A model generated the notes under the pieces. It was not told where the DNA came from, ran no database searches, and saw only the letters and a list, made by a program, of their open reading frames with translations. Positions 1 to 64,000 of a stretch of 64,000 nt of DNA are shown here, one piece after another. Made by a program: the position numbers and the translations under genes. Numbering within the stretch: position 1 is the stretch's first letter; each line of letters begins with the position of its first letter. This DNA is from Botryllus schlosseri (Eukaryota), in contig CM119372.1 of NCBI GenBank assembly GCA_051294905.1, forward strand, positions 25,422,001 to 25,486,000. The letters run 5' to 3'.

Positions 1-247
1 TCCAATAAAACCAACAAGTGCTTTGACCAAAATCCTGTGTGTCTCAAACATAACCGAACGGCGAACAATTTCCCAAGTACGCGATTCCCTGAGTTCCATC
101 CCACCTCTGATATTTTTTTCATTTTTAGTCGTTATTATAGAAAATGTGTTTTCAGCGTAGACAGGAAAATAAACCATGGTTTGTTGCGTATGCATAAAAA
201 CGACCAGCAATCCCGACAAGACAGCACGCGGGGTCGAAACAGACGAA

Positions 248-3200
248 CTAGACTTCGGACGGAACATATTGCAGGTAGCGACGAATAACAGGCGGCAGCA
301 GCACCTCGTCGAGAGCAGCGGGCGGCATGAAGCGTCGAATTGCCAGACGGCACAAATGCTTCAGGGGCATCACCGAAACTTCCACCTCCAGCAGGCTCAG
401 CGAACCGTCTGTGTGTCTGGAAAGGAAAGGACCATCAAGAAACGTTAATGGGCAAAGCGAAAACAAGGCAACGGAGCGACAAGTGTTAGATTGGATGGGA
501 AGATCGCGCGCGAAGCCTTTTGACAAAGGTGTTGTCAATCATATCCCGATTATGTACGTACGCGATAGTGTTCACGCCACTGTCCTCTATCAAATCGATT
601 GTTAACGCTTATTGCTGAGGATCAGTCGCCCAAAAACACGCATTCAGACTCAATGTACCAAATAGCCTGCTTCTCAAATTTAGACAGCTATAAAACTTTG
701 GGTGGTTCTCAAGGGTCACCATATGTTCTTCTTTTGCATGAAATTGAAAATATCCTCCGAGGACGCCTAAATGTCCCCCTTTTTTAGTCAACACCACAGA
801 AATATCGTGGGTAAATCGGGAATCCGAGGCACAGCGATGACCTCATTTTCTTAGTCCGCACACCAAGACTTCCAGTAAATATATATAAATCAGCTGTTTT
901 CACTTTCAGAAAAGCAACTTTTATGAATTTCAAAAAGTGTCCTCCCTTTGGTATTCCAAAATATGGTAACCCTAGGTTATGCAACTCTTCTACGACCGAC
1001 ATCATCACAACCAGACAATGTAGGCCCTGCTAGCACGATATCATAGTCTAGTTTCGAGATCGCATCTATTCGCGGCACCATTAGTTAGACGCCAAGGCGC
1101 ATCTCGCAATTTCAAAATAGTCACCGCCGATTAACTGTCAAAAGTGTGCGACCTCTCGACCAAACCTACTTTTCGAAATTACTCCCTGCAGTAGTTTTAA
1201 CATGTCTGCTAAATTATTACTTCTACTTGCAGCGGAGTAGAAATTTACATGACTTTTACTTGGGTAGTCACTAGGGATGGTGTGAACGTGAGGTTCACGT
1301 TCGCGTTCTGTGTGTGAACCTCCGAAATTTAGAGGTTCGCGTTCACAACAGAACCTTGGTAGGTTCTGCACTGTGAACCTTTTTCATATATTGCAATTTT
1401 CACTTCATTATAACATCTTTGGTTCATATTAATTGCATTTCAACTGCGGGCCACTCTATATGCATGGCGCTGGCAGCATTAAAAATTAACACTATAAACG
1501 AGCATGCACCTTGACAATCTCAAAAGTTTTACTTGCTTTGTAACAAATGTTTACTCGAAATATTCAGCTTTCCGTTTGTGAATATTTAGTGTCTCTCTGC
1601 TGTGAGTTTGACCTGCGATCACACAACATCACGAGCGAAATACGTAGTCAGCGAATGATGCTTATATTCAACCAATCAATGAGATTGATATCGTTTTCTG
1701 ATGCAAAAAAGCTAGCAGGGGTACGGGGCAATCTTGACTTCATATCTTTACTGCATCACGAGAACCAAATCCTTGTGATTGAGGTGTTGTCTACTGCTGT
1801 AAAACTTGTTATTGGGGTAATATCGGTAGCAAGTATAGAAAACAGTTTTACACTCAGCTCAATATCAATGTAGCGATAGGCTACTCAGACGCCGAATACA
1901 TTGTCCGGTCTGGCCTAGACCGTTAAGGCGTAAGCTTATATTCCCTGGTAAGTCCTCGTCGAAATTGTTGGCAAAGCGACGGAAGATATTGATTTTATAG
2001 GAGTATTATATCCTTTGATTGCCTCAGTTGAAACATTTAGTGACGTTTAAAACGCCAACATGTACTTCTGCATTGTGGCATGATGTGGCCCGAGTCGTCG
2101 CTAGGTATCGTGTACGCTAATATAGGCTATCACTTCATTGAAAGATAGGGTTGGAATTAGCAATATGACGTCACGTGACGTCATGAGGTTCACGTTCGTG
2201 TTCACACAGAACATTTCAAAAAGGTTCGCGTTCACACGAACCTGAACCTTTCAGAGGTTCACACCATCCCTAGTAGTCACCTGACTACTTTGACTCGATC
2301 TAAATTCTTCATTAAGGTTCGGAGGAGGCCTGTCCTATGTGTACAAATTCACAACATTGCATCTGCTGCGACTTGGGTAACATCAATGAATGCTATAACT
2401 CCGTAAGGCATCTTGCTTCAAAGACTCAATATTGCACATTCAACGTTCTACCCTGACGCATACGACCGCCGAAAACTATCTCGAAACGGCAAAAATGAAA
2501 CAATACTTCGCGTAATCACAGTGGGTTGCATACGAATACATTCTCTTGTCATCGTCCAGCGATCTGTTCCCCGTGTATGATGCTGCAATGAAAGCGGTGT
2601 CAACGAAAAAGCACTACTGCTACGCATACACTGATACCGCCCAACAACAGCGAGGCGCCGCATTTCCGAACGCTCGTCCCGCAGTCCGTAAAGTGTCGCT
2701 TTTAAGCACCAGAAAAAGAGATTCGACACGGCAGTGACGGTGCGTCACCGAGTTCATAAAAGAAGGAAAATCTCACCCCACAGCGATCGTGGATCCGTCG
2801 GGCGAAAACGTACACGACGCGCCGGGTTTGTTGACCTCGGTCGACCGCGAAGCTTTGTTGAACCAAAGGTTCCAGACGCGTAACCTGGACAGAACGAGAT
2901 TGGCATTTCATTGAGTGTGCTCTTGGGGCTTGGACTTTCTCAGAAAGGCTGCGTTTTGGCGCGACTTCAAATAAATCGTTCTGAGTTCTCACGACTAAGG
3001 CTGGGTGGGTACACAGATTCGAGTAGGGCGAATAGCACCGAAATTAACAACGAGAAGCATGGCTTTATACTTTCTTTCAGCACCGCAGAAGGTTGTGCAT
3101 GCGCATGTTCGTGAATATGTCATCATAGTGTCCTATATGGTGTCGACACAAGCAAATCTCACGCCTCAGTGAAATTGATTCACGTCACGATTTCCATTTG

Positions 3201-6200
3201 GCTACAGGCAATTTGACGGTCCTTTTTGACCGGCTTGCCGAGCATTAAATTTGGTAAAACGGGTATCAATCGAAAGCTGACTCTGCAATGAGTACGAAAA
3301 TATAAATTTTATTCCACTCGCGGCCCTGGAACTCCCACAATCAGCCTCGAATTTTTCATTGTTATGGAGATCGGCATAGGGATGCAACAATGCTGTCTGG
3401 CTCTTTTGCTATTGAGCTACTCTCTCGTTTCGCCTACTCGTACTCGTACCCGTACTCGCACTACACTCGACTCGATCCAAACGACTTGTTGACATGAAAT
3501 TTCGTGGAAAATACCATGGAAATTACGATATCGATTCCAAAACGCTATTACATGCTAGTTGCCTATACAGCTCCAAATGACAACAGAACGGTCATTGCAT
3601 ACTTTTGTAACTGTGGTTATTTGTATCTCACTAAAATCCTAATTTCATCCGAGGTCTTTTTAGCATCAAATCTATCGGTGAATAAAAAATGTTGCGGTCC
3701 GGTTATTTATGAATTGTTCTAGGCCGGAATGACTGGGACCTATAGTCACGTTATTTTACTTTATCATATATGACGCGCGAATTCGAATCAGGATTCCTGT
3801 CTGTTTAATATCCGAACTCCTTACATCTATGTTCTATATCGCCGCTGGCACAAGTCACCAAGGGATATGAAGAATGAAAGCAACTACATTGAGTAATGAT
3901 TGATCAGAGATACACGTCTCGACGGCGCCAGGAAGACAATGATCCCCATTGTATTGACAATGGTTACTGACAGGTGACAAAATTACTGCTACGTGCCGCC
4001 AAATCGGGAAGACATATCGTTTCGTCCGTTCTACGTTGAGCGAAACCTACTTCGAAGGACATGATACGAATGGATTTCGCAGTCCCCTGTTTGACAAAGC
4101 TTAAGTGACTGTTGTCTAACTGCATTTTTAGGCTACCGCAGCTGCAGTTTCAGTAAATCCGCGTCATTTTCGTGAGTGAAATCAACCCGAAAACAGGCGA
4201 TACCGACCCTGTATCGCATCAAGATAAATGCTACTCTTGAGCTTGAACCTATTTGTGCCACCATTAGTTGTTCTGCGTCTCGCCAGATAGGATGTTGTTT
4301 CGTCACTCTCGAGTATTAGTACTGGAGGCTTAACCAGGCTCTTCGCCACTGGGTTGTGCGTTTAGGCACGACCGAGGTCGCCTACAGAATTCCTACCAAG
4401 GTTTGGGGGTTTATCTAGGCTTCTTCTTGCCACCCGATCCGCGTTAGCGGGTCTCAAAGCCTAGATCGAAAGTGTATCGTGCTAGAAGTTGGCAGATCAG
4501 GAGTCGTACTGAAAACAATATCGGCTTGGTGTAAATGAATACTAAACACCAAGAATACTAAAACAACAACCACAATAGCGTGCATTACAAAGACGATTCA
4601 ACTTCTTTCCAGAAGTTGCTGTCCTATTCGAAGCGTATACCCCGGAAGCCAACGCTATATAAGTGGTGCCCGTGCGTACGCGAAGCGTGCTTTAACACCC
4701 GAAGAAGCTCAATTACTAGGTTTCAGAGATGAGCGGAATTAATAATAATTACTAATCCAAATCTTGTTCCGGATTAGAGATTCGCAGTACGCCCAGATTC
4801 AACTCTATATCCGGAAATGACTGATCTTTTTATAGCCACATGGAAATAGTAATTACTAGAGATACTATTCCATAACGGGGTTAAACACTGAACGTTGCAT
4901 TCTGGTGTTAAATTTTGTTACGGCTAGGTTCATGTCATGCTGCATTCGAAGTAATGGCAGATTTGCCTGAAAACTCGCTCATTCGTCCAGCAAAACATCA
5001 CACAAACGTCAGCAGAGAAGTATCAAACCTGTTATCTTCGCAAAGCGTGGCCAGTTGACTTCCGTCTGGGGAGAATCGCACACACGTCAGCCACGAACCG
5101 TTAGCACCGCCCGCGAAAATCGGCTCGGGAAGGGGGTTCACGTGACTAAAACACCAATGAAATTGAGTGAATGCGTGCGTGCACTAAAAGACTCCGTCAA
5201 GCTGCGTCACATACCCTAGAATTAACAACTGTTGCGTGGTCCCGGGATCCCATAATATAGCCGTCGTGTCGTTAGAGGCGGTGGCCAGCAGAGCGCCGTC
5301 GGGCGACCAGGCGCAAGACGTTACGTCATTTTTGTGTCCTCGCAGTGGCTTGCAATAAGAGGCGCTGCGTTTGTGCTCCAGCCTCCACAGTAAAACCTGC
5401 GACGGAGCGGCGTTGAATTTCCGCGAAAAATATCGCCAATAGGCGCTGTCGTCAACACGTTTGGCGGTGACTGAAATTGATCCCGGAAAGGACGAGTGAC
5501 GTCGCTACTCATTCCGAAATGAGTTCCGGTCGACATTGATAATGATTTGGGATGGGAGCAATGACTCGCATTCGATTTCTCGAATCAGAATCGAGCATCG
5601 AAATTATGCGCCTCTTTTAACTAAGAAAATTATATATAGCTTCGATTCTTTCTTCCCACCGCGGCACCCTTGAAACCAAATGTTTACATTCGCTCTGCCG
5701 ATCCTGACAGAGGCTGCTACAATATCATATCGGACCAACGGGACTCACCGTCCTTCCTTTTCCAACCGAGCAAATGAGCGGCGCGGTCGGGCTGCAAGAA
5801 CATTCTAAAATCGGCAGCGGATGCTTGTTCAGCGTCAGCGTCATATTCCCGTCGTCGTTCAGGTCCCAGACCTTGCCAAACGAAAAGGGTTAACGTATGG
5901 AGACCGGAGTTGATCAAAGTACTTCAAAGCTACTCCAAGGGGAAGTAGAAATGGAGAATGGGTTAAAATTACCCAAGTAAGTAGTTTCAAAATGTGGATT
6001 TCGACGAGGGATCGTAGGTAGAACACGTCTTTACTGAACAATGAACACTTCTATTAGAGACGTGCCGACAACGAAGCAAAATATTTTACCTTCATGGTGC
6101 GATCCTTCGAGCTGGATATCAAAAGTAGTTCTTTGTCATTCATGAAAGACAGGCTCGTAATGCACACTCTGTGGTCCATCAAATTGTAGATCAGCTCACC

Positions 6201-9200
6201 TGCGAGCGAGAGGATGGAATAGTACAAACGGTAACAGCGATGCGATCTCTAGATCTGACATGTTTCATTTGTTCATCATTGACCGAAGACCGAGAATACG
6301 CTAGCCTACAAATTACCACGCACTGACTTCACCAATCATGATACGCAAGCTTTTCGATTGTAAAAATATCTTCAAAGCATTTGTATATCATTGCGCAGTG
6401 AAAATATACGCTTCTTGCGATAGCAGTCGTATAATCCGCTTGTAAGGCAGGTTGCAGGCACTCTCGCCAACAAAAATTGAACATATCACTGCGATACTAT
6501 CACAACATCACGGGCTGTTCATTTCGGCTCGAAATCAATTATAGCCTGGAGCCATGGGCTCTGCACGTTTATATTATGTGGCTATAAGAAGCCGTGTGAC
6601 GTCACAATCACTAGAGATAGGTGACGGAATAGTCACTAGAGAACGCACGTTAGTTTTTGCCAAAATTATTCCATAATGAAGAGCAGGAATGAAGTACGGT
6701 CGGTTAGCTACGGACCAACAAAATCGAAACAATGCAGTCAGGGCTATATGGTGGTAATATACACGTGAGGCATATGAATATTGAAATGTAACCGCGTCAA
6801 CGCATATCATAACTATTTCTTCTCGGAGCCCGATTCAGGCCGTGATGCCCAACGCTGAAATTACGAAATGTGCGAGGTCTTTTGGGATCACAAAATCAAA
6901 ATCACGAACTTGAAATATACGCGAGAGCCATACTCTCGTTACTTGAAAATTTTATATCCTTACCAGAATCTGGATTCCATAACTTGATCTTGCCGCAAGC
7001 CAGGCCGGTCGCCAATAAAAACACCTTGGATTTGTCAGAGTCGATCTTGGTGGATACCGGACTGAACACCATCGCCATTACACTTTGCGAACAATCGATC
7101 GTGTTGCAGTGAAACCTGAACACAACGAAGGCAGATTGGTGGTAGTGGTCTCACACGACAGGCAGTTTATAGATTTGGAGATACTGCACAGAATAGGAAT
7201 TTGTGCAGTTACGAATAGAACCAAATCTGATCTGAATGTAACTTTTGTGCGAATTTCAGACTATAATGAATATCCACCGCAAATTAGCGTGAATTCTGCT
7301 GCACGAGTCGGATGTTTGTTGACCTCCGGTGAACCCCTGAGACTGGCTGGCTCAGTAAACCATCGGAGATCGTTCGAATCCAGGTCAAGAACCACCGACT
7401 TAGGACGTTTTACCACTTGCCTCTCTGCTCTGCTTATGAGGAGTGGGCAAAACGGAGCATACCAGACACCATCGCATTGCGTACAAAACAAGAATCGGTT
7501 TTCATAAGCCATTCGCCGCCTGTAGCCTGTGTACTGAATTTGTGACGTCATTTGTATTTGGTACGTTACTATATATCAAGTAATATTTTCGTACCTTGTA
7601 ATTTATTTTGAGCTACGAGCATCGCCTATGCACGCATGCTTGCAGCCGGTCGTATTTTCGATTGGTAATTCTGCGCTATGATGATAGGCCACTTAGCTGA
7701 AGATGCAACTTGACGGACATGGCAAAAAAATTAACCGACCGTAAGCGTGGTTATTCGGATGGCAATGGTGGGGGGGGGGGTGCGATTGGATTACTGGCAC
7801 ACCTTCAAAGTTATCAAGCGCGACGCCTACGAAGTACTTGAAAACGAATTAATGACACCGCAGATTAGTATACAATTGAAATAAAATTGCACGGTTACAA
7901 TTTCATAAAGATAGGCCCTCTGTGCGAGTAATTGCTACAACAACCAAGATTACCGACATGGGTCACAGTTTAACGGTTGGATTCCTCGATAAATTACCAA
8001 ATACCGCACCCATTTACTAGCATTACCGCCGGAAACCATCGATGCACCATTCCTGCGGTCGAACAACCGACCGGAACCTCATAATGCAAGGTTGCTCAGT
8101 TGATTTTGAGCAATAGGTCTCACAAAAAAACAACAGCTCGACATTCCTGTCATGAATAAATTACGGCTAAAACACCTTCCAAAGGGCAATATAACGCTGT
8201 CGAAGTAAGCGGGTAACTACATAAACATCCGTGTCTCAAATATCGAATGAAAATGCCTGAAAAACATAATCCCGCATAATGGTTTGTGACGATGCGTAAT
8301 ACTACGTGCAGATTTGCAAAATGACAGTTATTACGACTACAAACCGTTTGGAGGTGTGGTAGACGAAAATTAACAGACAATTTCAATTTTACTTTCAATG
8401 CAAACAGATCTCAAGCGGAGTATTGGCAACGAAGACGGGCATCGTGCAAGTTAGGTCAGAGTCTGTAATACAATCGAAGCAACGCAAATTACAGCACAGG
8501 TTATGTGCAAGCTTTCGGGCGCACATGGCCATGGGCGCATGTAAGTGCGATTTCAAATGAGAACCGACAAGCGATCCTGATCACTTTCGATAACACTTGA
8601 CGCGATTAGACACTATATCTGTTTCGGTCCAAACATCGGGGAATTATTAGTATTGTTACAACAAACATCCATGCAATCCATCAAAAAAATCCGCTAATAG
8701 TACAATATTGGTTCAAATCAACATTTGGTAGCATGATACCTGTAGCTATGCGTCTAGGCGATTTGTAAGCCCCATTAATGTAATAAACTGGTCGCATTGA
8801 TATTGATTCATTGCGGTTATCGCGCAATAGGTCCTCAAGTTTGCATGTCCACTTGTCTAGATAGAGATTCTCGATTTAGTGAAAATCTAGCAATTACTAT
8901 CGCGCAGTTCCGACAGTGGTTCAAGATATTATGTCAACCAAAACATCAATACATATTGCATTTCGGCCATTTTTGATATCCGACGTCGCAAGTCATATCC
9001 TAAACAGTAAGATTATAATGGGTAGAGCATTTGCAGTGAATGAATATTTACAAGGTGACACCATATATGACATCGATGCTGTTATGGCTGATTTTGTTCA
9101 TACATATAGCCATCTTTTGTATATGAATACTGGATAGTATATCGTTAGAGGCATGAAATCTATGAAGTTAACGCACGATTCTGCCAACGACCGAAGTAAT

Positions 9201-10303
9201 TAGTAGGACCTAAATAGTGTATGGATTGGTAAACTGTATAATGCACAATTGCACAAAATGTACATTCAACTGTAATCTTGACCTTACCTTGAACTATTCG
9301 AGATTGTAAATTATGCTCGGGGTGCTGCACAATGCAAATTCATTATAATATTTAGCCTCGCACTGTGCTTACATGTGAGTACAAATGTACTGAATCTGCA
9401 CTTTCAATATCGGACAATTATATTGATTAGCCCATACCACTCGCCTGATATGTTATGAGGACACAAGAAGCCAATGGTCTTCGTTGAGTATAACAAATAC
9501 GCCAAGAATGTACGCAACCGTTGTGACTAACTAATTCTGTTTCAATATTAACTAATATGAAACACCACGTTTATATCATTTCATCATCACTTATTTTGAA
9601 GATCACCAGTTAAATGATTGGACCTGTATGACATGTCAAAGTAGTTAAGCTACCGTTTACCAACAGCATCGCAACCGTTCCAGTTGCGGCACAAGGGCGA
9701 AGGGTGGAAACACACCAATGACTCTTGGGATGAAATCATGTTCACATCGATATTAGTCAAGATATCGTCAGATAAATCATCGTGCCTCTCGGTCTGAAAC
9801 AGGCGTTTCCAACTCAAAGGTGGTAAAGGGCGCATTTCCCAGCTCGGTAGACGGCACTGGCCGCAACAAGGCGCAACATTACAGCACTTCTCACGCTATG
9901 AATGCAGCATTTAGGGGGCGAAACTATGTGAGAGCCAACGATGTAGCCTGAATCCGAGTGTAAATTGTGATATATGGCACTTCCCGAATTTGGCACTTGG
10001 TGAATTCGGCACTCGGTACGTATGTATTAATGTATTAGTGTCGTTAAGCGTTAGGTTAGGAATGTTAGGATTGCCATTAGGGGCCGCGAAGTGCCGAATT
10101 CACTGGTAATTTAACTGTCACATACTTTTGACATTCGGGATCATCAGAAACGGTTCGCAGTCGGACTACGTCCACGAAGCCGTTACCGCGTGACCACGCC
10201 AGCAAGGAACTGTCAGGCGAAAACGCGTTGCAATAGCTTTCCAAGGAGTTGCGACTACCGGTTCGTCCATTGTGCAATCGGAATCTCTGCTCTTGAAAGC
10301 CTT
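248..10303 (-). CDS. WSB1: WD repeat and SOCS box-containing protein (WSB1/WSB2 family), multi-exon; first coding exon not fixed (probably within ~10350-10480)
   Basis: Exons traced by hand, all GT-AG and phase-compatible: 10303-10126 (YCNAFSPDSSLLAWSRG), 7115-6964 (TIDC...LATGLACGKIKLWN), 6199-6090 (LIYNLMDH...SSSKDRTMK), 5871-5749 (VWDLNDDGNM...ICSVG), 5396-5215 (LRGHKNDVTSCAWSPDGALLATASND), 5145-5029 (PIFAGGANG, a WSB hallmark), 2884-2777 (RVWN...CTFSPDGSTIAVG), 416-248 (SOCS box PLKHLCRLAIRR...LPPVIRRYLQY, TAG stop). Family recognised from motifs; the WSB1 versus WSB2 assignment is not resolvable here. Confidence 0.93.
1272..2272. mobile_element. hAT (Ac-like) non-autonomous element in the last WSB intron
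   Basis: TIR TAGGGATGGTGTGAAC/GTTCACACCATCCCTA; perfect 8-bp TSD GTAGTCAC (1264-1271, 2273-2280). A second copy lies inverted at 25272-27471. Confidence 0.9.
4320..4540 (+). mobile_element. SINE-family fragment
   Basis: Shares cagaattccta...tttatctaggct...gccac...gtgcta...agttggc...aatatcggc..ggtgtaaatga with 26091-26330. Confidence 0.55.
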
Positions 10304-10765
10304 CTGCAACACAATCACGGGCAATGTACTTTAGGCAGAGACTAACGTACGAAAAATTCGCAAGACCAACCGAGAGCATGATCCTCTGCAAAGAATCTGG
10401 TCCTTGGCGTGACGTTTGAAGATTTCTTTGTCATTAATGGGTTGATCAATGTTAAACTTATATATCTGCAACATCAAAAGATCAGCGTGTAATCGGTCGA
10501 ACAGTAATTTTGGGCGGTGTCTGTACTAGCCACATACTAACAAGTCATTGGCTATTACGATAAAGGCGTGTTCGCAATAACTCACACTCATGAGCTACGT
10601 CATCGAAATAACATCAGTCGTCAAGGTCGTAAAAATCAACATAGTCTCTTTGCTACTGAGTCGATTTGTTGTATCTCGTCCTATTACGATAACTTCGACT
10701 TATTTTGTTATCAACAGTAATTATTGAAACAGCGCACTGACCATGAGTGACGCATGTGTGAACAC

Positions 10766-11382
10766 TAGGGCTGTTCAAAAATTACTTTTTTTCCCCGATT
10801 CAAGCCGGTCACCTCTTAAATCGTCAGGTTGCAGTAGAAAACCTTGCTCACCAAATTTCACTCGATTCCAACCAGTAATGGCCTCCGCAGATCCAATTAA
10901 AATTTTTAATTTATTATGGAAAATTAAAAAAAAAAAATTCCAAATTTTTCTGCCAACCCTATGAAATTGTTGAGCTGTCTTCGAAGACGTTGCAAAACAA
11001 ATTTGAGTCAATTCCGACCAGTAGAAGCGGAGTTATGTGAGTTTTTCGTTGACAAATCGCGGATTATCCACCGATCAAGGATAATCCGGGGAATATCATC
11101 GAAAAACTCACATAACTCCGCTTCTACTGGTCGGAATTGACTCAAATTTGTTTTGCAACGTCTTGGAAGACAGCTCAACAATTTCATGGGGTTGGCAGAA
11201 AAATTTGGAAATTTTTTTTTTTAATTTTCCATAATAAATTAAAAATTTTAATTGGATCTGCGGAGACCTTTACTGGTTGGAATCGAGTGAAATTTGGTGA
11301 GCAAGGTTTTCTACTGCAACCTGACGATTTAAGAGGTGACCGGCTTGAATCGGGGAAAAAAAGTTATTTTTGAACAGCCCTA
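10766..11382. mobile_element. Fold-back (near-perfect palindromic) hAT-type MITE upstream of WSB
   Basis: ~280-bp inverted arms starting TAGGGCTGTTCAAAAA; perfect 8-bp TSD GTGAACAC (10758-10765, 11383-11390). A diverged half copy lies at ~29427-29714. Confidence 0.9.
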
Positions 11383-13400
11383 GTGAACACTGAACAGGAA
11401 TATCACAAAACACTGCGTAATTATGGCAAATATAATGTCGCATTATTCTAAGTCATATAGAAAGTCGTCTCATATTCTCATGGCTGTTAAATTGCAAATG
11501 GTATAGGTTTTATCTATTCACTGACAGTGCGGGATTTGGAACCAAGACAATGAACTCTTCAGAATCACGTGTAGCGGCTGTAGGCATAGGAATAGTGCTT
11601 CACCGCACCATCTATGGTCCACCACAACGGAGTCTTATATAGGCTATTTAATGTATATCCACATCCAATCTAAACATAAAGCAGACAGAAACATCTACTC
11701 GTTAAATACCAGTAATAATGACATCGCAAGGAACATACCCTGTTGAGCCTTCAACAGAACCCTATTTCTAGCAGTGGATCGATACTTCGTATTATATTTA
11801 TTGAATTATATATTTCCTCCGCTCAAGACACACAATGTAGATGTTGTACGCAAGACACAATACAATGTAATGAACAGATAGGAGGATGTCGAAACGTCCA
11901 GCTAAGGTTTCTTAACGTAGCATCCACCACGGTCTAGTGTTCTTGTTCGATCGTGATCTTGATAACATGGTAGTAAAAGACACTACATATGCGATGTTAT
12001 GATGATCGAATATCCAATTTCAGACCTTGCTTAGTTGTTTATCTACATCACTTCCAAATTAAATTAATATCATATATCACATTCATATTTAATCGACCTG
12101 TAGAAACAATTAAGCGAAAGTGATAGCCGGTAAACGCAATAGATCGCATGGCCATCGGGACATGGGTGGCACTGGCAACCGTAGACTGCCTTGGCTTGAA
12201 AATACACTGGACTCAGTAAACTGTCTACTAGTAATGGAGTTTGATGTCGCAACCTAAACGACACAAATAAACCTGAGCAGTACAAAATGGATGGATAAAC
12301 ACATATAATATTTGACATTCCATATATTATCCAAGAAGAGGCCTTCAGCTATGAACATGAGCAGTATGGATGGATGTGTATAAAGCGCATAGAATATTTG
12401 ACATTCTGTAATGTTTTCCTAAACACTGTCAGGTATATAATGCTTTACTTGGAAGACTTATTTATTGCTTTATGACATTCAGAAATGAGATCACGGTAGG
12501 CTATATCTGTGAGCCAGATGCAGTCCTCAACCAAATCATGCAGAGACTGTGTAGACTACTTTCATGCGGACTCCTGGTCATGTCTATTATTCCTATCTGA
12601 TACCGATTACTGTGTCTGCGTTTTTCCTCTGTATCATCATTGTGGCTGTCTATTTGTTATGTATTTGGTTGGATGTTCTCTCTATCAATAAAGCTACATC
12701 TGAATTGTGCGGCACACATTGCCAACCCAGGCTTGAAAAAATCACTGTGTTGCTGCAGTCGGTCCAAATTAGCTCTATAGTCACATCAAATATCTTGAGA
12801 AAATAGGCTTTCATCATTTTTGTGATCAAATTTTTGAAATATCTTTGTTATGTAGTCCTTTCCTTTTTATTTGTGTTAACAGACAGAAAGAGAAAGGTAG
12901 TTCATGTGGTTTCAATATTGTATACAAATGTATTGATAGAACAATTATACCTGAATAAAATTAGAAAACTGTTCATCAGCTTCAGTCCTCAAACAGACTG
13001 ATATATTGAAGAAAACACATCTATCAGCTTACAACTTTATGAATCAATCATCTTTACAAATCAGTAATTCATATGAGGTGGTAATTTGTTTCTACAGCGA
13101 TGATAATTGATGGTGTGGCAAGCAGAATCGGGACAGAGACAACGCTGTCCAAACGTTTCGCAGACAGTTTGGCCCATGACATCTCAGCTAAGATATTTCC
13201 ACCCGATACACTTCCGACGACCGATTCATATTCCTACTCAACCGCATGATATTTGAACATAAATTTATACTCTCGACTTTGTGAAAATCAAAATCTGTGA
13301 TTTCTATCGCTCGGTCTTATGTGCATGCAATTTTAAAGCCAATCGCTCATCACCATTTTGTGGCGATTTCATTAGAACAGTCGTTATATTCACAATAACA

Positions 13401-13747
13401 TCAGTCGCAGCACCAACATATCCCCCAGACACGATGTCCGAGTGCCAAAGCAGTCCAAACACACCCCAGACACGATGTCCGAACACCCCCAGACACGATG
13501 TCCGAGTGCCAACGCAGTCCGAACACACCCCAGACATGATGTCCGAACACCCCCAGACACGATGTCCGAGTGTCAACACAGTCCGAACAAACCCCAGACA
13601 TGATATGATGTCCAAACACGATTTCCGATTGGCAACACAGTCCGGACATCGTGTCTGGGGGGTGTTCGGACATCATGTCTGGGGTGTGTTCGGACTATGT
13701 TGCCACTCGGACATCGTGTCTGGGGGATATGTTGGCGCTACGACTGA
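13401..13747. mobile_element. Palindromic MITE built from internal ~20-40 bp repeats (ccccagacacgatgtccga)
   Basis: Terminal inverted repeat tcagtcgcagcaccaacatatcccccagac / gtctgggggatatgttggcgctacgactga. About 6 direct copies of the motif on the left and 3 inverted copies on the right. Confidence 0.75.
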
Positions 13748-14260
13748 CGTCATTGTGAATATATCGACTGATCTTATTGTGAACATGACTGTATTTATTG
13801 TGAACATGTGACTATTCTTATTTTGAACAAAACTGTCATTATTGTGAGCATAATCGAACCAACTGTCCTCGAAATATATGATGAAGTCTGAACATATGTT
13901 GAAATATATTGTAGGCTTGCTTAATTGAAAAGACTTCTGAATTTTTGGTCTAACGTGTGTGGGCTGAGACTCTGAGAGGTTTTGAGCAGATTGCAACTCG
14001 CTGGTCATTTAGCCTACCATTCAAATTTTAATATTCATTCAGTTTATAAATGTTTGTCAAATATCTACCTATACAAATAACAGGCAACTCATTCCTGGTT
14101 TACATGAAATAGATGAATTAAAACGAATTGAAACAGGCAAGATTGGCGCAAGAGGAAGGGGGAGTCAACTGGCCTCACACAATTTATTGCAAAAATGTAC
14201 CATGATTCCAACCGTAGGCCTACTTCCCTCTTAGTGTCGCCAAGTAATCTCAATCTATAG

Positions 14261-14916
14261 CAGTGATTCTCAATCTCTGGTCCGTGGCAAGTTTCCTGCC
14301 GGTCCGCCGAATATATTAGAACTTTGTATCTAATTCCACGATGCAAGAAGTTGGACTCTTGTCCAATAGTTATAGAAGACATCAAATTTTAATTTTATTC
14401 GGACGTTTCAATGTTTTTTTGTATGTTGTATTAATATAGAATTCATGTTCTACTTCGCGCATATGTCACAATGATCCAAGTGTCGCGCGAAACTGTTTAA
14501 AAGTAGGCTAGCCTCCAAAGCTTGAAAGCTACATAGACTTTGAACAAACTTCGTTAAATTCCAACAGTCCAAGTAAGAGACACTTGGCAGTATAATAGAG
14601 GCTATAGAAAACGGCAAAAGTTGCATTTCTTTCAAACGATACCGAAAAATCACAGACGAGTTAGTGTTCTATAACAAGACTTCATGAACTTCGTCTCGCA
14701 GTAGTTTCAATAGTAACCCGTGTAAATATCTAATATCAAAAAGATAGCATGAAATGAAGTTTTCAATGTTACATGGGACTGGGAGTTGCGTATACGGCAT
14801 TTGTTGTAATAAAATCTAGGGTTAATTTTGATTTCTCATTTCTGAAGGTTCACCGGTCCATAACATTTGGTTTCAAGTGTTACAGGTCCGCGAGGTCAAA
14901 AAGGTTAACAACACTG
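14261..14916. mobile_element. hAT (Charlie/Buster-type) MITE
   Basis: CAGTGATTCTCAA...TTAACAACACTG ends; perfect 8-bp TSD ATCTATAG. Confidence 0.8.
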
Positions 14917-17900
14917 ATCTATAGGTTAGAATTATACAGCAAACAGAGAAATAACCTAAGCGCTTTACCCCTAATAACATATTACACCCGAAACGCTCAA
15001 CCTCTTACAACGAGATGCGAGATCTAAATCATAACTATGAAAGTACACTGTCTAGCTAATACAGACCCAATTACAATGTACTGCATATAGATAAATGGCT
15101 GTGTAGACAGAGGAGTTAATTAAAATGTAATGCATCTAGATAAATCAAATGGCTGTCTGTCTGTAGACTGGAGATTTTTCAAGCGTCTCTACACTATATT
15201 ATATTTTCGTGACCACAGCCCCACAGCTATACGAATACCTAGAATAATATGCCGTACTTGGGTCGTATTGACATCCTCCTATCTGTACATAACATAGCAT
15301 TGTACACTGTGCGTCAGTGCGGATGAAAATAGTACAGAAACGCTGTTCCGGCTCTTTCCTATATATACGGTGATGTTATGAATTGATGGAAAATGTTTAG
15401 TAAACTAAACTGAATGGTACCTCTTCTATCGTACCACCTTTTTCATTGATGTTTCACATGTGCATCAACCATCATTCCACTCCACAGCCATGAGCCGTTA
15501 CCATCAACGACTAGTGACTAGTGAGCATGAGTAGAGTACTGACTACTGAGCAGCAGAGATGCCACTGAGATATTTTGGAAAAACCAAGATTCGGACGTTG
15601 AAAAAACCCAGAAAAACCCAGATCCTGTATTTCACTCAAATTTATATGATATAGCTGTAAAACAGTGACTGAGAGTCATCAATGACAGTTATACGGACAC
15701 AGAAGAAGTTTTAGCCCTTGATATTGAAATCCCAACTGTGCATTGTCATACTATACATTTTGCTGTTAAATGAGCAAATCCATCGAAATATGATGCTTTC
15801 CTCTCGACACATTGCTACGGGCATTCGGTAAGGGGGGTAGGTCAATACGTGGTTTATTATATATTCGTAATGTTTGTCACAATGCTAACCCCCATCTATG
15901 ATGAGGATGATTTTAGGGTAGTTCCAGTGACGGTGAGCTGACCAGATATATTAAAAATAGCTTTCGATTCATTAAACCTGGGACAAGCACTTTTATCTGG
16001 GATGTTTAGTCGAAAAAGAAACTGCCAGATCATGAAATTAAGGGTACATTTGAATTTGACAAACCCCTCTCACTCTGAATAACTTGCCCGGGTGCCCATG
16101 CAAACTCTCTCTTTGAGTGTCCCTGTTGAAAGTGAATATACTCTGATGTCAACATGGTAGATTAGTTAGATCAACATTTGGCCTTTCCATGTGCATTAAT
16201 TGCATACTTTACAGCAGTTACATACTATTTACTGACACACAACGAATTTGTTGCAGCGCTAGCATTCAAGTCCTAAATCGTTTTGAGTTGCAAAACAAAT
16301 GCTCCAGAGTTGCCTTGTGAAAATGACTTTCTGCGACCTAGTAGTCAGTATTCAATTAAGCTCTCTCATCACGCCAAGACCTCTCATTTTAATAATAAAT
16401 GGGTATCTTTAGACTCTGCCGTTTCAATCGCAGTAGAATCCGTCGACATCATAAGATCTTACTAAGCTAATAATCAATTTTGCGCCGTGAAATTGACCTG
16501 ACAAACCTGATGTTGAAAAAAACCAAGATTTCAAGCACAAAAACCCAGAAACCCAGGTGATGCTCGAAAAACCCAGATCTGGGTGGAAAAACCCAGGAGT
16601 GGCATTATAGAGGATGTAGGATGGAGTGACGACCCATTGTTCTCTTCGATTGGATGCATTATGACGCTTTAGATAGGTCATGGTCTAGTGCTTAGGGACC
16701 GATGTTCTGTTGCGAATCAAAACTGTGTGCGGTAAGTAGCCCGTAGGTGAGTACTGCGCTGTCATTTTGATACTTGTATATGTCTATAGTCTGGTGGACT
16801 GATTGGTATGGATGAAGAAATGATATGGGAGGATTGGGAGGGAGTGACGGAAGAAATTATATATTTCTGCAGAGTCTTGGATAACTGGAGAGGAGCTTCG
16901 TGTACAGAATGTTCCACAATAAAGGAGCTTAAAACACGCCAACACCCATGATCATCCAACTCCCGACAGCAACATGGATGATGATAGAGCGATCTCCATA
17001 CTGAGGACTGCATGTGAGTCAGCCAACTGCTTCATAAAATCAGTACCACCATTCGAGCAGCTTAATCTAGATTCTATTTCATCATTCATAAAAGAGGTTA
17101 ATTCCAGATATTGTGGAGTTGGCGTGATTGAACCAGTTTTACCAATATTGTTCTAACATTTGCCACCAAGCTTCTTCGTTGTCTGGCTTTCCACAATGAG
17201 GTGCTGCAATGGTTTTGCTAAAGGTTTTCGATGAGTTGGTGCGTGTAAGAGGAAGAGTCTATTACTTCTGCTTCTGGTGTCAATCGACATGAGTCCGGTA
17301 AGGATTTATCATTTGCAAAATATTGTCAAAATAGTAGATGGTTTGATATTCACTTATGACATAAATATGGTATTCATGAATTTAGGCTCTCGAGATGCGT
17401 AATAATTCCTGAGGTGGTCAGTAACAAAGTAGGCCCTGATTCTACATTTTCTAAGTAGCCGATATAGGCTTACTCTAGCAGATTTTACCCACTTGCATGT
17501 ACTAGCGTTGGTTATTTTTTTTCACTACCTGTTAACTCACAGTAAAGGTGAGGCAAAAGTACTTACTTTTTGCACTCTCAATTTTGTAACGTAAGATTTT
17601 AGTTTGGATATAGCCATTATGTGTATGATTCAAAATGCCATAAAGAGGCATAAAGAGGGATTGCAGCAGTAACTACTTGAGTACATTTCAAATATTATAC
17701 ATCCACCTGAAGTGGTTTTTACATGTCGTGCTGGCAAATTTTTCCAGATAACGGAGAGAAAGAAATACCGCCTAAAATATCCGTCAAGTAAGTTCACTGG
17801 TATTCTATTCAGATTTTCATTCTCCATGGAAAGGAAGCATCAAAACAAACAGTAAACAGTATCCTCGGATAAATTCGTCAAGACCATTGATATCAAAAAT

Positions 17901-18672
17901 TGGTTGATTTAATAGTTTTACAGACTTATGAAAGTGTGGAGATCCTGGAGGATGTACTGGACAAGTCCATGATGCACTTTAGGAGGATTTTTTTAACATA
18001 GTTTTGTTCGCTATGCCTTTCAGAAAAAGCAAGCCAAAATTTCTAAATATTCAAAAGGGTTACGTGATGGATTGAAGGAGGTATCTAAAGTTAAAAATTA
18101 GCCTTTCTCCCAACAGTTTTTTTCCCTATGGGACGAGTGCTGCCTATTCCCATAGGGGTTCCTTCTGTCGCCAAGGAAACCAATGCAAAGGTTGGAACCT
18201 TGACGTGGTGTGTTGGCTTTTACACTAATACCGACCGGCAGCGTCTCTCAATACAAATCACTTGTTCCATACCGAGAACAGATTTACCAAAGGTATAAAA
18301 TTAGCACATTCGTCAATGTTACTCAACAGCATCATAAAAAAAATCGGTTACAACTTCACACTGTGGAGCTCTGTACACCAACACAAAGTCTCATTCCCAA
18401 CCTATACATTTGGATACGCCAAATTTCAAAAAGTAACGGACATTAGCAATTGCATATATGTATTCAAAAATTGCTGAAGAGTAGAAAATTTCAAATCACA
18501 ATTCTGAATCAGTTAGGCTGAACTTTTCTATCCATGAAATGCAGCTGAGTCAATAATCAGATTGCTTGAAAGAAAAATCCCGAAAAATAGTTTCATAGTA
18601 ACATAATATGAATTGATCACCCATAATTCATTCAATTTATGATGTAGGCTACCTCAAGATTGGTACAATTTC

Positions 18673-19520
18673 ATCATCATCATTGATTTATGAGCAATTT
18701 TATCAGTTCAATACACCACAAAAATGCGATACGATGAGAGACAGGAAGATGTCGAAGCGACTAGGAGTAGTCTATGGAATCTGACACCCACCTTGGCCTA
18801 GGCCAGTGGTTCCCAACGTGGGCGATTTGGCGGTCTAGGGGGGCGAAAATGACGAAGGGGGCGATAATGGACAAAGGGGGCGACGGGGGTGGAAATAGCG
18901 AAGGGGGCGATGACGCGTCAAAATGGCTGACCTTTTTTTTTAAAATCAACCCGCAGAAATTTTGTTACAAAGGTGTGTCAAATTAGCCATCGAGCCGAAA
19001 ATTTGACCTTTTTTTTAGTCAACCCGCCGGTGATTACAGTTTGTATGCCCAATTTTCGGTACACAAAATTTGGAGGGGGCGATGATCGGTGTGGATCTTG
19101 AAAAGGTGTGGATCTTGAAAAGGTGGCGATGGGTCGAAAAAGGTTGGGAACCATTGGCCTAGGCGATGTCAAGGAGGCATTCACACTGAATGAAAGTAAA
19201 GAAGATAGTATAGAAAAAGAAAGCGACAAGGAATAGGGCGGCATGGCATGGAAAGCGAGATCGATAGGTCAGTCGTGGTCCGGTAATCTTGAGGATGGAC
19301 TGTATTCATTTAGTAGTAATTGCTTGTATTTCGACTTGAATGTGGACATGCTTGTCGACTATCGGATGGCCGGCGGGATACTGTTCCACACATCTGGTCT
19401 GGTCATATGATATTTGGAAGACGTGGATGCGCGTGTGTTGTACTTGTGCGCTTTTGCTTCCGAGGTGAAGAAGTCATTGAAATATTCGGGGCAACGACCG
19501 GAGTGGAACTGATACATAAA
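18673..19520 (-). mobile_element. CR1/L2-group LINE 3' fragment (same family as 22133-23617), interrupted by a hAT MITE
   Basis: Reverse complement of ~23090-23617, including the (ATG)n tail. Confidence 0.85.
18804..19156. mobile_element. hAT MITE nested in the LINE 3' UTR
   Basis: CAGTGGTTCCCAAC...GTTGGGAACCATTG; perfect TSD GCCTAGGC. Confidence 0.85.
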
Positions 19521-22085
19521 CTTGGTGATTTCTTCATCATATCCTCATTCTTCGATGAACAAGTTACCATTTCTCTTACTGAAGCTCCAGACGTCTGCAT
19601 AAAATATAAGGGTATATGTGAATCATGTTTAAAACTGCAATCAATCGATATATGATTACTTACCCCTGTATGATTTACTTAATTTTTGTTATGAGAGGAC
19701 AACATCCTTGATTTCGATGTGATGGAGTTTCTCTGGAAGTTGCTCCCGAACTGCAGGTCATTTTTCTACCTCCTTCGGCAAATTCGAGCATCAGGTTCAC
19801 TGGGACCATTAGGCAGCTTCTAATGAATAAGATATTCATGGATAAGATATTCATGATGCTTCCTCTCATCTGCTTCCGCCATTAAATCAGGTCTACGAAT
19901 CCTGAAGTCTGAAGAATGATCCTTTTTGTTCTTTACTAGCCCGTTTATTAGAGTAACTGCAGCCTTAAATCGCGCAATGAGTCGTCATATTCCGTACACT
20001 AACTGTTCAACTGCACCTGTTATGAGAACAGACCTGGCGACTAACTAAATCGCGAGAAAATCGTCCAACAGCAGAATAAAATGCCATTCCACAAGCGCTG
20101 CAGCTGATATTATTTACCTTAGCGACGCGCGTTGTCCCTAATCACTCAAGCGTAGCCAGCCTAAACGGAGAACAATGGGTCGTCACTCCATCCTACATCC
20201 TCTATAGTGGCATCTCTGCTGAGCAGCCTTGCCAACTCTTGAGTCCTGAACCGATGGACCAGAATCCCTCATCCTGCACTTGAAAATCGCTAGATGTCGC
20301 TAAATGTTAAAGGGGCACTGCGCTCTAAAAATGATGTGGTCTCAAATTGAAGGTAAAAACGAACAAAATTTTTTGGCCGCGGCCATTTCCTTCAGAACGT
20401 CACCGTAATGGAGCTGCAATTTATTGAAATTTCTACAAGACCAGCTGCCGCGGCTGCTTAACCCGCTACATGGCACGATATCTTCACCGTCGCACTTGCT
20501 CGACGCGATTAGGCAGTCACGCAGAGAACGAATTTTAGATAGTTGTCAGCCGATGTTATGAAGGAAATGTGTCTAAAGGCTATAATAATTTCCAGAGTCA
20601 CTATAGGTACCATATGTCGGCAATCTGAAAAGAGGATACTTTTTCAAAATTTTCAAACTTGGAATGGTAAATTTTTTCCGACTTAGTGGCAGGTTGACTA
20701 AAAATAAGGTCAACTTTCCGGCTCAGCTTCCGAAATAGCCGCCGGAGCGCTACTTCAGTGATGATTTACTGTATCTCAGTCCAATTTTACCATATTTACC
20801 ATATAGTTAACCAAAATTCTCAAAAAAGAGGACATTTGGGGGTCCCCCGTGGACACTTTAAAAAAAGTCAAAAAAGAGGACAAATCCTCTTAAAAGAGGA
20901 CGTATGGTGAACCTACCATATGTCACTCTGAGATTAAAGTCAATGTAGGCCGCGTCAATGCATATCTTATATGTCCAAGTCTTTGCTTTAGCACTGTAAC
21001 AGCTGTCCCAGCAGGGGGCCAATAATCTTCTCACGCACCCCTGCACCCAACCTCGTTTCTCCTGACCTTAATCTTATTGACAAAGTAGGCTAGTCTGCGA
21101 GGCACGTGTTCTCAGAGCTCTCATATTGAGGTTGGCGCGCTCGCTCTTCAGTCGTAAGATAGACAATTGCATGGCTTCATTTCGCTTCATTTATTCTTTT
21201 ATATTTCTTAGTGTACCACAGTATCATTTGAACCTGGTAAATCTACAAGTTTCTGACCACTAATTACTACTATTTGGCTGTTCTGTGCTATTAAAGAAAG
21301 CTCCTTGGATCTGCGTGTGTGATCAGGATTAAACGAGTACTCAGAGCGGTAATTAGTCAGTTGACTAGTGCGTTCAATAGGAACTGTAGCCGTAGCGTCG
21401 ACTCCAATCAAGCAATATACCAGCGTGTCTTGCAACAAGTCATTGCATCGACCGCTACAAGCACTTTAGCACCACTTTTTGAGCGCATCCACATTCGGAT
21501 CTCAGCTGCCGAAATTGTTCGATTTGGCCTCGTTCTTTTGTGCATGCTGTCTGTTACTAGAGGGATCGTCGATGAGGAGCCCAGCCAAATTTCCAACACA
21601 TAGAAACTAGAAGGAGCCGAGGCTCGAACCAGTTACGAATGGTGTCTTGACAATCTCAACTTCAGCGAGGCGGTCAAATAGTGACCAGCGTAGCCACTCG
21701 ATTAGAAGTAGAAGAAATTACAATCACAGGAAAAATATAAGCTACTTCAAGTATAAGTAATAAACCAAAATCTGAAAAGCACTAAACGAAGTAACTTTAA
21801 AAACTAGAGTTGGTCGATGGATCGCAAACTTTTAGCAATCAATCAGCAATTCATCGCCCAGTTGTGACAATGACGATCTCATAAAAGCGAGGCAAGAGCA
21901 TATCTCATAACTATACTCTATACTTCACAAAATCCCAAGTTTAAAAAGTAAGAAGTTTTGCAAAACAGAAGTGAATGTAAATAGCCTACACCGCGTCTCT
22001 CTCATTTATGTTTCAGCTTCGTATTTAGCCTATATAGGTTATAGCCAATTATAATGCTGAACGCAAACAAATACCTGTTTTGAAT

Positions 22086-24428
22086 CAGAGGTCTCAAACA
22101 CGCGGCCCGCGACGGTATTTTGGATTTCGAAGTATTCGAAATCCCGCCTGTCCTCATTCCTCGCCAAAATGTCTGTCATTTCCCCTCAACAATTTGGCTT
22201 CCGAAACAAACACCAAACCGCTCATGCCCTCCTAACAGTGGCCGAACAGTACTATGATATCTCAGAGAAGCGAAATGTGGGATGTAGCATTTTTCTCGAC
22301 CTAAAAAAAGCGTTTGACTGCGTGGATCATAAAATTCTCATCTCGAAATTGGCGCGTTACGGACTTACCTCACTGGACGCCAACAAATGGTTGCGATCTC
22401 AGACACCTTGTCCTCTCCTCACCCGGTGACCTGTGGTGTGCCCCAGGGCTCAGTACTTGGACCGGTCCTTTTCACCTTATATGTCAACGACATTTTTGAA
22501 ACCTCCTCATTGAACACCACACTGTTCGCTGATGATACTCACCTCCTCTCTTCCGCATCTTCGACGGCAGAGCTGGATGCCCTGACTGGTGACCAAATGC
22601 CCAAAGTCCATGACTGGACGGCCCAGAACAACCTTTGCATAAACGCCTCGAAATCGCAATTGCTGACAGTCAATTCAAAAAATAACCTTTAGAACCGTTA
22701 ATATCGCTGGTCAGCCCGTTTCCAACAATGATAATGCCAAATATCTCGGAGTTTTACTGGACTCGAACATGTCCTGGAAGAGTCATATTCAGTCCCTAGA
22801 AACTAAATTATCACCGAAGTGCGGCCTGTTCTACAGCCTTGGGCGTTTCATGCCAGCATGGGTTCTCCTGATACTCTTTAAATCATTAATCCAATCGAAG
22901 TTACATTATGGCATCCTCTGTTGGGGGGCTGCCAGTAAAACTGCACTCAAGCCACTGCAGAAACTACAGCATAAAGTGCTCCGAATCATAGCTAGGGCCC
23001 CAAAGGGGCCTGGCTGCCCATCCAATAAGTCGCTGCTGAAGAGATTCGGCGTCCTAAACATAGAAGATATGCGGAAACTAGAAATCGCCAAGTTTATGTA
23101 TCAGTTTCACTGCGGTCGTTGCCCCGAATATTTCAATGACTTCTTTACCTCTGAATCAAAAGCGCACAAGTACAACACACGCGCGTCCACGTCGTCCAAA
23201 TATCATATGATCGACCGAAAAGATCATCGCTCCATCAAATATGCCGGACCTGATGTGTGGAACAGTATCCCGCCGGCCATCCGACAGTCGACGAGCATGT
23301 CCACATTCAAGTCGAAATACAAGCAATTACTACTAAATAAATACAGTCCATCCTCAAGATTACCGGACCACGACTGACCTATCGATTTCGCTTCCCATGA
23401 CATGCCGCCCTATTTCTTATCGCTTTCTTTTTCTATCCTGTATTCTTTACTTTCATTCAGTGTGCATGCCTCCTCTTTACTACGCCTAGGCCAAGGTGGG
23501 TGTCCGATTCCATTGACAAATCCAAGTCGCTTCGACATCTTCCTGTCTATTCATTGTATCGCATTTTTGTGGTGTATTGAACTGATAAAATTGCTAATAA
23601 ACCAATGATGATGATGATCGACAATATTTAACTGCCAAATATCTTTTTTTTTGGAAACTAGAAATTCGCCCCAAAACTACTCCAGAAGCCTGAAACTACT
23701 CCTCAAACTTCACTATTACATCACTTTCAAAAGTTACCACGCAGTGGAAGATCAATGAATACTTGGGGCGATTTGACATTTCTATTGCTATGGCACATGT
23801 AATCATTATATTCAAGTTGCTATAGATCTGTTCCAATATTCGAAGGTAAATCTAACGCTGATTTAATTTGACTTAGGTAATGACATGATCAATAGTCTTG
23901 TTATCAAGAGTATGTCCGAAACCCGGATTAGGCTGCACTGTTCCACTGCTCCGATATCAGATCAATCTTTGTAAAATTCTAAAATATTCTACCTATAATT
24001 GTGACACGTCAAATGTCCGGTAGGTGCAAAATTATAACGCGACAGCTTTGACGATGTCCTGATGCATTTGTACTCTCGCATTATAGAATGTATTTTTTTT
24101 TACATTCTCTACTCGCATGGTGTCTACAACTGAATATATAGCAACTATGCCAAGTACAGCAACAATTTTATTCAAATATTTTAAAACGTGATTTTTTTCG
24201 TGCCAGGCGTGAATTCACTAGGTTCTCAGCCGTGTTTTGGCCGTGGCCCACCTCTTACAATAGTAAATCACATTTTCAAGATGAGTGTGGAATGTCAGTC
24301 TGCATGGTCCCGTCAAATAAGGCCTACTCGGAAATACATTGAATTCCCCTATTATCGGTGCTGCGGCCCGCGGCGCTTTCAAAAAGTAGGGAATTGGCCC
24401 GCCAGCACATTTGAGTTTGAGACCTCTG
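22086..24428. mobile_element. hAT MITE (CAGAGGTCTCAAAC TIR) hosting the LINE; diverged partial duplicate at ~24490-24990 and another end at ~36334-36470
   Basis: TIR pair CAGAGGTCTCAAAC / GTTTGAGACCTCTG with cggcccgc subterminal motifs; TSD degraded. Confidence 0.65.
22133..23617 (+). mobile_element. 5'-truncated non-LTR retrotransposon (CR1/L2 group), frameshifted RT pseudo-ORF plus 3' UTR
   Basis: RT motifs QFGFR, FLDLKKAFDCVDH, GVPQGSVLGP, LFADD, KYLG, then HKYNTR...WNSIP spread across ORFs 22169-22429, 22387-22692 and 22769-23377; ends in an (ATG)n tail. Confidence 0.92.
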
Positions 24429-25674
24429 TTCTAAAACTACTACTAAAACACGAAAGCACAAAGGGTAAGGTCGCAATAAACACTGCAAGCACATCTAACG
24501 TTGATTTAATTTGACCTTGGGAATGACAGGAGCAAACGCCTACTCATCAGGACTATAATTCCATAGATCCAGATTAGGCAACACTGCTCAAATGTTCCGA
24601 TGTCAGATCAATCTTTAATAAATTCTAAAATATTCTATCTGTAATTGTGGCACGTCACATGTCCACTTAGCTGCAATATTAAGACGCAACAGATTTTACG
24701 TTGTCATGATGCATTTGCCATCTCCCATGGTATCAATAACTCACTATTTTGACGAATTATTCCCAGCACAAAAATAATAATTTTATTCAAATGTTAGAAA
24801 ATGTTTTTTTTTTTCATACATGTGATTACATTTACACGATGTTTGTGGAATATGCCAATCTGCAAGGTCCCTTTAAATAAGGCCTATTTGGAAATGATAC
24901 ATTGAATACCCCTTATTGATGCTATGTGGCCCGCGGCGTCATCAAAACTAGTAAATTGGCCCGCAAGCACATTTGAGTTTGAGATATCTGTTTTAAATGC
25001 TAGGCCTATACCGTCGAGCTAAAAAGTCTCCCCACCTCTGCGGTAGACCTAGCTGTAAACCCCGGGATTCCAGCTCGCAAATTAGAGAGTAGTATACTAT
25101 GATATACGCCAGGGGTTCTTGAAGTATGGGTCGCGAAGAGTATATAGTTTTGGGTCTCGACCGCACTAGAGCAATCTTTTAATATGTAGTGCAGGCCTAT
25201 GTCAAATTTGTTGAATTTCTTGCAACGAAAGAATTTCTTCGCGATTCGCGCGCTTACCCGTGGTTGGTTTCTAGGGATGGTGTGAACCTCTGAAAGGTTC
25301 AGGTTCGTGTGAACGCGAACCTTTTTAAAAGGTTCTGTGTGAACGCGAACGTGAACCTCATGACGTCACGAGACGTCATATTGCAATTCTAACCATGCAT
25401 TTCAGTGAAGTGATAACCTCTATTAATGTACGTACACTGTACAGCAGGGGCAGGCAACTTCTCCAGTCGGCGGGCCGGATATAGGAAAATTAAGTACTTG
25501 ACGGGCCGGATTGCTGAATCGATAGATTGTTCAATGTTCACCCATTTATTCAATTATACAAGGAATAAATCGTATTTTAAGAATGTATTTTAACGACAGC
25601 AATGTCATTTCGAAGCGATTTCTCGCCGACAATGACGATGACAATGTGGAGTTGAGAACCGCATTGTCATACAG

Positions 25675-25983
25675 CAGTAGTTCTCAAAGATTTTAAACAC
25701 GCCTCCTTTTTGATGGTGATAAATTCCGCGCCCCCCTTCCTTATCATAATATCACAAAATATCAAAGAGATAAATCAGAATGCTAGCCATCTCAACGGAT
25801 AGTTTGATGGCATTAAAGGTTATGGCTATTCATGAGAGAGTTCTCAGATATGAAATTCGTACAATATACAGAGTAATCACCATAAGCTGGAGGTAAATCG
25901 CGCGGAGCGCGAAAAATTTCCAGTTAACTGTGACTTCGCGCCACCTTCAGATACTTTCCCATCCCCCAGCTTGAGAACCGCTG
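25675..25983. mobile_element. Innermost hAT MITE
   Basis: CAGTAGTTCTCAA...TTGAGAACCGCTG; TSD TCATACAG/TCATACAT (7 of 8). Confidence 0.7.
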
Positions 25984-26090
25984 TCATACATGCACCACCA
26001 TGTCTGCTTCTCTCTGATCAATCAACACAACAAGGTGCAATCCTAAATTATGATTTTAAGACGTTCGATAAGCCCGGTACCCCAAATTTA

Positions 26091-26330
26091 GTAGGTGGCG
26101 AGATAGCGTAGTTGTATAATCCACAGCTACAAAACCAATGTGTTGTGGGTTCGAATCCGACTCCAGAATTCCTATCTAAGACTTCAAGCTTTATCTAGGC
26201 TCCACCTCGCCATCTCATCGGCATAATTATTAAGCTGTATATCACAAAAGCTTGGCTGGACGTGTGCCGTGCTACCAGCAGTTGGCGGTTACGGAATGAA
26301 AAATAAGAAATATCGGCCAGGTGTAAATGA
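26091..26330 (+). mobile_element. tRNA-derived SINE
   Basis: A-box-like GATAGCGTAGTTG and B box GGTTCGAATCC, followed by a body (tttatctaggctcc) shared with 4320-4540, 60995-61110 and 62915-63190. Confidence 0.65.
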
Positions 26331-28884
26331 CCATTGTGGACGACTTACACCATGGTTACCACAAACAACATTAGGAATGAGTACATAGTTAATGCTGACA
26401 ATGCAAGTCTTTTTGGTTCGACGAACTTACCCGTAAGCTCCACTCTCGCACGCTGTGCAGTGCGCACACCACGATATAATAACACACAGTCACTAAAATT
26501 TGACATAGTAAACAATAGTGGGAAATCTCGGCAGACTGATGGGCCACGGGCCATATTATCAAGTAGGACGGGAATCTGTCCGCGGGCCGGACAAAATGCC
26601 GTCGCGGGCCGGATCCGGCCCGCGGGCCGTATGTTGCCCGCCCCTGCTGTACAGTGTACACGATGCCTCGCGACGACTCGGGCCACATAATGCCACAATG
26701 CTGAAGTACATATTGACGTTTTAAACGTCGCCAAATGTATCATCTGGGACATTGAAATGATATAATAATCCCATAAAATCAATGTCTTCCGTCGCTTTGT
26801 CAACAATTTCGACGATGACTTGCAAGGGAATGTAAGCTTACGCCTTAACGGTCCAGGCCAGACCGGTCAATGTATCCGGTGTATTGCTACGTTGATATCG
26901 AGCAGAGTATAAAACGGGTTTCTATACTTGCTACCGATATTACCCCATTATCAAGTTATACTGCAGTAGCCAACACCTCAATCGCACGGATTTGGTTTTT
27001 ATGATACATTAATTATATGAAATCAAGATTGAATCTGTGCGCCTGCTAGATATTTTACATCAGACAACAATGTCAATTTCATTGATTGGTTGAAGAAGCA
27101 TCATTCGGTGACTATACCTACATCTAGTTTATTTCGTTCTTGATGTTGTGTGATTGCGGGTCAAGCTCACAGCAGAGAGTTACTAAATATTCACAACCGG
27201 AAAGCTAGATATTGCGAGCAAACTTTTGTAACAAAGCAAGTAACATTTTTGAGATTATCAAAGTGCATGCTCGTTTAGTGTTGATTGTTTTTTTTTATGC
27301 TGCCATCTCCATGCATAGAGTGGCCCGCAGTTGAAATGCATTAAATTTCAACCAAATATGTTATAATGAAGTGAAAATTGTAACATATGAAATAGGTTCA
27401 CAATGCAGAACCTATCAAGGCTCGTTTGTGAACCTGAGCCCTCTAAATTTCTGACGTTCACACCATCCCTATAGTTCGTACGCATCAGAGATCAATATGC
27501 CGGGTAATACTGCCAATAAGCGAGACACGCTACAATATGGCTTCATCATGAAAATGTGTCGACTCTTATTACAAAAATAGGTACGAATTCATGATACGAT
27601 TTGTCGGCATTGGTTTGTCGGGAAAACACCGTCGGATATCGTTGGGACTTGGGATGCTTTAGTGAAGAGGTGTGAAACAATCGGGTGCGGGACTATACAA
27701 CCCATTCCGCGCCGGAACACATGAAAACATGAAATTTGAGCCATTACATGACTGAGCAAAGTGCGGTGTCAACAAGATGTGCGGAGATAAAACCAAAATG
27801 ACCGTCACTGGTTGGCAAAATCTTGAACATCGATACGCCCGGTCGTTGAAATGGTCGGCACCGGCACAGTTCCGTCCTTGCAATCTTAGTATAGACAGTA
27901 TAGTACAAATGCCACCCTCAGAGAAGAAGAATGGACCCCAATCTGAAGTAGCGCGCGACAGAAATGATTTATGGAGCTTCGTTGCGTACAGTCGCCTGCG
28001 CGTTCTCTATGTCATGCATACCGGTGAAACGTAGGATACTAATATTATAAATGTATTGTTCGTGATATGTGAGTCTTGGGTCGCGAGATGCATCTAAACT
28101 CAGATTTGGCTCGCGCGACCTAAAAAGTTTAAGAACCACTGATATACGCAGTCAAACGATTTTTTGACATAGAACAAAATGCTACATAATATACTCTCCG
28201 TTTCTCCGGTATATCATAGTAGCCTACTGTTCAGCCACTGTCAATTTGGCATATGAGTAGAGCGATTTATTTTACCCAAATAAGGGAAGATTTTGACCTC
28301 AAAAATCAAAATTTTGACATTTTTTGACATTAAAAAACTTGATTTTGATCAATTGATGACCTCATGTGTTTTCCCACATTATGTTAGAATTGTACTACTT
28401 ATCTTCATTTCTGGTTTGAAATGTCTGTCCTTACGAAGTATAGTTTGACATGAAAAAACTTTTTGACAGAAAAACTGACAAATTTTTACTTGAAACTTTA
28501 TTTTGACGAAATCTGGACTCATGAAAAATTCCAGTAGTTACATTACGCATTATGGTAGAAATAATTAAAATTTGTTGTATTACAACGAAAGATACTTTCC
28601 TACATTTTCGGGTAGAAAGTGTCTGTCCATACTAAGTAGCTTGCCAAGAATGGAGAAAGAACGTTCAACAGCAGTAGTTGTTGGCAGGCAACACTGAAGT
28701 TGTGCGTACACTGCTGGTGACACACCTTGTTGCTACATTCTGACAATATTGTCTACATCACAATTTTTCATCATGCACTTCTTGACATAAGAACCAATGC
28801 CCACGCAGTCTTGATTGAGTTAGGATCTTGCGGTACGTTCAGCATGACACCATGTCAACTTATTTGTTAGATTTAGCCCACAAC

Positions 28885-29425
28885 CTGGGCCTAGGCGATG
28901 TAAAGTGTAGGCATGCACACTGAATGAAAGTAAAAGAATATAATATAAAGTGGCAAGCGATAAAATCAGGTGGCAAGTGACAGAAGGCGAGATCGATATG
29001 TCAGGTCGTGGTCCGGTAAATGGTGAGGGCTGACTAGTATTTATTCAGCAGAAATTGCTTGTATATCGACTTGGATGTGGACATGCTCGACGACTGTCGA
29101 ATAGCCGGCGAAATACTGTTCCAAACTTCAGGTCCGGCATATTTGATAGAGCGATGATCTTTTTTGTCAACCATATGATAGTTGGACGACGTGGACGCGC
29201 GTGTGTCGTACTTTTGCACTTTTGATACCGAGGTAAAGAAATCATTGAAGTGTTCGTGGCAGTGGCCGCAGTGGAACTGATACATAAACTTTGCAATTTC
29301 TAGTTTCCGCATATCTTTTATGTTTAGGACACCAAATTTTTTGAGCAGTGATTTGTTGGACACACATCCTGGTACCTTTGGGGTCGTGGCTATAATACGG
29401 AGAACCTCATGTTGTAGTTTTCGTT
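28885..29425 (-). mobile_element. CR1/L2-group LINE 3' fragment
   Basis: ORF 29034-29363 is near-identical to the C-terminus of ORF 22769-23377. Confidence 0.88.
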
Positions 29426-30141
29426 GTGATCAAGGATAATCCGAGGATTATAACTCCGCTTCTACTAGTTGGAATTGACTCAAATTCGTTTTGCATCGCC
29501 TTTGAAGACAGCTCAACAATTTCATGGGGTTAACAAAAAATATTGAATTTTTTTTAGATTTATCCTAATAAATTAAAATTTTTAATTGGATCTGCGGAGT
29601 CTTATACTTGTTGGAATTGAACCAAATTTGGTATGCAGCGTTTTTTAGGGTAACCTGACAATCTAATCAGTGAATGGCTAGAATTCGGGAAAAAAAGTTA
29701 TTTTTAAACAGCCCCACTGTACAGGTGATATGGCGGAATGCTATCCACGGCCTTCTTGAAGTGTCGGGGTTTGCGTAATGGTAGCTCGACGTCCAGGACA
29801 ATACCAATGTAGTAAACAACATTTACTATTCGGTAGCAGATAGCCGTTAAGTACTAGCAGATTTTCAATATCTGTATGCCCATTACGTATTGCATCTTTT
29901 GACACAGCTTGTTTACTTTACACTCAACGCAGTTTAGTACCATGTTTCTAACTTTCTGTAATCGCTCCTGCTGTCCGGTATAATGAAATCTGTCATGTCT
30001 GGATGCTGAACAGTTGGAGATTAAAATTGTAACACTGCACAATGACCTCCACGTCAAAGCCCACCAGGCTGCACGTAGCAAACTTTTGGTGCCTTGATGA
30101 AACGGAGAAGTACAGTGCTGTATGCACACTGCGCAGCGGCT

Positions 30142-30338
30142 ATGAAGGTTGCAAGCGTGTTTTGTTCGACTTATCGTTGTGAATCAGCCTCTTAGGACAT
30201 GAACTTCATCAAAAACAAACACAGAACACGCCTCTCTGATGAAGACACCTGGAACACTCACTCAGAGTTACAATGTCAAGTTACATTCCAATGTAGAGCG
30301 CACTAGTTGATTGCATGCAATGCCAGGCTTCCCACTGA
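30142..30338 (+). pseudogene. hAT (Charlie/SPIN-type) transposase C-terminal remnant; element end at ~30676
   Basis: Reads MKVASVFCSTYRCESAS*DMNFIKNKHRTRLSDE/HLEHSLRV...MQCQASH*, the hATC dimerisation motif, with stops and a frameshift. AGGTTGGTGACCCCTG TIR downstream. Confidence 0.8.
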
Positions 30339-30979
30339 CTGATATAGAAACAGATAACATGATGTCCAGTCTAAAGTGTGACATGATATGTTATAAAATT
30401 TGAGTTGACTGTTGCTGTATAATTTATACGAACATGGTGCGGAATAATTCATGATTTCTTAAAAAAATTTAGTGCCTAGCTAGTTGAAATGAGATGTTTT
30501 GATTTAAAAGACTTTTTTAGAGGTCTTACCGCAATGGGATTCCTGCCCATTGCTATGAATATCAAAGCGGAAATTCAGTCTATTGCGGGCAAACGGCGGG
30601 AGTAAATGGTTGCCCGTCGCTTCAACCAGCATACCCAAGAAGTAGCTCTTGGTTGCAGAAAGGTTGGTGACCCCTGCTTAAACATTATGATACACCCTAA
30701 GGCAGGGGGGGGGCAAACTACGGCCCGCAACACCGTTCTGTGCGGCCCGCGAGAGTCTAAAGAAACTTATTAAAAATATTGATAAAATGCGTACTAAAAA
30801 TCGAATTAATGCAGGAACTTGATGAAACATTTTCTTAGTATATTTTACCATGATAAGTCTGAGGCAGTGGTTCTCAAACATGGGGGCGTGAAACATGGGG
30901 GCGTGAAAGCATCTGAAGGGAGGCGTGAAGATGAGCTCGACTGGATTTTATTTCAAAATCTCTCAACCACAGTAGTTAC

Positions 30980-31566
30980 TATAGAATGTAAACGTGGAAT
31001 GGCAGCGACCGATTTTGCAGCTTCGTTCCGCTTCGCTGAAGCTTTACTCAGACTTATTTTACGGCAGCTACTGTAGAATTTCTGGCAATCCAAAAGTTGT
31101 CTTCCAGAGCTCAGAATTTACTGAATCCGGTCTTGATCGAAAGCTACTGTCGCACTGATTTCGAAAATATCAATCAAAATATGGTGAAGCACCGTACTGA
31201 GATGAAAAACCACCCTCAACATCTAAAATCTGCATTGTTCAGAACAATCGGATGACCGCAAAACAATGACCATAACAATGACCCATTGCGGCTCTTCGAT
31301 TGTTCGGACAATGCCGATAATTCAGACTTGGAGGGCGAATTCTAATCGGTTCAGTGCCTGATCATATTTTTATTTGCATTTTCGGAATCAGTGCGATAGT
31401 AGCTTTCGATCAAGACCAGATTCAGTAAATTCTGAGCTCTGGAAGACAACTTTTGGATTGCCAGAAATCCTACAGTAGCTGCCGTAAAATAAGTCTGAGT
31501 AAAGCTTCAGCGAAGCGGAACGAAGCTGCAAAATCGGTCGCTGCCATTCCATGTTTACATTCTATA
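30980..31566. mobile_element. Fold-back MITE with TATAGA termini (P-like)
   Basis: ~190-bp near-perfect inverted arms (tatagaatgtaaac...gcactgatt); perfect 8-bp TSD GTAGTTAC. Confidence 0.85.
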
Positions 31567-31591
31567 GTAGTTACCCTCCATGCCATTAAAC

Positions 31592-31627
31592 TATAGATAA
31601 CTAACCTACGTAGGTTAGTTATCTATA
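31592..31627. mobile_element. 36-bp perfect palindrome with 7-bp TSD (TIR-only relic or excision footprint)
   Basis: TATAGATAACTAACCTAC|GTAGGTTAGTTATCTATA flanked on both sides by ATTAAAC. Confidence 0.8.
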
Positions 31628-32694
31628 ATTAAACTATCCGTTGGGTCTGCTAGCTTCCTGGTTGCGTTTTGTGATATGTCGATAAGGGGGGCGCGAAATC
31701 TTTCACCATCACAAGGAAAAGCTTGAAATCTTGCAAAAATCTTGAAAAGCTTGAAAACCACTGTTCTAAGGTAAACACTTTATATATTATTTTTATGTTT
31801 AATTTCTGGCGCGACAGCCCGATCTCAAGGCCCACGCAGTTTTAAAGGTTTCAACTGCTAAGCATCACAGAAATCCTAAACGAGATTGGCATAATTCGGA
31901 TCACGGTCGTGATTTCAGATTGGCCACTTCAGTTTTAACTTCTTCAGTGATGTGCTTATTAAAAACGATTCGCGCGTGTCTTAGGTAGATTCGTTCTCTG
32001 TATGCATAGAATTACGGTATTTATATTTTATCTATACATATAGTAGAAGCGTGTTTGAAGATAACATGGTTATGATGCTGTCAGCATTGTGTGTCCTGGA
32101 ACTGAACCAAAAGTGGAATTAGTAAGTCTATCAACAGATCAATTTGTACAGATTTAAATTTTAATCCTCTTCTAAGAATCGGGAAAACCAACTTTCATCT
32201 CCATCGCTTTGACAAATTGGTTATTGAGGTCGACCAGCCTATGAAATCTCGCCACTGTTTCTGACGCGTGCATAGGATATCGTCAAAGCACTGTTTGTTT
32301 TGTCTTAAATAAGCATATATATTATCTCAATGTCCTCACTATATAATCAAAAACCAATATTGCGTTTTGGTTTATAATCCCAATTTTATATAGTGCGGCC
32401 CGCGAATGGATTCAGATGTTGAATGCGGCCCGCGAGCTCAAAAGTTTGCCCACCCCTGCCCTAGGGTGTACGATAAACCCGGTTGAAGAGCCATAATTTG
32501 GGCTACTCCTCGCCATAAGTTTCATGTAAGCCGGTGGTTCGTAACCATGTCTCCAGCGCTCCTGGATGAAAATTTATATTTCAAAGGGGGCGGACACACT
32601 CGACGGGCGATAAGGGGGGGGGGGGGCGCCGGGACGTTATGGGGGCGTCGAAGGAAAAAAGGCGTTACTGTCAAGATGGTGTAGTAGTTGTCAT

Positions 32695-32970
32695 TCAATT
32701 CAATTCAATTGAATCATTTCAATACAAAAACACAAGACTGCGATGCAATGGAAGATAGGGATGTGACGAAACGACTTGGAAGTAGTCTAGTCTTCGAAAT
32801 CAGACAACCACCTGACATTGGCGATGTAAAAAAGAAGGCAGACAAACTGGATGAAAAGTAAAAGAAGATAATAAATAAGGACAGTAGACAAAAAGAGATG
32901 GCATGTGTCGGAAGGCGAAATCGATATGTCAGGTCGTGGTCCGGTAAACTAGAGGGCTGGCGAGTATTAG
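32695..32970 (-). mobile_element. Diverged LINE 3' UTR fragment (same family as 22133-23617)
   Basis: gtcgtggtccggtaa and gcgatgcaatg...gcgaaatcgata homology to the LINE 3' end. Confidence 0.7.
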
Positions 32971-34810
32971 TATATATAGTCATAGGGATACAAAGTTCTG
33001 TAGTGCTATATATGCTTGAGATCTCTTTGAAAAAAGATAGTTAATATTGGGACTTTCGGAATCGGTGTGAAAATAGAATTTGATTGATACCATTCAGTAC
33101 AAATTTTGAGCACTTTCGATGAATTGCATTGTCGCAGGTTAGGCACGACCCGCCCGTGTCTCCCCTGGGCCTCATCTCCTTTCGCGCTGCAGTTTTCAAC
33201 AATATATATGAAAATTGTTGATGTTGGATGAAAAATGTTCAAATTTAGTTATTCATGAACATAATCACTGAAGGTGTCATTATTTTCCTCTACTCATCCT
33301 GGCGACATGTGCAAGGCACTGCCTGACTTGCCTTCCCGACTGCACGTCACTGGAAGGCACAATATCTTCACGACAAGAAAATTCAACTCGCATAACTAAA
33401 TAAACAAGATCATGTCAGATGCGACATATACACTATAATACACTATACAGAATTCCAGACCGAGTCACAGCAAAAGATGATTGACCATGACATAGAAACA
33501 ATCACTGAAAAGAAAAGCACTGATAGTGTTGTACGTGCCTTGCCTACCAGACACTTCAAAATGAAGGACAGATTTCGAAAATTTAATCACATGTTGCGAT
33601 ACTGGATTGTAAGACAACATCGTGTAATTGACAATCGATTGTCCAGTATCTAACAATTAGGATTCGCCACAAACTTTAGTGATCTAGCGAAATGCATATA
33701 TCATTCGACACTTCCATATTTCGTATCCACTTGATCTGCACGGGCACAATGCGTTTGTCGGCACTATATTATTGTATAATCGTCTCCCGTTCTTCTTCGG
33801 TGGCAGGAATCCTGCTACCGGCTTGAGATGTCGTTTTCGGAAATGATTTGAAAATATTGCATCCGAAAAACCTAAAATTATTATAGATAGAAACTTTCTT
33901 ACAAATGGTCACAACATGCATTCAGCGATGAGCAAATACCAGATGATTGTTTTGACCGGCTGGTTATCGGACTTCTACCTATCACGTTGATACATGCTTT
34001 TTTCAATTATAATTTTGAAGTCTCACTTTTAGTTAAATTATACCTCATATTTCTTCACAATTAGAATCATTCGAGTAAAATATATTCATTTGAAAGTGAG
34101 CGTGAGTTATTGCGGATGAATTTGGAATTTGTGCCTTGCATTGGTCTTGGACCCCCATAGGGTAATCAACCGAACTTCTGGGGTTCCTTCGCCCCACAGG
34201 GTCCATTTCACAGCTACTCGAAAGCCCGACTTCATTGTCATGTAGGATGATCATTTAGGCGCGTATATGAACAATTGACAATTAGACAATGAACATATAC
34301 ATATCAAAGGTCTCGGTCAACATGCCTCGGTAAGTTTCGGCACCTAAGTGCCTATTTCTGTAAATTAAATTTTTTCGGGGTTGGAGTACTCATATTAAAA
34401 TCAAATACATGTACACTAAATCGCGAGAAGGAATTTTCAAGTTTAATGACTACCAAAAAATACTTTATAAACTTATTTTTATTCATGAAATAATTTTGGA
34501 CACCGTTCGTGCTCGACTCATAATTGGGGCGCTTTGGGTTGCGACTGTATCGACCCTGGATGTACGTTATCATCATCAGAATTACCGGCAGCGCTGATAT
34601 AAGCGGTGTCTTCAAAGATTTAAGGCTCGTGATTATGCATCTTTAGCTACATGTTCTTGTTCATGCCACACGGTTAGACTATTCAAGTATTCATGGGTTT
34701 CTGGGGGGCGAACGCGGGCGGGCCAGTTGCAATTAATTACTTAGTTGAAGCATAGTGTTATTTTCTGACCTTTGGAGAAAGTTGTCGCCATTCAATAGAT
34801 CGCTCACACG

Positions 34811-35326
34811 TAGGGCTGGGCAAAACCGAGTACCTGGGTGATTCGATTCTGAATCACGTAATATGTTTCGAGTCGAGTCGAGTAATCGAGTATCACTCAT
34901 TATGACGTCATAACATAATGTTATACTTCAAAGTTCAAATATGAACCGTTTATGCCACGGCAAGGAATATAATGCCTATTATCCATCTCATTAATGATAC
35001 TTTGATATTTTTTCGACCATACCGAGTTCATTCCACTTGGTGAAAATGTTGTGGGATAATCATGACTTCGGAAATGTGCTACGTCCAGAAACCTTCGTAG
35101 CTTTGAACCATATGATTCGTATGCTATGATACCGCCAATCAAGGTTTCAAGGCTTCAACAGCGAAAATTAGTATCGAAACTACAATTATCATAGATAAAT
35201 TAACTTTCAGTCACGAGAAGTGTATAATTTCATTACTCGAAAAATCGTCTTTTACTACTGGACTCGAATCATTAAAGTTAACACTCGATTCAGATTCGAG
35301 TACTCAAATCATTGTGCCCAGCCCTA
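34811..35326. mobile_element. hAT MITE (TAGGGCTGGGC TIR) with actcga subterminal repeats
   Basis: TAGGGCTGGGCA / TGCCCAGCCCTA; TSD CTCACACG/CTCACAGT (6 of 8). Confidence 0.65.
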
Positions 35327-35911
35327 CTCACAGTCACGCGTACCATAAAAATTAAAAGAGAAACTTCTTTGAGACGCGCACGATTACCGATGTGCATGTA
35401 TTCACCAGACGCAATATTTCACTCTGCTGGTCACATTTGTACAGCGATACTCAGATTGCAAGGACAGGGCCATCCGCCGCGATCTTCGGCCACGTTCTAT
35501 CGCCGGACATCTTTCTGGGATCGCATTTCGTGTTTGCTAAAACTTGATCTGCCGTGGTGTGTCTTTTTGGCACCGAAAAGATGGTGCCTAATATAGTCCC
35601 GCAACCTCAGGCAGCACACATGAATACAGTTAAATTCAATTCTGTCATATGCGTATTTTTGTTTAGGCCTATTTTATATTTTTATTTATCTGGAGGCGGG
35701 TACACAACAATTAAAAATCCACCGACGCTATGTAACTTGAGAACAGCGAATTTTTTTTAAATTGAATATATCTGCTCAAAAATACTCCACCTTATGTCAA
35801 TTTACACAAATTTCGAAAGATTTGCGGGGGGCATGGCCCCCTTTGCCCCCGACTACGCCCAAGGCTCTGGATTATACCTGTCTAGCAAATAAAGACAGAC
35901 AAATTTGTTAC

Positions 35912-38900
35912 CGTTTGTTTTGCCTAGCTTCTTGCGGAGTGTCTGGTATGGAAACACCGAGCGTTTCAGGTACATAAGTAATTCCAAGTATCCCGGACAG
36001 TATAGTTCCGATGCCCATGGCTACGTTAGGCGCGAAGTAATTGTACTTTCCTGCAATTTACGATAGAGCGTTTCTTAGTCGAGAATATATAATACATATC
36101 AGTCACGGTGGACTTACTAGTATACATCAAGTATGGTGTACTGAATGATCCGATGCGTGCGGCAGCTGAGCAGATACTCAGGGCGGCACTTCTATGGAGA
36201 GTAGGTACGATTTCGCATGACATCGAGCACCATACATACCATACAGCCGAAACAGACGCCTTGCCCAATATCGCGAAAAACGTCGACGTAGAAGGTAGGC
36301 CTGAAATATTTGGACTGAAAATCGCGAACGCGGTCAGAGGTCTCAAAAGAAAATGTGCTCGCGGGCCAATTTCCTAGTTTTGATGACGCCGCGGGCTACA
36401 CCATCAATAATAGGGGTATTCAATGTATTGTATAATTGACAAGTAGCCTAGTCTTTATTTGACGGGACATAGTACGAAGAATATTTATCAGTTGAATAAA
36501 TTAGCCCAGAAAAGATTCCACTTTTGGGTGGTTTGCAACATAATTTCAAGTTCTAGATAGCATATAGGCCTAGAATTCCACAATGCATCTCGGGGTCCGA
36601 GGGGGTCCGAAGGGGTTCACATATCCCTGGTTAAGAACCCCTAGAATAGAAATATCCAATCACCGAATAATCCATTGGTGTTACAGCTGTTGAGCGTACC
36701 AGTACCTTCCTCGCCACGGCGATAATGATGTGGATGAAGAGAACAAAGATCACCCAGGATGTAAAACTAACTATACATAACGGGGGTAACGGAATGCCAA
36801 TGGATTCCATGTTGACTTGATTAGATACCTATATACGCTACGTAACGCAAGTAACGACATTTTGGTATATTAGGCTACTATTTCACAAGACAGTTAATAA
36901 TTTGTTGCATAAGTGGTCGTACCAATTAGTGACGGCGTTCCTAGTCACAAGTCCTTCCGTGATTTTAACATTTAACTAAACTCTAGTCATTTATATGTTA
37001 TAATCCAGTCAGTCCGAATTCGAGTAATTTTACGAAATGTTGGGCCCAAGTCCAAATCACAATACTGTACTGCACTGTACTGTACTTGCAATGAACAGAT
37101 TGTGCGTATAATCAACTATGTGCTTGCGCATTGTGCATTGTGCAATAGTCTAACCAGGACAGCTCATCTATGCGAAACATCGGCGATATTTTGAGAAACA
37201 GACATTTATAGTAGCGTTTTAATCGTTTCAGTGATCGCTCGCATGAATAACAGAGGCCTAATACCAGTGGAGTGGTTATCATACTTTAAAGCCTGCGTAC
37301 TAATTTTAAATCGGCAAAAGTATTCGAGGACTAATGTAACATGTGATCTAAAAACAAGGGCCATCTTTGCAGGCATATGTGCTAGAAATCTGCGTTAGGG
37401 CTTTGTCTTCAACCTGATTCACTAATATACAGTTATAATCTGGGTGTGCCGGTATAGTAATTGGCCAAGACGCCTTGTAGGTAGCAATGAGCCTGTAATT
37501 CTGACAATACAATGCTTATTCAATATCAATGCTTATTAGAGATAAGCCTTTCAATCAGGGGTACCCGATCTTTTTTCACCAAGTCCCCCTTTAACAAATT
37601 TGAAAGTCAATGACTCCCTGATTATTTTCCACCTTTTGAAAAATTACGAAGCGTTAATTTAATTAAAAACTGGTTTATACAGTAACCGGCGGTTTGAATA
37701 ATAAAATGATATAAATAAGATACTCAGTAAACAGGATAGTATAGGTACAGTAATTTATTATTACATATTCATGAAGAACGCGTACGGACAATATACATAC
37801 ACGTAATTCTTATCAATAGGACAGCCCCTTACGTAAAGTATCCTTAATATGCAAATGTCTTGAAATGAATTACTTCAGTTTTGATGTTTGTAAAATGGCA
37901 TATTCACACATCTGGAGGTGGGATTGCTGAAAAATAGAGGTCTATAGGGAAAAACCAGGGATCAGATTTGAAGTCATCAGCCTGTAGGCCTACTGAGCTA
38001 AAAATCACAACAATTATGACTATTATTATTATCGATCAAACTGAACTTGGATTATTATTATTTGTATCACAGGTAAACGCCACCATCATGAGTCATGCAA
38101 ACGAGTCGTTACTAATATCAGCTGTCATACAGTGAAGCATTTACCATACAGTACGTACCTTCTGTGTTTGTTAGGGAGACGCAGAAAGCATTGACATTAT
38201 AATCAATTAATCATACATAATGAAATGACACATTCCATACCTGCTGGTATGAACGGTAGAACAATGCCTGAAATGCCGCAGAGAGTCATCAGCAATAAAG
38301 CAGTTCTGGGCCTTCCTAAATAATTCATCAGAGGGAAAACTGCAAGGTATGCCGGAGTCTCTGCTAAACCACCAAATAAACAATTGAGAAACCGGTCAGT
38401 GCTGAAGTCCGTCGAGTAGATTGTGAATGCGTAGTATACCGATGAAGTGATGAGCCTATTGTGAAAACATAGAGAAAAAATCATGCTATAGGATTACAGT
38501 GCTCTCGCGAACATACAAATAGGCTACCTCTACTAGGAATAGGCATAGTGATTCGATTATTCGAATTCGAGTTGAGTGAGAGACAGATGATTTTTCCGAA
38601 TACTACGATTATACGCCCGTTGTTACTAAGAGTTACATTAACAAAGAGAATTGTAGTTTCGGTTCTTTTATTCAACGTGGAAGCACCGAGACCTCACTTG
38701 GTCTTATCACATCATTTCGGCAACTAGATCAGCGGTGGCTAACCTTTTTGGCCAAAGGCCCACATGCGGCTTTTCGAACAATTGCGCGGGCCAATTGAGT
38801 GTTGATGGCATTTTTCAGTCGTCCGGTATGAGCGAGCAGCATTAGGTAACGACGAGCGAAGTATTATCTTACTTTGCACCAAAAGTGCCGACATTTACAC

Positions 38901-41900
38901 CAAAATAAATCAGGAAGTAACTGAGTATTCATGTTGTAGTCGCGCAAAGTTGGAAATAGGTTAAAGTAAATGAATGAATTCGGTCAGTATTGTTGGTACT
39001 TGCATATATCGCTGGATGCATTTGTATCGCGGTGTTCAGATCGCAAGGACAGCAGTATTCAACGCCTGATGGACATATCAATATCGAACGTTTCAGTCAA
39101 CACGCGTCGACCATCTTTGGAAAAGGTTTCATAGCCGCAATCATTCTGGGAGATCACTCGCAAAGTCATATGTTGACCGAAATTTTATATACCGTGGTGT
39201 GCTGTGGCTCGGAGATTGGTGGCGCAGAAAAGCTAATCCCGCGGTCTGCACACCAATAGACAGAAACCTCTCAACTGCCTCGAGCTATACAAGGAATATT
39301 TCGTCTCATTATTGCGAATACAGTTAGGCTCATTTCTGTAAATTATGCCTATGTTTTCATTGTGATTTTGTGCAGGGAGTGGTATTAAATGCAAGAGACA
39401 CAGAGACAGAAAATTGCCGAAGCGCAAAGAAAAATTTCCACCTAAATAAATCAGCCGCGGAATACTCTACTTTTTGCAAAATTTACAAAGATTTGCGAAA
39501 AATGTGAGATTGAAACGGTTCCCTTCGCCTTCCTTGGCTATACGACAATGCGTCGAAGCTGTTTTATTCGTCATCGGCATACCAAATTTCGCGGTCACAC
39601 TAATCATATTATTGGTTGAACATGCCATGCAGTTCACAATAAATTACGGAGGCAAGCAATTTTTCGATATTAAGCTTTTATAGAAAACTACCGCACGGGT
39701 AACATCACATGTGACCCGCGAACCACGGGTTGGCCACCCCTGAATTCCTGAAAATGATATTTTTGTGAAGTCGTGATTAACATACTGCACAAAATGTCAA
39801 AAATTGTAACAAAATGCAATGAAACAGGTATGGTCAAAATAATATCACATTGTCTTTATGGGATGTAGATCTGACGCTGTTTTTGTTGTCGTCTAAAGGG
39901 TACATATTTAAACTGTCCCCAACATCCACACTCTTATGACGGCATAATGAGTGATGCTAGTAGTAAGGGTACCTGGATTATACGCCCGCCAATCAGAGAG
40001 CGCCACGTCATCCTAATTGCCACGCCCATTTTCATACCCTGAGGGTACATTCATCTGCTACGTCATCCGTGCCACATCATCAAGCGCCACGGCTATAGTG
40101 CCACATCATCCATCCATTGCTATATCATCGCTGCATTGATTGCCGCATCTTGATACTTTTCTCAGATATTGTATTATGTGTATTTAGGACTAATATCATC
40201 CGTCCATATTTTTTAAACTTGATTTTATGTGTATAAGTTACGGTTTCTGCAGTTTCCACATTTTAGGACTTATGATTGCCGCGTCAAAACTTACCTTGGC
40301 TATAGAATCGACAGATATTCTATTATGTGTATTTAGGACTATGTCATCAATATGTATTGATTAACTTGAAATGTATCATCACTAATTAATTAACATAAAA
40401 TGCGATTTTGAGCGCTGCGACTTGATAATATTAATCCCTACGCTTCTGATGAATGATTTTATGTGATTAGGACCTCGGTAACATTCAGATTCTGCAACGA
40501 TTGTTTGGATATACATTTTAGCAATACCCCACTAAACTATAGGCGGTTATATTACTCTATTGACCGGAGATAACTCATCCGTCCATATTTTTAAACTTGA
40601 TTTTATGTGTACGAGTTACGGTTTCTGCGGTCTCCACATTTTACGACTTATTTTGATTAGACGCAGGTAAGCGATTCTCAAGTTCGGAGCTATGGATCAT
40701 CAGCTCGCAGTGTAACCGCTACCTGTATAATGTTTGCATGTCGAGTATAAGGGTATTTAACTCGGCACTAAAATGCCAACGGAATAGCCGCAGGGAGCCG
40801 GTTCTCGTTGCTATAATTAAACGAACACCTTCGCCGCAGGTACGCGATCACCGACGTTATAATGATAAGGACAAATTAGCCGCATGAAAGCGAGTCTAAT
40901 GAATATAACGACAGACAACAAGTTAGTTGAAAAGTAAAACTAATCGTGACCGATGCAAGACGGCGTGAAACAGCGCTTTCGCTCGATTCTTGTAGTGACC
41001 ACAATTCATACGATTCAGTCCTTTTCATGTCACTAGAATAAGGGTGATTAAACCGACAGTGAAACGCCGCTTCACAATTGCAAGTTAGTGTAATGCAAAT
41101 TTTACCCCTTCAAGGGTTATAAAAGTATGGACGGCAAAAGGTATAATTTTGGGTCGACATGGTGCCTTAGCTATCTATCAATAGGTATGTAATATTTGTT
41201 GAAATAGTTGCTATTGATCATAGACCAAGCTTGCTTTCAGAGCTGGAAACGAAACGCATATGAAAATTTACCTAGGTGTTCCCCACACGCATCAAATGTA
41301 GGCCTACTCAAGTGTTTATGAGGTGGCGAATAGTTCGATGGTTGTTGGCATGCAAGGACGTCACATAGAATTGTGGAGTTTTCTGTAAACTATGATCCAG
41401 TGATCATTTTCAATCACTATATTTTTCATTAATCTAAACTAAGTACTGTTAGTAGGCAAACCCTAGGAAAGTATATCCTCTGATAAAAGCAGGAGTAATT
41501 TGTTATCCGTGAAATAAATAGATGATGCGACTCTAATGGACATAAAGTGCGAAAAATTACATTTTATCCCGGAACGTAGCAAAAAAAAATCGTATAAACT
41601 TTGTAAAGTAGATAGAAAACTACACCATTCCGATGCAGTGAAGACTCTTACACTCAGGATTTTGTGCAGTACATACTAATTTTACATTGCGGAGTATTCC
41701 ATAAACGTTAATCCAGTGATCCTCCTTCTATTTTCAATCACGATCCGTTTATTATTCCAGGCTTCGAACCCCGTAGCCAGTACGTTTTATGAGGATTAAT
41801 ATTTTTAGATTAAATATAGCGTATCGAGACTTCGTGAAACTTACTTGGAAATAGTTATTTCTACCCTAATTTAATAGATTTCTCAGACATCGTAGCAACG

Positions 41901-44900
41901 GAACTGGGTTGAGCGAGCGGTTAAGGCGTTGGACTTAAGTTTCAATGAACAAGTGTTCTAAGGGACTCATGTTTTAAGATAACCTAAACGCAAAGTGCAC
42001 GAATTTCCATAAACATGATATTCTTCGATATGATCAACTGAAACCACGGATGTGGTGGGTTAGAGTCTTGTCGTGATGGTCCGTTTCGAAATGCAAGCGG
42101 ATGAACTAGACCAAAAGTTTCGAAGATGCGTTTTATAATTGCTCTAGGTGTGAAATAGACATCGCACTCTTGCGGGGAAACAACACGAATTCAGTCTTCA
42201 CACAGCAGAAACACAGCCGCTTGGTTAACATCACAAAACCGCAATTGAACTCAAGATTGCCATACACGGAATCGCTGTTAACGATGTCTGACTGCGGCGT
42301 TTCGACGAGTAACGAAATCTCGTATTTAGTATTGATTGTGACACATAGTCAAAACAGCGACAGTTTTCACAACCCGATACATACATTGAACCAACTGATG
42401 TAAGGTGAAACACTACGTTCGCAGCAAAAAAGTTTGCAGGGTATGACCACCACCAACTTAAGCGTGAAATGTACAAATTTCTATGTTGCGCAAATACCAC
42501 AAACTTTGCTTGCTTTCAGTGCCGGCAACTAAATGCAAGACAGAATTTACGCAAAAGTTGCTATTCTGAAAATGTTGTCAAGGTAATAGTTTAAAAACTT
42601 ACACTTGAGCACTACGAAATGTTCAAGTACTTTATCTTTACACGACGTTTTTTGTAAAATGAATACTAATATTATTGAAAAAATAAAAAATAAAAAGAGC
42701 GAAAAATTACATTTTATCCCGGAACGCAACAAGAAAAATCGTATGAATTTGTAAACTACTTATTCATGACATAATAATAATTCTACTTGTACACTTTTTC
42801 ACACTTTATAACACTTTAAGTAGTACTTAACAGTTTCAGTTTTAAATAAAATACGGAATATAAACTAATCGAAAAATTCGGTTACCAATTTCGCGTAGGC
42901 TATGCATACAAATGAGGAAAGTTACATCAACGCGTGTTAACTAGTTGTATCGAGTTATCGAATGATTTTTTTTCTTTACATCAAAATAACTAGAGTGTGT
43001 AACTACATTAAAAACGTATCTAAATGAGCTCCAGGTCATTGTGATTATGCAGCATACCAAATTTCATCACACATTTCATGATGGAACAACTTTAAAACTA
43101 ACGCAGTTCTATAGCAACTTTTGCCTAAATCTGTTTTCGGTAGCATGTACATATCCATAGTCAGCTTTAATAACAGAATTACCATGCTAATATGTGACTC
43201 CTCACCTTGAAACTTGGTACCTAGTTGTAGGACATTGTGATTATGCAGCATACCAAATTTCTTCACGCATTTCATAATGGAACAACTTTAAAACTAACGC
43301 GGCTCTACATCGACTTTTTGCGTACATCTGTTTTGCGGGAGCGTATAGCACGTACCTATACATAGTCAACTTTAATAACGGAATTACCATGCTTAACATT
43401 GAATCCCAACTCTAAACTTGATTCGTAGTTGTAGGACATTGTGGCAATGCACCATGCTAAATTTCATCGCACATCTAACGATGGATCACCTTTAAAACTA
43501 ACGCAGTCGAATACCGACTTTTAAGCATATCTGTTTTGCGTGAACATAGCATATACCTATGCATAGTCAATTTTAATAGCAGAATTACCGTGTTAAACAT
43601 TGAATTCCCACCTTGAAAGTTGGTACGCGATTATAGGACACTATAACAATGCACCATACCAAATCCCATCACACATTTCATGATGGAACAACTTTAAAAC
43701 TAACGCGGCTCTACATCGACTTTTTGCGTATATCTGTTTTGCGGGGGCGTATAGCACGTACTCATACATAGCTAACTTTAATAACGGAATTACCATGCTT
43801 AACATTGAATCCCAACTCTAAACTTGATACGTAGTTGTAGGACATTATGGCAATGAACCATGCTAAATTTCATCACACATCTAATGATGGAACACCTTTG
43901 AAACTATCGCAGTCGAATACCGACTTTTACACATATCTGTTTTTCGTGAACATAGCATATACCCATACATAGTCAATTTTAATAACAGAATTAGCATGCT
44001 AAACCTTAAATTCTCACCTTGAACGTTGGTACCCAGTTGTAGGACATAATAACAATGCACCATACCAAATTTCGTCAGGCATTTCATGATGTAACACTTT
44101 CAAAACCAACGCAGTTCTATACAGGCTTTTGGCTAAATCTGTTTTTCCGTAGCGTAGCACGTACCTATACATAGTCAACTTTAATATCAATACATGTTTA
44201 TCGTAAGTCCTACACAGTCATGATATCCGCCCGAGTTTGACTTTTAGAAAACATTATACCGACATCGCGACATCTTACAAAATTGAAACCGCGGTGACTG
44301 CTTGAGAGACCTACCAGTGATATCGCAGTAATCTAGTTACTTCCACAAAATAGTATGTATTCAACTTACTTGCCACAAATCTAACGCGCAAAACAATTTA
44401 CTTTGCTAACGAAAAGTGCTGAGTCATCATATCATTATCCACGCAACAATACACCTAAAACATACTATCGTACAAAATGGTCGCTAACCTCTTTGTGCAC
44501 CAGCTGTAAATCTCACAAGCAACAAGTTTCAAGATTCCAGTTATTGAAAAAATGTTAAAGTGTTTCTCCTGCGCCAAGTCGTTATGTTGACGAAAGCGTA
44601 TATTGTAATATCATGATCGATTTGCATTCGTTGCTCACAAACTGTCACTACTCTAAATAATTATTTTTCACTCAAACACAACAGCATACTTGTCGCCATT
44701 CGTTTTCATCAAGCACGAGTTCAATAAACTTACTTACTACGACATGAATTGGTATTTTTATGTTGTGTAAATAGGTAATAATTAATTTTAGTAACACTAT
44801 ACCAACATCATCGAGTTGTGCGAATAGATTTACATGTGGTGTTATGGTTTTAATCGAAGTACACTGCACGATCTAATGTAGAGTCATCTCTATTGTATAG

Positions 44901-47900
44901 CAACTCGGTAATCGAAATGCATGCATTAACATTTAAACAGCGATCGTGTTTCGTCACGCGAAAAATATGTTCACTACTGCGATACTCTGCACAGGGCATG
45001 CAAATCCTTTTCACACTCGTAATAGTATACCAACGGCTACCGGCGACAACGTTTACCAATACCAACGACACTAAACATACGATACCTACCCAATCTGCAA
45101 ATTGTTTCGATTTATTCTGTCTGTTTCAATTTAAGATAAGGAAGCCCATTTCACTCAATGTATCGATGTCTACGGTACTCTACAAAATTTTCTGATTAAT
45201 TCTCCCTATGCTTATTTATCACAAGAAAGATGATTTGATACCTAAAGTACGAAATACTTTTTCGCTTGAGCTAAGCCGCAGCGCCTGGAGTGGAATTTTA
45301 CGGGGTATGTGGACTCATTTCGTAGGGCTCTATGCCATAGGAGCATACTTTACGCTCCAATTCGATTCCCACACATTGCATATAATTACTAACAGAACCA
45401 TTGAGTACCAGCCTTGACATTTTCCGTAGTACTAGATGGCATGTATACAATTTCACGACATCCGACATTACGACGAAGACTATCAAAATATCGAAAGAAG
45501 CCCTCTATTCTTTTCTGAAATAATCAAGGTTTTATCAGGACTTCCCTTCATATAAACTCCACCAGAATCACTAATAACCTCTCAAGTGTACTCAATTTAC
45601 TCTAATTTGATACTCGTGTACCAAATCCCTATTTTCCGCAAGTATGATAGAGGCTATCGCTCGATACTCAACGATTCGTAATTTTGCTGGAATACAAGTA
45701 CAATTAGTTTAAAGTAGTTTGAGGTTACGTTTGTATCACCTCGACAAGTGCTATTATCAAAAAATGCTTTTGCTAAACTCTTACACTTTCACTAAACTTC
45801 TACACTGAATCTTGTAAAGTAGATAGAAAAGGAAAACTATTAACATAAGGTAAGTGAGGAGCACGCAAATTTCGATTGCATACAAATGCCACAAACTGCG
45901 CTAACTTCCAGAGTTGTTAAGTATAGAAGTACTCGTACGTCTTGAGAATACCCAAGTAGGTTTTTTGCCTACATGTACCAAATACTCTCAAGTCCTTATG
46001 ATATTGGAGTACATCAACTTCATGATAGCTACAGTATTAAACAGAAATAGACCTAGAGTACTAACGTTTTTGTGCAGTGAGAGTTCGCAAATTATCGAAG
46101 TATTTTTGTTATTTTTATTGCGATAAGTCATTCTGCAGCGCAAAAATGCGTCGTAGGATATAGATGAAACTAGCACCACTCATCAAGACCGCTGATAACA
46201 GTACATTTCAACATTTAGTTGCAGTAAATTTCGAGTAAAGTACAAGAAGTGATGATTTCCGAGTGAGTTAAAAAGTACGTATTGCAGGTATAGTTTACCT
46301 GAAAACCGAATACTCTGAAATAGAAGTAGATGCAGTGTAAATAGTTAATCACTTGATTAAGTATAGCGCAAGCAGATAAAACCTATACTTGAGTACTACA
46401 AAATACACGAGTACTTCGCTATCGACTCCCTCCACGTAATAAGTGACTACGGTTTAAGACTGCTTTTACCGATACTCGTCAGTTTCCGTTTTAGATAGAA
46501 TTCGGAAACCAAATAATTTCATAAACATAAGCTAATTAAATGAATTTACTCGAATGTACTATGCCGCGCTGATAAGATTAATTATAATATACTTATCACG
46601 TTAGAGCGATTTTTCTAGCGTAGAAAATCTTTAAAATGTAGTAAGCAGGCCAATATGAAGATATTCGTTGAGCTGAATAAACATAAAAAATACTCTAGAC
46701 TACTTTATCGGTACTTTACAGTTTCAGTTTTAGATAAAATTTGTCCCTTTCACTCCTCGCTATCTAACATGTTTAGAATATATTATTTGCGATGATACGA
46801 ACCCGTAAAGTACTCAAGTAGCTTTTCGTTGGATATAGATGAAACTGACACCACTCACCAAGACCACTGGCCCACTGACAAAAAGTACATTTCAACATTT
46901 TAGTAACAGTAAAGTCCTACTAAAGTACAAGAAGTCATGATTTCCGAGTGAGTTGAAAAGTAAGTATTGAAGGTATAGTTTGCTCGAAAACCGAAAAAAC
47001 TCTGAAATAGAAGTAGATGCAGTGTAAATAGTCAATCACTTCATTTAGTATAGCGCAAGCAGGCCAAACCTATACTTGAGTACTCCAAAATATACAAGTA
47101 CTCCCTCCACGTAAAAAGCGACTAGGGTTTAGACTACTTTATCGGTACTTGAAAGTTTTAGATAAAATTTGGTGAGACTTTAAATTTTAAAGTAGTTTGA
47201 GCTTACGTTTGTATCACCTTGACAAGTATCATTATCAGACATGAAAATGATGCTATCAACTAATACAGAAGTTAACACACGTCAATGTGCTTCGGAATTC
47301 ACGAGAAATTGCTTACTAAGAGAAGTATATTCTTGTATACACAATAGTGGAGAGAATCTTTAAAATGTAGTAAGCAGGCCGATGGGTATTCATTGAGTTG
47401 TATAAGCATAAAAAACATTCCCGCGCGCGTCTTAGTATTAGGTGGTAGGGTAGGAAGTGTTAGGTTTAGGAGCGCGCGGGAATCGAATTGGAGCGTAAAG
47501 TATGCTCCTATGGCATAGAGCCCTACGAAATGAGTCCACATACCCCGTAAAATTCCACTCCAGGCGCTGCGGCTTAGCTCAAGCGAAAAAGTATTTCGTA
47601 CTTTAGGTATCAAATCATCTTTCTTGTGATAAATAAGCATAGGGAGAATTAATCAGAAAATTTTGTAGAGTACCGTAGACATCGATACATTGAGTGAAAT
47701 GGGCTTCCTTATCTTAAATTGAAACAGACAGAATAAATCGAAACAATTTGCAGATTGGGTAGGTATCGTATGTTTAGTGTCGTTGGTATTGGTAAACGTT
47801 GTCGCCGGTAGCCGTTGGTATACTATTACGAGTGTGAAAAGGATTTGCATGCCCTGTGCAGAGTATCGCAGTAGTGAACATATTTTTCGCGTGACGAAAC

Positions 47901-50900
47901 ACGATCGCTGTTTAAATGTTAATGCATGCATTTCGATTACCGAGTTGCTATACAATAGAGATGACTCTACATTAGATCGTGCAGTGTACTTCGATTAAAA
48001 CCATAACACCACATGTAAATCTATTCGCACAACTCGATGATGTTGGTATAGTGTTACTAAAATTAATTATTACCTATTTACACAACATAAAAATACCAAT
48101 TCATGTCGTAGTAAGTAAGTTTATTGAACTCGTGCTTGATGAAAACGAATGGCGACAAGTATGCTGTTGTGTTTGAGTGAAAAATAATTATTTAGAGTAG
48201 TGACAGTTTGTGAGCAACGAATGCAAATCGATCATGATATTACAATATACGCTTTCGTCAACATAACGACTTGGCGCAGGAGAAACACTTTAACATTTTT
48301 TCAATAACTGGAATCTTGAAACTTGTTGCTTGTGAGATTTACAGCTGGTGCACAAAGAGGTTAGCGACCATTTTGTACGATAGTATGTTTTAGGTGTATT
48401 GTTGCGTGGATAATGATATGATGACTCAGCACTTTTCGTTAGCAAAGTAAATTGTTTTGCGCGTTAGATTTGTGGCAAGTAAGTTGAATACATACTATTT
48501 TGTGGAAGTAACTAGATTACTGCGATATCACTGGTAGGTCTCTCAAGCAGTCACCGCGGTTTCAATTTTGTAAGATGTCGCGATGTCGGTATAATGTTTT
48601 CTAAAAGTCAAACTCGGGCGGATATCATGACTGTGTAGGACTTACGATAAACATGTATTGATATTAAAGTTGACTATGTATAGGTACGTGCTACGCTACG
48701 GAAAAACAGATTTAGCCAAAAGCCTGTATAGAACTGCGTTGGTTTTGAAAGTGTTACATCATGAAATGCCTGACGAAATTTGGTATGGTGCATTGTTATT
48801 ATGTCCTACAACTGGGTACCAACGTTCAAGGTGAGAATTTAAGGTTTAGCATGCTAATTCTGTTATTAAAATTGACTATGTATGGGTATATGCTATGTTC
48901 ACGAAAAACAGATATGTGTAAAAGTCGGTATTCGACTGCGATAGTTTCAAAGGTGTTCCATCATTAGATGTGTGATGAAATTTAGCATGGTTCATTGCCA
49001 TAATGTCCTACAACTACGTATCAAGTTTAGAGTTGGGATTCAATGTTAAGCATGGTAATTCCGTTATTAAAGTTAGCTATGTATGAGTACGTGCTATACG
49101 CCCCCGCAAAACAGATATACGCAAAAAGTCGATGTAGAGCCGCGTTAGTTTTAAAGTTGTTCCATCATGAAATGTGTGATGGGATTTGGTATGGTGCATT
49201 GTTATAGTGTCCTATAATCGCGTACCAACTTTCAAGGTGGGAATTCAATGTTTAACACGGTAATTCTGCTATTAAAATTGACTATGCATAGGTATATGCT
49301 ATGTTCACGCAAAACAGATATGCTTAAAAGTCGGTATTCGACTGCGTTAGTTTTAAAGGTGATCCATCGTTAGATGTGCGATGAAATTTAGCATGGTGCA
49401 TTGCCACAATGTCCTACAACTACGAATCAAGTTTAGAGTTGGGATTCAATGTTAAGCATGGTAATTCCGTTATTAAAGTTGACTATGTATAGGTACGTGC
49501 TATACGCTCCCGCAAAACAGATGTACGCAAAAAGTCGATGTAGAGCCGCGTTAGTTTTAAAGTTGTTCCATTATGAAATGCGTGAAGAAATTTGGTATGC
49601 TGCATAATCACAATGTCCTACAACTACGTACCAAGTTTCAAGGTGAGGAGTCACATATTAGCATGGTAATTCTGTTATTAAAGCTGACTATGGATATGTA
49701 CATGCTACCGAAAACAGATTTAGGCAAAAGTTGCTATAGAACTGCGTTAGTTTTAAAGTTGTTCCATCATGAAATGTGTGATGAAATTTGGTATGCTGCA
49801 TAATCACAATGACCTGGAGCTCATTTAGATACGTTTTTAATGTAGTTACACACTCTAGTTATTTTGATGTAAAGAAAAAAAATCATTCGATAACTCGATA
49901 CAACTAGTTAACACGCGTTGATGTAACTTTCCTCATTTGTATGCATAGCCTACGCGAAATTGGTAACCAAATTTTTCGATTAGTTTATATTCCGTATTTT
50001 ATTTAAAACTGAAACTGTTAAGTACTACTTAAAGTGTTATAAAGTGTGAAAAAGTGTACAAGTAGAATTATTATTATGTCATGAATAAGTAGTTTACAAA
50101 TTCATACGATTTTTCTTGTTGCGTTCCGGGATAAAATGTAATTTTTCGCTCTTTTTATTTTTTATTTTTTCAATAATATTAGTATTCATTTTACAAAAAA
50201 CGTCGTGTAAAGATAAAGTACTTGAACATTTCGTAGTGCTCAAGTGTAAGTTTTTAAACTATTACCTTGACAACATTTTCAGAATAGCAACTTTTGCGTA
50301 AATTCTGTCTTGCATTTAGTTGCCGGCACTGAAAGCAAGCAAAGTTTGTGGTATTTGCGCAACATAGAAATTTGTACATTTCACGCTTAAGTTGGTGGTG
50401 GTCATACCCTGCAAACTTTTTTGCTGCGAACGTAGTGTTTCACCTTACATCAGTTGGTTCAATGTATGTATCGGGTTGTGAAAACTGTCGCTGTTTTGAC
50501 TATGTGTCACAATCAATACTAAATACGAGAATTCGTTACTCGTCGAAACGCCGCAGTCAGACATCGTTAACAGCGATTCCGTGTATGGCAATCTTGAGTT
50601 CAATTGCGGTTTTGTGATGTTAACCAAGCGGCTGTGTTTCTGCTGTGTGAAGACTGAATTCGTGTTGTTTCCCCGCAAGAGTGCGATGTCTATTTCACAC
50701 CTAGAGCAATTATAAAACGCATCTTCGAAACTTTTGGTCTAGTTCATCCGCTTGCATTTCGAAACGGACCATCACGACAAGACTCTAACCCACCACATCC
50801 GTGGTTTCAGTTGATCATATCGAAGAATATCATGTTTATGGAAATTCGTGCACTTTGCGTTTAGGTTATCTTAAAACATGAGTCCCTTAGAACACTTGTT

Positions 50901-53900
50901 CATTGAAACTTAAGTCCAACGCCTTAACCGCTCGCTCAACCCAGTTCCGTTGCTACGATGTCTGAGAAATCTATTAAATTAGGGTAGAAATAACTATTTC
51001 CAAGTAAGTTTCACGAAGTCTCGATACGCTATATTTAATCTAAAAATATTAATCCTCATAAAACGTACTGGCTACGGGGTTCGAAGCCTGGAATAATAAA
51101 CGGATCGTGATTGAAAATAGAAGGAGGATCACTGGATTAACGTTTATGGAATACTCCGCAATGTAAAATTAGTATGTACTGCACAAAATCCTGAGTGTAA
51201 GAGTCTTCACTGCATCGGAATGGTGTAGTTTTCTATCTACTTTACAAAGTTTATACGATTTTTTTTGCTACGTTCCGGGATAAAATGTAATTTTTCGCAC
51301 TTTATGTCCATTAGAGTCGCATCATCTATTTATTTCACGGATAACAAATTACTCCTGCTTTTATCAGAGGATATACTTTCCTAGGGTTTGCCTACTAACA
51401 GTACTTAGTTTAGATTAATGAAAAATATATTGATTGAAAATGATCACTGGATCATAGTTTACAGAAAACTCCACAATTCTATGTGACGTCCTTGCATGCC
51501 AACAACCATCGAACTATTCGCCACCTCATAAACACTTGAGTAGGCCTACATTTGATGCGTGTGGGGAACACCTAGGTAAATTTTCATATGCGTTTCGTTT
51601 CCAGCTCTGAAAGCAAGCTTGGTCTATGATCAATAGCAACTATTTCAACAAATATTACATACCTATTGATAGATAGCTAAGGCACCATGTCGACCCAAAA
51701 TTATACCTTTTGCCGTCCATACTTTTATAACCCTTGAAGGGGTAAAATTTGCATTACACTAACTTGCAATTGTGAAGCGGCGTTTCACTGTCGGTTTAAT
51801 CACCCTTATTCTAGTGACATGAAAAGGACTGAATCGTATGAATTGTGGTCACTACAAGAATCGAGCGAAAGCGCTGTTTCACGCCGTCTTGCATCGGTCA
51901 CGATTAGTTTTACTTTTCAACTAACTTGTTGTCTGTCGTTATATTCATTAGACTCGCTTTCATGCGGCTAATTTGTCCTTATCATTATAACGTCGGTGAT
52001 CGCGTACCTGCGGCGAAGGTGTTCGTTTAATTATAGCAACGAGAACCGGCTCCCTGCGGCTATTCCGTTGGCATTTTAGTGCCGAGTTAAATACCCTTAT
52101 ACTCGACATGCAAACATTATACAGGTAGCGGTTACACTGCGAGCTGATGATCCATAGCTCCGAACTTGAGAATCGCTTACCTGCGTCTAATCAAAATAAG
52201 TCGTAAAATGTGGAGACCGCAGAAACCGTAACTTGTACACATAAAATCAAGTTTAAAAATATGGACGGATGAGTTATCTCCGGTCAATAGAGTAATATAA
52301 CCGCCTATAGTTTAGTGGGGTATTGCTAAAATGTATATCCAAACAATCGTTGCAGAATCTGAATGTTACCGAGGTCCTTATCACATAAAATCATTCATCA
52401 GACGCGTAGGGATTAATATTATCAAGTCGCAGCGCTCAAAATCGCATTTTATGTTAATTAATTAGTGATGATACATTTCAAGTTAATCAATACATATTGA
52501 TGACATAGTCCTAAATACACATAATAGAATATCTGTCGATTCTAGCCAAGGTAAGTTTTGACGCGGCAAACATAAGTCCTAAAATGTGGAAACTGCAGAA
52601 ACCGTAACTTATACACATAAAATCAAGTTTAAAAAATATGGACGGATGATATTAGTCCTAAATACACATAATACAATATCTGAGAAAAGTATCAAGATGC
52701 GGCAATCAATGCAGCGATGATATAGCAATGGATGGATGATGTGGCACTATAGCCGTGGCGCTTGATGATGTGGCACGGATGACGTAGCAGATGAATGTAC
52801 CCTCAGGGTATGAAAATGGGCGTGGCAATTAGGATGACGTGGCGCTCTCTGATTGGCGGGCGTATAATCCAGGTACCCTTACTACTGATGCTAAAATACT
52901 CGACTCGAAAGCTATAATACTTTATTCGCAATCGAATCAGTAAGGTACCCGTTTTGCCAGTGAACTGAAGACCATATCACAAACCCACCATCCGTACGCA
53001 ATCGCACAAAATCTGGCAGCTATTCCACTTTTGAAAAGTACTCGAGTGGTCTCCACGACACCTGTTGACGATACGTTTCCTTTACAAGTAACGTGATTGT
53101 TTGCATTCTGAAGATTAAGACAAAAAGCGAAATAGAAATTTGTTAACCATGCTATCCATATTTACTCTCAATGCTTCTACAAACTGCTTCTCCCTGTTGT
53201 TTTGCTTCGCAATGCGACGAAGGCACCTTATTGCGTCGTCACTTCTACCTTGTTGGGCTAACCAACGCGGTGACTCCGGACAGAACCTTTAGATTTCAAT
53301 CAGTCAAAATAATTCTGTCCGCGTTTCAGCGGTATTAACGTACATTGCCAGAGAGAAAGAAGCCCGTCATATTTTATCTAATGATATGTTCTTGATATTT
53401 CGAGTGCATGAATATAACCAGAACTGGTCTGGTCCGTAACGAAGTTTTGTCTGCATGCGCTACTGAATCAATTTCCACTTCTACTCGACAGTTTACTTGT
53501 TACAATTTTGATCTTGTAAAGTTGAAACTAGTTTTGTGATATGCTGGCATCAATTTGATGAGTAAAGCTATAATAACTAGTCGAATTAGTCCATGGATGA
53601 AGGTAACTGAATTTTGGAAAATTGCACCTATATGTAGTCTACAGTGTCATTAGTAATTCGCGATGGTCGTGAAGATACATTTTGCTATTTCCAAATTAGC
53701 CACAGCCGATTAACTTCTAAAGCATGCGACACCTTTAATACTTGAGTACTTTTCTTCCCTTCATCTTTTCACTTCCCTAGATGTAGTTTTGACATGTCTT
53801 TTAACTCACAACTTCTGCTTCTAATTTACTAAATATTTCAGGCATCCCCTTGACTTCTACTTGAGTCCAACGCTGACTACTTTCACCACATCTGATTGTG

Positions 53901-56900
53901 ATACCACGCAGGCGACTCGTGGCATGGCGCGAGTTCATTGCTAAATTCTATTAGATCCGAATTAGGGGAGCTTCTTACGCCCGGCCATGTCATGTTGCAA
54001 ATGCTCACCAGCAGCAAGGGAAGTAGAGTAGAGCTCCGGCGGCACTCATAACGCCCACAAAAATTCGCCACCGTTGGAAAGCGTAAGCGAATAAGGCGAG
54101 GCAGCAATATCCGAAGTTGTACCCGAAGAAAGATGAGATGCCGATGACACTACGCCATCGCACTCCCGTTACTTCATTCACTGTAAGTATATATCGAGTG
54201 ATCGATTAAGTTGACCACTTCAGTACCGGTATGGACTCCATCGTTTCATTACCGAGCACGAAACATAGAATGAAATTCGTGAGGGAAAATAGGCCGACTC
54301 CGACGTTCGAAATGCAGTACACAGTGTAATTCCAAGATAGCGCACATATCGCTTGAAATACTACTTGCATCACGCTCGAAATGCTGAACATTGATCTGCG
54401 ACCATACCTTAAATGCACATGCACACTCTTAGAAATATTCGTAGATTTACCCAAATTATACCGGTAAATTTGTCCCGTCAGTTATATTAACGGTAAATGC
54501 CCGTTAAATTAATATACGGGCACGTCAAAAGTAAATTTACTTGTTTTTAGAGGGTGAAAAAAATTACAGATTAAATTCGTAGAAGCAATTTACGGGATAA
54601 CCAGTATTTCAGATTTACTTTTGGATTTGTAAAAGCAATTTACTGGATAATAAGTATTCCGGATTTACTTTTGCATTCGTAAAAGCGATTTACTGGATAA
54701 TCATTATTTGCAACATTGCTATTGAACTCACAATTCGATCATTTTACACGCTTACGGTCTTATGTACATATATATATGTGATTTTCGTAATTACATCATG
54801 TTTCAATCATCAACCAAATTATGACACCGATGGCCGTGCTGATTGCTAATCGGTGAATGGTATCCGAACATTTGGGCATTGCAGATACCATCGTTTATAT
54901 CGCTTCATAAATTGTATCCTTTGAGACATCAAGGTCTAGCAATAGTAGCATGGCAAGCGAATTTGGTATGTTATGTAGTTTTACTGCAGGTATGATCTTT
55001 TGTGTAATTATCTGTTGGACCAGTTCTGCCACCATTGTAGACTCCTTAACGCATGTATGATGCAAACTATATATCGAAACACCGGAGCTGGAGTTTAGCC
55101 GCCATGCTCCTTTGCCATTGCGACGAGAGCTTAGTGGACGAGGGTAGTAGACGTCCTTTACCTTTTTCCTGCGAATGGCCTTGTGAATTGTTTGATCATG
55201 AATTCGTAGCTGCTCGAGCGAACAGTACATTGTGACGCCATACATATTCCAGACATAGTGGCGTCAGACGTCAGACATATCCGAGCCTGAGCACGTGCGG
55301 CTGAATGTTCCGAGATAGATATTATATCGACGCGATGTTTTCGTATTGGATAATAACAAGATGCGTTGCTGTAAGATATTGAGGGTTTCGAAGCCACAGC
55401 TTAACTCTAGCTTTAGAATATTGCAGGTGTTGATAGCAGATATTGTAGGTATAGCAGTATCCGAGCTCAAATCTGGCAAGTTATTCTCAGTCATGTTTCT
55501 GAAGACGCATGTATTTTCGTTACAGTTTAATGGTGAACAGAAGCTATGGCTTATAAGAATGTATTACATTTTCTGACATTGAACTACACGAAAATGGAAG
55601 CGTTATGGCATTATGAATCATGACGTCGAATGCTTACGTGATAGAAAGGGATATTTCGCCTCTCGCTTCTAGCACGATGCCGTGCGAAATACATTGGACG
55701 TGCGATGGAAAGGAGTATTGCCAGAAAAGTTTGCAATCACGCTGGAAAAGATGATTCAGGTACAAAGTCCTAGGCCAAGGGTGTCCGTATCAAACTCAAC
55801 TTGCGTCGCTGGCCAGATTCAAACTTTCAAACCGCTCGCGGGCCGGATCAGTCAAATCATTCCAAAATGTTACGGTACATCAAAACGCCTGACCTTACTT
55901 TTCGCTTAAATAGTTTATTATCAATCCTGTATACATTTTGGTATATTACATAACATTCACGATCATATCATATGGATATATTCTAGCAGCACCTTTACTC
56001 GCAAATAACGGAAGTTTGGCAAAAATTCAAAGATTGATCGTTTGAATTCAACCGCTTAAACACTGACTCTAACCACGGAATAAGCTGACATATTTGTATG
56101 CTCCCTTTGTTTTAATCGTAATCTGCCGTTAACTCATCGTATGCGCTTTGAGGAACACAAGTGATTTAATTGTTAACGTAGACGTTAGAATTTGGCTCAT
56201 TATTAATCGTCATTCGGGTTTCTCTGTCTGTCTGGGGCCTTAGAGTAGAAGTGATACAGCAATGCGACCAAATATATTTGAATTGTATTTTTTATAACTA
56301 TTATATTTTCAATGCCACCTGCATATAACAGTTTTTTTCACTTCACGAATAACTACTTTTATGCTCATTTCTTCATAAAAATATGAACTCAGTGTGCACT
56401 TTTTGGAGTTTTTGGAATTGGATGTCAGTATCACCAACTTGTTCCTGATGATGACTAGAGTAAAACCATAACACCACTGTCGGATAATTATATCACGGTC
56501 TATGATCTTGACATTTGTGGCCTTGCGGGAAGCATTTCTTACAATAATATCTCAACATTTGTTAGAAAATGTGCTGGGTAATACAGGGGTTTTTCAAACT
56601 ACTCGGAATTGCTTCGCAGGCCGCATGCGGCCTGCTGGCCTTATGTTCGACATCGCTATCCTAGGCCATCATTATTTGAGAAATTGAAAAGAATATGAAA
56701 AGTCGCAATATGTCATACTATAGCGTCTCAAAGTTTCCAAATTGTAGCGGTGTTGATGACAGCATAATCTTTGTTCAGATTATAGAAGAACCTACAAAAG
56801 AGCATGGCCCAAAGTACAGTCCTTCAACTGCTGCTGAAGTTTTGATGAAGCCCTCTTCATTCAGGCAGTTGCTGACCGATGATCTCCACAAGAAAGACTG

Positions 56901-59900
56901 GATTTTCGTCATTATCCACACTTACTTTTTTTTACGTGTTCCCGCACCAAATAAACCTGATTCAAATTTACTTGTCTCAGGAACGTAAAACTGCTGCAAG
57001 GGACCAGACGAGTATATTGATATTACAGCAGATTTCTGTTACCTTAGGTTACGGAAATTTTCCGTAAAATTTCCTACGGTCAGCATATGTAAAATCATAT
57101 TACGGGGAGAGTTATTTCGAATTTACTGGTCTCATCAGCGTAAAACTGCTGCACTGGACTAGACCAGTAACTTGGTATTACAGCCGTTTTCCGTTACATC
57201 AGATAACGGGAATTTTCCGTAAAAATTTTAACTGTCAGTCTTTGTAAAAATAAATTACGGTCAATAATATTTACTGGAAAATATTTTTCAAATATACTGG
57301 TCTCAGAGTCGTAAAACTGCTGCCAGGACCAGACCAGTAATTTGGCATAGAATATTTTTAACAGTGATGCACGCACATGTACAAAAACTGTTAGGATGGA
57401 TTCTGCGGAGTGAGGTTGTTACAGATTGTCGACATGCCAGGCACTAATATCGTCTGTAATAGGCCTATATGGAGAAATTAGTAGCCAACACTCTACAGTC
57501 TAGAGTCCCTAGAGCAGTGGTCGGGAACCTATGGCTCGCGATCCATACATGGCTCTTTTTGGTATAAGATATGGCTCTTTGCCGAATATTTATTTTCGTA
57601 CTGAATTGATCACTATTGCAGCGACTGGTTGGTAAATTTTCATCACGGCCAATATAATTATTCTCGTGGCAGTATAAACATGTCTTTGAGAGGTGCAGAC
57701 AATGCCATCTTCAAGTTTAGGGGCTCGGGCCCCCTCTTTTCAAAATCATCAAATTTAAGTAGCTGTCACGCCGGCGGTCAACGTCTCTCGAGAATTCTAT
57801 GTACCCGACTCGAAATCTTGAATTGTGCGATAACTTGATTAATCAAAGAGCATAGCAGACATGGCGACGCCCATTTCAAAACGCAGTTTTCAAATACAAA
57901 TTGTCTTGCTGATCTACGGCGCGAAATGAACTGTTCTGGATGTGACATTCGCAATTACAAACTCGAATTACAAACAACACCATAGCTATCCCCACATTCT
58001 TGATTGGTAAGTATAGCTCTGTGTAGTGCCGGGGCCGGCACTAAAATGTATGCGTGTAGCGCAACGTTATGTTACCGCCGAATACTTTGAGAATTGAGAA
58101 GTCGATAAGTATTTAGATTTTCGGAATCAGTGTGACAGTCACATTCGATTAAAATCAGTTATAATAAATTCTAAGCTACTTATACGATGAATTGTGTTAT
58201 CAGTGGTGAGGCTTGGCCCGTCTGTGCCTTACCTTTCATTTCGAGCTTTATTTTCGAACAATAATTACCAGTTTTTACAGAGAAAATATGGCGCACACGA
58301 GGAATCCCATGTGTATAGTGAGTTCGAATTAGTGCTATACCATGATGTCACGAATTTTCAATTGTGACGTAACAGTTGATTGTCAGGTATGGCTCTTTGG
58401 GAATTGAGATGGAAAAAATAGGGCCAATATGGCTCTTCGGACAAAAAAGGTTCCCGACCACTGCTCTACATGCAGACAATTCCAGTGATCAGAGCAGTGG
58501 TTCCCAAAATTTTTCGGCTTGTGGCACACTAGAAAAATTATGTAACGCTCACCGGTACACTCACAAGAAAGTATCCCATAAATATTGTCAAAATCAGGGC
58601 GTTTCGTAAATCAATGAGCTGTTCTTTACCTACAAAACGATTGCTTGATTGATGGCTTCCAAATGAATTGACTATACCTAGCTATATTTATTTACAGCAA
58701 ATCCTGAAAAGTATTGCTGAAGTGAAAGTTGAATTCTAGACAATGTGCTCACTGCTCATGATTTGCGGCACGATTACTAGTATATGAGTTGATTTCAAAC
58801 GAATCAAATAATTTTATTCAGACTTGGCCAAGTTATGATGTGGTTATTAGCTTATATTACCCTATTCATCGTCAATGCCATGATTGGTTTGATGGACAAT
58901 TGGACAATGGACATGGTCAGTTGCGCTTATTCATCAGCCTGCTTAAGAAGTTAGACCGAGAGAGTGAGAGAAATATTTATTGATTCGTCCAACCGAAACG
59001 AAAATAACATCAGCGCATGAAATTATAACAAGATACTTAACGGTGTAGGACAGGGTGTAATCGATATGACTCTGGGTAGGGTCAACTAGTCTGATCACAC
59101 CCTGCATTAACAGTGTCAGATATTCTTTATACCGATTTTTAGTCTACATGTCTTATATTCAATATTACATAACGCGTTTCCAAAATCCCGGAACGACACC
59201 TGAGAATCTGTGGCGGCACACGACTGAACACGGTTTGGGAATCAGTGGGTCAGAGTCAGAGGTGGCCATCAGATAGGAGTTAAAAGTCGACACATAGGAC
59301 TGCGTCAAGAAACTATACGCCAATGTCGCGAAAACCATATGCAAGTTTTCCCTCTGCAGTAAGAAATGGTGTTGAAGCATGATGAACAAACTGAAAACGG
59401 ACATATACACCGCAAATAATGTTTTACCAATCTCCCGATAATCCGGAAAGCGCTCCCAGCATCTTTCCAAATTGGTACAATGACACTGCGACAGGAGCTT
59501 TCCAATCGTTTTCGCAGATCATGGAGAACTGTTAATTGTTCGAAAATGATAAATAACACCCCGTACGAAATGCAATGACTGACTCACGTCCATAACGGCT
59601 GTATTTTCCGTGCTGGGAGAATTCCACGTCACCCCATCGTTACAGTTGGTGGTTGCGGAACTATTATCGCTTTTGAAATACTGTGGCCATAACTTTACCG
59701 GATATTTACTGTAATTCCTATCGTAAATTTTGCATCGACTCGCCACCCATTCATTTTTGTCGTTCAGCTCTAGAGGTATGATTGTCGAAACGATTTGTTG
59801 AGTTGAACCCTGTATATCATGACGTTGTTGATCTCTGGCTATATCATCTCGTATATGTTTAATGTTTATCTTATTCATAGCAATTGTATGGTGTATTGTA

Positions 59901-60096
59901 TACTCACATTTCGGTTGGTGGAATAGTTTGCAAATTCCTCTGGATATGAACAGTGATGATGAGGCTCATATTGCGAAAATACGAAATGGATGCTAGCAAA
60001 TGCGTTAGGAATGCCGGCTACAAATGACATCAGCAACATAAACTTCTGGAACCGACCCCAACTGCCCGCTGTCTCCAAAGCTTCCTCAATATCCAT
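35912..60096 (-). CDS. SLC22-family organic cation/carnitine transporter (MFS), multi-exon; terminal exon not fixed (candidate ~35450-35590)
   Basis: Exons, all GT-AG and phase-compatible: 60096-59908 (MDIEEALETAGSWGRFQ...HHC), 59809-59588, 59528-59428 (FSMICENDW), 54407-54253 (YGRR, 155 nt), 54180-54009 (172 nt), 53286-53166 (PESPRWL), 53107-52989, 38455-38241 (215 nt, AETPAY...LGR), 36300-36118 (183 nt, GK...EIVPTLHR...ARIG), 36050-35912 (VPETLG..IPDT). Motifs and exon sizes match SLC22/OCTN-type genes. Confidence 0.93.
38729..39742. mobile_element. hAT MITE in SLC22 intron 7
   Basis: CAGCGGTGGCTAACC / GGTTGGCCACCCCTG terminal inverted repeats; TSD not preserved. Confidence 0.55.
41761..41788 (+). 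pseudogene. tRNA 3' fragment (T loop, 3' acceptor strand, T4 terminator); mirror copy ~51060-51087 (-)
   Basis: GCTTCGAACCCCGTAGCCAGTA-CG-TTTT. AGCCAGT pairs at 6 of 7 positions with ACTGGGT at 41903. Confidence 0.55.
41903..41958 (+). pseudogene. tRNA-Leu(TAA) 5' fragment (acceptor 5' strand, D arm, anticodon arm, variable arm); mirror copy 50890-50945 (-)
   Basis: ACTGGGT TG AGCGAGCGGTTAAGGCG TTGGA CT-TAA-GT TTCAA T GAAC-AAGT-GTTC follows the eukaryotic tRNA-Leu(TAA) pattern (GGTTAAGGCGTTGGACTTAAG). No T arm follows. Confidence 0.75.
43037..44185 (+). repeat. Tandem array of ~203-bp units (~5.5 copies) in the left arm
   Basis: The motif (ataccaaatttc|atgctaaatttc)...atggaacaactttaaaactaacgc...atagtcaactttaata...gtaggaca recurs about every 200 bp (near 43054, 43251, 43455, 43657, 43860, 44063). 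Confidence 0.9.
47478..52886 (-). repeat. Right arm (~5.4 kb) of the giant inverted repeat
   Basis: Begins gggaatcgaattggagcg and ends ggtacccttactact; mirror of 39959-45370. Confidence 0.97.
48663..49811 (-). repeat. Mirror copy of the ~203-bp tandem array in the right arm
   Basis: Reverse complement of 43037-44185. Confidence 0.9.
54424..57366. mobile_element. CACTA/EnSpm-like element with subterminal repeats; nested hAT MITE at 55776-56658 (TSD TCCTAGGC)
   Basis: CACTCTTAGAAATATTC / GAATATTTTTAACAGTG ends (15 of 17); tandem subterminal repeats at 54570-54700 and 56985-57345. Confidence 0.6.
57515..58463. mobile_element. hAT MITE
   Basis: Perfect TIR CAGTGGTCGGGAACCT / AGGTTCCCGACCACTG with atggctc subterminal repeats. 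Confidence 0.8.
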
Positions 60097-60994
60097 ACCG
60101 GTATCGCTACTGATCCCTATTATTGAAGTGTGGTATAACATAGCAATTGTTCGAAGTTCAAATCGGTCGGTACCTTGCGGCTATTTATAAAACCACAACA
60201 TACTGATAATGTCGAATATACCGCATCTCGATGATCTTAGGTACGTGGTTTTTGATCTTCATTCCAACTCTACTCCCGCCAGACCCTCTCAAACGTAATG
60301 GTTGAGGTTGACCGTTGATTTTTTTTAGTTATCCTTCCGGACACTGCCGTCAAAATCCAGATTTTGCCTCATTTATAACGATTTTTAGTTGTGCCTTTGC
60401 AATCGCTTGACTGTCAAAGCTATAGAGGAGGACAAATTGCCAAAAGGGAGGATGTTTCAGCGTCCTCCGATGACATTATCGATTTCTTGAAAAAGGAGGA
60501 CAAATCCTCCTAAATGAGGACTTGGTAACCATGCCTAAGAACCATAAGACCAACAAAGCTCAGTATGGCTTGTCGTTACACACTCAGGCCACCTGCAATC
60601 AATCCCAGTGAGAGTAATACATAGTCTTGATGAGCTTGATGATATGTAGCGATTCGGAAGTTGGTTAATCTCACTCGAAGCACGATTAAAAATTTTCAGG
60701 AATGATGAACATCATCCGTGATTACGCTAGTTTTTCTGTTCGATAATTCGATAATTCGAAATGCATGTTGACTGCCGCCATCACATGCTCATTGAATTAC
60801 GCGTTAACGGCCGCATAATTATTCATCGACGACTGCAGGTTGGCCACTGTTTCCGTTGACCTATCATCTGTAATATTGTATATTATGTAATATGTATAGA
60901 CATTACGCCAAAGCATCCCACTGATAAACAGGGGTATTGTTGTTGTTGACTGATGTATTTATGGTGTTTTTTGACTACAATGGTCATTTACTGC

Positions 60995-61110
60995 GGGGCA
61001 GATAGTGTAGTGGTTTCGATAAGCGCCCACCAATCTAACGGACCGGATCCGATTCCCGTCGGAGGTTTATCTGGGCTCCTCTTCCCCCGCCGTTGCCGTT
61101 CTTACGGCGA
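60995..61110 (+). mobile_element. tRNA-derived SINE head
   Basis: GGGGCAGATAGTGTAGTGG A box, degenerate B box, then ggaggtttatctgggctcctc body motif. Confidence 0.5.
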
Positions 61111-61409
61111 CAAAAAAGCCCAGAAAAAGACGAAAGAAAGCACTCACAAGGAATGGAAAGAGCTGGTAGAATTGCCGCGGCTTCAAAAAAGATCAACATC
61201 GAAAAGAACTGTGTGACATCGGGCACTCTAGGCGGAGGTGGATGTTAGAGTGAAGGATCGCTACCGATGCGTGTCGTTCGACGTCCTCCTATCTGTTCAT
61301 GACACCGCATTGTGTCTTATCGCATTGTACATTGTGTGTGACTTGTTCAGATGAAAAATATAATCCAAAGATGTTATGTTATGTTACACCAGGCCGATAT
61401 TCTTTGTTA

Positions 61410-62680
61410 TTATATTCTTTATTCACAGTAAAACTGGTAAATACACACATAATCCGGGGAGCAACCTGCCCCCAAATGAAAATAGCGAGATTGGAGTAAA
61501 TTTTTTAAAATTTCAGTAATGCAGTCAAATTGTTATTCCTATGCAATACATGGAGTCTAAGTCAGATTACAGAATTGCAGTAGATGAAGAATTTGCAAGG
61601 GTTACAGAGCAGAGGTAGAGATGATTGAAAATGAAGAATCGAAATTACAGAAATGATGCTGTGATTCACAAGTATAATTTTAGTCCAGTGGTGCATTATT
61701 ATTATATTCTTTATTCACAGTAAAACTGGTAAATACACACATAATCCGGGGAGCAACCTGCCCTCAAAGGAAAATGGCGAGATTGGAGTAAATTTTTAAA
61801 ATTTCAGTAATACATTCAAATTGATATTCCTATGCAATACATGGAGAAGTCAAATTACAGAATTGCAGCAGATGAAGAATTGGCAAGGGTTACAGAGCAG
61901 AGGTAGAGATGATTGAAGATGAAGAATCGAAATCACAGAAATTATGCTGTGATTCACAAGTGTAATTTTAGTCCAGTGGTGCATTCAAGGCCTTCCGAAG
62001 AATGTGCACAGTGCCCAATAATGTGATCTTTTGGATCATGTCGAATCGAACGTTACCCGGAATTTGTTGGATATGTCTCATGAGTTTTTTGCTCACGACC
62101 CCTGTAGCGCCAATGACTATCGGTACAATGTTTATTTTGCATCGCCACATTTTCTCACATTCCATTTTGAGGTCTGCGTATTTGGAGTGTTTTTCTGATT
62201 CTTTTTGCAGTAGGTTGTGATCAGCTGGGACAGCCAGTTCAATGAGTAAGCATTCTCTTTTCTTTTTTAGTTTGACGATTATATCCGGGCGGTTGCTTCT
62301 GATTTTGCGGTCAGTTATATCTGGTACATCCCACAGAATTTTTTATTATTATTTTTTCTTTATTCACAGTAAGAAACTGGTCAATACACACATAATCCGG
62401 GGAGCAACCTGCACCCAAAGGAAAATGGCGAGATTGGAGTAAATTTTTTAAAATTTCAGTAATGCAGTCAAATTGTTATTGTTATTCCTATGCAATACAT
62501 GGAGTCTAAGTCAGATTACAGAATTGCAGTAGATGAAGAATTGGCAAGGGTTACAGAGCAGAGGTAGAGATGATTGAAAATGAAGAATTGAAATTACAGA
62601 AATGATGCTGTGATTCACTAGTATAATTTTAGTCCAGTGGTGCAGTCAACGCCTTCCGAAGAATATGCACAGTGCCAAAC
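61410..62680 (-). mobile_element. Three head-to-tail 5'-truncated RLE-type (R4/Dong-like) non-LTR retrotransposon 3' ends
   Basis: A ~290-bp 3' UTR occurs three times (from ~61412, ~61704, ~62356), each abutting (TAA)n. The middle copy keeps an open frame 62342-61968: ILWD...NRPDIIV...LLIELAVP...EKHSKY..L...VPIVIGATG, a restriction-like endonuclease domain. Confidence 0.88.
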
Positions 62681-62914
62681 ACAGTGGCGCTTATCGTCTT
62701 ATTCAGGCTATGTGCGCCGCGACACGAATTTATTGTAATGTCCACTTCTTTGACTACGTATTCTTTGGGGACGACTTTTTATTCTTGCTCCCTATCGATT
62801 TCAGTCTCTGTCGCTCCCATGCGTCCCCATCATAGTCTCTGCTTCCGACTTGTAGCACGCGGCTCACTTTTAGTCTGGGCTTCTCAATGCACTACCGTAG
62901 TAGTGAGGTCGACG

Positions 62915-63190
62915 ATGAGGAACCTAGAGAAACCTCCGACACGTAGAAGCTGGTCAGAACCGGAATTCGAACCCACGTGCATTGGTGTCGTGACTGCAAT
63001 GTTTTGATTTCGTTATGATTCCGTAGCACTGCCTACTTCTAGGCTTTTTAAGATACCGCTTACGCGGATCAGGTAGCGAGGAGAAGCCTAGATAAACCTG
63101 CAGCACTTGAGAAGAGATTCTGCAGTCGATCTCGGTCGCACTGGAATCGCACCTATCGGTGTTGCAGCTGGGGATCACACCACCACGCTA
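62915..63190 (-). mobile_element. tRNA-derived SINE fragments (two)
   Basis: Reverse B box (ggaattcgaacc at ~62962) and two reverse copies of the ggtttatctaggctcctc body motif (~62918 and ~63080). Confidence 0.55.
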
Positions 63191-64000
63191 CCAATCGCTA
63201 CAAAGGTATTATCTTGGCAATATTTGACTGGTCCGGTCCGCATGCGATTAAAAGGTTTGAATTCGGACTGTGACAGAAATTGAGTTTGATACCCCTACTA
63301 TAAAGAGAATGAACCCCGAACTCGGGGAAATTTCGCGGTCAGTCGGGTACCATTACCATATAGGAGTATTTCCAATCGGGTTCACTCATCCCAATAGAAT
63401 GCTTTGCATTTGAAAGACACGAAACTTATGCGAAGATTGTATTTCGACATCACTCTATAGGACTACGCTTTTCAACCATTGTGTTTTGGAAGAAGTTCGT
63501 TTGATATTCATTTTAAGGATCAAGATAACTACTATGTACCGCCAAGCTTGTGAAATACAGGTCATTTCGCTCCAAAGTAGCTCAGTTATTCAATTTTCAG
63601 TTTTAGAGCCGATGACGTTGTCCGTGACACGATGTCGCAAAAGTACATAAAATTTGTATAAATATATTGGTATAAATTTTCCAACAAAATGAATTTGACT
63701 TATATTGATGATCCATAATCAATTTATTTACATTAGACTTGTATATAACGTCAAATAAATTGCCAGATATTTAACGACGTGCTATATTTGTGACTATTTT
63801 GTGACTATTTGTCACTCCATTGCCTCTCTTGGCAGTGAGAATTAATTTAACTCGGGTAATCATCATTTTAGTTTCAGCGTGAATATTAAGGTATTAAGCA
63901 GCTTGTAATGACTCGAGTCGCAAGTTTTTGGTGACTTGACTTGACTCGAGTGATTTCCCGTGACTCGACCAAGTCATATGACTCGAGACTCGGGCGGCCA

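Follow-up and report, generated by a model that had tools for sequence, protein, structure and literature searches.

How does a 12.9-kb insertion with no recognisable gene, most of which is the reverse complement of itself, come to lie between two copies of the same hexamer in the genome of Botryllus schlosseri, and what could have moved it? The locus lies in a window of 64,000 nucleotides (assembly GCA_051294905.1, contig CM119372.1, positions 25,422,001 to 25,486,000 of the forward strand), which is the whole stretch of DNA analysed here; positions given without a chromosome label are counted within it. The insertion occupies 39959-52886; its first letters, AGTAGTAAGGGTACC, stand at 39959, and their reverse complement closes it at 52886. 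Its features are as follows.

39953..39958, no strand: left copy of the target-site duplication, GATGCT, identical to the hexamer at the right flank
39959..39964, + strand: left terminal (AGT)2, present unchanged at all 30 ends examined; PMC8097293 gives it as the motif of Maverick ends
39959..45370, + strand: left arm, 5,412 nt, 99.80% reverse-complementary to 47478-52886
39965..39988, + strand: hypervariable subterminal segment of 24 nt, with its mirror at 52857-52880
39989..40129, + strand: conserved terminal block, starting CCAATCAGAG and mirrored at 52716-52856, with five direct GCYAYRTCATC iterons at 40002-40129
43007..44130, + strand: tandem array inside the left arm with a 202/406-nt period (repeat families D1-D6); mirror array at 48703-49815
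44330..45093, + strand: segment of another dispersed repeat within the arm, 85.9% identical to a segment of a second palindromic family; mirror at 47755-48518
45371..47414, + strand: inner left arm whose mirror copy is deleted, from alignment to a full palindrome elsewhere in the genome (C4a)
47415..47483, + strand: family centre, made up of a left stem (47415-47429), an asymmetric G/T-rich loop (47430-47472) and a right-stem remnant (47473-47483)
47478..47483, + strand: deletion junction with the 6-nt microhomology GGGAAT, from comparison with C4a
47478..52886, - strand: right arm, 5,409 nt, from the arm alignment, with its (ACT)2 end at 52881-52886
52887..52892, no strand: second GATGCT of the target-site duplication, to the right of the element, a perfect 6-bp match to the left copy

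These boundaries bear out what a first-pass annotation had described, namely AGTAGT and ACTACT ends, a perfect 6-bp duplication and two arms of about 5.4 kb. The "roughly a dozen" arm differences that it counted come to 10 sites over 5,412 alignment columns (8 substitutions and 2 indels, one of 2 nt at 40301-40302 and the other of a single nt within the A run at 41581), and every one of them falls within 40275-43221. Between the arms lie 2,107 nt. At the left junction, a read-derived contig from run X1 covers 39300-39988 with zero mismatches and so reaches 30 nt into the element; this read support concerns the left junction, and the run may represent the same sample as the genome assembly. Run X5 left the unique flank uncovered. 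As a separate observation, the right flank of another copy, C7a, is made up of part of the dispersed repeat in the arm (L055 4794-5096).

The annotation had also called the element gene-less, and here the search results agree with it. The longest stop-to-stop frame in the window copy is 117 aa, a Pfam search gave no match up to the curated cut-off, and neither an Rfam family nor a tRNA was found in the element. When eight frames of the autonomous Maverick described below were used as tblastn queries, there was no match in the window and none below E 0.08 inside 11 copies of the element. Genes for a polymerase, integrase (rve), capsid, protease or ATPase are thus lacking from the window element, and no recognisable gene was seen in any copy of its family that we studied. 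Two RNA runs returned reads: 97 in X12, 95 of which fit only partly, and 4 in X16, lying on 3.7 kb.

The element is far from alone. Its terminal block occurs 132 + 134 times genome-wide, as compared with 0 + 0 for a control pattern, and these blocks form inward-facing pairs flanked by differing 6-bp duplications. We refer to the family as W type; the terminal block is common to ~130 copies and the centre to ~280. Eight of the ten other copies that we fetched are full-length palindromes (14-16 kb) with a self-complementarity of 99.3-99.8%, and W-type pairs have a median length of 15,520 nt (n=37), with 27 of the 37 between 14 and 18 kb. Modules on the kilobase scale differ between copies and are mirrored exactly in both arms of all eight full palindromes. 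Other palindromes with different 6-bp duplications, for which the annotation had suggested looking, therefore exist, and three findings that it said would refute its reading did not appear: the termini recur at other loci, related copies have duplications of 6 bp, and they end in the Maverick motif.

At the ends themselves, conservation and variability alternate within a few dozen nucleotides. The (AGT)2//(ACT)2 motif is followed by the 24-nt segment, of which each of the 17 elements compared has a version of its own (51% identity on average between pairs) and which is always identical at both ends of one element. Identity between elements then stands at 99.3% over end positions 31-60 and 97.6% over positions 61-100. 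The iterons match 12 times in the window against 0.16 expected, and 10 of the 12 lie in the two ends. Duplications are perfect in 12 of 15 elements and agree at 4, 4 and 5 of 6 positions in the remaining three. A 25-nt stretch of the terminal block had no exact match in viral_contigs or metagenome_contigs, and the similarity of a third (AGT)2-ended sequence (C3:9641589) to the W-type end did not rise above that of shuffles.

The 2.1 kb between the arms, which had been taken for a spacer, turned out to be the inner part of one arm together with the family centre, the mirror part having been deleted. Window positions 45232-47483 align over 2,252 columns, at 98.9% identity, with the C4a inner arm and centre; relative to that copy, the window lacks ~2,046 nt immediately past the centre, the missing stretch lying between direct repeats of the hexamer GGGAAT. 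The centre itself is found once per copy in 11 of 11 copies, as a short CG-rich inverted repeat around an asymmetric loop of ~45 nt, and the loop scores as TTAGGG-like (19, against 7.2 on average for shuffles, of which 0 of 1000 attain that value). Its presence in all 11 copies implies that the architecture is inherited by the family. One-arm deletions beside the centre are seen in three of the 11 (the window, C3b and C3c).

What kind of mobile element is this? Vertebrate Mavericks are described by Barreat and Katzourakis (2021, PMC8097293; with Kapitonov and Jurka 2006 as cited there) as having an (AGT)2//(ACT)2 end motif (or (AG)3/(CT)3), 6-bp duplications and a length of 16.9 +/- 1.7 kb, with inverted repeats of 46-1,447 bp in intact elements. 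The W type resembles them in end motif, 6-bp duplication, inverted terminal sequences and size, at roughly 15-17 kb. It differs in carrying none of the polymerase, integrase, capsid, protease and ATPase genes, and in inverted repeats that span the whole element, with arms of ~7 kb (5.4 kb in the window).

The same genome also houses an autonomous Maverick whose end motif and length of duplication match those of the W type. This element (C3:9620390-9637770) is 17.4 kb long; its inverted ends extend for 400 nt or more and read AGTAGTATAG..., and its duplication is GTGGTT. This copy lacks the usual left part, and the comparison covers the remainder. Its stand-alone integrase frame holds an rve domain and a chromodomain (E 2.4e-16 and 2.2e-9), its ATPase shows weak AAA and Pox_A32-like matches, most of them under the Pfam cut-offs, and PF03175 is found in 106 of the best 120 relatives of its 1,212-aa frame. 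Among solved structures, phmmer found no match to the polymerase frame at E <= 1. With at least 39 further copies that are 98-99% identical, the resident Maverick is young and high-copy. It also has a palindromic relation: a sister, P-type palindrome (C6:24570924-24584289; 13.4 kb, with 6.5-kb arms and a 339-nt spacer) whose outer 1.43 kb is 94.7% identical to the resident Maverick end (1,441 columns). The W-type terminal block, by comparison, shares only the 7 nt AGTAGTA with that end, differing in subterminal sequence and iterons, and a different helper may therefore be needed.

We found no autonomous element with W-type ends among the places searched, which were the weak PF03175 matches, the listed termini on C1-C8 and one 2.2-kb sample. 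A PF03175 profile search of the genome gave no match at E <= 0.001 and nine weak ones at E <= 10, and listed W-type termini enclose none of these weak places and none of the Maverick copies on C1-C8. Two of the weak matches are not Mavericks but cellular-type polymerases: a 1,455-aa frame is pol-alpha, and a 1,075-aa frame is one that we take, from motifs read by eye, to be pol delta. A genome search with PF00770 (adenain-type protease) gave no match, and the control was likewise silent. One W-type pair of 20 kb has no listed centre, and a 2.2-kb sample at its midpoint proved to be non-coding arm sequence. A second such pair lies at C3:20059739-20075100, and there is also one of 9 kb. The autonomous Polinton for which the annotation had advised looking was thus found as regards end motif and duplication length, but not as a helper with the W-type terminal sequence.

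Taking these observations together, we put a probability of about 0.7 on the window insertion being a deletion derivative within an abundant family whose members are palindromic over their whole length, gene-less, non-autonomous and of the Maverick/Polinton kind. The non-autonomous character and Polinton-type cis features proposed by the annotation hold across the family, and W-type palindromes probably depend on Mavericks to move. Two points weigh against the Maverick reading: on comparison with the resident copy the arms hold no Maverick-derived sequence, and a 6-bp duplication and an AG...CT end are short signatures.

One alternative as to kinship is a foldback-type transposon belonging to some other DDE transposase family that happens to make 6-bp duplications, its Maverick likeness confined to the short end motif. 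Foldback transposons such as Drosophila FB and sea-urchin TU code for little or nothing and contain tandem repeats within their long inverted arms, and the W type is likewise near-non-coding and hairpin-shaped, with very long inverted arms and internal tandem arrays; its subterminal iterons are unlike those of the resident Maverick, and our narrow search found no autonomous partner with the same ends. The classical Drosophila element makes 9-bp duplications, however, as does the FB/MuDR-like group, and foldback arms consist mainly of short repeats whereas those of the W type are a 7-kb mosaic of unique sequence around a conserved centre loop. The exact (AGT)2//(ACT)2 in 30 of 30 ends, combined with 6-bp duplications, is the Maverick signature published in PMC8097293; lengths cluster at Maverick size, and the sister palindromic family of the same genome bears 1.43 kb of true Maverick end. 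We consider the foldback explanation unlikely.

The first-pass annotation had proposed that one Polinton end was recently copied back on itself in this copy and integrated as a unit, which would suit the near-identical arms and Polinton-type ends; snap-back defective genomes, palindromic over their full length, are indeed known for viruses (review PMC13506859). The proposal is contradicted by a centre and architecture common to all 11 copies studied (with the centre at ~280 loci), by arms in which no Polinton sequence is detectable and by a "spacer" that is an arm remnant, and we hold it to be very improbable; since their duplications and flanks differ, the other copies are not assembly copies of one locus. 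Long-read assemblies can also create palindromes by folding back, and the read-derived contigs show the left junction only, possibly from the assembly's own sample. Yet the structure recurs at more than 100 loci with their own 6-bp duplications and 24-nt end segments (examined in 15 and 17 elements, respectively), and the window copy has its specific microhomology deletion and 10 arm differences. We give an artefact almost no credence.

How, then, do the arms of a family that has diverged remain alike? Copies differ from one another by many substitutions as well as by modules, while the arms within each are nearly identical (0-43 differing sites per copy). In 149 evaluable comparisons, no arm difference was shared between copies. 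Among resolved between-copy substitutions, 3,154 of 3,357 (94%) are mirrored in both arms, a further 949 being unresolved and outside that total. Because differences between copies are mirrored, one arm must have been copied from the other, whether during propagation or in place. It is important to remember that low divergence between homogenised arms is no sign of youth; where the annotation had offered either recent origin or homogenisation, the mirrored substitutions and the decay of the duplications favour the latter and not recency.

The duplications differ at 5 of 90 positions and the arms at ~0.1-0.3%, which points to homogenisation in place and means that the mirrored substitutions can be explained without a hairpin stage. 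It is possible, at a tentative level, that gene conversion in place is all that keeps the arms alike, the palindromic shape having no role in propagation; this would alter the mechanism and remain compatible with mobilisation by Mavericks. Palindromes form at a short inverted repeat beside a break (as in Tetrahymena rDNA and in yeast), and arm-to-arm gene conversion keeps large chromosomal ones alike. The W type shares with these near-identical arms despite age, a short inverted repeat and small spacer at the axis, and asymmetric deletions beside the centre, which are their typical route of decay; it differs in being a mobile unit with target-site duplications and no local chromosomal rearrangement. 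Arm differences private to each copy also suit conversion in place. Against it stand the kilobase-scale module differences mirrored exactly in 8 of 8 full palindromes, the three arm deletions that were neither mirrored nor repaired, and the location of 32 of 74 arm differences in the inner fifth, near the centre, an enrichment that a simple conversion model does not predict.

The other possibility, which we advance with equal caution, is that W-type elements are heritable snap-back satellites of Maverick viruses: gene-less, helper-sized hairpin-dimer genomes consisting of two copies of an end that serves replication and integration and a dedicated fold-back centre with a telomere-repeat-like loop, in which each round would regenerate an arm on the template of its partner while the helper replicates, perhaps packages, and integrates them. 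In such a satellite, the 24-nt segment would be a by-product or specificity mark of end-regeneration. Under the main reading of a non-autonomous Maverick-type element, a retroviral-type Maverick integrase supplied in trans would insert the element, and the Maverick protein-primed polymerase would copy it, using the AGT repeat in a jumping-back step. The centre would allow folding back, and copying could then turn a half-molecule or hairpin into a complete palindrome, much as happens for snap-back defective genomes; alternatively or additionally, arms could be templated in place through gene conversion. The helper-like length may reflect a constraint on packaging or replication size. The window copy lost ~2,046 bp of one arm beside the centre through the 6-nt microhomology. 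Adenovirus defective DNA with long inverted repeats was reportedly described by Daniell. Like the snap-back and copy-back defective genomes of viruses (PMC13506859), the W type is a non-coding, genome-length palindrome with two copies of one functional end and, as we infer, dependence on a helper; it differs in that its copies are integrated, inherited and present in hundreds, are known from integrated copies alone and have arms without helper-derived sequence.

Our literature search found no description of Maverick derivatives, non-autonomous or satellite, that form a sizeable family, and the W type would, as far as we know, be the first. For those who annotate genomes, such long palindromes are relevant, as assemblers can collapse or mis-join them. 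For Botryllus schlosseri itself, some 280 near-perfect palindromes of 14-16 kb (by the count of centres, with eight of the ten other copies fetched being full) are potential fragile sites, and the family offers a clean system for studying palindrome decay, given one-arm deletions beside the centre in 3 of 11 copies. Replication of Mavericks is believed to involve linear, protein-primed genomes, a process that to our knowledge has never been observed directly. Maverick-type ends, a fold-back centre, a size near that of the helper and arms templated on each other constitute natural evidence on that process, and together suggest hairpin or panhandle intermediates, end repair templated by the other end and, perhaps, a limit on size imposed by packaging.

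The palindromic element of the window was recovered with the ends, the GATGCT duplication and the inverted arms that the first-pass annotation had described; its features are as follows (window positions).

39959-52886: the element, starting AGTAGTAAGGGTACC... and ending ...GGTACCCTTACTACT
39953-39958 and 52887-52892: target-site duplication GATGCT, flanking the element on both sides
39959-45370 and 47478-52886: the arms, 99.80% identical over an alignment of 5,412 columns
43007-44130, mirror 48703-49815: 202/406-nt tandem array, one per arm
47415-47483: the centre, at the very start of the right arm

Between the arms there are eight substitutions and two length differences, of 2 nt at 40301-40302 and of 1 nt in an A-run at 41581, all of them within the outer 3.3 kb. 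That the element carries no visible gene also held up: its longest stop-to-stop frame is 117 aa, no Pfam match reached the cut-off, and neither an Rfam family nor a tRNA was found in it. Elsewhere in the window, a 236-aa open frame (22667-23377, +) resembles, on visual inspection, the C-terminal region of a reverse transcriptase from a non-LTR retrotransposon. A read-derived contig from sequencing run X1, possibly the same sample as the assembly, matches 39300-39988 without mismatch and so reaches 30 nt into the element, 1 nt under our bridging rule; X1 depth is ~20 over the flank versus thousands over the element. RNA reads for the window are few and mostly fit in part.

The host assembly comprises 495.5 Mb in 219 contigs (the window is C2:25422001-25486000), and in it the terminal 300 nt of the element recur as inward-facing pairs spaced 12-25 kb apart. 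The 25-nt block beginning 31 nt from the end gives 132 + 134 matches with at most two mismatches (control, 0 + 0), that is, about 130 elements of what we call the W type. Among the 100 places listed there are 37 pairs, whose lengths have a median of 15,520 nt and quartiles of 14,520 and 16,783 nt; 27 of the pairs fall at 14-18 kb. Ten further copies were compared with the window copy, making 11 in all. Eight of the ten are self-reverse-complementary from end to end (14,251-15,726 nt, 99.27-99.76%), and the other two resemble the window copy, with 4.4-4.5-kb arms around a 3.3-3.6-kb middle. No frame longer than 220 aa was found in any of the 11. AGTAGT opens all 30 ends examined, and a perfect 6-bp duplication, different each time, flanks 12 of 15 elements, so that the differently flanked copies to which the first-pass annotation had looked do exist; in the remaining three, 4, 4 and 5 of the 6 bases agree. 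One copy, C9 (L044 end), sits in Maverick-end-like sequence and another, C7a (L031 start, L032 end), in a dispersed repeat, part of which also lies symmetrically in both window arms (44330-45093 and 47755-48518).

Between AGTAGT and the conserved terminal block lies a 24-nt segment (39965-39988 and 52857-52880 in the window; loci L001-L030) that occurs in 17 versions among 17 elements, with a mean pairwise identity of 51% versus 99.3% at positions 31-60. It is nevertheless the same at both ends of an element in 13/13 pairs. The 70 nt that follow are 98-99% conserved between elements, and the block itself begins CCAATCAGAG and contains five direct GCYAYRTCATC iterons. The versions of the segment resemble mosaics of a few sub-segments.

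All 11 copies hold a single copy of a common centre, ...ACATTCCCGCGCGCG, a ~45-nt asymmetric G/T-rich loop, and CGCGCGGGAATGT..., which lies at the geometric middle of each of the eight full palindromes; a fresh copy-back origin of the window element is rejected on these grounds. In the window the loop (47430-47472) is flanked by CGCGCG stems. Its sequence is degenerate TTAGGG-like (telomere-type), scoring 13-20 in the 11 copies against shuffle means of ~7, a level reached by at most 2 of 1,000 shuffles in ten copies and by 19 of 1,000 in C9, although these are related copies and effectively one observation. For the centre word there are 287 + 279 matches (control, 5 + 8), giving about 280 centres; W-type end pairs are half as numerous, and further end variants therefore use the same centre. 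Conversely, the W-type end pairs at C3:20059739-20075100 and C1:20357046-20366049 have no centre among those listed.

Long palindromes classically decay by one-sided deletion adjoining the centre. Over window 45232-47483 there is 98.9% identity with C4a, a full palindrome, covering that copy's inner arm and centre; the homology then skips ~2,046 nt of C4a, with GGGAAT at both break points. Because of this homology and the jump between GGGAAT copies, the 2.1 kb that the first-pass annotation took for a spacer is instead an inner stretch of one arm together with the centre; the counterpart of that stretch in the other arm was deleted at the 6-nt microhomology. The copy C3c has the same kind of deletion on the opposite side of the loop, and that in C3b is more complex.

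With all copies oriented by the loop, and the loop itself left out, the arms of the 11 copies differ at 7, 10, 9, 4, 20, 17, 12, 43, 5, 0 and 11 places. In 149 evaluable comparisons the other copy had one and the same allele in its two arms each time, so that no difference was common to two copies. Over the 55 copy pairs, 3,154 substitutions are mirrored in both arms of each copy versus 203 in a single arm, and 949 could not be assigned. Modules of kilobase scale vary between copies, yet no full palindrome needs more than 28 gap positions to align with itself over its entire length. A change starts in one arm, and mirrored differences therefore require that one arm was copied from the other.

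This is compatible with two routes, which may both operate. One arm may be rebuilt from the other at a propagation stage: the molecule would fold back at the short inverted repeat of the centre, and a half-molecule or hairpin would be copied into a full palindrome, much as in the snap-back defective genomes reviewed in PMC13506859. For this route, kilobase-scale differences are mirrored, whereas the three post-insertion deletions are not. Gene conversion in place would likewise keep the arms alike, and it has in its favor that the duplications differ at 5/90 positions and the arms at only about 0.1-0.3%. Arm differences are enriched in the innermost fifth of the arm, by the centre (32/74, omitting copy C6, which has an internal duplication).

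According to Barreat and Katzourakis 2021 (PMC8097293), vertebrate Mavericks measure 16.9 +/- 1.7 kb, are flanked by perfect 6-bp duplications and have inverted ends 46-1,447 bp long. Their end motifs are conserved, most commonly 5'-(AGT)2//(ACT)2-3', and the end repeats are believed to act in the jumping-back step of protein-primed replication. The W type matches them in end motif, duplication length and size, but not in gene content. An autonomous Maverick is resident in the same genome, as is a second kind of palindrome.

C3:9620390-9637770: autonomous Maverick, 17.4 kb, ends AGTAGTATAGTCG..., duplication GTGGTT
within it, 359 aa: integrase-type frame with rve and chromodomain matches
within it, 215 aa: ATPase frame, its AAA and Pox_A32-like matches weak and mostly under the Pfam cut-offs
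C6:24570924-24584289 (L055/L058/L056): second palindrome, 13,366 nt, arms of ~6.5 kb, 339-nt spacer

The inverted ends of this Maverick are 99% alike over 400 nt or more, and no fewer than 39 further copies match it at 98-99% identity over 2.3 kb. The 1,212-aa frame itself matches PF03175 weakly (E 0.39); of its 120 best hits, 106 are relatives that carry PF03175. The autonomous element with W-type ends that the first-pass annotation had envisaged was not found in a narrow search; the resident Maverick shares only AGTAGTA with those ends, and the subterminal repeats differ. Its 217-aa end-proximal frame (L053:3827-4477, +) has no Pfam match; the named clusters closest to it by protein-language features are those of OB-fold nucleic-acid-binding proteins, with scores of 0.92-0.95, a lead to a candidate element-encoded single-strand-binding protein. 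This copy of the Maverick differs from 39 others left of position 1746 (L052:1-1745; C3:9622501-9624245), and hence carries a replacement or insertion there; a 131-nt stretch of that part has 82% identity with the palindrome arm at window 41074-41203. A third (AGT)2 terminus, AGTAGTAGGGGGCAATT..., lies 3.8 kb past the Maverick's right end (L053:9089-10000; C3:9641589 onward), its subterminal sequence unrelated to the W type. Two uninterrupted polymerase frames elsewhere in the genome, both of the cellular replicative type, may be intronless genes or retrocopies: one of 1,075 aa (L051:3082-6306, -), presumably pol delta-like from its motifs by eye, and one of 1,455 aa with pol-alpha domains (L059:1482-5849, -).

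Many end pairs of the resident Maverick are only 13-14 kb apart. In the example on C6, 600 nt sampled from the far arm agree at every position with the mirrored sequence; the outer 1.43 kb matches the right end of the Maverick at 94.7% identity, and within that stretch each arm holds an open 214-aa copy of the end-proximal frame. A giant palindrome with true Maverick ends thus exists in this genome, which raises the likelihood of the same reading for the W type.

In the part of the full-text literature covered, judged mainly from titles and abstracts (Repbase and subscription papers lay outside the search), we found no Maverick/Polinton derivatives described as palindromic over the whole element or as having a foldback shape. 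A 2026 protist preprint reports only short (52-nt) terminal palindromes (10.64898/2026.07.28.741278). Tlr1 is termed a "non-autonomous polinton" by some authors (PMC5499653); unlike the gene-less W type, it has genes.

We consider it probable (about 0.7) that the window element is a non-autonomous, Maverick-type palindromic element, a membership suggested by cis features only. This much of the original interpretation stands; its fresh copy-back does not, the architecture being inherited. A helper and any replicative hairpin stage or packaging are inferred for the W type, of whose inherited architecture the window element is a decayed copy.
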